In this document: one piece after another, positions 1-64,000 of the stretch | How positions within the stretch are numbered: the stretch's first letter is position 1 | Layout: each line of letters opens with the position of its first letter | Origin: Octopus sinensis | Taxonomy: Eukaryota | Direction of reading: 5' to 3' | Assembly: GCF_006345805.1 (NCBI RefSeq) | Contig: NC_042997.1 | Location: 27,528,001 to 27,592,000, forward strand | DNA length: 64,000 nucleotides | Position numbers and translations under genes: made by a program | Notes under the pieces: generated by a model | Database searches by the model: none | Seen by the model: only the letters and a program-made list of their open reading frames with translations | Told to the model about the DNA's origin: nothing

Positions 1-12899: not shown

Positions 12900-13209
12900 T
12901 CTTTCAGTATATGTTTCATGTTTTATCTTTTACTTGTTTCAGTCATTACACTCGGTAATGACGAGGTACCGCATTGAAGAATTTCTAGTCGGACGAATAG
13001 ACTAAAGCACTTACATATTTTTAAGTTTGGCACTTCTTCTATCGTTCCTATTAGCCGAACCGCTAGAATACAGGGGCGTAAACACAACAGCGCCGGCTGT
13101 CAAGCTGTAGTGGGAGACAAACACAGACACACACACAAAGACACAAAGACACACACCACACACATGTGCACAAACACACACACACAAACACACATACATA
13201 CTTGTATAT

Positions 13210-13264
<55 letters not shown>

Positions 13265-13330
13265 CGTCTTTAAGATTCACAAGGCTTTGGTGGGCTCGAG
13301 CCTATTGTAGAAGATACTTGCTGAAAGTGA
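12900..13330 (-). mobile_element. SINE family B (degraded)
   Basis: Tail, body and internal (CA)/(TG) block recognisable. Confidence 0.75.
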
Positions 13331-13644
13331 CATTGGGTGGCACCAAATGGTTGGAGAGCAAGCTTTGTTTACATATATCATAATATAATTTTGTATTTTC
13401 TATAAAGAATAAACCTTAAATCTGATTGGTTATTTTTCAAAAACGTAACGGTGAATATTTGGTAATGGATGGATATTGAAATTAAAATGCTGTGTATGTA
13501 TAGCTATGAATGCGTTTACATAATTTTAATTATATTTTACCATTCCTTTTGCGTATGTTTGTATGGGTGCAGATGGGTTAACGTGCGTACGCATATAGTG
13601 CTATGCCGGTGTGTATAACATAACACTTTTTGTGTGTATCACTC

Positions 13645-13860
13645 TCTTTTAATCTTTTACTTGTTTCAGTCATTTGACTGCGGCCATGCTGGAGCACCGC
13701 CTTTAGTCGACCAAATCCACCCCGGAACTTATTCTTTGTAAGCCCAGTACTCTTTTGTCGAACCGCTAAGTGACGGGGACGTAAACACACCAGCATCGGT
13801 TGTCAAGCAATGCTAGGGACACAACACACACACATACACACACACAACACACACAATCAT

Positions 13861-13894
<34 letters not shown>

Positions 13895-14050
13895 GATATA
13901 TATATATATATACATATATACGACAGGCTTCTTTCAGTGTCCGTCTACCAAATCCACTCACAGGCATTGGTCGGCGGCCGGGCTATAGCAGAAGACACTT
14001 GCCCAAGATGCCACGCAGTGGGACTGAACCCAGAACCATGTGGTTGGTTG
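13645..14050 (-). mobile_element. SINE family B
   Basis: Matches the family. Confidence 0.85.
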
Positions 14051-14339
14051 GTTATATATACATAATATAACTTTCAATATAATATATTTCAATCTTTCAA
14101 TACCCATCACTCTATTCTTCCAGCCCCATTACTAATTAGTAATTACTTATTTTTGGAATTCCTACCTATCCAATGTAAGGCTTTTCTTTCAATCCATCAC
14201 ATCATTCTATTAATTTAAATATCCATACATTACCAAATATTTACCATTACGTTTTTGAAAAATTAATCAGTCGGAATATTTGTTATACAAGAAACAAAAT
14301 TACATTACTTGCACAATTATTATCTAAAATTCAGTATTC

Positions 14340-14450
14340 ATAATAACTTTCCGACGAACGGGAACGTGAAACTCTGAGCAACAGTTCTGTGAATATTTTG
14401 TAGTTATAATAAATCATATTACTCTACTCTTGGTATACGAGTACTATGTT
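14340..14450 (+). mobile_element. Penelope-like terminal fragment with a degenerate hammerhead-like motif
   Basis: CCGACGA-ACG(GGAA)CGT-GAAAC-TCTGAGCA; the cleavage triplet is mutated to GCA. Confidence 0.5.
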
Positions 14451-14639
14451 TTCCAATTTTTTGTATTTATGTGCCAACCTGTGTATATGTGTGTGTATGT
14501 ACATGTATTTATATATATATATATATCTATATATATATATATATATATATATCTATATATATATAGTATATAGATATACATGTATGTATATATATATGTA
14601 TATATATATGTGGTGGTGTGGTGTGTGTGGTGTGTGTGT

Positions 14640-15012
14640 GTGTGTGGCTGTGTGGTAAGTAGTTTGCTTACGGACCACATGGCATCTTGGGCAAGTGTCT
14701 TCTACTATAGCTTCGGGCCGAGCAAAACATTGTGAGTGGATTTGGTAGACGGAAACTAAAAGAAGCCTGTCGTATATATGTATATATGTATGTGTGTGTA
14801 TATGTTTGTGCGTATGTTTTTGTTCCCCCAACATCGCTTGACAACCGATGCCGGTGTGTTTACATCCCCTTAACTTAGCGGTTCAGCAAAAGAGACCGAT
14901 AGAATGAGTACTAGGCTTACAAAGAATAAGTCCTGGGGTTGATTTGCTCGACTAAAGGCGGTGCTCCCGCATGGCCACAGTGAAATGGCTGAAACAAGTA
15001 AAAGAGTAAAAG
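14640..15012 (+). mobile_element. SINE family B
   Basis: Matches the family; inverted relative to the 13645 copy. Confidence 0.85.
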
Positions 15013-15013
15013 C

Positions 15014-15063
<50 letters not shown>

Positions 15064-15519
15064 ATATATATATATGTATGTATATATGTATATATAAATA
15101 TATAAATGTAAAGGTAACATTCAAGAATCAAGGTGTCGGATGTTAGTAAGTCTCAAACATTCTGTAGGAGGTATAAAAAAACAGTTTTCAGGAAGAACAG
15201 TGGTTTATTGATGTAGAAGGGTGTGCATTTTTCCTATATCGAAGTTCGATAAGCTGAAAAAATTGTTTCAGTTAGAAGCTGGGTTTGCTGTATATGCAAA
15301 GAGAAATTCAAAATTAGAAAATGGAGTAGATACAATCCCGGCTGTATATGTTTCATAGGTAGGAGAACCACGGAAGTAGCAATAGTTCAAACGAGAGATA
15401 ATCCGCTGGCTACTCGTCGGGCCAAGATACGTTAATCAAATGAAGTTTACATTATCGTCAAGGGATCCCATGTTAACTTCTATGAGATTTTATCGAAAAT
15501 GCATATATATATATATATA

Positions 15520-15802
15520 TCAGCGTGATCACCGTGACCGACCAGGCTATCAGATGTTGCTATACATCCCTGGTCACAATGCGCTTCAAATGATGCCACC
15601 CCGCTGGCTAAGCGAGCAGGCCAACAGAAGAAAGAGTGAGAGAAAGTTGTGGCGAAAGAGTACAGCAGGGATCGCCACCATCCCCTGCCGGGGCCTCGTG
15701 GAGCATTAGGTGTTTTCGCTCAATAAAGACTCACAACGTCCGGTCTGGGAATCGAAATCGCGATTCTACAACCGCGAGTCCGCTGGGCCATTGCGCCTCC
15801 AC
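15520..15802 (-). mobile_element. SINE related to family A (same head, different 3' body)
   Basis: Head shared with the 22109 copy. Confidence 0.7.
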
Positions 15803-16237
15803 ATATATATATATATATATATACATATGTAGGTCCGGGTTGATTCGGGGTTAACCACAGTAAATAAGGTACTCAATACATAGCAGAGTAAAATAATTTA
15901 TTATATAGAAGGAGCTTCATAGGACTAGAACTGTTTCATTCAAGAGAAATCTTCAGGAAGCTAGTTAACAAGAATTGTATTGGCATTTATACATTAGGCA
16001 GGTTTAAAGGGGTTGGTGGGGACTTTTTGGGGGTAGGCATAGCGCAAAATATCATACTTGGGGGGAGTGGTCAAGGAGTCAGTGTTAAATTAGATAGAAG
16101 AATAAATTTAAAAAAAATAAATAAAAAAAAATAAAAAAAATAAAAAAAAATAAAAAAAATCTATATATATATATATTTACTATTTACTTATTTTTTGAGT
16201 ATGCATGTAAGTATGAATATAAGGAGGTGCGTGTGTG

Positions 16238-16337
16238 NNNNNNNNNNNNNNNNNNNNNNNNNNNNNNNNNNNNNNNNNNNNNNNNNNNNNNNNNNNNNNN
16301 NNNNNNNNNNNNNNNNNNNNNNNNNNNNNNNNNNNNN
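16238..16337. other. Assembly gap (100 N)
   Basis: Run of N. Confidence 1.
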
Positions 16338-17352
16338 GATAAAGTCATAGCATTTTGCCAACTTAATGTGGCAGTCCCAGAAAAAGGAAAACGTCACTGT
16401 TATTTAGCCTCAAGATAGACCGTTTCTAGATGGCCATGGGACACAAGCGTATCCAGAGACTAGTCCCCTTCCCTGCGACTGCCACATTAAGTTGGCATCA
16501 AGCCATCGCTTTATTGTGCTGTTACTGCATAACACTCACTGGGAGATTTTGAGATGTATTTCCCTTGAAATTTTATAAGTTTTCAGCAGCGGGTTCACAG
16601 CGATATCTAGCCAGGCCAGCACCCCAGCCTGTTGAAGTGCAATAACCCAGAAACTATTATTTGAAAAAATATTTGAAAATATATGTAACTTACTTGTTAT
16701 TAGTCTATTAGATCATTAGAATATATAAAGAAAAAACTATAAAAATTCTTTAAGAATTATGGGTTAGATATATTTATAGAGAAAGAGCATTCTGTGGTTA
16801 ACTACTTCTAAACTTAGTAACAAATCTAAACTTAGTAACTAATAAAACCAACCATTCCATTAAATTAACCGAGAACCTTAAGTACATTAATACCTATAGC
16901 AACCATCCTAGCCCAGTAAAAAAAAAACACTAATAGAAAATATAGGTAAAGGAATTTCTATGTTATCCTTGGATATAGATAATTTCAATAAACATGCCTC
17001 TTACTATAATAGTGCATTAAAAAAACAGGATATAATACGAAAATTAAATTCTTTAATAATTACGGACCCAATAATAATACCAGTAATTACCTTAACGCTC
17101 AAACCCACTATAGAAGTAATAGCAAAGATAATAATAAACAATATAAGGAAATAAAGATAATTATAATGTACGTATAAAACAAATAATAATAAAATGATTA
17201 TAGGAAGGATTATAGCAAAAATAATTCGAATGGAAATAAGCATAATTATTATATACCAACGAAGAATACACTGACAATGAACAAAAATAATAAGAATTAA
17301 AATAATGGTACTACTACTACTACTACTAGTACTAGTACTACTACTACTACTA

Positions 17353-17393
<41 letters not shown>

Positions 17394-17494
17394 GAGTGGT
17401 GACATTTAGTAGTTACTCTTCATATCATCATCAGACTATTCGACCTTGCTTCGACAAATGTTTTGATGACTACTCTGTATCTACAGTATCTAAA

Positions 17495-17656
17495 GCAGGA
17501 GTGGCTGCGCGGTAAGAAGCTTGCTTCCCAACCACATGGTTCCGGGTTCAGTTCCACTACGTGACACCTTGGGGAAGTGTCTACTGCTATAGCCTCGGGC
17601 CGACTAAAGCCTTGTGAGAAGATTGGGTTAGGCGAACTGAAAGACGCCCGTCATAT

Positions 17657-17713
<57 letters not shown>

Positions 17714-18010
17714 GTATGTGTGGTGTGTGTGTGTGTGTGTGTGTGTTGTGTGTGTGTGTGTGTGTGTGCGTGTGGTGTATGTATGTATGTTTTTGTTTGC
17801 ATATATGTCGTGTGTTGTGCCTCTGTTTTCCTCCCTCCACCATTGCTTGACAACCGATCCTGGTCTGTTTACTTGGCGGTTCCGCAAAAGAGGGCGATAT
17901 AATCAGTACTAGACTTAAAAAGAATAAGTCCTGGGGTCGGTTGATTCGGTTAAAGGCGGTACTCCAGCCTAGCCACAGTCAAATGACTGAAAGAAGTAAA
18001 ATAATAAAAG
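17495..18010 (+). mobile_element. SINE family B
   Basis: Matches the family, with an expanded internal microsatellite. Confidence 0.85.
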
Positions 18011-18403
18011 AATATCTAACCTGTATATCTACAGATCATTCCCCTTCTGTAAACTGGGTACTCGGTACATGATTGTTATCACACCACACTCTATATACAT
18101 ATACATATGCACATGCACATATACAACCCACACATACAACTATGTATGTGTGTGCATTTCTTTTGTTTTTTTTCTTTTACTCGTTTGAGTCATGTGACGG
18201 CGGCCATTGTTGAAAAACATCCATGAAGGGCTTTTAGTCACGCAATTCCGCCCCTGGTTTCTTTTGCCAGACCGCTAAATTTATGACGACGGCCAACGCC
18301 AACACCGGTTTGTCAAGTGGCGGTGCAGGACAAGCACAGACGCAGACACGCACTCACACCACACACACACACACACACACCCCACACCTTATATATATGT
18401 ATG

Positions 18404-18467
<64 letters not shown>

Positions 18468-18852
18468 CTATTTATATTATATTTATATATATATATTATA
18501 TATCTATACATATAATATATATATATATATTAGCGGGCATTTTGTAGTAGCCTTGATGCATACGTTCATATATATATGCATGTATACGTTCGTATATGTA
18601 AGTATTCGCATGTTGTATTTATATAAATATTATATGTATCTATGTTTTTCTCTGAGTGTATTCTACTGATGAAGCAAAGCATTTCTAAATGCAAAGTCGG
18701 AAATCCGGGATCTAGAATTATCTATTTGACTTTTCTCCCAATGTTGCTATATGAAAACTTCAGGTGTGTTTTGAGTCGGTTCAGCTGCTATTTTCAGCAT
18801 GGTGGTATCACGTAGATACCCTAATTTATAATTTAAATCATATATATACATA

Positions 18853-18895
<43 letters not shown>

Positions 18896-18915
18896 CATTA
18901 TATATTATATATATC

Positions 18916-18977
<62 letters not shown>

Positions 18978-19164
18978 GTATATATATATACATATATATA
19001 TTATATATTACGATATATTATATACATATATATTATCATATATACCTCTATATACTATATATATTATATCATAATATATACATATTATATAATATATCTA
19101 TATATATAATATATATTATATCTATATATATCTATACATATATACCTATATTATTACTAATACA

Positions 19165-19196
<32 letters not shown>

Positions 19197-19199
19197 ATA

Positions 19200-19420
19200 T
19201 ATATATCATAATATTTCTTTCGAAATGTGACCTTGCGTGTACCGTTGGCAATTTTTTTTCCTCTGTCTTCCTTTCTCTGGATCTTTCCTTCTCCATGTTT
19301 CCGACGAAGAGCTCGGCTCGAAACGTCAAACCCTCCTTCTTTCCTTCTTTCCTGAGCGTCCAATAATACTATATTTTTCCCACGTCCTCGCGTTGTTGTA
19401 TTTTTTGTGCTTTCTTGTTT
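19200..19420 (+). mobile_element. Penelope-like terminal repeat fragment with a minimal hammerhead-like motif (19297-19331)
   Basis: GTTT-CCGACGA-A-GAGC(TCG)GCTC-GAAACGTC-AAAC; near-identical copy at 29160-29375. Confidence 0.65.
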
Positions 19421-19687
19421 GATTAACTATATATATGTATATATATATAAAATATATATATATATATATATATAATAATATATATATATATTATAATATA
19501 TATATTTATATATTTATATATATATATATATATTATATATATATCTATGACATATTAATCTCAATTTCCGTCCTACCAAAATACATTCACAAGGATTTGG
19601 TCGCCAGAAGCTATAGCAGAAGATTCTTGCCCAAGCTGCGACGCAATGGAACTGAACCTGGGAACATATCGTTGGGAAGAATCTTGC

Positions 19688-19722
<35 letters not shown>

Positions 19723-19859
19723 TGAATCCATAGGTTTGTACATATATACGTATAAACATATATGGTCATAACTTGCCTGACATTCTGATCACCTACTCGT
19801 GAAATTTAGAGTAGCAACCGACTGATTCGATCGATCGTTCGATCGTTTGAGAAATTTCA

Positions 19860-20003
19860 TTATTGGCCACGCAGGCTTGAGCACAGAAGGAACAAAATAC
19901 AAAGTAGAGCTTTTCTTTTTGGGAAGAAGAGATAGAAAGGGTGGGTCGCATTCCGATCAAAATGGATTGTTAAAAGAAAAAAAGAAATGGGGCCGATCAA
20001 TAG

Positions 20004-20034
<31 letters not shown>

Positions 20035-20075
20035 ATATATATATATATATATATATAGATAGATAATAGATATAT

Positions 20076-20129
<54 letters not shown>

Positions 20130-21240
20130 AGATAACTTTCTTTATTGGCCACACAAGGCTGGACACAGAGGGGACAACGACAAATGTACAGCTTTTCTTT
20201 CGGAGGTGGAAAAGGAAAGAAGAAGAAAAGGAAACAAATGTAATTTCGATCAAAGGGATTGGAAGAAAAAAAAACGATCAAAAGGGATCGTGTATCACAG
20301 AAAGAAAGTTTTTTTTTTTTGTTTCAAAGTAACAAACAAGATTAGGTCATCCGTCGAAACAGAAAGCCTACAGAAAGACCACGGTAACCTCAGGCAGGGA
20401 GGAAAAAAAAAGCACATGAGAGTCAAGTGTGCTCTTCTCTCTCTCTCTCTCTCCCATCTCTCTCACATCTCTCCTGCTCCTCGGTCTCTCATCTCTCTCT
20501 CTCTCCTCTCTCTACGATTTACAGGATCATGCTCAAAGTGGTCTCGTCACTCGCACGCACCATCTTTGCTACATTCACCCACCTTTTTTTGAAACTTTTA
20601 CGAGACAAAACCTGCCTTTCCATTCTCACCTTCCTTTTAAAGTGGCACTTGAAGAAGTTGATGAGCGATTGGCCAGAGAGGTAAGTGTTTGTCTCTAATC
20701 CTTTAGCTCGAGTCGACCACACACATTCTTTCACCATAGCCACCAGTACGAGGAAAACTGCCTTGCCATCCCGGTTGAGGGAAGGGGGCGGTGTAACTTC
20801 CACGATAGACTCGGCCGACAGGCGGACTCGTCCCACACGTAACAGCAGCCGTTCGGCATAAGCCCACAGGCCCGAAATGGATGGACACTGCACGAGTGCG
20901 TGCAGAACGGTTTTGTCGCTCTAACCGCATCTCGGGCAAGTCGGTCCAGTGTGTCTAGAACCGTGCCAGTAGAGCTTATCCCGAACAGGCAATGCTTCTC
21001 GATAACACTGCCAGGCCAGAGATCTTTGGTGATTGTCCATAGGTCCCGGCCCGAAAGTTGTCCTGAACAGGCGGGTCTGGTGTCTCTCGTCGACGCCCAG
21101 ATTCTGCCTGAGAACGTCGTCGCACCTCCCCTCCACTAATCCTCTATAGAACGCCTTTGTTGTAATGAAGTCGCACAAATTTGGTCCCGGACGGCAGAGT
21201 TGCTTGAGAGTAAGGCGACACTCGCGGTGCCATTCACCCA
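19860..21240 (-). mobile_element. Tx1/L1-clade LINE C-terminus and 3'UTR (partly duplicated tail)
   Basis: LPVRDKL...CPRCG.....HALVQCPSI..LW...CVW..R, a zf-RVT-like region (ORFs 20921..21433 and 20519..20893). Confidence 0.8.
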
Positions 21241-21323
21241 GCCTAGATAGATAGAGATAGATAGAGAGAGAGAGAGAGAGAGATAGGCAGACAACAGACA
21301 GACAGACAGACAGACAGACAATC

Positions 21324-21429
<106 letters not shown>

Positions 21430-21735
21430 GCAAGAGAAATATTAAAATATATTAAAAATAGAACGGAAAACTACAGAAGACTATTTCACTAAGTTCTCCT
21501 GTATTAAGACGAGTCACACCACACCACTTCCACTTTACAGGTAAAGGGGGAAATAAATAAGTTATGTCCTGGTTACTTGAAGCTTTCCTTGAGTTATATA
21601 GGTCACAGTTACCTCATCTCGTTTGATATCAGGTACTACACTTAAGCGGAAGTAAAATTTTCGGTACTTTTTTTGTCCCCCCTGTTTATATTTATATATT
21701 TTTTTGACTTTGTTTTGATTCAGCTTTATGACTTA

Positions 21736-21768
21736 TGGTAAATCCATTGCGTCACATATTCTATATAA
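21736..21768 (+). promoter_or_regulatory. Putative promoter of IL-17 locus B
   Basis: TGGTAAATCC (kB-like), TTGCGTCA (CRE/ATF-like) and TATATAA 141 nt before the ATG; conserved in locus D. Confidence 0.6.
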
Positions 21769-21902
21769 GTAACCTCAGAGTAGCCGGTATCATCACAAGC
21801 GAATATCATTTTAAAGCGATAACACGCTCAAGCTTTATTTGATAATATCTACATATATAATACTATTGTCATTCTTTCCATTCCAAGTGATCAACCATTA
21901 TA

Positions 21903-21917
21903 ATGAATACCACCAAC
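21903..21917 (+). CDS. IL17: IL-17-like locus B, coding exon 1 (MNTTN)
   Basis: ATGAATACCACCAAC|GTAAGT; the phase-0 donor joins the phase-0 acceptor CACGCAG at 23491; identical exon in locus D. Confidence 0.8.
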
Positions 21918-22108
21918 GTAAGTAAACATACATTGTTAATATTAACTGCTATATTTATATCTTCAGTCTCATTTCTATGCTTACTCTTGTATCATTCATG
22001 GTAAAATTTACCTTTGTTCAAACGAGTGAATCATTTTGCAGAAGTACGTTACTCAGATTGTTATTATGCATCTGAGGCGTATTTTTAAGGCTTTAGTATA
22101 TTGATTTA

Positions 22109-22490
22109 GGAGGCGCAATGGCCCAGAGGTTAGGGCAGCAGACTCGCGGTCATAGGATCGCGGTTTCGATTCCCAGACCGGGCGTTGTGAGTGTTTATTG
22201 AGCGAAAACACCTAAAGCTCCACGAGGCTCCGACAGAGGATGCTGGCGATTCCTGCTGTACTCTTTCACCACAACTTTCTCTCACTCTTACTTCCTGTTT
22301 CTGTTGTACCTGTATTTCAAAGGGCCGGCCTTGTCACTCTCTGTGTCACGCTGAATATCCCCGAGAACTACGTTAAGGGTACACGTGTCTGTGGAGTGCT
22401 CAGCCACTTACACGTTAATTTCACGAGCAGGCTGTTCCGTTGATTCGGATCAACCGGAACCCTCGTCGTCGTAACCGAACGAGTGCTTCC
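22109..22490 (+). mobile_element. tRNA-derived SINE family A in the locus B intron
   Basis: 11-bp TSD ATATTGATTTA (22098-22108 and 22491-22501); the homologous site in the locus D intron is empty. Confidence 0.92.
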
Positions 22491-22774
22491 ATATTGATTT
22501 AATTCTTTGCTTTCGCACACTCATATATAATTTTGCGTTGACTCGTATGTTTTTATAGATTTATTATAGACATTTAATTGTTTGCTTCATGTGTATGTTG
22601 TCTTTCGTCCCACTTATAATTTATTTAAAATTGCAGTTGAGCATAAACGAGCGCAAATTTGGCAGGTGTTGAAGTAGAATATCTGCAAATGCCTTATAGA
22701 ACGTTAAAGCCGGGTGATATCAAACATATACTCTGTGTATTCATTTATCTATCTACTTAGTTATCTACTGGGTG

Positions 22775-22866
22775 ACGTAAAGACCCCTTTCGGTCATTAA
22801 TTACCATGGAATTGCACGAAGAAAGTTCCCCTTTGAGGCTCAAGTCCGGGGGCAGTCCCCATGCAT

Positions 22867-22914
<48 letters not shown>

Positions 22915-23200
22915 GCAGACAAACAGACAGACAGACAATCAGACAGATAGATAGATAGATAGATAGATATAGATAGATAGATCACCCATCTCCAAGCCAC
23001 ATATATTATTCAAAGGAAAGGAAAAAAGGTGACGCCGCTTGGCACCAGTCACGTGGCACCACGTTTCTACAGCTGAGTGGACTGGAGCAACTTGAAATAA
23101 ATTGCCTTACACACGAATACAACGCACAGCCCGGTTCGAAAATCGAACTCACTACCTCATAATAGTGAAACCGATGCTCTAACCACTGAGCCATGTGCCT
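22775..23200 (-). mobile_element. Old SINE family D relic in the locus B intron
   Basis: Degraded match to the 47033/48521 copies; a paralogous relic lies at 56335-56625 in the D intron. Confidence 0.7.
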
Positions 23201-23491
23201 TTCACAGTTATCTATTAGAAAACAATTTAATCTTTCGTAATTTGGAGTGAATACATGTGTATGTGTGCGTGTGTGACAGACAGTGAGAGACAGAGAGAGG
23301 GAGAGGGAGAGAGAAAGTGATAGAGAACGAGGGAGCGAGTGAGTGAGTGAGTGAGTGAATGAGTGGTGGGTGAGTGAGTGTATATGTGCCATGGATGTAG
23401 TATATTATTCTCATATTTCTTCATTTATTTAGCTGTGGCTCATATTGGAATGTAATTACTGATTTCGACGTATATATTTCATATCACGCAG

Positions 23492-24022
23492 GTGCTCATC
23501 CAGGTTGTAATCTTCCTCCTCACCAACGTCGTATTGTTCATATCCTCGGCGTCAATTCCGACTCAATGTAAAATACCCAAGGATTTGAAAGTCCAATACG
23601 AGGAACTATCCAGCGCAGCGATCGGCAATAACTTTTTCCTACCAGCTGAAATGGCTCCAGCAGGAAGTGATCAACAGGAACTGACCGAAGGGGATAAAAC
23701 TTGCCCAACATCTTCCGTATCTACTGATATCATTCGTGAGCGTTCAACCTGCCCATGGTACCTGAAAATTACGCACAATTCCACATATTTTCCTTCATCA
23801 CGCAGAGAAGTCGTGTGTCGCTGTACAGAGTGTCTGGACTCTGACAGTAACCACCAATGTGTGATGGTTTATACTCCAATGACTGTCCTGAAACGTACAG
23901 CTCAATGCGTTGATGGACTGTACGTTTATAAACCAAGTGTCATCGAGGTGGCCACAGCTTGTGTGTGTGCACGGAAGGTCGATGTAATATCCGGAGGAAA
24001 TGAGGACGAATATGAGTCGTAA
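23492..24022 (+). CDS. IL17: IL-17-like cytokine locus B, exon 2 (181-aa spliced product)
   Basis: Signal VLIQVVIFLLTNVVLFISSA; RSTCPW, FP...EVVCRC..C, TVLKR and VATACVC IL-17 motifs; 10 Cys; NST sequon. Confidence 0.95.
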   Translation: MLIQVVIFLLTNVVLFISSASIPTQCKIPKDLKVQYEELSSAAIGNNFFLPAEMAPAGSDQQELTEGDKTCPTSSVSTDIIRERSTCPWYLKITHNSTYFPSSRREVVCRCTECLDSDSNHQCVMVYTPMTVLKRTAQCVDGLYVYKPSVIEVATACVCARKVDVISGGNEDEYES

Positions 24023-24096
24023 TATCGGCCAAAATCATCGAACATTCAAATGTGTGTAACACAAATGGTTTTCATAATGTTATGGAAGTTTAAGTA

Positions 24097-24111
24097 AACC
24101 ACTGTGTGGTT
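24097..24111 (+). promoter_or_regulatory. CDE-like 3'UTR stem-loop (AACCAC-UGU-GUGGUU)
   Basis: 6-bp stem with a Py-Pu-Py triloop; identical in C and D. Confidence 0.55.
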
Positions 24112-24190
24112 GCTATATGAAACTATATACGAAACATGCCCACACACAAAAACATACAATCGCAAATATGCGCTATCTCTCTATTTCTAC

Positions 24191-24237
<47 letters not shown>

Positions 24238-25299
24238 TCTCTTCTCACAGACACTCGGATATATATATGCGGTATGTATGCATATATATACATACACACA
24301 CACGCACACATACATGTATACAAATATATGTGTGTATATATAATTATGGGTATATTTACTTGTATATAAATATATATCTGAAAATACATACATACATTCA
24401 TAAATACATACTTTTTCATGCATACCTACATCTATACATACATACGTACATCGACAAAAAAATTTCTGTCTCCTAAATGCTGTTCAGACATATTTCTTGT
24501 AAATATTTTTTTTTTTTTGCCATTTTGTGAACTCCGAACGGGACTCCTGTATTACTGTCGTATTAATTTATTGCCAACATTTTCTTTTTTTATGTATATA
24601 TCTAAGCATATAGGAAGTTCCTTGAATATAAATACTTGGAACAGATATTGAAATATATTTTCCATTTACATGACATACACCTAACTTTAAATACTCCGAT
24701 CATCAAGATGTAATCCTCATTATACGAACAAACCATTCATAAATGTACAGATAATTGCACGCACATTCACCTACCCATGCCATTCTACTTCGTTGGCATT
24801 CTGTTGTATATAAACAAAAAGTAATTACAGATGACAGTTCTAATAATGAACAACATTTCATTAAAATTTGAGTAACATTTCAAAACTGTAAATAAAACTT
24901 TGATATTTCTATTTTTCCATAATGCAGATCATAAGACATATATGCTAATTTGTATCATATTTATTCCATTCTAATATTCTAATATTTTTTCTAATATTTT
25001 AATATCAATAAAAAATATTTTATCAATATCATAAACTGTCTTTTATGTTCTTATTTTCTTTCTCTTGCCTGAATAAAGCATGTAAAAACTTCAGTCACTG
25101 ACTGCAAGCCCAACTAAGCTTGAGTAAATGCACTAAAGCCTAAAATATGTAGTTAAAATTAATGAATCTGTTTTCTTGCTCCTTCGAGGAACGAAGGGCA
25201 CTTTAACACTGAACGTTTATACAGTTTAACCTCATTTGTATGCTTATGAAACAAGAATATGAAGAGCGCCTCATTTAATCCAGGTATGAATATGAGTGT

Positions 25300-25937
25300 G
25301 TGGAAGCACTCCGTCAGTTACGACGATGAGGGTTCCGGTTGATCCGAATCAACGGAACAGCCTGCTCGTGAAATTAACGTGTAAGTGGCTGAGCACTCCA
25401 CAGACACGTGTACCCTTAACGCAGTTCTCGGGGATATTCAGCGTGACACAGAGAGTGGACAAGGCTGGCCCTCTGAAATACAGGTACAACAGAAACAGGA
25501 AGTAAGAGTGAGAGAAAGTTGTGGTGAAAGAGGCGCGACGGTGCGGACAATATGGAAGCACTCGTTCGGTTACGACGACGAGGGTTCCGGTTAATCCGAA
25601 TCAACGGAACAGCCTGCTCGTGAAATTAACGTGTAAGTGGCTGAGCACTCCACAGACACGTGTACCCTTAACGTAGTTCTCGGGGATATTCAGCGTGACA
25701 CAGAGAGTGACAAGGCTGGCCCTTTGAAATACAGGTACAACAGAAACAGGAAGTAAGAGTGAGAGAAAGTTGTGGTGAAAGAGTACAGCAGGGATCACCA
25801 CCATCCCCTGCCGGAGCCTCGTGGAGCTTTAGGTGTTTTCGCTCAATAAACACTCACAACGCCCGGTCTGAGAATCGAAACCGCGATCCTACGACCGCGA
25901 GTCCGCTGCCCTAACCACTGGGCCATAGCGCCTCCAC
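25300..25937 (-). mobile_element. SINE family A with a duplicated 3' body
   Basis: Body repeated (25302-25555 and 25555-25800); near-TSD TGAATAT(G/C)AGTGT; the site is empty in the locus D flank (~62045). Confidence 0.88.
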
Positions 25938-26582
25938 TGAATATCAGTGTATTACCTTGCTCGCACGACACAGAATATACTGACCTTTCGCACGAACGAA
26001 ATTAGTCAAATATCCAAGAAATAGAAGAAAAATCGTTTTCAATTTGCTGAACGTGTTACGATGACAATACTTCAAGGAGGCTAAAAAAGAACAATGAAAA
26101 TTCTCAGAATCAACATTTTACAGTTTATTTACTCAAAGTATATTAAGAAATACCGCCGTAATTTACATGCCACCTACCAAGTCAGGAGTGCAGAATTTCA
26201 GATGTTACTTGACAATGTGCAAAAAACGGGAACAATAAATAAGCACCAAAGAATCCTATAAAACACTTAGAACATAAAAGTTTAGCTCCAGAACTCAAAT
26301 TATTCCTACACACAAATTAAGCAAATGCCTCATCAGCCAAATTCTATACGGAAAGTATACTTAGTAATTCGGTGATATAAATCAAATTCATAATATTCTC
26401 CTACAGCATAATATTCTCTATACCATAATATTCTCCTACAGCATAGCAGTATTGATGTTATTAGTATTAGCTCGTCCATCGTTGTTGATGATGACCAAAG
26501 AAATCAAATAGCAAAAGGACACGATGTACAGCTGCACTCTAATGACGGAATCAAGTAGAAAATAAAATATCTGTACGTATCA

Positions 26583-26614
<32 letters not shown>

Positions 26615-26639
26615 AAGGAAATGAAGAAAATGCTGACAA

Positions 26640-27270
26640 AATAATTTAAGTAAGGGAGAGTGTATTTAATTAGGTGAAAGTTCTTTTTACCGGTTGCGCA
26701 TTTGTTATGCCTATCAAAAGATATTTTTTTAAGAGAGATAGAGTTCCTTTCTGATAGATTTTTTCTCTTATCTGACTTTATGTTGGGTTTGCTGTCTCTT
26801 ATATGTGAAAAAAGAGGCTCCAGAGTTGGTTAAGATTTGCTTGGTTTCGCGCCTAAAATTTCTTGTGGACAATGGTCAATACAATTTTGATTGTATTTTT
26901 GATTGTATTTTTGTAATTTTGATTATAAAGGGCTCACGTGAATGTTTGAATGGAAGTTGGTGTTGGGGTAAGAAAATAGGCTCCAGAGATGTTAAAATTT
27001 GGCTAGTGTCGCGCCTAAAATTTCTTATTGGTCATAATAAAGAGGTCACGTGGATGTGGTCATAATAGAGAGGTCACGTGAATGTTTAGAATGAATGTTG
27101 ATGTGGGTGGTGTATGGAGTTTTCGAAAATAGCGTTGTTGAAAATTCTTATTGTTCAGGCTGGTCAGTAGACGTCACGTGGATATTTTAAATAGCTTTTT
27201 AGCGCGTAGTTAAGGAGTGTATTTTCCGCTTGACTGAATTTGAGCTGGATAAGTAAGTTCGTTTAGGACA
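26640..27270. mobile_element. Probable Penelope-like 3' region with internal repeats
   Basis: Repeated GGCTCCAGAG..TCGCGCCTAAAATTTCTT and GTCACGTG units; a degenerate hammerhead-like motif on the minus strand near 26685-26730. Confidence 0.35.
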
Positions 27271-27303
27271 GGAAGAGCTATATGTATGTATGTGTACGCG
27301 CGC

Positions 27304-27338
<35 letters not shown>

Positions 27339-27541
27339 TGTGTGCGTGTGTGTTTATATGTATGTTGGGGTGCGCGCGCGTGTATATATGTGTGCGTGTG
27401 TGGGTAAAATTTTCAATATTTATAGTTCTGCTGGCCTTGTGCCTGTATCGGGAAGCAACGTGTTTGTGTGAAGTCAATATTTACAGTCATATCCAAAAAA
27501 TAGTGTTGGATGTTTTGCACCCGTATCAAACTTCTCATAAC

Positions 27542-27591
<50 letters not shown>

Positions 27592-27599
27592 GATCGCCA

Positions 27600-27948
<349 letters not shown>

Positions 27949-28105
27949 CAGAGAAAGCACATAAATATGAAACAAGTAGGGAAAAATAGTACTCGAATAC
28001 AAGAGGTAGAGTAATAGGGTTTATTATTAAAGCTGCAAAAACATCACAACAAATATGACAAAATACTGCTACTCAGAATGCGAAACTCTGAGTAGCAGTT
28101 ATTTG

Positions 28106-28934
28106 GGATCTTTTCCTTTTGAACGGCACTTTGTAACATAATTTCTAGGTAACTAAAAAGTTTTAAATTTCGTATACTGGTAGAATGTGTTTATAAAACA
28201 TCATTTTCTCTTGGCTTTATTGAGAAAATTCTATAGGTTGTAACATATTTCGTCTAAAATTTCTTGCATTTCGGCAATTTTAACCAATCAATTAACTCCA
28301 TTGGCGTAAATAACATTCTGTGCATAATGAATATGTCCCTCCTTTAAGAAACAGATTGGGTTTATTTACATTTGTGAAGAAAAAAAGATACCTTTCCCCA
28401 ACCCCTAACCCTAACTAACTCTAACTCTAACCCTAAATCTAAAATAGATTGAAATGCAATAGATCGATACTAGGGCCATAATTATGGGTGACATTTTCAT
28501 TTGACACCGCTAGAGAAAAATCCCATTTTCCGTAGCGGTGTCGTATGAAATTGTCACCCATAGTTATAACCCTAGTATCGATCTATTGCATTTCAATCTA
28601 TTTTAGATTTAGGGTTAGAGTTAGGGTTAGGGTTAGGGGTGGGGAAAGGGTATCTTTTTCCTTCACAAATATAAATAAACCCAATCTGTTTCTTAAAGGA
28701 GGGACATATTCATTATGCACGGAATGTTATTTACGTCAATGGAGGTAATTGATGGGTTAAAATTGTCGAAATGCAAGAAATTTTAGACGAAATATGTTAC
28801 AACCTATAGAATTTTCTCAATAAAGCCAAGAGAAAATGATTTTTTATAAACACATTCTACCAGTATACGAAGTTTAAAACTTTTTAGTTACCTAGAAATT
28901 ATGTTACAAAGTGCTGTTCAAAAGGAAAAGATCC
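28106..28934. mobile_element. Foldback MITE (~410-bp inverted arms) with an 8-bp TSD and TTAGGG-like repeats
   Basis: GGATCTTTTCC...GGAAAAGATCC; TSD GTTATTTG at 28098-28105 and 28935-28942. Confidence 0.92.
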
Positions 28935-29112
28935 GTTATTTGTGTTATTTTTGTGGTGTTTTTTCAGCTTTAATAATGAAATATATATATACGAGGTATT
29001 AATCTTTAGGTAAATATATTTAATAAGAATATTATATATTGAACTTATATTGAGTGCTCCATTGTATAAAAATATTAATACTATTAAAGTATTTATATAT
29101 TTAACACTAGCG

Positions 29113-29152
<40 letters not shown>

Positions 29153-29159
29153 TGTGTGA

Positions 29160-29375
29160 GTGACATCGTGTGTACCGTTGGTGATTTTTTTCCTCTGTCT
29201 TCCCTTCTCTGGATCTTTCCTTCTCCTACGTTTCCGACGAAGAGCTCCACTCGAAACGTTAAACCCTCCTTCTTTCCTTCTTTCCTGAGCGTCCAATAAT
29301 ACTATATTTGTTCCACGTCCTCGCGTTGTTGTGTTTATTTTTGTGCTTTCTTGTTTGGATTAACTTTATATATAT
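29160..29375 (+). mobile_element. Penelope-like terminal repeat fragment, hammerhead-like motif at 29230-29264
   Basis: GTTT-CCGACGA-AGAGCTCCACTC-GAAACGTT-AAAC. Confidence 0.6.
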
Positions 29376-29571
29376 ATATATATAATATATATAAATATAT
29401 ATTATTATTATTAATATAAGGGAATTAATCTCCAAACTCATCATAAAGATATATCCGTGTGAGAGAACTTATTGTATTAAAAATATATATAAATAAATAA
29501 ATATAAAAAGATAAATATAATGTATAAAATAAATTTGATTGTTTAAAAGTTTTGAATTAATTATTTAAGCT

Positions 29572-29659
29572 TCTTACGATCGTTTCGCAGAAGAGTTGTC
29601 CCTATAATGTAATCCTATACTGATAAGCATTTATCGATAACTCTTCTGCTCTTCAGAGA
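29572..29659 (-). ncRNA. Type I hammerhead ribozyme candidate with an intact core
   Basis: Minus strand: UCU-CUGAAGA-GCAGAAGAGUU[41 nt]AACUCUUCUGC-GAAAC-GAUC-GUA-AGA. Confidence 0.7.
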
Positions 29660-29849
29660 TATAAAATATGAATATTGTATAACATATCGAATGATAGTTT
29701 GTTTTTTTTTAATTTGAAGTAAAATTGTAAAATGGTGTTTGTTTGAAACGTAAAATAAAAATTAGAAATTACTACTTTTGATGAGAGTCCTTAAATCCAT
29801 ATATATATATTCCCTTGGTTATTCGTCTGCAATAATCCATAATATTCAT

Positions 29850-30353
29850 ACTTAAAATCCGTCATATCATCTTGCATTCCAGTATAGTTCCTGTAGTTAG
29901 TTTAGAAATGGGAAAATTGTACGTACTTTAGTATGAGAATCTTGAAATTTATATATCTTCTTGTTATGTATTGCTACAGAAGCATTACCAAGACAAAAGT
30001 GTCATGGATTGCTACAGAAAAATTAACCCAAGCCCTCGTCAAACTCTTCCCACAATAAGTAGGGAGAAACAAGATTTCATTACCCTCCAGGAGCTGACTT
30101 GCAAATTCTCAGGCCACTTCTGTGGAGTCAAACAGCAACCACACGGTTGCATATTTACCCCCCGAGTAATAAGCTTAATTACTGGCTTAAATTCTGCCAG
30201 CTCTCTTTCGATTATATCCTTTCTGAAAACGGCAATGGCGTCGAGGGTCCTAGAGTAGGTCCTCAAAACCACCGTCTTACTTTCAAGTTCTTTTAACCAT
30301 TTTTTGGATGGTGTAATTTCCCACTCCACCAACTTTTCATTGTTATTTGCCAT
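29850..30353 (-). mobile_element. Degenerate retroelement ORF1-like remnant
   Basis: ORF 30039..30353 continues after a frameshift as TVWLLFDSTEVA*EFASQLL...LPTYCGKSLTRAWV; resemblance to non-LTR ORF1 proteins only. Confidence 0.35.
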
Positions 30354-30884
30354 GTTTTTTTTTAAAGAGTCAAAAAATGCAGTTGTTAAAATATAAAATA
30401 ATTAAAGAAAAAAAGGAAGAGGAAAAAATCCAAACAAAAGGAAGGATAGAGAAAACATTAACAGTTCAATAAATTTTATTGTTCTTTTGGCCACTCCAGG
30501 CCAACATTTAAAACAATTCTAAAACAGTTAAAAAATCATTCCAATTTTCTTCTAGGTACTCCTTAACAGGAACAATACTGTTTTGAAACAACAATTTTGG
30601 CTGGATACGCCCACCAAACCAATAATTTTCACTCCGGTAGACTAGAGTCTAGTGAGGACTTCTTGCTTGTAAAAATTATTTGCGACATACAACAGGTCCC
30701 CACTAGACCCCAAAAATTCTTACCTAACGGCTGAGTTTCAAAAGACTTCAATTTAAGACGGCTTTCAAAAAACACGTTTTACATCTGTGTCAAACACAAC
30801 TATAATTCGCACATGCGCAATGTAAGCAAGCTACTTACTACACAGCTACTCCTACAAATTATTTTTTAATGTTAAAATACCATA

Positions 30885-31290
30885 ATAGGCGCAGACGTGG
30901 CTGTGTGGTAAGAAGCTTGCTTCACAACCACATGGTTCCGGGTTTCGAATTCAGTCCCGCTACGTGGCACCTTGGGCAAGTGTCTTCTATTATAGGCTCG
31001 GGTCAACCAAAGCCTTGTGAGGGGATTTGGTAGATGGAAACTGAAAGAAGCCCGTCGTAAATATATATATATATTTTATGTGCCTGTGGTTATGTCTGTG
31101 TTTGTACTCCACCAACACCACCACTACCACATATCGCTTGACAACAGATGCTGGTGTGCTTACGTCCCCATAATAGCGGTTCGTGCAGAAGAGACCGATA
31201 GAGTAAGCACCAGGCTTACAAAGAATAAGTCGATTTCTGCTACTAAAAGGCGGTGCTCCAGCATGTCCACAGTGTACTGATTGAAACAGA
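30885..31290 (+). mobile_element. SINE family B
   Basis: Matches the family. Confidence 0.85.
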
Positions 31291-31429
31291 TAAAAGAATA
31301 ATAAAAAAAACGTGAAAACCAGAGCATTTTTATCTTTATTCAACTGTTATATTATTCTACACACATTCACACAAATTCAGAATATATATATATATATATT
31401 ATATATATTATATAGAGTAAAACACATAA

Positions 31430-31625
31430 TGTGAACAAGGTGGGAAAAAGAGTACTCAAAATACCAGGGGTAGAGTAATATGCTTTATTTAAACGCAGCA
31501 GAAATTCAACAAAACCTGTTACTCGGAGTTTTTTTAATGTTAAAATCCCATAAACTGTCCGACGAACCGGAACGTGAAACTCCGAGTAACAGGTTTTGTT
31601 GAATTTCTGCTGCTTTTAAATAAAG
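31430..31625. mobile_element. Inverted pair of Penelope-like termini enclosing a hammerhead-like motif (31555-31592)
   Basis: ~50-bp near-perfect inverted repeat; CTGT-CCGACGA-ACCGGAACGT-GAAACTCCGAGTA-ACAG. Confidence 0.6.
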
Positions 31626-31700
<75 letters not shown>

Positions 31701-32393
31701 TGTAGAATTTTAAGGCAAATTGAAAAATGGTATAACTTATTTACATATATATAATATTATAGATGACGTAAACTAAAATCAAAACTTAGAAGAATTCTTC
31801 GCTTTTTTTATTCGCTCATGTAGGGGTTTAAGACAAACTTAAATTGTATAACTTATTTACATATATATATTGTTATAGATTTTAGAACATTTAATAAAAA
31901 AGATAATTGGTGTGACGTAAACTATCAGTTTAATATTAATTGTAACAGAATACTTCTCTTTTTTTTATTCGGTAGCTATCCATTGACGTCACCGATAGTT
32001 GTGTATATGTAAAGAATAAGCTTTTTTTTCATTGTTAGAAAATATTTCTATATATTTCTATTTATCATAAAGCAGAATTATTATTATTTGTTTTATTTCC
32101 TTATCCACTGATGTAACCAATAATTGAATTCAAAAATGACCTTTCCTAAAATGCTTCTTTTTTATTTTTATAAAATATCTTCGTTATCGAATGACGTCAC
32201 CATTCATTCAATGAAACAATTCTTATGTAAAATTCTCTTTAAGAGTTCGTTTTGGTTGCGTCTCTCTATTGGTTAAATTTCGGATGCTCAATTCAAATTT
32301 CAATATTTTAGGATATCCTTGACAACGTTGTACTAACAATTATTTTCGAGGATATAAATATTAATTTTAACATTTTCTGCATATATACATACA

Positions 32394-32504
<111 letters not shown>

Positions 32505-32547
32505 GTGTGTATGTGTATATATATATATCATTATTATTATTATTAGT

Positions 32548-32589
<42 letters not shown>

Positions 32590-32639
32590 GTTAATATCAG
32601 GAAATCAATATTATTTGGTGTTGATACATATTTTTACTT

Positions 32640-33155
32640 CACGAATGCGTTTTAGCAATTGGTTCATCTGAGACCCCTGACAGGAAGAGGTCCGGCTTAA
32701 TTTGAAAACACCTACATCCAACCCATGCAGGTCTCTCAGGACCTACGGGAGGTTATTGAAGAGCTGTGGACTTCTGAAGCCCAGGCTATTGCAGTATCTT
32801 GTCATACATCTTGATGGAAAATTTGGAATCCTTGGCACTATGCAGTAGCACCCATTTCTAGTATTTGTGTAACTCTCGATGCTAAAGTTTGAGACAAGTC
32901 CTTCCAGGATCTTCCAGATGTATATTATGACATATCTTTCTCGCCTACGATCTAATGAATGGAGTGCTAATCTCTTGAGTTTTATCCAATAGCTTATATG
33001 CTGTACAGAGGCTATCTTCTTCGTTGGATTGCCTCAAGTTCAGAGATTAATTTGACACTAGTTGGTGACCATATCTGAGAGCAGTAGTCAAAGTGGCTTA
33101 GAACAAGTGTCCTCCAGACGACCATCATGGTTTCCTGGTCGCTTGGTCTAAAAGT
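32640..33155 (-). mobile_element. CR1/L2-clade LINE C-terminal fragment
   Basis: LVLSHFDYCSQIWSP...LEAIQRR and YWIKLKRL.L.SL.RRRERY.IIYIWKILEGLV. Confidence 0.8.
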
Positions 33156-33490
33156 ACACACGCATACACATATACCTACACAAGTGAAGACTGAAAAACA
33201 TGACCAAATAACCATATGCACACACACAAGGACACATGGAGACACACATCCATAGATAACAGACGCACGTACGCAGTCACACAAAACCATACGCATTGAC
33301 ACATTCAAATATGCACACACAAGGGGACAGAGGTACACACACAAATATACACACACGTACAAGCACACAAACATGAACACACAAACACTGGAATATACAG
33401 AATACATACATACGTACACACATGCATGTATATATGTATATATGCATACACACACATACATACACATACATACACACATACATACATACA

Positions 33491-33524
<34 letters not shown>

Positions 33525-34695
33525 CATATAGGGAGAGATTACGGAAAAAAAAAACAAAAGACGAAGGCAGGTGGTGTACAAAAGAAACAGATGTATTAGT
33601 ATAACGCTCAGGAAGAGAAAAGTCTTTTACGTTTCGAGCCTGCGATTTTCTACAGAAAAGGATACAGAAAAAACAAGGAGAGAAACAAGGAGAGAAGAAA
33701 AGGAGAGAAAACATTGTGTGTAGTGATCAACAATCTATCATGGCGTCTGATACAAACATACATACATACATACATACATACATACATACATACATACATA
33801 CATACATGCATGCATACATACATACAGACTGACAGACAAACAGACAGACTGACATACCTATGTGTATACCCTTCCACATTGACGCACGCATGCACACAAT
33901 CAAACAAACAAACAAACAAGCAAAAAGAACGCAGCTCTCATAATGGACAGTCAAGGATTATTGAAAAGTTTGCAAGACACAATGAAAAGTTTAGAATAAA
34001 TAAACAATTTAATGAGTAGAAATCGAACCGGTAAGTGTGTCAAATTATAAAGCACCGAAAGAGAACGACTCTCCTCGGACTCAATAAAAAGGCAATAGTT
34101 GTGACGTAAACTCTAAGTTCAATATTAATCATAACAGGGAATACTTCTCTTTTTTTATTCGCTAGCTATCCATTGACGTCACCACTGGTTCAACGAAGCA
34201 ATTCTTATATTCACTTTAAATTTCAATACTTTGGGATATCCGTGACAACGTTGTATTAACATATACTTTCGAGTATATTAATTTTAGTATTATACATATT
34301 TATATATATATATATATATACATATATATAAAACTGAGAATGTGTGACTGTCTGTCTGTGTGTTTCCCTAAATCTTGAGAACTACAGAACCAATTTCATT
34401 CAAATTTTACACATGCCTTACTTAGGGTCCGGGGAGTGTCAACGGCAAAAAAAATTTTTTACTTTTTGCCTAGGGCGAGCCCACAGCAATATCATATTTT
34501 CTCCACTACGATTCCCTAAAACGTGAGAACTACACAACCAATTCCATTCATGTTTTACACATGCCTTCCTTAGGGTCCATGTAGTTTCATGGGCCAAAAA
34601 ATGTTCAACCTCTTGCCTAGAGCGAGCCCATAGCAATATCATATCTTCTCCACCATTTCAGTATTACGTGTTAAAAGTGAGACAAAAAGGTTTCT

Positions 34696-35375
34696 CTATT
34701 TAATGTCAGATACTTTCACTTTAACAATAAAAATAATAATAACACTTAGAACAAGTGTCCTCCAGAGGACCATCATGGTTTGCTGGTCTCTTGGTCTAAA
34801 ATTTCTAAGAATCCATCCGGTCAGCTGCCTGCATTTCATTGCCAATTTAGCAACATGCACATGAAAGATTGCATCATTACTCATGTAAATGCCAAGGTCT
34901 CGCACTGACTGTGCCTCTGGGATTGCAATCCCTCCAGGTCCAGTGCATTTATTGAATATTGCATTTAGTTTTGCATGCTGATAGCACAAGGCTTGAAACT
35001 TTTCAGCATTAAACTGCATGTTATTCTTTTCAATCCACTTGTATAATTCAGGCAGCTGATATTGCAGGTGCATAGTGTCTTCAGGGTTCTGTATTACATG
35101 TGCGACTTTTGTTTCATCTGCATAACTTCTGATCGTGGCTATCTCTGTGGCTGATGGTATGTCTGAGAGGGCCATTATCAACAGTAGTGGTCCCAAAACA
35201 GTGCCATGCGTAACACCGCTCATTATTTGGCTACTACCACCTAATTTCTATCCTTCAGAATGTCATGAAGCCATTCTCCCAAATTTCCAACTATGCCGAG
35301 ATCACGCAGTTTGAGACATATCATTCCATGATCGACTTTATCAAAGGCCTTTGCAAAGTCGAGATATATGACTTC
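34696..35375 (-). mobile_element. CR1-clade reverse transcriptase fragment
   Basis: VIYLDFAKAFDKVDHG; GVTHGTVLGPLL; SYADETKV; WIEKNNMQFNAEK. Confidence 0.85.
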
Positions 35376-35581
35376 CACATCCAAACATGCATACACAAGG
35401 GGACAGATGTACACACACAAATATACACACACGTACAAGCACACAAACATGAACACACAAACACAGGAATATACAGAATACATATATATGTACACACATG
35501 CATGTATATATATATATATGTATATATGCATACACACACATACATACACATACATACATACATACATACATACATACATAC

Positions 35582-35612
<31 letters not shown>

Positions 35613-36107
35613 CATACATACATACATGCATGCATACATACAGACAGACAGACAAACAGACAGACAGACTGAGCTATGTGTATAGCCTTCCACATTGACG
35701 CGCGCATGCACACAAACAAGCGAACAAACAATCAAAAAGAACGCAGCTCTCATAATGGACAGTCAAGTATTATTGAAAAGTTTGCAAGACACAATGAAAA
35801 GTTTAGAATAAATAAACAAGTTAATGAATAGAAATCAAACCGGTAAGTGTGTCAAATTATAAAGCACCAATGAGAACGACATACCTCGGACTCAAAGAAA
35901 TGGCAATAGTTGTGACGTAAACTCTAAGTTCAATATTAATCATAACAGGGAATACTTCTCTCTTTTTATTCGCTAGCTATCCATTGACGTCACCACTTGT
36001 CCAACGAAGCAATTCTTATATTCACTTTAAATTTCAATACTTTGGGATATCCTTGACAACGCGGTATTAACATATACTTTCGAGTATATTAATTTTAATA
36101 TTATACA

Positions 36108-36154
<47 letters not shown>

Positions 36155-36559
36155 ATATATATATAAAACTGAGAATGTGTGACTGTCTCTCTGTGTGTTT
36201 CCCTAAATCTTGAGAACTACACAACCAATTTCATTCAAATTTTACACATGCCTTACTGAGGGTCCGGGGAGTGTCATCGGCAAACACAGTATTTTTTCTT
36301 TTTGTCTAGGGCTAGCCCACAGCAATATCATATCTTCTCCACTACGATTCCCTAATACTTGAGAACTACGCAACCAATTCCATTCAAATTTTACACATTC
36401 CTTACTTAGGATCCATGTAGTTTCATGGACAAAAAATGTTCAACGTCTTGCCTAGAGCGAGCCCATAGCAATATTATATCCTCTCCACTATTACGTATTA
36501 AAAGTGAAACAAAAACGTTTCTCTATTTTACGTCAGATACTTTCACTTTAACAATAAAA

Positions 36560-37640
36560 ATAATAATAACACTTAGATCAAGTGTCCTCCAGAGGACCAT
36601 CATGGTTTCCTAGTCTCTTGGTCTAAAAGTTCTAAGAATCCATCCGGTCAGCTGCCTGCATTTCATTGCCAATTTAGCAACATGCACATGAAAGATTGCA
36701 TCATCACTCATGTAAATGCCCAGGTCTCGCACTGACTGTGCCTCTGGGATTTCAATCCCTCCAGGTCCAGTGCATTTACTGAATATTGCATTTAGTTTTG
36801 CATGCTGATAGCACAAGGCTTGAAACTTTTCAGCATTAAACTGCATGTTATTCTTTTCAATCCACTTGTATATTTCAGCCAGCTGATATTGCAGGTGCAT
36901 AGTGTCTTCAGGGTTCTGTATTACCTGTGAGACTTTTGTTTCAACTGCATAACTTCTGATCGTGGCTGTCTGTGTGGCTGATGTTATGTCTAAGAGGGCC
37001 ATTATGAACAGTAGTGGTCCAAAACGTGCCTTGAAAACACCAGTCATTATTTGGCTGTTATCACCTTATTTCTATCCTTCAGAAAGTCATGAAGCCATTC
37101 TGCCAAATTTCCAACTATGCCGAGATCACGCAGTTTGAGACATATCACTCCATGATCGACTTTATCAAAGGCCTTTGCAAAGTCGAGATATATCACTTCC
37201 ACCTCTGAGTGGTTGAGTAGCTGTTTCAGCACCTAGGCACAGTGTTGTAGGAGCTGAGTTAGGCAGCTTGTTCTTCGTCGGAAACCATGCTGGGTGTCAA
37301 GCAGCAAGTAGTTCTCTTTTGACTATTCGTTCCATGACCTTCCTGATGTGTGAGGTCAGAGAAGTCTGTAGTTCTTGGCTTCTACTCTGCTTCCTCATTT
37401 ATGAATAGGGCATATTTTACCCTCCTTCAGTTTTCTTGGAAGTTTGCCAGTTGCAAGGAAGCTCTGAAAGAATGACTGCAGTGTCTTGCTAGGACTCACT
37501 TACATACTTTTAGAAGGATTGCTGGGAATTCATCATGGCCAGTAGCTGAGTTTCGGTTCATTTCATCTATAGCCCTTATTACATCGTCTTCCTTTTTATT
37601 GATGTAATCAATCATCATTGTCTCTATTTTTATATCTGCA
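36560..37640 (-). mobile_element. CR1-clade reverse transcriptase fragment (longer copy)
   Basis: QHGFRRRTSCLTQLL, YLDFAKAFDKVDHG, GPLLFIMAL, MQFNAEK; degenerate. Confidence 0.85.
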
Positions 37641-38310
37641 GTGGTAAAGAAGTCAGTTTGAATGCTAAGGCAAATTTAAACGGCATAATTTGTTTACACA
37701 TTTTCTAGAATATGGGGTCTAATGCTTCATTTTAGATCATTCCATATATGGCATTATAAATTTTATTAAATTTAATAAAAAGATAATGAAAATTGAGACG
37801 ATGTGGCGACAAAAACAGTTCTCCATACTCTACCAGCATGCCAAAGACCAGCATGGAGGAACACTGGGTCAAATTGACATCCGCATTTTATCCAAGCACC
37901 CGAAGGACCAAACACGCAGGCAAATACAGGAGCGTCCTGACAAATGAAAAATCCCCAGTACTAAATAGGTAGTAAATGTAGAAGGTAGTCATACCACAAT
38001 ACCCACAGTTTATACATACAAGGTAGAGTTGTTAGTAGGCTGTTATGTAAACGCATATATATATATATGTGTGTGCGTGTATGTAGGTAGGTAGGTAGGT
38101 AGGTAGGTAGGTAGGTAGGTAGGTAAATGGACATATAAGTAAATAAGTCGATAAATAGATAGATATGTTTCTTTATTAGCTACAAAGGGCTGAACACAGA
38201 CGGGACATATTAGAAAGTAGAGCTTAGTAGGTAGGTTTGCGATCAAAAGGGATCGTAAAAAGTAAAGAATAAGAAGGAAAATGAAAAAGCGATCAATAGA
38301 GATCGTGTAC

Positions 38311-38424
<114 letters not shown>

Positions 38425-38810
38425 GTACATGGCTAATACGTACAGGCAAGTACACGCGCATACACATATACCTACACAAGTGAAGACTGAAAAACATGAC
38501 CAAATACCCATATGCACACACACAGGGACACATGGAGACACACATCCATACATAACAGACGCACGTACGCAGTCACACAAAATCATACGTATTGCCACAT
38601 CCAAACATGCACACACAAGGGGACAGAGGTACACAAACAAATATACACACACGTACAAGCACACAAACATGAACACACAAACACAGGAATATACAGAATA
38701 CATATATACGTACACACATGCATGTATATATGTATATATGCATACACACACATACATACACATACATACATACATACATACATACATACATACATACATA
38801 CATACATACA

Positions 38811-38846
<36 letters not shown>

Positions 38847-40382
38847 CATATAGGGAGAGATTACGGAAAAAAAAACAAAAGACGAAGGCAGGTGGTGTAC
38901 AAAAGAAACAGATGTATTAGTATAACGCTCAGGAAGAGAAAAGTCTTTTACGTTTCGAGCCTGCGATTTTCTACAGAAAGGGACACAGAAAAAACAAGGA
39001 GAGAAGAAAAGGAGAGAAAACATTGTGTGTAGTGATCAACAATCTATCATGGCGTCTGATACAAACATAAATACATACATACATACATACATACATACAT
39101 ACATACATACATACATGCATGCATACATACATACAGACAGACAGACAAACAGACAGACAGACCTATGTGTATACCCTTCCACATTGATGCACGCATGCAC
39201 ACAAACAAACAAACAAACAAACAAGCAAGCAAAAAGAACGCAGCTCTCATAATGGACAGTCAAGTATTATTGAAAGTTTTGCAAGACACAATGAAAAGTT
39301 TAGAATAAACAAGTTAATGAATAGAAATCAAACCGGTAAGTGTGTCAAATTATAAAGCACCAAAAGAGAACGACTTTCCTCGGACTCAATAAAAAGGCAA
39401 TAGTTGTGACGTAAACTCTAAGTTCAATATTAATCATAACAGGGAATACTTCTCTCTTTTTATTCGCTAGCTATCCATTGACGTCACCACTTGTCCAACG
39501 AAGCAATTCTTATATTCACTTTAAATTTCAATACTTTGGGATATCTTTGACAGCGCGGTATTAACATATACTTTCCAGTATATTAATTTTGATATTATAC
39601 ATATATATATATATATATATATATATCTTTATATATATAAAACTGAGAGTGTGTGTCTGTCCGACTGTCTGTCTGTGTGTTTCCCTTAAACTTGAGAACT
39701 ACACAACCAATTTCATTCAAATTTTACACATGCTTTACTTAGGGTCCGGGGAGTGTCATCGGCAAAAACAATTTTTTACTTTTTGCCTAGAGCGAGCCCA
39801 CAGCAATATCATATCTTCTCCACTACGATTCCCTAAACTTGAGAACTACACATCCAATTCCATTCAAATTTTATACATGCTTTACTTAGTGTCCATGTAG
39901 TTTCATGGGCCAAAAAATGTTCAACCTCTTGCCTAGAGCGAGCCCATAGCAATATCATATCTTCTCCACTATTTCAGTATTACGTGTTAAAAGTGAAACA
40001 AAAGCGTTTCTCTATTTTATGTCAGATACTTTTACTTTAACAATAAAAATAATAACACTTAGAACAAGTGTCCTCCAGAGGACCATCATGGTTTCCTGGT
40101 CTCTTGGTCTAAAGTTCTAAGAATCCATCCGGTCAGCCGCCTGCATTTCATTGCCAATTTAGCAACATGCACATGAAAGATTGCATCATTACTCATGTAA
40201 ATGCCCAGGTCTCGCACTGACTGTGCCTCTGGGATTGCAATCTCTCCAGGTCGAGTTTATTTATTGAATATTGCATAGAAGCACACAAACATGAACACAC
40301 AAACACAGGAATATACAGAATACATACATACGTACACACATGCATGTACATATGTATATATGCTTACACACACATACATACA

Positions 40383-40416
<34 letters not shown>

Positions 40417-41063
40417 CATATAGGGAGAGATTACGGAAAAAAAAAACAAAAGACGAAGACAGGTGGTGCACAAAACAAACAGATGTATTAGTATATATGC
40501 ATACACACACATACATACACATACATACATACATACATACATACATACATACATACATGCATGCATGCATGCATACATACAGACTGACAGACAAACAGAC
40601 AGACTGACATACCTATGTGTATACCCTTCCACATTGATGCACACATGCACACAAACAAACAAACAAACAAACAAGCAAAAAGAACGCAGCTCACATAATG
40701 GACAGTCAAGGATTATTGAAAAGTTTGCAAGACACAATGAAAAGTTTAGAATAAACAAGTTAATGAATAGAAATCAAACCGGTAAGTGTGTCAAATTATA
40801 AAGCACCAAAAGAGAACGACTTTCCTCGGACTCAATAAAAAGGCAATAGTTGTGACGTAAACTCTAAGTTCAATATTAATCATAACAGGGAATACTTCTC
40901 TCTTTTTATTCGCTAGCTATCCATTGACGTCACCACTTGTCCAACGAAACAATTCTTATATTCACTTTAAATTTCAATACTTTGGGATATCCCTGACAGC
41001 GCGGTATTAACATATACTTTCGAGTATATTAATTTTGATATTATACATATATATATATATATA

Positions 41064-41557
41064 TCTTTATATATATAAAACTGAGAATGTGTGTCTGTCC
41101 TTCTGTCTGTCTGTGTGTTTCCCTTAAACTTGAGAACTACGCAACCAATTTCATTCAAATTTTACACATGCTTTACTTAGGGTCCGGAGAGTGTCATCGG
41201 CAAAAATAATTTTTAACTTTTTGCTTAGGGCGAGCCCACAGCAATATCATATCTTCTCCACTACGATTCCCTAAAACTTGAGAACTACACAACCAATTCC
41301 ATTCAAATTTTACACATGCCTTACTTAGGGTGCAAGGGGGTACTCGACTCGAACTTGCAAAGTAGAAATATTTTACTTTTACCTTTATATCTTAGACGTA
41401 GGCGTCCTGCACTAGCGATATCAAGATATAACTTTGTATTTTGCATTTTATGTTTAGATGTATATATACAGATGTACATGTAATATGTACACATATATAT
41501 ACACATATATACATGCACTAGCACTATGACCCGGCAACGACCGGTCTTTAATACTAG
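41064..41557 (+). mobile_element. Non-autonomous Helitron-like element (complete ends)
   Basis: 5' A|TC, subterminal hairpin GACCCGGCAACGACCGGTC (41528-41546), 3' CTAG|T. Confidence 0.7.
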
Positions 41558-41559
41558 TA

Positions 41560-41637
<78 letters not shown>

Positions 41638-41644
41638 TATATGT

Positions 41645-42085
41645 AGGGGTGGATGTGTGGTAAGTAGCTTACCAACAACATGGTTTCGGGTTCAGTCCCA
41701 CTGCATAGCACATCGAGCAAGTGTCTTCTACTATAGCCTCGGGCCGACCAAAGCCTTGTGAGAGGATTTGGTAGACGGAAACTGAAAGAAGCCCGTCGTA
41801 TATACGTATATATATATATGTATGTACGTATGTATGTATGTATGCATGTATGTATGTATGTATGTATGTGTATGTATATGTTTGTGTGTCTGTGTTTGTC
41901 TCCCCAAATTCGCTTGACAACCGATGCTGGTTTGTTTACGTCCCCGTAATTTAGCTGTTCGGTTAAATAGATCGATAGAATAAATACTAGCCTTACAAAG
42001 AATAAGTCCTGGGGTCGATTTGCTCGACTAAAGGCGGTACTCCAGCATGGCCGCAGTCAAATAACTGAAACAAGTAAAAGAGTAT
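41645..42085 (+). mobile_element. SINE family B
   Basis: Matches the family. Confidence 0.85.
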
Positions 42086-42129
42086 ACACACACACACACA
42101 CACACACACATACACACATATATATATAT

Positions 42130-42712
42130 ATATAATTGCCAACCAAATGTGGTGTCCTATACGGGACAGTGTTACTGGCGTGTATAGCCCCAGGAAGATA
42201 TCTCTTCCTGCTGGCTAACGAGATACATTCTATGTCCAATTAGTATTTGCAAGGGGAGGTCATCGCTTCCATCCCTAGCCTTACGTGATACGCATGGACT
42301 TGAGTTTCTAGGTGGTTACTCATCATCAGCGTGTATTAATCACCAACTAGTTATGAAAACTCACTCCCACTGGCAAAATGCTATAAGCTTTTTTCAGCGA
42401 CGATTCGTCGCTGATCGCGAAAAAGTAGAAATAAGCTATATTACATATCTGAGGGAGATGTAAACAGTAGCAATACGGAATCGTAACATATAATTGCTAA
42501 GTGTGGTGTCCTATACGGGACAGTGCTAGTGGCGTTTATAGCCCCAGTAAGATATCTCTTCCAGCTGCCTAACAACACACATTCTGTGTCCGATTAATAT
42601 TTGCGAGGGGAGGTCATCGCTACCATCCCTAGCCTTACATGATATACACAGACTCGAGTTTCTGGGTAGTTACCCGTCCTCAGCGTGTGTTAATCCCCAG
42701 CCAGTGATTACT
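42130..42712. repeat. Two diverged ~225-bp direct repeats around a ~130-bp spacer
   Basis: TGTGGTGTCCTATACGGGACAGTG... near 42148 and 42501. Confidence 0.8.
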
Positions 42713-43147
42713 TTGGTCGTCCTGATACTTGAAAATAAAACCCATGTGGGGATATATATGGAAAGAAGTGTATGAAAAAGAACAGATAAATATTTTTTCA
42801 TACTAAAACTGAGAGTGGTTAAAAATTTCAAATAAAAGATGCACAAAATTTAATGTGATATCTTTATATATATAAATGGTATATAAGCTATATAATACGA
42901 TTCGAGGAAGGCTACTTTCTACGGTCGTTTCCAGAGTTCTTGTCCTTGAAGAAAAATTAATAGAAATCTTACAAACCATGTGAGCAATGTCCCCTTCGTC
43001 AGGAAAAGTATCCTCGTAAAATCACATTCTTGACAATCGTTGGTTATTACAAAGGGATGGATATAGGCTTAAATAAAATTTCATACATACGTATACAAAT
43101 GAGATAGTGGAGAATATGGAATGATGGGACAAGTACCTATTGAGACT

Positions 43148-43580
43148 AAGGCGGCGAGCTGGCAGAATCGTTAGCACGCCGGAGGAGATGCTTAGCGATG
43201 TTTCGTCTGCCGTTACGTTCTGAGTCCAAATTCCGCCGAGGTCGACTTTGCCTTTCATCCTTTCGGGGTCGATAAATTAAGTACCAGTTACACACTGGGG
43301 TCGATGTAATCGACTTAATCCGTTTGTCTGTCCTTGTTTGTCCTCTCTGTGTTTAGCCCCTTGTGGGTAGTTAAGAAATAGGTATTTCGTCTGCCGCTAC
43401 GTTCTGAGTTCAAATTCCTCCGAGGTCGACTTTGCCTTTCATCCTTTCGGGGTCGATTAAATTAAGTACCAGTTACGTACTGGGGTTGATATATTCGACT
43501 TAATCCGTTTATCTGTCCTTGCTTGTCCTCTCTGTGTTTAGCCCCTTCTGGGTAGTAAAGAAATAGGTATTTTGTCAGTC
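43148..43580 (+). mobile_element. SINE family C dimer
   Basis: Same duplicated-body architecture as 12143-12550. Confidence 0.88.
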
Positions 43581-43960
43581 TTAACGTTCTGAATTCAAAT
43601 TGAGTTTGAAGAAAATATCTCTTTTGAATCTTATTTTTTGGGCTCTTAAATATACTGCATTTTGTGGCATTATTTCAAGCCAGCCGGCTTTTTTTTTTCG
43701 CAAACTGCACGTGCATTTTTCTCGCGTACGTGTAGTATCGATCGCAACACCTGATGTTCTTGCGCGTACAAATGCATGTTCCCACGACTTTATCGATTGC
43801 ATTCTCACCTGGAATCGATTTTTGTAATTTTTTCGAGAGACTTATACACGCCCTGATACCGTCGGTATCTACATATCAAATTTGAGCGCAATCGGATGGG
43901 GGATACCAGAGATCCTAGAAGACACAGACAGAGACAGACAGAACAGATTTTTATCATACA
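43580..43960 (-). mobile_element. Helitron-like non-autonomous repeat (partial)
   Basis: Minus strand has a (CTGT)n block and CCGATTGCGCTCAAATTTG; fragments recur at 44440-44468 and 48031-48095. Confidence 0.45.
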
Positions 43961-44468
43961 AAGAATTATTATATATATAATAATGCTTTAACTGAGGAAT
44001 ATGTATATATACATTAATGCTTTAATTGAGGAAGATTTATATATATTCTAATGCTTTAATTGGGGAAGGATGCAATTCCTAATTTTAGGCGAACCTGAAA
44101 CGTACATTTTGAATGATTTCAAAATTCCTCAACCTGATTTGCTTTCATTATTACTACTAATACAACTCGATATCAGTACAAAGTTGTCGGTCTTGACTCC
44201 AATTACATACTTATAATTTATGGGAAAATCCATGGCTAATTGAATTATATCCACTAATTTTACAGGTGACTACATTTTAACCGATAATTACTGTCCCTTC
44301 TCTTTAAAAGTTGCAACCTCACGTTACGTTTTTGTTTTAGAAAGCTGAACGATAATTATAACGTGACATTCGCGCATTCTTTGATTTATCTATTGACTGG
44401 AAAATATAATTTGGAAGGAGCAACATCTTAATTTTACAAGATTTATACACGCCCTGATACCGTCGGTA

Positions 44469-44508
<40 letters not shown>

Positions 44509-44510
<2 letters not shown>

Positions 44511-44825
44511 GGGCGCGTGGCTTAGTGGTTAGGGCATTCGGCTCATGATCGTAAGGTTGTGAGTTCGATTCCCGGCGACGCGTTGTGTCCTTGAGCAAGA
44601 CACTTTATTTCACGTTGCTCCAGTCCACTCAGCTGGCAAAAATGAGTTGTACTTGTATTTCAAAGGGTCAGCCTTGTCACTCTCTGTGTCACGCTGATTA
44701 TCCCCGAGAACTACGTTAAGGGTACACGTGTCTGTGGAATGCTCAGCCATTTGCACGTTAATTTCACGAGCAAGCTGTTCCGTTGATCGTATCAGCTGGG
44801 ACCCTCGTCGTCGTAACCGGCGGAG
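44509..44825 (+). mobile_element. SINE, family A-related (A2)
   Basis: tRNA-like head plus the family A 3' body; nearly identical to 60552-60878. Confidence 0.88.
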
Positions 44826-45109
44826 AGAGAAAGAAAAAAAAGAAAAAGATATATATATATATATGCATTAATTTTAAAATGACAAACTTTACTGTTTACA
44901 TTGTCAGCAAAGCAACCAAAGAAGCTTGCAGCATTATTGCGAATGATGTTTACTTTAAGGTTGACAGCTAATTACTCGAGTAACAACGAAAAATTTCTTG
45001 AGAACTTTTTGGGATATCTGTGCTGCTCCCCTAAACATTAGATATCTCACAAATTGCAATATCGCCGTGGTTGATATACCTTTACACTGATGTATAAATT
45101 GACAAAATA

Positions 45110-45496
45110 GGGAGGAAGCACTCCGTCGGTTACGACGACGAGTGTTCCGGTTGATCCGAATCAACGGAACAGCCTGCTCGTGAAATTAGCGTGTAAGTGG
45201 CTGAGCACTCCACAGACACGTGTACCCTTAACGTAGTTCTCGGGAATATTCAGCGTGACACAGAGAGTGACAAGGCCGGCCCTTTGAAATACAGATACAA
45301 CAGAAACAGGAAGTAAGAGTGAGAGAAAGTTGTGGTGAAAGAGTACAAGGGGGTCACCACCATCCCCTGCCGGAGCCTCGTGGAGCTTTAGGTGTTTTCG
45401 CTTAATAAACACTCACAACGCCCGGTCTGGGAATCGAAACCGCGATCCTATGACCGCGAGTCCGTTGCCCTAACCACTGGGCCATTGCGCCTCCAC
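45110..45496 (-). mobile_element. SINE family A upstream of locus C exon 2
   Basis: 10-bp TSD TGACAAAATA (45100-45109 and 45497-45506). Confidence 0.92.
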
Positions 45497-46140
45497 TGAC
45501 AAAATAACTCATTATGGTAATAATACATTTCAAATGTTCTCCATAATTCTTCAGTTTGCTATTTACTATCTTTCAAATTAAATATAACTCTAGCGCTTAG
45601 ACAGTCACATTTTGTCAAATTTCGTTGTTTACTTGCGCATTCATATAAGTATGGGTCAGTCACACCTACACCCATTATTATACTTCTCCATTGTAACTTT
45701 TACCTACTTGAAATACGGATATCAATAGCTGATTCAAGTCTTGTTGAAAATATCTCATTCATAAGTTTTCTCTACACATATTACCATACTTCTCCATTCT
45801 ACATTTTTTCTGCTTGAAATATGGATATCAACGGCTGTTGAAAATAACTCATTCATCAATTTTCTCTTACAAAATACACAGACATATTTCTCTTTCATTC
45901 CACACACTACAAAGAATGCCCTCTAATCTTTATTACACTGGTTTGAATATATATATGCCGCTGGGTATTTGAGAGAAGGAGAGATGGAGAGGGACGGAGG
46001 GGGAGGGAAATGGAAAGAGTGAGGGATTTTATGTGTGCTATAGGTGTAGTATATTATTCTTGGTTTCTCTCATTCGTTTAGCTGTGAGCTATGTTGAAAC
46101 GTAACTACTTATCTTAACATAAACATTTTATATCACGCAG

Positions 46141-46671
46141 GTTCTCATCCAGGCTGGAATTTTCCTCCTCACCGATGTCGTATTGTTCATGTCCTCTGCG
46201 TCAATTCCGACTCAATGTAAAATACCAAAAGTCTTGAAAGTCCAATACGAGGAACTATCCAGCGCAGCGATCGGCAATAACTTTTTCTTGCCAGCTGAAA
46301 TGGCTCCAGCGGGAAGTGACCAACAAGCACTGACCGAAGGGGATAAAACTTGCCCAACATCTTCTGTATCTACTGATATCATTCGCGATCGTTCAACCTG
46401 CCCATGGTACCTGAAAATTACCCACAATTCCACATATTTTCCTCCGTCACGCAGAGAAGTCGTGTGTCGTTGTACAGACTGTCTGGACTCTGACAGTAAC
46501 CACCAATGTGTGATCGTTTATACTCCAATGACTGTCCTGAAACGTACAGCTCAATGCGTTGATGGACTGTACGTTTATAAACCAAGTGCCATCGAGGTGG
46601 CCACAGCCTGTGTGCGCGCACGGAAAGTCGATGTAATATCCGGAGGAAATGAGGACGAATATGAGTCGTAA
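46141..46671 (+). CDS. IL17: IL-17-like locus C exon 2 (open frame; CxC changed to CVR; exon 1 not found, possibly a nascent pseudogene)
   Basis: Acceptor CACGCAG at 46140; 531 nt like B and D and closely similar to them; codon 46615-46617 is CGC where B and D have TGT. Confidence 0.85.
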   Translation, partial: VLIQAGIFLLTDVVLFMSSASIPTQCKIPKVLKVQYEELSSAAIGNNFFLPAEMAPAGSDQQALTEGDKTCPTSSVSTDIIRDRSTCPWYLKITHNSTYFPPSRREVVCRCTDCLDSDSNHQCVIVYTPMTVLKRTAQCVDGLYVYKPSAIEVATACVRARKVDVISGGNEDEYES

Positions 46672-46745
46672 TATCGGCCAAAATCAATGAACATTCAAAT
46701 GTGTGTAACACAAATGGTTTTCATAATGTTATGGAAGTTTAAGTA

Positions 46746-46760
46746 AACCACTGTGTGGTT
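46746..46760 (+). promoter_or_regulatory. CDE-like 3'UTR stem-loop, locus C
   Basis: AACCAC-TGT-GTGGTT. Confidence 0.55.
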
Positions 46761-46996
46761 GTTATATGAAACATATATGAAACATGCGTACAAACAAAAG
46801 CATAGAACCGTGCATATGAGAATTCTCGCTCTACCTATCTATCTATTTGTCTATCTCTCACTCTCTCTCTCTCACCTCTCTCTCTCTTTCTCTCACCTCT
46901 CTCACTTCTCTCTCTCTCTCTCTCTCTCTCTCACTTTCTTCATCTCACACACACACATACATATGTGTTACGCAGTCATATATATATAAATATGTA

Positions 46997-47032
<36 letters not shown>

Positions 47033-47036
<4 letters not shown>

Positions 47037-47362
47037 CGCATGGCTCAGTGGTTAGAGCGTCGAGCTTACGATCGCGAGGTTGTGAGCTCGAATCCCGGAC
47101 CGGGCTGGGTGTTGTGTTCTCGAGCAAGGCACTTTATTTCACGTTGCTCCTGTTCACTCAGCTGTAGAAATGAGTTGCGACGTCACTGGTGCCAAGCTGT
47201 ATCGACCTTTGTCTTTCCCTTGGATAACACTGATGGCGTGGAGAGGGGAGGCTGGTATGCATGGGCGACTGCTGGTCTTCCATAAACAACCGTGCCCGGA
47301 CTTGTGTCTAGGAGGGTAACTTTCTAGGTGCAATCCCATGGTCATTCATGACCGAAGGGGGT
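47033..47362 (+). mobile_element. tRNA-derived SINE family D
   Basis: GGCTCAGTGG A-box and GAGCTCGAATCC B-box-like; inverted near-identical partner at 48521. Confidence 0.9.
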
Positions 47363-47746
47363 AAAAAAAAAATATATATATATATAAGTATATATTTGCA
47401 AAGTCACCAGGCTTGAGAAATGAATATATATTATATTTAACCCCTGACTTTGGTAGCATTACAGGCGGTTCTCAAATTTCTTCATGCATTAATTTCAATA
47501 TGTAAGAAATTATACTCACATGTCTTCTTTCATATCATTGCTCATCAATATACAAAACGGTTTTATATTCAGAAATTAATTCAAATAAAGAAAGCTAGCT
47601 TCCACGGATATTTGACATTATAGTACGTTGTAACTGATGATCACCTGACACTGTATTTGCATGCGCATAGAAGCTCACACACATATGTGTGTGTTTCTGT
47701 CTTTACATACACACATACATACGTACATACATTACACACACACACG

Positions 47747-47846
<100 letters not shown>

Positions 47847-47988
47847 CATACAGAGAGAAAGAGAGAGTGAGAGAGAGATAATGGTGTCATTGAGACCCAA
47901 ACGTGTCAAGTAATGCTGAATAAGTGCTATAGACAGACCATAGTTAAGTTCATGATTTGGTAATATTGCGAATGAAGGGTTCAACGTT

Positions 47989-48032
<44 letters not shown>

Positions 48033-48484
48033 GACGGTATCAGGGCGTGTATAAATCTTGAAAAAATTACAAAAATCGATTCCAGGTGAGATTCCAGGTG
48101 AGCCGTTTTTGTCCTGCTTTTCTTTCGTCGACCAGTACATAACTGCACCTTCCATTTTTTGTTGTTTTTGTACTGCTTAAAGGCACGTTTCTTTCCTGCC
48201 AAGCTTACTGTTTAAACCACGTTTGTGTTCTCCCAGTCAACAGACTTATCATTACTGGTACTTTAAACTCTTCGGTTGCATATTTGTGTGAAGAAAATCG
48301 TTTTTCTTTGGAATAGCATAATAGTCTATCTTTATTTCTTCTTTTGCTGGTGTCTCAAATTTAGGTTAAATCAGTGTTTCTCAAAGGGAAGGCCTATGGG
48401 ACGGTCGGACAAGTTGTTTTGAGAAAATTTGGGTTACATATTTGACAACTCAGCACCGTCCATTGGACGGGAGGCGTTTTGCTC

Positions 48485-49170
<686 letters not shown>

Positions 49171-49399
49171 AGATATGAAATAAGAAACCCAACAAATGAA
49201 AATCGTATGTATTTATATAGTATGTACGTATGTATTTATATAGTATTAATATTGTTAAGTAGAATGGAGATTTTTCACATCTATAATTTTAACAGTTATT
49301 CACAGAAAAGGATGCTGTATATATTTTTATCTTTTAAATAAAATTCTCGATGAGAAGATTCTTTGCTCTCCTTATCCTTATTAATACTATTACTTATTC

Positions 49400-49660
49400 A
49401 AATTGCGTCCGATCGCTGCAGGACCAGCGTTCGGCATCCAAAGATTAAGCAGTTTGCTGGACATTATTTAAAAACCATTATGCAGATTAGTTCCCAGTTT
49501 CATTAGAGGTGACATGGACTTCTTAAACCATATCCCAGAACAGGTAGATAAAGAGATAGCACTAGTTTGCTTTGCCGTAGCTAGTCTCTACACAAATATT
49601 CCCCATATATATATGGACTAGACTCAGTAGAATTCTGGATAAACAAACACACATATGGCC
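49400..49660 (+). mobile_element. Penelope-like RT fragment
   Basis: KLRPIAAGP...LSSLLDIILKPL....SFIR..MDFL..IP......LV.F.V.SLYTNIPH (with frameshifts). Confidence 0.75.
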
Positions 49661-49980
49661 TTCCAGCAGCAACGCTCTCAAAGTTTCACTACAGTCTCCA
49701 TCAGCTTTACATAGCCGTCTAAATTTATCTTAATGCCGTCACCCTCACTGGGGATACACCGAAATACCATCACAAGTTTTGGGAAATTGATTTTCATGAT
49801 ACCCGAGTTTGTCTCACAGCCTTCACAGAGAACTGAGAGGCAGTCATGATGCCAGCATTTTGATGCTTGGTCCGAATCATCATGATACAATTAACACTTT
49901 CCCGATACTGACATGGATTACGTTCCTCCATGTAAGCGAAATTTTTCTCAAATACATGTCATATTTACACTGTCCAATAC

Positions 49981-50212
49981 CTGTTTCTTTATTACCCACA
50001 AGGGGCTAAACACAGAGGGGACAAACAAGGACAGACATAGGTATTAAGTCGATTACATCGACCCCAGTGCGTAACTGGTACTTAATTTATCGACCCCGAA
50101 AGGATGAAAGGCAAAGTCGACCTCGACGGAACTTGAACTCACAACGTAACGGCAGCCAAAATACCGCTAAGCATTTCGCCCGACGTGCTAACGATTCTGC
50201 TAGCTCGCCGCC
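49981..50212 (-). mobile_element. SINE family C
   Basis: 16-bp TSD TTACACTGTCCAATAC (49965-49980 and 50213-50228). Confidence 0.92.
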
Positions 50213-50569
50213 TTACACTGTCCAATACCGTCGACTGCTCACCAATGGATTGAATAATCCTGAAAAAAGGAGACACAAAGCTCGTCAAATTAAATACGGA
50301 CATTCTGTACAATTATAAGCAAATAGGAATGGAAAAGTATCTAAAGAAAAACTAAGTTATATCAATGAAATTTGCCAAATTACTTCGTTAGTCTTTACCA
50401 GCATAAGGACTGCAGTAAGATCTTTTTCTCGTTAATATTAAAAAACGACACAAGTAAAGCTTGTGTTGTTTTTTAATATTAATATTTGATTGCTATGAGA
50501 GTGGTTTTTTATGCGCCCTTTTCAAGCCTAGCCAGGCTCATGTATTCCCCGTAGCTGTACGGGACGCTA

Positions 50570-50770
50570 GTCCATCGCAGCGTTACTCAGGAAACAGGAA
50601 GAAAGAGTGAGAGAAAGTTGGGGCGAAAGAGTACAACAAGGGTCGCCACCACCCCCTGCCGGAGCCTCGTGGAGCTTTAGGTGTTTTCGCTCAATAAACA
50701 CACACAACGCTCGGTCTGGGAATCGAACCACGACACCTCTGCCCTAACCACTGGGCCATTGCGCCTCCAC
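50570..50770 (-). mobile_element. SINE family A-related partial copy
   Basis: Head and 5' body match. Confidence 0.7.
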
Positions 50771-50789
50771 ATATGATAGCGGTTACTTC

Positions 50790-50830
<41 letters not shown>

Positions 50831-51229
50831 TTGACTGGAAAGAATTTCCTGTCGCATGTCAAGAGGGGAGTGTAGTAGATCCTTTTCTCTAAATTGATTT
50901 ATTTAATCAATAAAATATATCCCCTCATTATTGATTGCATAATTACAATCTACTTGGGAAAATACTGATTGTTCGGGTGTAAATTTGTTCCTATTTCGAA
51001 GCAAAGAAACACAAAGTATCCTTCATAACTTCTTCACAATTAATAAACATTAATCTCTCTATATCCTGATGATCTCAACTGTATATAGTCCGATGGAGCA
51101 AGGCTAGGAGAGCAAAGTGGATGAGACAAATCTTCTATGTTGAGTGCAACAATAATCACACGAGTTATTTGAGAAATATATGGTCTTTCAATACTGTGTA
51201 AGGGCAATAACTATCTCTCTCTCTCTCTC

Positions 51230-51427
51230 TTTTACTCTTTTTACTTGTTTCAGTCATTTGACTGCGGCCATGCTGGAGCACCACCTTTATTCGAGCAAAT
51301 TGACCCCGGGACTTATTCTTTGCAAGCCCAGTACTTATTATATCGGTCTCTTTTTCCGAACCGCTAAGTGACGGGGACGTAAACACACCAGCATCGGTTG
51401 TCAAGCAATGCTAGGGGGACAAACACA

Positions 51428-51498
<71 letters not shown>

Positions 51499-51670
51499 CA
51501 TATATACGACAGGCTTCTTTCAGTTTCCGTCTACCAAATCCACTCACAAGGCATTGGTCAGCCCGGGGCTATAGCAGAAGACACTTGCCCAATATGCCAC
51601 GCAGTGGGACTGAACCCGGAACCATGTGGTTGGTTAGCAAGCTACTTACCACACAGCCACTCCTGCGCCT
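51230..51670 (-). mobile_element. SINE family B
   Basis: Matches the family. Confidence 0.88.
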
Positions 51671-51674
51671 ATAC

Positions 51675-51899
51675 TCTCTTTACTTTTTTTACTTGTTTCA
51701 GTCATTTGACAGTGGCCATGCTGAAGCACCGCATTTAGTCGAGCAAATCGACAACAGGACTTATTCTTTGTAAGCCTAGTACTTATTCTATCGGTCTTTT
51801 TTGCCGAACCGCTAAGTTACAGGGACGTAAACACACCAGCATCGGTTGTCAAGCGATGTTGGGATAGACAAACACAGACACACAAACATATACACACAC

Positions 51900-51960
<61 letters not shown>

Positions 51961-52145
51961 TACACATATATATATACATATGTACGCGGACTTCTTTCAG
52001 TTTCCGTCTACAAAATCCACTCCCGTGGATTTGTTTGGCCCGAGGCTATAGTAGAAGACACTTGCCCAAGGTGCTACGCAGTGGGACTGACACCGGAACC
52101 ATGCGGTTCCTTAGCAAGCTACTTTACCACACATCCACTCCTACG
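51675..52145 (-). mobile_element. SINE family B (adjacent second copy)
   Basis: Matches the family. Confidence 0.85.
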
Positions 52146-52730
52146 CCTCTTTATGCCCCCTCGTTATCGAGTATGGCCATTGCACAAAGCTTAATCGCAG
52201 GAACCGTTTCGTTATGGTTAACCACATCATTATAGATGACACCATTCCTATCATACCAAGTGCACAACACGTAGGAGGATGTTGTGTTCATCTGTAAATA
52301 GATTCTCTTTTTGGTCAGTAATGATACAAGCAAGGAAACTTTCACACAGCGGAATCATTATATGACATAAAACTAAACTAATGGAAATTTAAAATTAGGA
52401 AAAAAGATTCTTGCGATAGAGAAAATGAATTCGTTGTGAATTTATCCCGTTACGAAAAAATACTGAAGTATTATAGACAAGGGGAGGAAATGTTCATGTG
52501 ACAACGACATAGCTTAAGTTTTCTCTCATTGTTTGTATATTTACCCGTTTATCACATGTGAAGGTGCGGTAAGGATGTGATACTAGTTGTCTGACTAAAC
52601 AGGAAGTAGAATCTATCACCTTCATTTAGGTATTTTCTCGTTCTATTTTAATACATTACGTAGTTTTATAGTGTGTGGTGTGTGTGTGTGTGTGTAGATA
52701 GGTAGGTAGGGTAGGTAAGTAGGAAAATAG

Positions 52731-52767
<37 letters not shown>

Positions 52768-52842
52768 TAGTTATATTACGTAGTTTATATAGATAAAAAT
52801 ATCTATCTATCTATCTTTCTATCTATCTATCTCTACACATAC

Positions 52843-52913
<71 letters not shown>

Positions 52914-54214
52914 CATACACATGTATATATACATGTATATATCTGCATATATATACATAAATGTGCGTGTGCATACAAACATGCTTATATACAGATGCAA
53001 AGATGCATTATGTTAACATATATGTATATATACATATGTGTGTGTATGTGTGTATGTGTGTGTGTGTGCGCGCGTGTGTGAGACAGTGACTAAGTGATCA
53101 AGTGATTGTGTGCGTGTATGTATGTGAGTGCGTGTGAATATGTGTGAGGGGGTTGTCTCAGTGTATGTGCGAGCGCGGGTGCGCGTGAATTAGCATATTT
53201 ATGAGATTACATCTTACTAGTCTCAGCGAGTCGCTGCGGCCATGCTGGGGCACCACCTTTAGAGGAATTCATTTTTATTTACCTTCCATTTCGCAATCGT
53301 CTTTCTGCTGCGATTTCTGGTGCAACAGGCATTTCGTGCCATGTTCTAACACTTTCGTCAGGGTAGCAGACTTATACAAGCACACATTCACAATACATGG
53401 TGGCTGCCCCCTCGTTATCGAGTATGGCCATTGCACAAAGCTTAATCAATGTTGTTATCGTGCAATGCCTGTGTAAGAAGATTTTTTTTAAGTGAGGAAA
53501 GGCTGTGCACTGAGTCAATCCCACTTACTAAGCAACAGCAGCCATAATCCGAAAAGAAGAACGAGTCAACATCATCGGTAACCACTGAGCCGCAGGTTTT
53601 ATGTCGGAGTTATCCCAGTTACCTAAGTTACCTTCTCCTAGAAGGATGCCCTAACAAAGTCTAGGAGTCCTTCAGTCCCAATGGTTTAACCGCACGATTA
53701 TTTCTATGTCCCCGCGCCTGATACAGCCTTAATACATTTATTGGATGGCCGTTGACTCTCAAGAGTTCCTCCGCCCTTTGACAGGTTTTGTTTTTCATCT
53801 CGCAGGGTGTCCAATAAACACCCTCCTCACCAAGCAAGCTTAGTGGGGTTGCCAGTTTAGTCGCTGACGACTCGACCATGCAACAGGTTGTACTGGGTTA
53901 CATGTTACCAGTAGCACTCGAAAGTGACCTGACACATACATACATACATACATACATGCATACATAAATACATACGTACATACATACATACATACATACA
54001 TACATACGTCCATGTATGTGTGTATGTATGTAAGCATGTATGCATGTATGTAGGCATATGCAGTCATGATATTGTGGCATGAAGCTTGCTTTCCAGCTAC
54101 ATGGTTCCAGGTTCTGACTCATCATGTTGCTAGGAAACTTCTACTACAGTTACGAAACAACCAAGTTCTTTTGAGTGTATACACACGTGCGCGCGCGAGT
54201 GCAAGCATGCATTT

Positions 54215-54259
<45 letters not shown>

Positions 54260-54262
<3 letters not shown>

Positions 54263-54652
54263 TTATATATAAAAGTAAGGTTGTGTGTCTGTCTACTCCG
54301 ATTTAGATTCCTAACTACTCCCACATTTTGCGGTGCAGTTTAACCAAAACCGGGTATCTTATAGTCGTGATTCATATCAAGCCCTTCTGGGTATTAGCGC
54401 GCGTCTACGATGAGTCTACGATTTTAAAAATAATTTACCATAATTTTTTTCCATTTTAATGCATTTTTTTTATATAAGGGAAGTAACTCTCTAAAAATGT
54501 CGACGATGAGTCAACGATTAAAAAAAAAATTTACCATCATATTTTTTCCATTTTTAATGCATTTTTTTTGCTATCTTTTGGCTATAACTTTCTAAAAATG
54601 CTTTATAGTTATTTCCCTTACAAACCCGAGCAACGCCGGGCGATACTGCTTG
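54260..54652 (+). mobile_element. Non-autonomous Helitron-like element, family 2
   Basis: A|TC start, CCCGAGCAACGCCGGG hairpin, CTTG (degenerate CTAG) end; internal duplication. Confidence 0.65.
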
Positions 54653-54967
54653 TATATATATATAATGATCTTATAGGGGGCTTTATACTATAATGCTCAC
54701 GAGAGAAAAACAAGTTTATAAACTGGTAAGGCACGCTGAGCTTAACCCAAGGGGCATAGAGAGCCTTTTATGAGCATTAAGATGCGCAAACCTTATAATG
54801 CGAAATCATCGGTGATGTGACTATGCACGCTGCTCTACAGAGGTAGTCTCCCTTACCAGTTATTAAGATAGTGCTTTCCGTGGCTATTTTGTTGTTTTAA
54901 CTCTTATCTCTAGCAATATTGCGGCTGGTTAATACACACATACATACATGCATACATACATACATAC

Positions 54968-55023
<56 letters not shown>

Positions 55024-55093
55024 TGTGCGCGCGCGTGTGTGTGCGTGTGTGTGTGTGTGTAGGTATGTAGATTGATAGACAGATAGATAGATT

Positions 55094-55134
<41 letters not shown>

Positions 55135-55413
55135 AGTAGGCATAGAAAGAATAAAGCATATCAAAAATAGAACGAAAAACCAAGCAAAGCCAAATTTTAC
55201 TAGCCCCACGTGTATTACAGGTAAAGGAGGAAACAAATTCTCAGTCATGTCCTGGTTACTTCAGGCTTTCCTCGCATTATATAGGTCACAATTACTTCTT
55301 CGTCTCGTTGAATATTAAGTAGTACACGTTACCGGAGGTAAACATTTTTCTATAATTTTGTTAGTTCCTGCTGCTTATTTTTTTATTTTATTTTTTTTTC
55401 AACTTTATGACAT

Positions 55414-55447
55414 GGGGTAAATCCACCGCGTCACATATTCTATATAA
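55414..55447 (+). promoter_or_regulatory. Putative promoter of IL-17 locus D
   Basis: GGGGTAAATCC (kB/Rel-like), CGCGTCA and TATATAA at 55441, 141 nt before the ATG. Confidence 0.6.
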
Positions 55448-55581
55448 GTCACCTCAGAGTAGCCGGTATCATCACAAACGAATATCATTTTAAAGCGATA
55501 ACACGCTCAAGCTTTATTTGATAATATCTACACATATAATACTATTGTCATTCTTTCCATTCCAAGTGATCAACCATTATA

Positions 55582-55596
55582 ATGAATACCACCAAC
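55582..55596 (+). CDS. IL17: IL-17-like locus D, coding exon 1 (MNTTN)
   Basis: ATGAATACCACCAAC|GTAAGT, identical to locus B. Confidence 0.8.
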
Positions 55597-55813
55597 GTAA
55601 GTAAATATACATTGTTAATATTAACTGCTATATTTATATCTTCAGTCTCATTTCTATCTTTACTTTTGTTTCATTCATGGTAAAATTTACCTTTGTTCAA
55701 ACGAGTGGATTCTCTTGCAGAAGTACGTTACTCAGATTGTTATTATGCATCTGAGGCGTATTTTTTAGGCTTTAGTATATTGATTTAATTCTTTGCTTTC
55801 ATACACACATATA

Positions 55814-56109
55814 TCTTTATATGTAAAAGTGAAGTTGTGTGTCTGTCTCCTACGATTTAGATTCCTAACTACTTCCACATTTTGCGGTGCAGTTTAACCG
55901 AAACCGGGTATCTTATAGTCGTGATTCATATCGAGCCCTTCTGGGTATTAGCGCGCGTCTACGATGAGTCAACGATTTTTTAAAAAAATTACCATCGTTT
56001 TTTTCCCATTTTTAATGCATTTTTGGCTATATTTTGGCTATAACTCTCTAAAAATGCTTATATAGATATTTTCCTTACAAACCCGAGCAACGCCGGGCGA
56101 TACTGCTAG
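55814..56109 (+). mobile_element. Helitron-like element, family 2, in the locus D intron
   Basis: A|TC...hairpin...CTAG|T; absent from the homologous B intron. Confidence 0.75.
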
Positions 56110-56779
56110 TATATTTATAAGTGACTTCGTATACTTTTACACATTTATTAATAACATGCAATTCATTGTTCCCAATTCTAATTTATCTAAAATTGCAGTT
56201 GAGTATGTGAGAGCGCAAATTTAGCAGGCGTTAAAGTAGAATTTGTGCGAATGTTTTAAAGAACCTCAAAACATAAGGATATGAAACGCATAATGTGCGT
56301 ATTCATTTTTCTATCTATTTAGTTATATATTGGTTAAAGTAAAGAACCCCTTTCGTCCTGAATATCCATGGGATTTTTCCGAGAAGGTTCTTCAGCGAAG
56401 TATGAATCCTCTCACTGCATACCAGCTTCCCCTCACCATGCAATCGATGGTTTAAAGGGGAAAGGTAAATGCCCACACCGCTTGGCACCAGTGACATCGT
56501 ACTTCATTTCTACAGCTGAGGGGATTGGACCAACATCAAACATCAAACATTGTGTTTTGCTCAAGAACTCAACACACAGCCTGGCCCGAAAATCGAGCTT
56601 ACGACCTCATGTTGCTCTAACCACTGAAAAATGTATATCTATAGTTTATAGATGATGAGAATCAGATATTCTCTGCACAGATCACACTTCGGGGTGTTCA
56701 AGAGGTTCAAACTTGGTCAGGGAGAATTGTAAACGTAAGGATAAGCAAATTAGGCATGTTCATATACAAAAGTAGGGTA

Positions 56780-57106
56780 CTATTTAAGAAGAGTGGTCCC
56801 GGTGCGCGCAATCGCGTACTCGCGCATCCACGTTAGCTAGTCGTGACTAGTCAATCCTTTCGTTGTGTTTTTGTGTTTTACTCTTTTACTCTTTTACTTG
56901 TTTCAGTCATTTGACTGCGGCCATGCTGAAGCACCGCCTTCAGTCGAGCAAATCGACCCCGGGACTTATTCTTTGTAAGCCCAGTACTTATTCTATCGGT
57001 CTTTTGCCGAACCGCTAAGTGACGGGGACGTAAACACACCAGCATCGGTTGTCAAGCAATGCTAGGGGGACAAACACAGACACACAAACGCACACACACA
57101 TACATA

Positions 57107-57158
<52 letters not shown>

Positions 57159-57489
57159 TACGACAGGCTTCTTTCAGTTTCCGTCTACCAAATCCACTCA
57201 CAAGGCATTGGTCGGCCCGGGGCTATAGCAGAAGACACTTGCCCAAGATGCCACGCAGTGGGACTGAACCCGGAACCATGTGGTTGGTTAGCAAGCTACT
57301 TACCACACAGCCACTCCTACGTTTTATTTACTTTGTTTAAAAAGATTATTTACTTTCTGTAAAAAAAATATTTATTTCGTGTTTTATTTACTTTGCTAGG
57401 TAGTCGTTGTATGATCGACTAGTCACGACTAGCTAGCGCGGATGCGCGAGTACGCGAGTGCGCGCACCGGAACCACTCTTCTTAAATAG
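56780..57489. mobile_element. TA-flanked MITE (~75-bp TIRs) containing a nested SINE B (56875-57320)
   Basis: TA|CTATTTAAGAAGAGTGG...CCACTCTTCTTAAATAG|TA. Confidence 0.8.
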
Positions 57490-58466
57490 TACACAAAAAT
57501 AGTTGATATATTTAATGCAAATAATGTATATATGTTTACATACAAAAAGGTCCGACTTACACAGAACAGAAACGATACCAGCAATTAAAACGGTCGAATA
57601 AGAGTTTTAAGTCAATTAGATTCAGAAAGCTGAATGATAAATATAATGTGACATTCGCTCATTGTTTGATTTATTTTATTTATAAAATGACAAACATTTC
57701 TGTTTACATTGTCAACGAAACAATCAAAGACGATAGCGGCATTATTGATACTGTTGGCTAGGTTGACGTCGTTACACGAGTAACAACGACAAATTTTTTG
57801 AGAATTTTTGGTCAATTGTGTTGTTCCTCAATATCTCCCCAGATATCTCACAAATTGAAATGTTGCAGTGATTGATATCCAATACCTTTACATCGATGTT
57901 TAAATTCAGAAAATAACGCGTTAACATAATAGGTTATTGTAAATATTCTCCACAATTGTTCAATTACTATTTTCTGCATTTCAATTTACATCTCTTGCAT
58001 TTAGACATAAACAGTTTGTCAAATTTAGTTGTTTACTGAGGAATTCATATAAGTATCAGGCTAGGCCATTTCCAACTGTTCATATTATACTTCACATTTG
58101 TAACTTTCCTACTTTAGATACAGATATAAACAGCTGATTCACGTCTTGTCGAGAATATTTCGTTCATTTGTTTTCATTTGTTTTCTCTTATAAAATACAC
58201 CAGCGCAGTTTACATTCGATCCACGCATTACGAGTGCCCTCTAATCTTTCATGAACACGAGTGAATACATACATGTGTGTGTGTATAAGTGGGTTCCTTT
58301 GTGTATAAGTCTGTGAGTTTGGGCATGTTTGTGTATTAGAGAGAGAGAGTGAATTTATGTGTGCTATAGATGTAATATATTATTCTTGATTTGTTTTATT
58401 CATTTAGCTGTGGGTCATATTGAATCGTAATTAGTCATCTTAACATAAACATTTTATTTTACGCAG

Positions 58467-58997
58467 GTTCTCCTCCAGGTTGTAATCTTCCTCCTCACCA
58501 ACGTCGTATTGTTCATATCCTCGGCGTCAATTCCGACTCAATGTAAAATACCAAACGATTTGAAAGTCCAATACGAGGAACTTTCCAGCGCAGCGATCGG
58601 CAATAACTTTTTCCTCCCAGCTGAAATGGCTCCAGCAGGAAGTGACCAACAGGAACGGACCGAAGGGGATAAAACTTGCCCAACATCTTCCGTATCTACA
58701 GATATCATTCGCGAGCGTTCAACCTGCCCATGGTACCTGAAAATTACGCACAATTCCACATATTTTCCTCCATCACGCAGAGAAGTCGTGTGTCGCTGTA
58801 CAGAGTGTCTGGACTCTGACAGTAACCACCAATGTGTGATGGTTTATACTACAATGACTGTCCTGAAACGTACAGCTCAATGTGTTGGTGGACTGTACGT
58901 TTATAAACCAAGTGTCATCCAAGTAGCCACAGCCTGTGTGTGTGCACGGAGAACCGATGTAATATCCAAAGGAAATGACAATGAATATGAGTCGTAA
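58467..58997 (+). CDS. IL17: IL-17-like cytokine locus D, exon 2 (181-aa spliced product)
   Basis: Acceptor TACGCAG at 58466; signal VLLQVVIFLLTNVVLFISSA; all 10 Cys retained. Confidence 0.95.
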   Translation, partial: VLLQVVIFLLTNVVLFISSASIPTQCKIPNDLKVQYEELSSAAIGNNFFLPAEMAPAGSDQQERTEGDKTCPTSSVSTDIIRERSTCPWYLKITHNSTYFPPSRREVVCRCTECLDSDSNHQCVMVYTTMTVLKRTAQCVGGLYVYKPSVIQVATACVCARRTDVISKGNDNEYES

Positions 58998-59044
58998 TAT
59001 CGGCCAAAATCATCAAACATTCAAATGTGTGTAACACAAAGCTT

Positions 59045-59086
59045 TTTCATAATGTTATGAAAGTTTAAGTAAACCACTGTGTGGTT
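59045..59086 (+). promoter_or_regulatory. Tandem 3'UTR stem-loops, locus D
   Basis: TTTCATA-ATGT-TATGAAA (59045-59062) and AACCAC-TGT-GTGGTT (59072-59086). Confidence 0.55.
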
Positions 59087-59184
59087 GTTATATGAAACTA
59101 TATACAAAACATGCACACACACAAAAATTATACAAGCGTACATATTTAAATGGGTGCTCTCGCGCTATTCATTTCTTCTCGCTA

Positions 59185-59224
<40 letters not shown>

Positions 59225-59354
59225 ACTCTCCCTCTCTCTTTCTGTGTATACATACTCACAAACACACACACACACAGACTCACAAATATAGACACAGACA
59301 CAAACACCCACACATACATACACATACACATATATCATACAAATATAAATATAT

Positions 59355-59402
<48 letters not shown>

Positions 59403-59947
59403 CACACATTTATATGTATATAGATATATATTTGAAAATACATACATACATTCATTGGCAAAAAATCAGTTTTGTTTCGTAAAATTATTTTTTTTTCTAT
59501 TTTGTAAACACTGACGGGAACTCTTATCTTATTTACTATCATATTTAACTCATCATTAATATTTCTTTTTTTTTTTACCTAAACCTATACCAAGTTTCTT
59601 TTTATATAAATATTTGAAACTGATAAATGGTATTGAATATGTTTACATATACGTTACATGTTCCTAACATTAAATACTCCGATCTCGAAGGTTGATCCTC
59701 ATTATAAGAACCGTCCATTCACACACATTCCAATGCACATGTTATCCTACTTTGCTAGCATTCTGTCGTATATATGAAAGCATAACTACGGAACATAATT
59801 GTAATAATGAACAACACTTCATTCCATTTCAGTAAATTTTCAAGAATGTAGATAGAACTTTCAAAAACGATAAATGCATAAATGTGAAGTAGTGCCTACC
59901 TAACTTTGTTTTGGTTTTATTTATCTGTGTATGTATAGTTTGTGTGT

Positions 59948-60018
<71 letters not shown>

Positions 60019-60551
60019 GAGAGAAATAGATAGATAGATACGTACATACATACATATACATACATACATACATACATACATACATACATACATGCATACA
60101 TACATACATGAATACATACATGAATACATACATACATACATACATACATACATACATACATACATACATACATACATACATACATACATACATACACACG
60201 TACAGACAGCAATGTATAAATTTAGGAGGCTTCACAGATGAATATATATTATATTTTACTCCTAACTTTCGTAGGATTACAACCGTTTCACAACTTTCTT
60301 CAAGTATTAATTTCACTATGCAACGATTTATACTTACATGTTTTCGTTGAAATCATTGCTCATCCTTGTACAAAACAATTTTATATTCACAAATTGATTC
60401 AAATAGGGAAAGTTAGGGTCCACAGATATTTGACATTACAACATGTTGTAATTGATCACGGGAATTGACAGGGGTGATTACTGTGATAAACACAAGATTC
60501 TTTGAATCCATATCCATATCATATATTTATTTAAAAACTAGTACTCAGTCC

Positions 60552-60878
60552 GTGAGGGCGCGTGGCTTAGTGGCTAGGGCATTCGGCTCATGATCGTAAG
60601 GTTGTGAGTTCGATTCCCGGCGACGCGTTGTGTCCTTGAGCAAGACACTTTATTTCACGTTGCTCCAGTCCACTCAGCTGGCAAAAATGAGTTGTACTTG
60701 TATTTCAAAGGGTCAGCCTTGTCACTCTCTGTGTCACGCTGATTATCCCCGAGAACTACGTTAAGGGTACACGTGTCTGTGGAATGCTCAGCCATTTGCA
60801 CGTTAATTTCACGAGCAAGCTGTTCCGTTGATCGTATCAGCTGGGACCCTCGTCGTTGTAACCGGCGGAGTCTTTTTA
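60552..60878 (+). mobile_element. SINE A2
   Basis: 12-bp TSD AGTACTCAGTCC (60540-60551 and 60879-60890). Confidence 0.92.
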
Positions 60879-61574
60879 AGTACTCAGTCCACCAGTACAT
60901 TCTCACTAATAATGATGTTTATGTAATATTTACATAAATATCTAATTTTATCCGATATATAAATTTGAAACACATTATATCTATATTTTTGTAGCTGTTC
61001 CGTTGATCGTATCAGCTGGGACCCTCGTCGTCGTAACCGGCGGAGTCTTTTTTTTTTATATTTTTGTATATATTTTAACGTAATTTCATGTATGTGTGTG
61101 AGCAGATGTAGGCGTCAGTGTCTGTGTGTATGTGTATTTGCAGGCACACAGATGCACCACATGTGTGTGTGTGTGTGTGTGTATGTGTGTGTGTGTGTGT
61201 GTGTGTCACTGTAACTGAAGAAATGACATTTAAAAAAAAATATATTAATTATTTTTTCTATGTATATATTTAAAATTATATTAGAAGTGTTTAAATATAT
61301 TTTTCTATTGTTTTTCAATAATGCAAGACACAAACATATATATCTTAATTTGTATCATATATTTATTGTATTATAAAGAACTGGATTCTAATATCAATAA
61401 AAAATATATTTCAATACATAACGTGTCCTTTCTTTTGTTCATATTTTCATTCTCTGACCTGAATAAAACCTGTAAATCTCCACTCACTGACTACATGGAC
61501 AGCTGAACACGAATAAATGCACTTAGCCCAAAAATATGCAGTTAAATTTAGTGAAGCAATTTTCCTCTTCCACC

Positions 61575-61940
61575 TTTTCAAACTCCACCCATCTAACACT
61601 CGTGGACATATTTACAAAGTAAGAAAACAGCACAGCTCCCATGACTTCAGGAAACATTTTTTCACGCTGAGAGTTGCTGAAGCATGGAACAAACTGCCGG
61701 CATCAGTTGTTAGTTGTCGGAGCACTGCATCCTTCAAAACTTCCATGCTTCCTGAGATTCGCCAACACTACACTTGATTTTCTCCCCTCCATACACACAC
61801 AAGCCTGTATCTGACTCATACATTGTTCGCTTTCCAGACATTTCTACATTACTGCATGTACTTTATATGCACTTTCTGACAAGTTGTGTGCACCTGAGCA
61901 CTGTATACAATTGATTTCATTATTATTATTATTATTATAC
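61575..61940 (+). mobile_element. CR1-clade LINE 3' end with an (ATT)n tail
   Basis: TRGHIYKV...RKHFFTLRVAEAWNKLPASVV...FK; absent from the homologous B flank. Confidence 0.85.
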
Positions 61941-62596
61941 AATGGAAGGAAGAGTACTTTTGATTTAATACTATCACCGTTTATACAGTTTGACCTCGTC
62001 TCTGCGACTACGAAACAGGCATATGAAGAGCGTCTCATTTAATCCAGGTAGAAATTTAAAGTTACTACCTCGCCCGTACCGCGATACGAACGAACTGAGA
62101 CAAGAACTGAACAAATACGCGAAAAATTGTTTTCAATTTGCTTTACGTGTTACGATAAAAACTACTTCAAGATGGTAAAAAAAAAAACCTACGAAAAATC
62201 TCAAAGTCCACATTTTACAGATTATTTTCTCTCAGTATGATAAGGAATAACGCCATAATTTACATACTACCTACTAACTAATGAATGCAGAATTTCAGAT
62301 TTTATTTGACAACATGCAAAATTTGGAACATAAATAAGCTTCAAAGAATCTTAGGAAACACACCCAGAACGTAATAAAAGTTTTGTTCAAGGACTCAAGT
62401 TGTCTCTGCAAACAAAATAAGCAAATATGTCGTAAGCCAAATTCTATATGGAAGGTAAGCTCAGTAATTGCGTGGTATAAATCAAATACATAAGCAAGGA
62501 AATCACATAGCAGGCGAAAACGGAACATGGTTACTCTTGCGTTGGCCTGCTAGACCGATGCGTACCTAGAAGGCACTACCGCAAATCGGGCACTAG

Positions 62597-62982
62597 AGGA
62601 AGCACTCCGTCGGTTACGACGATGAGGGTTCCGGTTGATCCGAATAAACGGAACAGCCTGCTCGTGAAATTAACGTGTAAGTGGCTGAGCACTCCACAGA
62701 CACGTGTACCCTTAACGTAGTTCTCGGGGATATTCAGCGTGACACAGAGAGTGACAAGGCCGGCCCTTTGAAATACAGGTACAACAGAAACAGGAAGTAA
62801 GAGTGAGAGAAAGTTGTGGTGAAAGAGTACAGCAGGGATCACCACCATCCCTGCCGGAGCCTCGTGGAGCTTTTAGGTGTTTTCGCTCAATAAACACTCA
62901 CAACGCCCTGTCTGGGAATCGAAACCGCGATCCTATGACCGCGAGTCCGCTGCCCTAACCACTGGGCCATTGCGCCTCCACT
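62597..62982 (-). mobile_element. SINE family A
   Basis: 14-bp TSD AAATCGGGCACTAG (62583-62596 and 62983-62996). Confidence 0.93.
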
Positions 62983-63399
62983 AAATCGGGCACTAGTTAT
63001 CCTCTGAAACTGAAGGCGAGAAGTTACACCGTTCGCTTTTTCATTGTGACCCTACAATTCGACAGAGGGGTTGTCTGAATGGGTTGTGACTCTGACGGTG
63101 GTACATGAGAGTCTCTTCTGTGTAATTCGCCAGTTTTATGTCTCACCTGACACCCAGCTTCCGCTTATCGATCCACAAAACTATTTGCATGAAACAGTGA
63201 TCACGACTCGGGCAAGGCTTCCGTAGGCCATCTAAACCATGGTGAGTGTAGTCGACGACTCCCAAAACTTCTGTGAGTTAGTTTTCTCAACTTATACATG
63301 TGAATAATGGACGCTGTGGTCGGTATTCAATTCAATTCAATTTTTATTGGCTCAAAAAGCAAAAAAAAAAGGCCATGTAGGGGGACAGGGAGTTATGTA

Positions 63400-63560
63400 C
63401 AGGGAAGGTGGTCATACAAAGAGTTCAGGCCATTTCTGGTCAATAGAGACTTTGAACCGAGCGGTCGTCGGCATCTTCACTATCTCGTCCGGCAGCTTAT
63501 TCCACGGAACGCAACCCGGACGGAGAAAGCCCCTCTCCTTCGATTCAGATGAAATCGTCG
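63400..63560 (-). mobile_element. CR1-clade LINE C-terminal fragment
   Basis: PWNKLPDEIVKMPTTARFKVSIDQKW. Confidence 0.65.
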
Positions 63561-64000
63561 TAGATAGAGCTTTTCGGAGTGACCCCGCAGCCAACACTCT
63601 GGAGCAGGAGGGAAGAACAGTTCTTTCGAGAAGGCTATATTGATAGCGCATAAATTTATCGAAATAAGCTTTAAAATATACTTATTTTCATGTCAAATTA
63701 ATTGCATACCGATAAACTTAAACCCACATTTCCTTTGATTGAAGTATTGTAGCTACTCCAATGAGGTGTACATTTTAAAAATTATATAATGTTTCATAGA
63801 GCCTCACAAAACTTTCATAGTCGAATTCATCTCACCAAACAATAATTCCTATTCAAAGGGACACAACTCTTATCTATCATACTTCTATTCATTTTCAATT
63901 GTTTCCTTTCTCAATTTTTTTGATTTTATTTTTTTTTTGCTCTCCATACCTCCATACTATGTTTCTCTCCTTGCTTCTCAGATAACAGCTGCATTGCGTT

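What the first reader, a model, noticed from the sequence alone, without database searches (positions are those of the whole stretch)
24086..24111. Positionally conserved 3'UTR element in all five IL-17 loci; CDE-like UGU-triloop hairpin in B/C/D
Seen: B (24097-24111), C (46746-46760) and D (59072-59086) carry AACCAC-UGU-GUGGUU 75 nt after the stop. It is preceded by AAGTTTAAGT. The divergent locus A (3808-3830) and pseudogene E (11267-11294) keep a recognisable AAG.YTAAG.A.A.CAC..TGT at about the same distance, although the neighbouring UTR does not align by eye. Known: mammalian Roquin and Regnase-1 bind short stems with pyrimidine-purine-pyrimidine triloops (constitutive decay elements) in cytokine mRNAs. 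Inference: cephalopod IL-17 mRNAs may be controlled by a Roquin/Regnase-type decay system, with loop changes (AAU in A, AGU in E) tuning stability per paralog.
Basis: partly seen in the sequence, partly recalled or inferred. Interest (0 to 1): 0.8.

Follow-up and report, generated by a model that had tools for sequence, protein, structure and literature searches.

The report
Octopus IL-17 3'UTR hairpin pair
Just after the stop codon of octopus interleukin-17 genes sit two small conserved RNA hairpins, one of which has the shape and loop letters of the "decay elements" that mammals use to keep inflammatory cytokine messages short-lived; protein binding and decay are still untested.

Summary
AACCAC-UGU-GUGGUU occurs exactly three times in the window, each 75 nt after the TAA of an IL-17 last exon (B, C, D). 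Degraded versions sit at the same place in A and in pseudogene E.

It is not a by-product of the B/C/D duplication. Of 14 further octopod IL-17 last exons that I fetched (Octopus sinensis, O. bimaculoides, O. vulgaris, Argonauta hians, one unnamed octopod), seven carry the same 5-6 bp triloop hairpin. Another four carry a degraded copy, and three have none.

In paralogs whose four-fold sites are only 51% identical, the stem is 78.5% identical. Loop positions 1-2 changed at least 10 times. Every loop in an intact gene is UGU, UAU, CAU, CGU or AAU, which is exactly the published Roquin CDE loop set. Only the pseudogene has AGU.

HP1 has real covariation.

Caveats:
- The stem of HP2, the reported hairpin, is conserved but does not covary.
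- There is no transcript evidence that the site lies in the mature 3'UTR.
- In locus A the hairpin is not stable.
- Several paralogs have lost it.
- Binding by Roquin or Regnase is untested.

Verdict: a plausible new CDE-type element within a two-hairpin 3'UTR module.

The parts
24097..24111 (+). HP2 in locus B: AACCAC-UGU-GUGGUU, a 6-bp Watson-Crick stem with a Y-R-U triloop and a C-G closing pair (the reported element).
   Evidence: It is the minimum-free-energy fold in a 25-nt context: -7.6 kcal/mol, z -2.49. It is also present in the centroid of the 118-nt UTR fold.
46746..46760 (+). HP2 in locus C, identical to the copy in B.
59072..59086 (+). HP2 in locus D, identical to the copy in B.
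3819..3833 (+). HP2 position in locus A: GACCAC-AAU-GUGAUU. A C.A mismatch at the third pair from the base (fourth from the loop) means the hairpin is not predicted to be stable.
   Evidence: Only a 3-bp fold at -0.4 kcal/mol is predicted. The O. bimaculoides ortholog has GUGGUU and a 5-bp stem.
11278..11292 (+). HP2 relic in pseudogene E: GAGCAC-AGU-GUAGUU, with a broken stem and a loop outside the CDE set.
   Evidence: Pseudogene status is shown.
24051..24063 (+). HP1 in locus B: UGUGU-GUA-ACACA, a 5-bp stem with an R-U-A triloop, 29 nt after the stop. This is a new observation.
   Evidence: It is present in the centroid of the UTR fold. Covariation across paralogs is shown.
46700..46712 (+). 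HP1 in locus C.
59026..59038 (+). HP1 in locus D.
3773..3785 (+). HP1 in locus A: GGCGU-GUA-AAGCU, with one G.A mismatch and one G.U pair. It is 13/13 identical to the O. bimaculoides ortholog.
11233..11245 (+). HP1 relic in pseudogene E: UCCAU-AUA-AAGCA, broken.
24086..24095 (+). Linear block AAGTTTAAGT just 5' of HP2 in B. The equivalents are C 46735-46744, D 59061-59070, A 3808-3817 (AAGCTTAAGT) and E 11267-11276 (AAGTCTAAGC).
   Evidence: It is only moderately conserved: mean pairwise identity of the 5' flank columns is 42-45% across lineages.
24023..24151 (+). The whole post-stop module in B: HP1, spacer, linear block, HP2 and an AU-rich tail. The equivalents are about 46672-46800 (C), 58998-59126 (D), 3750-3860 (A) and 11201-11310 (E).
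   Evidence: The multiple alignment of 19 loci aligns over this stretch. Between B and C or D, identity is 90-97% here, against 59-67% beyond about +130 and 73-77% in the intron. Paralog local-alignment z has a median of 6.4 here, against 0.03 for +116..+400.
23492..24022 (+). IL-17 last exon of locus B, which holds nearly the whole CDS. The acceptor ag is at 23490-23491 and the TAA at 24020-24022. The IL-17 coding matches of the other loci are C 46324-46671, D 58650-58997, A 3402-3749 and E 10841-11200 (disrupted).
   Evidence: Pfam IL17, tblastn, the sequence itself, and the jump in identity at 23492.

Best explanation
The reported hairpin (HP2) is one half of a conserved, sense-strand RNA module of about 110-130 nt that begins just after the stop codon of octopod IL-17 genes. 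The module contains four parts:
- HP1, a 5-bp stem with an R-U-A triloop, 23-51 nt after the stop.
- A spacer of about 30 nt that includes a loosely conserved AAGYTTAAGTA block.
- HP2, whose consensus is RACCAC-YRU-GUGGUU.
- An AU-rich tail, AUUAUAAUUUAC.

HP2 has the anatomy of a constitutive decay element. My preferred mechanism (inferred, not shown) is that the single Roquin orthologue of the octopus binds HP2 through its ROQ domain and recruits CCR4-NOT/decapping. The Regnase-1 orthologue may also cut the mRNA, so that IL-17 messages are short-lived unless signalling relieves the repression. HP1 would be a partner element, comparable to the second stem-loop next to the Roquin site in C. 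elegans ets-4.

What is shown: the sequences, their position, their conservation against a neutral yardstick, the restriction of loop states, and the covariation of HP1.

What is inferred: that the site is in the mature 3'UTR, which protein binds it, and what effect it has on mRNA stability.
For: 1. Position. Exact copies lie 75 nt after the stop in B, C and D. The family-specific motif occurs nowhere else on either strand in about 310 kb of fetched octopod DNA; it is found only after IL-17 stop codons.

2. Spread.
- Hairpins predicted to fold lie 60-97 nt after the stop in Argonauta hians L001 (AACCAC-UAU-GUGGUU), O. vulgaris L008 (two genes, GACCAC-CGU-GUGGUU), O. bimaculoides L009 (CAU), O. 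bimaculoides L004 (AAU), O. sinensis L012 (UAU) and octopod contig L003 (GAUCAC-AAU-GUGGUC).
- The triloop hairpin is the minimum-free-energy fold in all of these, at -4.5 to -8.1 kcal/mol.

3. Constraint.
- In paralog pairs with 38-73% protein identity, four-fold sites are 51% identical (643/1253).
- The first 115 nt after the stop still align (median z 6.4), whereas +116..+400 does not (median z 0.03).
- HP2 stem columns are 78.5% identical, flanks 42-56%, loop positions 1-2 40%, and loop position 3 100%.

4. Loop states.
- Loop position 1 changed at least 6 times, position 2 at least 4 times (all G<->A), and position 3 never.
- Every loop in an apparently intact gene is UGU, UAU, CAU, CGU or AAU.
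- That set equals the published ROQ-domain preference: 5'-YRU-3', plus AAU as a lower-affinity active loop, on stems of 6-8 bp.
- UGU with a C-G closing pair is the form used in all Roquin-RNA crystal structures.
- The only loop outside the set (AGU) is in pseudogene E, where the stem has also decayed.

5. RNA-level signal next door.
- HP1 pairs in 85.3% of cells against 73.3% in shuffles (0/500 shuffles reach it).
- 4 of its 5 pairs show changes on both sides, in 8 cells (0/500); slid controls give 24-53%.
- It has 5 G.U cells and 0 C.A cells, so the structure is specific to the sense strand.

6. Chance. A generic hairpin of 6 Watson-Crick pairs with a YRU loop is expected only about 4 times per 64 kb counting both strands.

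7. Precedent.
- In C. elegans, a 115-nt stretch of the ets-4 3'UTR holds adjacent stem-loops. One binds RLE-1/Roquin through its ROQ domain and the other is the REGE-1/Regnase-1 cleavage element; both are required.
- Invertebrates generally have one rc3h1 gene and one zc3h12 gene.
Against: - I have no transcript evidence. The Logan contigs L003 and L005 are genomic, not cDNA; the ORF called in L003 starts at a TTG inside a polypyrimidine-tract/CAG acceptor. In locus A an ATTAAA sits 43 nt after the stop, upstream of HP2.
- HP2 shows no covariation beyond what column conservation gives: 89.6% of cells paired against 88.7% in shuffles, with 185/500 shuffles as high. RNAalifold predicts no consensus structure for either short alignment. 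Only L003 has compensatory-type changes (A-U to G-C, and C-G to U.G).
- The stem sequence is more conserved than purely shape-based ROQ recognition would require.
- The strict TNF-type consensus (three Y-R pairs at the top of the stem, core UCYRYGA) is not met. The top of the stem here is C-G, A-U, C-G.
- The element is dispensable in many paralogs.
  - It is absent in L006, L010a and L011, overwritten by microsatellites in the last two.
  - It is weakened or broken in A, L002, L005, L007 and L010b.
- Between A and its O. bimaculoides ortholog, HP2 took 2 changes in 15 nt, while the module as a whole is 93.7% identical and the intron 89.5%.
- Identity among B, C and D is no evidence of function. 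The exon plus module were homogenised together: four-fold sites are 88-91% identical and the module 90.5-94.8%.
- Loop position 3 plus the 3' arm spells TGTGGTT, a RUNX-type DNA site.
- HP1's GUA loop is not a known Roquin loop.
Confidence: 0.4

Rival explanations
1. The module is a post-transcriptional element read by something other than Roquin or Regnase. Candidates are another stem-loop-binding protein, or linear sites for microRNAs or AU-rich-element proteins that happen to overlap a palindrome.
For: - Conservation extends beyond the hairpin into the AAGYTTAAGTA block and the AUUAUAAUUUAC tail; several copies of the tail contain AUUUA.
- The HP2 stem sequence itself is conserved at 78.5%, more than shape recognition needs.
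- L007 and L010b keep the linear flanks while the stem is broken.
- HP1, which carries the best structural evidence, has a conserved GUA loop (83.8% identity) that is not a Roquin motif.
- From my own knowledge, the GUGAUU variant in A and L002 creates UGUGAU, a K-box-like 6-mer match to the miR-2 family seed.
Against: - Both arms are equally conserved and complementary.
- Loop positions 1-2 evolve freely while staying within YR/AA, which a linear site spanning the loop would not allow.
- No specific alternative factor is indicated, and Rfam has no matching family.
Confidence: 0.25
2. The conserved block works at the DNA level as a transcription-factor site downstream of the gene. It could be a RUNX-type site (TGTGGTT, formed by loop position 3 plus the 3' arm) or a palindromic ACCAC-N3-GTGGT site for a dimeric factor.
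For: - TGTGGTT is intact in every copy that also has an intact hairpin.
- Copies with an AAU loop place TGTGGT on both strands.
- An invariant T at loop position 3 with free positions 1-2 is what a half-site plus spacer would give.
- L005 keeps TGTGGTT while its 5' arm is destroyed.
- There is no proof that the site is transcribed into mature mRNA.
- From my own knowledge, mammalian RUNX1 regulates Il17 transcription.
Against: - A single RUNX site does not explain the equal conservation of the 5' arm, and in most copies the 5' arm read on the other strand gives AGTGGT or GGTGGT, not YGYGGT.
- The palindrome is asymmetric, because loop position 1 is not fixed as A.
- The changes tolerated in intact copies are RNA-type: A/G opposite U at the basal pair, and C to U opposite G and U to C opposite G in L003.
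- The adjacent HP1 shows sense-strand covariation with G.U pairs, so the region is under RNA-level constraint.
- TGTGGTT is common in the window, with 16 copies against 11 expected.
Confidence: 0.12
3. The block has no function. It is residual homology of a young, gene-converting family, and the palindrome and its CDE-like loop are coincidence.
For: - B, C and D were homogenised as exon plus 130 nt, and the module is no more conserved than four-fold sites among them.
- HP2 shows no significant covariation.
- The element is lost or broken in about half of the loci.
- HP2 took 2 changes in 15 nt between one pair of orthologs.
- Four-fold sites between paralogs are not saturated, at 51% identity.
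Against: - Stem identity is 78.5%, against 51% at four-fold sites and 40% at loop positions 1-2 directly between the two arms.
- There were at least 10 loop changes at positions 1-2 and none at position 3.
- The region beyond +115 is unalignable in the same pairs.
- HP1 covaries.
- The element is retained in Argonauta.
- It has decayed in the one pseudogene.
Confidence: 0.13

Closest known systems
Roquin constitutive decay element (CDE) of mammalian TNF, ICOS and CSF3 mRNAs, and the relaxed CDE consensus of Braun et al. 2018
   Same: Both are a single short hairpin downstream of the stop codon of a pro-inflammatory cytokine gene. Both have a 6-bp stem and a triloop from the YRU set. In B, C and D the loop is UGU with a C-G closing pair, the same as the TNF CDE used in the crystal structures. 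AAU variants match the low-affinity CDE loop.
   Different: - The apical stem is C-G/A-U/C-G, not three Y-R pairs, so there is no 3' purine stack and the TNF core UCYRYGA is not matched.
- Most copies have a terminal G.U pair, which the relaxed genome scan excluded.
- The stem sequence is conserved rather than free.
- The host is a mollusc.
- Binding and decay are untested.
UCP3 tandem CDE and other multi-stem-loop Roquin targets
   Same: Two triloop hairpins lie close together in one 3'UTR. In UCP3 both are needed for efficient Roquin binding. Here HP1 and HP2 lie 30-35 nt apart and are conserved together.
   Different: HP1's loop is G/A-U-A, which is not YRU and was not among the loops enriched in the ROQ-domain binding assay. 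HP1 has only 5 bp, a length reported to work significantly less well.
C. elegans ets-4 3'UTR: an ADE bound by RLE-1/Roquin next to the RCE cleaved by REGE-1/Regnase-1
   Same: This is the invertebrate precedent. Two adjacent stem-loops within about 115 nt of 3'UTR have a division of labour between a Roquin-binding loop and a second stem-loop. The size and layout resemble the HP1 + HP2 module.
   Different: The nematode Roquin site is a hexaloop ADE, not a triloop CDE. Its target is a transcription factor, not a cytokine. Nothing here shows cleavage at HP1.
Regnase-1 target stem-loops (Y-R-Y triloops, for example in Il6)
   Same: Both are Y-R-Y triloops on a short stem in the 3'UTR of a cytokine mRNA.
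   Different: Recognition by Regnase-1 is less well defined. AAU loops fall outside Y-R-Y. No cleavage data exist for this element.
RUNX/CBF DNA-binding site TGTGGTT
   Same: An exact heptamer match is formed by the last loop base plus the 3' arm.
   Different: It does not explain the conserved 5' arm or the complementarity of the arms. The heptamer is common in the window.

Membership tests
Roquin CDE (relaxed consensus, Braun 2018 / sRBNS 2024) | Stem of 6-8 base pairs | tested here: met
   The stem is 6 bp, extendable to 7-8, in B, C, D, L001, L003, L008 (two genes), L009 and L012. It is 5 bp in L004. The feature is not met in window loci A (3 bp) and E.
Roquin CDE (relaxed consensus, Braun 2018 / sRBNS 2024) | Trinucleotide loop 5'-YRU-3' (YRN tolerated; AAU as a lower-affinity variant) | tested here: met
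   The loops are UGU, UAU, CAU, CGU and AAU in all 15 copies that belong to apparently intact genes. AGU occurs only in pseudogene E. Loop position 3 is U in 16 of 16 copies.
Roquin CDE (relaxed consensus, Braun 2018 / sRBNS 2024) | Watson-Crick stem without G.U pairs (as used in the genome-wide scan) | tested here: inconclusive
   B, C, D and L001 are entirely Watson-Crick. Most other copies have a G.U pair at the basal sixth position, and L003 has an internal U.G pair. Published work found that wobble pairs reduce activity but do not abolish it.
Roquin CDE (relaxed consensus, Braun 2018 / sRBNS 2024) | Located in the 3'UTR of the mature mRNA | tested here: inconclusive
   The hairpin lies 60-97 nt after the stop. 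In B, C and D no AATAAA or ATTAAA occurs before +672. No cDNA was available, and L003 and L005 proved to be genomic. Locus A has an ATTAAA at +43.
Roquin CDE (relaxed consensus, Braun 2018 / sRBNS 2024) | Evolutionary conservation of the hairpin | tested here: met
   The hairpin is conserved across paralogs of 38-73% protein identity and across Octopus and Argonauta. The stem is 78.5% identical against 51% at four-fold sites. Covariation, however, is not significant.
Roquin CDE (relaxed consensus, Braun 2018 / sRBNS 2024) | Bound by the ROQ domain and confers Roquin-dependent mRNA decay | not testable with these tools
   This needs EMSA or ITC and reporter decay assays.
Roquin CDE (relaxed consensus, Braun 2018 / sRBNS 2024) | The host encodes Roquin with an intact ROQ domain | not tested
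The literature states that invertebrates carry one rc3h1 and one zc3h12 gene. No paper in the library links Roquin with octopus.
Strict TNF-type CDE (Leppek 2013 consensus) | Three Y-R base pairs at the top of the stem forming a 3' purine stack; core UCYRYGA | tested here: not met
   The top of the stem is C-G, A-U, C-G, which gives the core ACYRUGU. Only the closing C-G pair matches.
Roquin ADE (alternative decay element) | U-rich hexaloop (GUUYUA-like) on a stem | tested here: not met
   HP1 and HP2 are both triloops. L011 has a 4-bp hairpin with the hexaloop GCAAUG at the HP1 position, which does not fit the ADE consensus.
Regnase-1 target stem-loop | Stem-loop with a Y-R-Y triad in the loop | tested here: met
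   UGU, UAU, CAU and CGU loops meet this. AAU loops do not.
Regnase-1 target stem-loop | Endonucleolytic cleavage by the PIN domain | not testable with these tools
   This needs an in vitro cleavage assay or degradome data.
RUNX DNA site | Core TGTGGT(T) / YGYGGT | tested here: met
   The core is present on the + strand in all copies with an intact 3' arm. The heptamer is common, with 16 copies in the window against 11 expected. Occupancy cannot be tested here.
Any curated RNA family (Rfam 15) | A hit at the gathering score | tested here: not met
   There were no hits in the window at the gathering threshold. Over 24000-24200 only chance-level matches appeared (E 2-10).

The most novel reading that the evidence does not exclude
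The whole expanded IL-17 family of octopods carries a two-hairpin 3'UTR switch. HP2 would be a true Roquin/Regnase decay element, and HP1 a previously undescribed partner stem-loop with an R-U-A triloop and a covarying stem, for example the cleavage or co-factor site. If so, stem-loop-mediated decay of inflammatory cytokine mRNAs is either ancestral to bilaterians or arose independently in a mollusc. Paralogs would then be graded in mRNA half-life by loop identity (YRU against AAU), by stem mismatches, and by outright loss of the element.
Probability: 0.27. Interest if true: 0.75.

Novelty: new member of a known kind. Interest (0 to 1): 0.6.

Why it matters
Post-transcriptional restraint of inflammatory cytokines by Roquin and Regnase is central to mammalian immune homeostasis. 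Outside vertebrates it is documented for only one non-immune target, in C. elegans. Octopods have an unusually large IL-17 family and no adaptive immunity.

A conserved CDE-type hairpin in these genes would connect an ancient cytokine family to an ancient RNA-decay machine in a lophotrochozoan. It would also give a concrete, short, mutable element to test, using 15-nt RNA oligos, the ROQ domain and reporter assays. The family offers a natural allelic series: five loop variants, mismatched stems and losses.

HP1 is a separate lead. It is a covarying triloop hairpin with a conserved GUA loop and no known reader. In the papers I could search, nothing connects Roquin or CDEs with molluscan IL-17.

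Tried and rejected
- I first treated Logan contigs L003 and L005 as spliced transcripts proving that the element lies in the UTR. I rejected this. The ORF called in L003 starts at a TTG inside an intron end (ttttctttttttaccgtacag|G), so the contig is genomic.
- RNAalifold on the 45-nt HP2 alignment and the 30-nt HP1 alignment returned no consensus structure. These hairpins are too short and weak at 37 C, and broken copies were included. I used explicit pair counting instead.
- Rfam gave nothing at the gathering score across the window, and only noise at E<=10 on the UTR.
- I tried to reach squid, nautilus or bivalve IL-17 loci.
  - A profile search returned only octopod proteins.
  - A metagenome-contig scan found none.
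- I tried ortholog footprinting of A against its O. bimaculoides ortholog. Divergence is too low (about 10%) to be informative.
- I considered a histone-type 3' stem-loop and rejected it. That element has a 4-nt loop and a different consensus, and it sits at the 3'-processing site.
- I considered a 5' splice-site reading of AAGTAA and rejected it, because no GT follows the AG in most copies.
- I considered an ADAR editing substrate and rejected it, because 5-6 bp is far too short.
- I considered a transposon-borne repeat and rejected it, because the motif occurs only after IL-17 stop codons in 310 kb.
- I considered derivation of HP2 from the coding segment AACCAC-CAA-TGTGTG-ATG-GTT at 23851-23871. 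The resemblance is real, but I judged it coincidental and did not pursue it.
- No tRNA gene is present.
Full report
**1. What is in the window**

The 15-mer AACCACTGTGTGGTT occurs with no mismatch exactly three times, at 24097-24111, 46746-46760 and 59072-59086, all on the + strand. Allowing up to 3 mismatches gives 7 matches against 1.85 expected, and none of 100 shuffles reaches 7.

Each copy starts 75 nt after a TAA that ends a long ORF. The ORFs of B and A match Pfam IL17, with E values of 9e-14 and 6e-8. The closest proteins are IL-17-like proteins of Octopus vulgaris, O. sinensis, O. bimaculoides, Amphioctopus and Argonauta. The A protein is 100% identical to an O. sinensis protein. tblastn finds five IL-17 last exons in the window: A, E, B, C and D.

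AAGTTTAAGT precedes the hairpin at 24086-24095. Locus A has AAGCTTAAGTAGACCACAATGTGATT from 3808. Locus E has AAGTCTAAGCAGAGCACAGTGTAGTT from 11267.

E is a pseudogene. It has a 46-nt deletion that removes the conserved C-V..LKRT segment, an insertion of about 85 nt of microsatellite, and stops in every frame.

**2.

The UTRs do align. MAFFT of the first 125-160 nt after the stop, first for the five loci and then for 19 loci, shows three conserved blocks.

The first block, 23-51 nt after the stop, is itself a hairpin, which I call HP1. It reads UGCGU-GUA-ACGCA in several paralogs and UGUGU-GUA-ACACA in B, C and D (24051-24063, 46700-46712, 59026-59038). It reads UGUGC-GUA-GCACA in an O. vulgaris gene, UGCAU-GUA-AUGCA in Argonauta, and UGCGU-AUA-AUGCA in an O. 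sinensis gene.

Explicit pair counting on 16 sequences gave these results:
- 85.3% of cells are paired, against 73.3% in column shuffles (0 of 500 shuffles as high).
- 4 of the 5 pairs show changes on both sides, in 8 cells (0 of 500).
- Slid-partner controls give 24-53%.

All five wobble cells are G.U and none is C.A, so the structure is specific to the sense strand. The HP1 loop is conserved (83.8% mean pairwise identity) while its stem varies (60.6%). That is the signature of a structural stem presenting a loop that some factor recognises.

The tool warns that related sequences can beat shuffles without any structure, so I rate this as good but not conclusive evidence.

**3. Is the reported hairpin (HP2) more than the B/C/D duplication?**

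Among B, C and D it carries no independent weight.
- Identity is 73-77% in the last 120 nt of the intron.
- It jumps to 92-98% at the exon boundary (23492).
- It stays at 90-97% to about +130 after the stop, then drops to 59-67%.
- Four-fold sites are 88-91% identical, and the module is 90.5-94.8%.

The exon and the module were therefore homogenised together, and the module is no better conserved than synonymous sites.

The informative comparison is with distant paralogs. I fetched 12 places encoding diverse octopod IL-17 proteins and found 14 further last exons in them.

HP2 is present and predicted to fold in seven of them (folds of -4.5 to -8.1 kcal/mol, with the triloop hairpin as the minimum-free-energy structure):

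| Locus | Species | HP2 |
|---|---|---|
| L001 | Argonauta hians | AACCAC-UAU-GUGGUU |
| L008 (two genes) | O. vulgaris | GACCAC-CGU-GUGGUU |
| L009 | O. bimaculoides | GACCAC-CAU-GUGGUU |
| L012 | O. sinensis | GACCAC-UAU-GUGGUU |
| L003 | unnamed octopod | GAUCAC-AAU-GUGGUC |
| L004 | O. bimaculoides (ortholog of A) | CACCAC-AAU-GUGGUU |

It is recognisable but weakened or broken in window A, in L002 (the same C.A mismatch as A), in L005, in L007 (the second Argonauta gene) and in L010b. It is absent in L006, L010a and L011. In the last two a microsatellite begins where HP2 should be.

That condition is not met, so the element survives the test.

**4. Is that conservation more than shared ancestry?**

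For paralog pairs with 38-73% protein identity, four-fold degenerate sites are 51% identical (643/1253). Local alignment of the first 115 nt after the stop has a median z of 6.4, against 0.03 for +116..+400.

Within the 45-nt window, taking one sequence per lineage, mean pairwise identities are as follows:

| Columns | Mean pairwise identity |
|---|---|
| 12 stem columns | 78.5% |
| Loop positions 1-2 | 40% |
| Loop position 3 | 100% |
| Flanks | 42-56% |

On a tree of the last exons, loop position 1 changed at least 6 times and position 2 at least 4 times (all G<->A). Position 3 never changed.

The family motif occurs nowhere else on either strand in about 310 kb of fetched sequence. A generic hairpin of 6 Watson-Crick pairs with a YRU loop is expected about 4 times per 64 kb counting both strands.

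The weak point is covariation. HP2 pairs in 89.6% of cells, but column shuffles give 88.7% (185/500 as high). Only L003 has compensatory-type changes. HP2 is a conserved palindrome, and its RNA nature is inferred from three things: the tolerated G.U-type changes, the loop pattern, and the covarying HP1 about 33 nt upstream.

**5. Comparison with the known element**

Published definitions:
[quoted passage not shown] A 5-bp stem works significantly less well. Any Watson-Crick closing pair is tolerated, and G.U pairs reduce activity. All crystal structures use UGU with a C-G closing pair (PMC6294493).
- High-throughput binding with the ROQ domain enriched only the four YRU loops, plus AAU as a lower-affinity loop that is still active in mRNA degradation (PMC11609897).
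- Regnase-1 binds Y-R-Y triloop stem-loops that overlap those of Roquin. The original TNF core is UCYRYGA (PMC13732794).

The octopod loops in apparently intact genes are UGU, UAU, CAU, CGU and AAU. These are the four YRU loops plus AAU, and nothing else. The one loop outside the set (AGU) is in the pseudogene.

Transition bias explains part of it. The invariant U at position 3 and the absence of G at position 1 are not explained that way.

The strict TNF consensus is not met, because the top of the stem is C-G/A-U/C-G. HP1's GUA loop is not a Roquin loop.

An invertebrate precedent for a two-stem-loop arrangement exists. In C. elegans ets-4, a 115-nt stretch of 3'UTR carries a Roquin-binding ADE next to the Regnase cleavage element, and both are required (PMC9371910). 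Invertebrates generally have one rc3h1 gene and one zc3h12 gene (PMC11172303).

I found no paper linking Roquin or CDEs with molluscan IL-17. Rfam has no matching family.

**6. What remains unproven**

- I have no cDNA. I first read L003 as a spliced transcript, but its ORF starts at a TTG inside a polypyrimidine tract and CAG acceptor, so it is genomic.
- That the module lies in the mature 3'UTR therefore rests on two things. It is close to the stop, and B, C and D have no AATAAA or ATTAAA before +672 to +913. In locus A an ATTAAA at +43 could in principle end the mRNA before HP2. The orthologs have ATTGAA there.
- I could not reach squid or bivalve IL-17 loci.

**7. Rivals**

- **(a) Another RNA-binding protein or linear sites.** The conserved flanks, the conserved stem sequence and HP1's foreign loop all leave room for this.
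- **(b) A DNA-level site.** Loop position 3 plus the 3' arm spells TGTGGTT, the RUNX core, and AAU-loop copies are palindromic for it. This would explain the fixed T and the free positions 1-2. It does not explain the equally conserved 5' arm, the RNA-type tolerated changes or HP1's covariation. The heptamer is also common in the window, with 16 copies against 11 expected.
- **(c) No function.** This is supported by frequent loss, by two changes in 15 nt between A and its ortholog, and by the lack of covariation. It is opposed by the rate contrast in section 4.

**8. Verdict**

- The Roquin/Regnase reading is partly supported. Every feature of the relaxed CDE that can be checked from sequence alone is met in B, C, D and seven other genes. 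The strict consensus is not met. The biochemical features cannot be tested here.
- The "tuning by loop" idea is not supported for A (a stem mismatch, with no predicted hairpin) or for E (a dead gene). It is conceivable family-wide, because AAU is a known weaker loop.
- I file this as a new candidate member of a known kind of element, with HP1 as an additional unexplained lead.

Noticed in passing
window 23372-24271 against 58347-59250 and 46019-46893: Among B, C and D, high identity (90-98%) is confined to the last exon plus about 130 nt after the stop. It has sharp edges, one exactly at the splice acceptor (23492) and one near 24151. The adjoining intron is 73-77% identical and the downstream flank 59-67%. 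Four-fold sites are 88-91% identical. This looks like gene conversion of the exon and proximal UTR as a unit; an RNA-templated conversion would also give such edges.
   Followed up: partly
window 3300-3749 against L004: Between locus A and its O. bimaculoides ortholog, the coding exon is less conserved (84.7%) than the intron (89.5%) or the 3' module (93.7%). The C-termini also differ, with a different stop position. The protein is evolving fast or under relaxed constraint.
   Followed up: no
window 47035-47100; also 23176, 25908, 44519, 45467, 48828, 50741, 62952: tRNA-like heads (GGCTCAGTGGTTAGAGC...GGTTCGAATCC type) occur 8 times, against 0.01 expected. ARAGORN and Rfam call none of them a tRNA. 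They are presumably tRNA-derived SINEs.
   Followed up: partly
window 22109-22490 and 25554-25940; copies at 45114-45499 and 62598-62987: A repeat of about 385 bp (95-97% identical between copies) flanks locus B in inverted orientation and recurs near C and D. It is a transposon or part of the duplication architecture.
   Followed up: no
window 24180-24470, 46830-47030, 59180-59400, 3900-4060; L010 4290 onward; L011 17540 onward: Every IL-17 module is followed within about 130-160 nt by long (CT)n, (CA)n, (TA)n or (TATG)n microsatellites. In L010a and L011 the microsatellite starts where HP2 should be, so microsatellite growth appears to be the way the element is lost.
   Followed up: partly
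window 23851-23871 (also 46500-46520 and 58826-58846): The coding segment AAC CAC CAA TGT GTG ATG GTT (N-H-Q-C-V-M-V) contains HP2's 15 letters in order, with two codon-sized gaps. This is probably coincidence, but a coding-derived origin of the palindrome was not excluded.
   Followed up: no
window 3826-3831 (A); L002 14850-14855: The G-to-A change that breaks the HP2 stem in A and L002 creates UGUGAU. From my own knowledge this is a K-box-like 6-mer complementary to the miR-2 family seed. It was not tested against octopus miRNAs.
   Followed up: no
window 3792-3797: Locus A has ATTAAA 43 nt after its stop, upstream of HP2. The O. bimaculoides ortholog and L005 have ATTGAA at that position. 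If this site is used, the mRNA of A would lack HP2.
   Followed up: no
L002 14819-14826: In this paralog the HP1 position reads TGACGTCA, a perfect CRE-type palindrome. It replaces the usual GUA-loop hairpin.
   Followed up: no
window 12285-12299 and 12469-12483 (- strand): Two identical hairpins fitting the CDE consensus (GTCGAT-TAT-ATCGAC) lie 184 nt apart downstream of pseudogene E. They are likely part of a local tandem or dispersed repeat.
   Followed up: no
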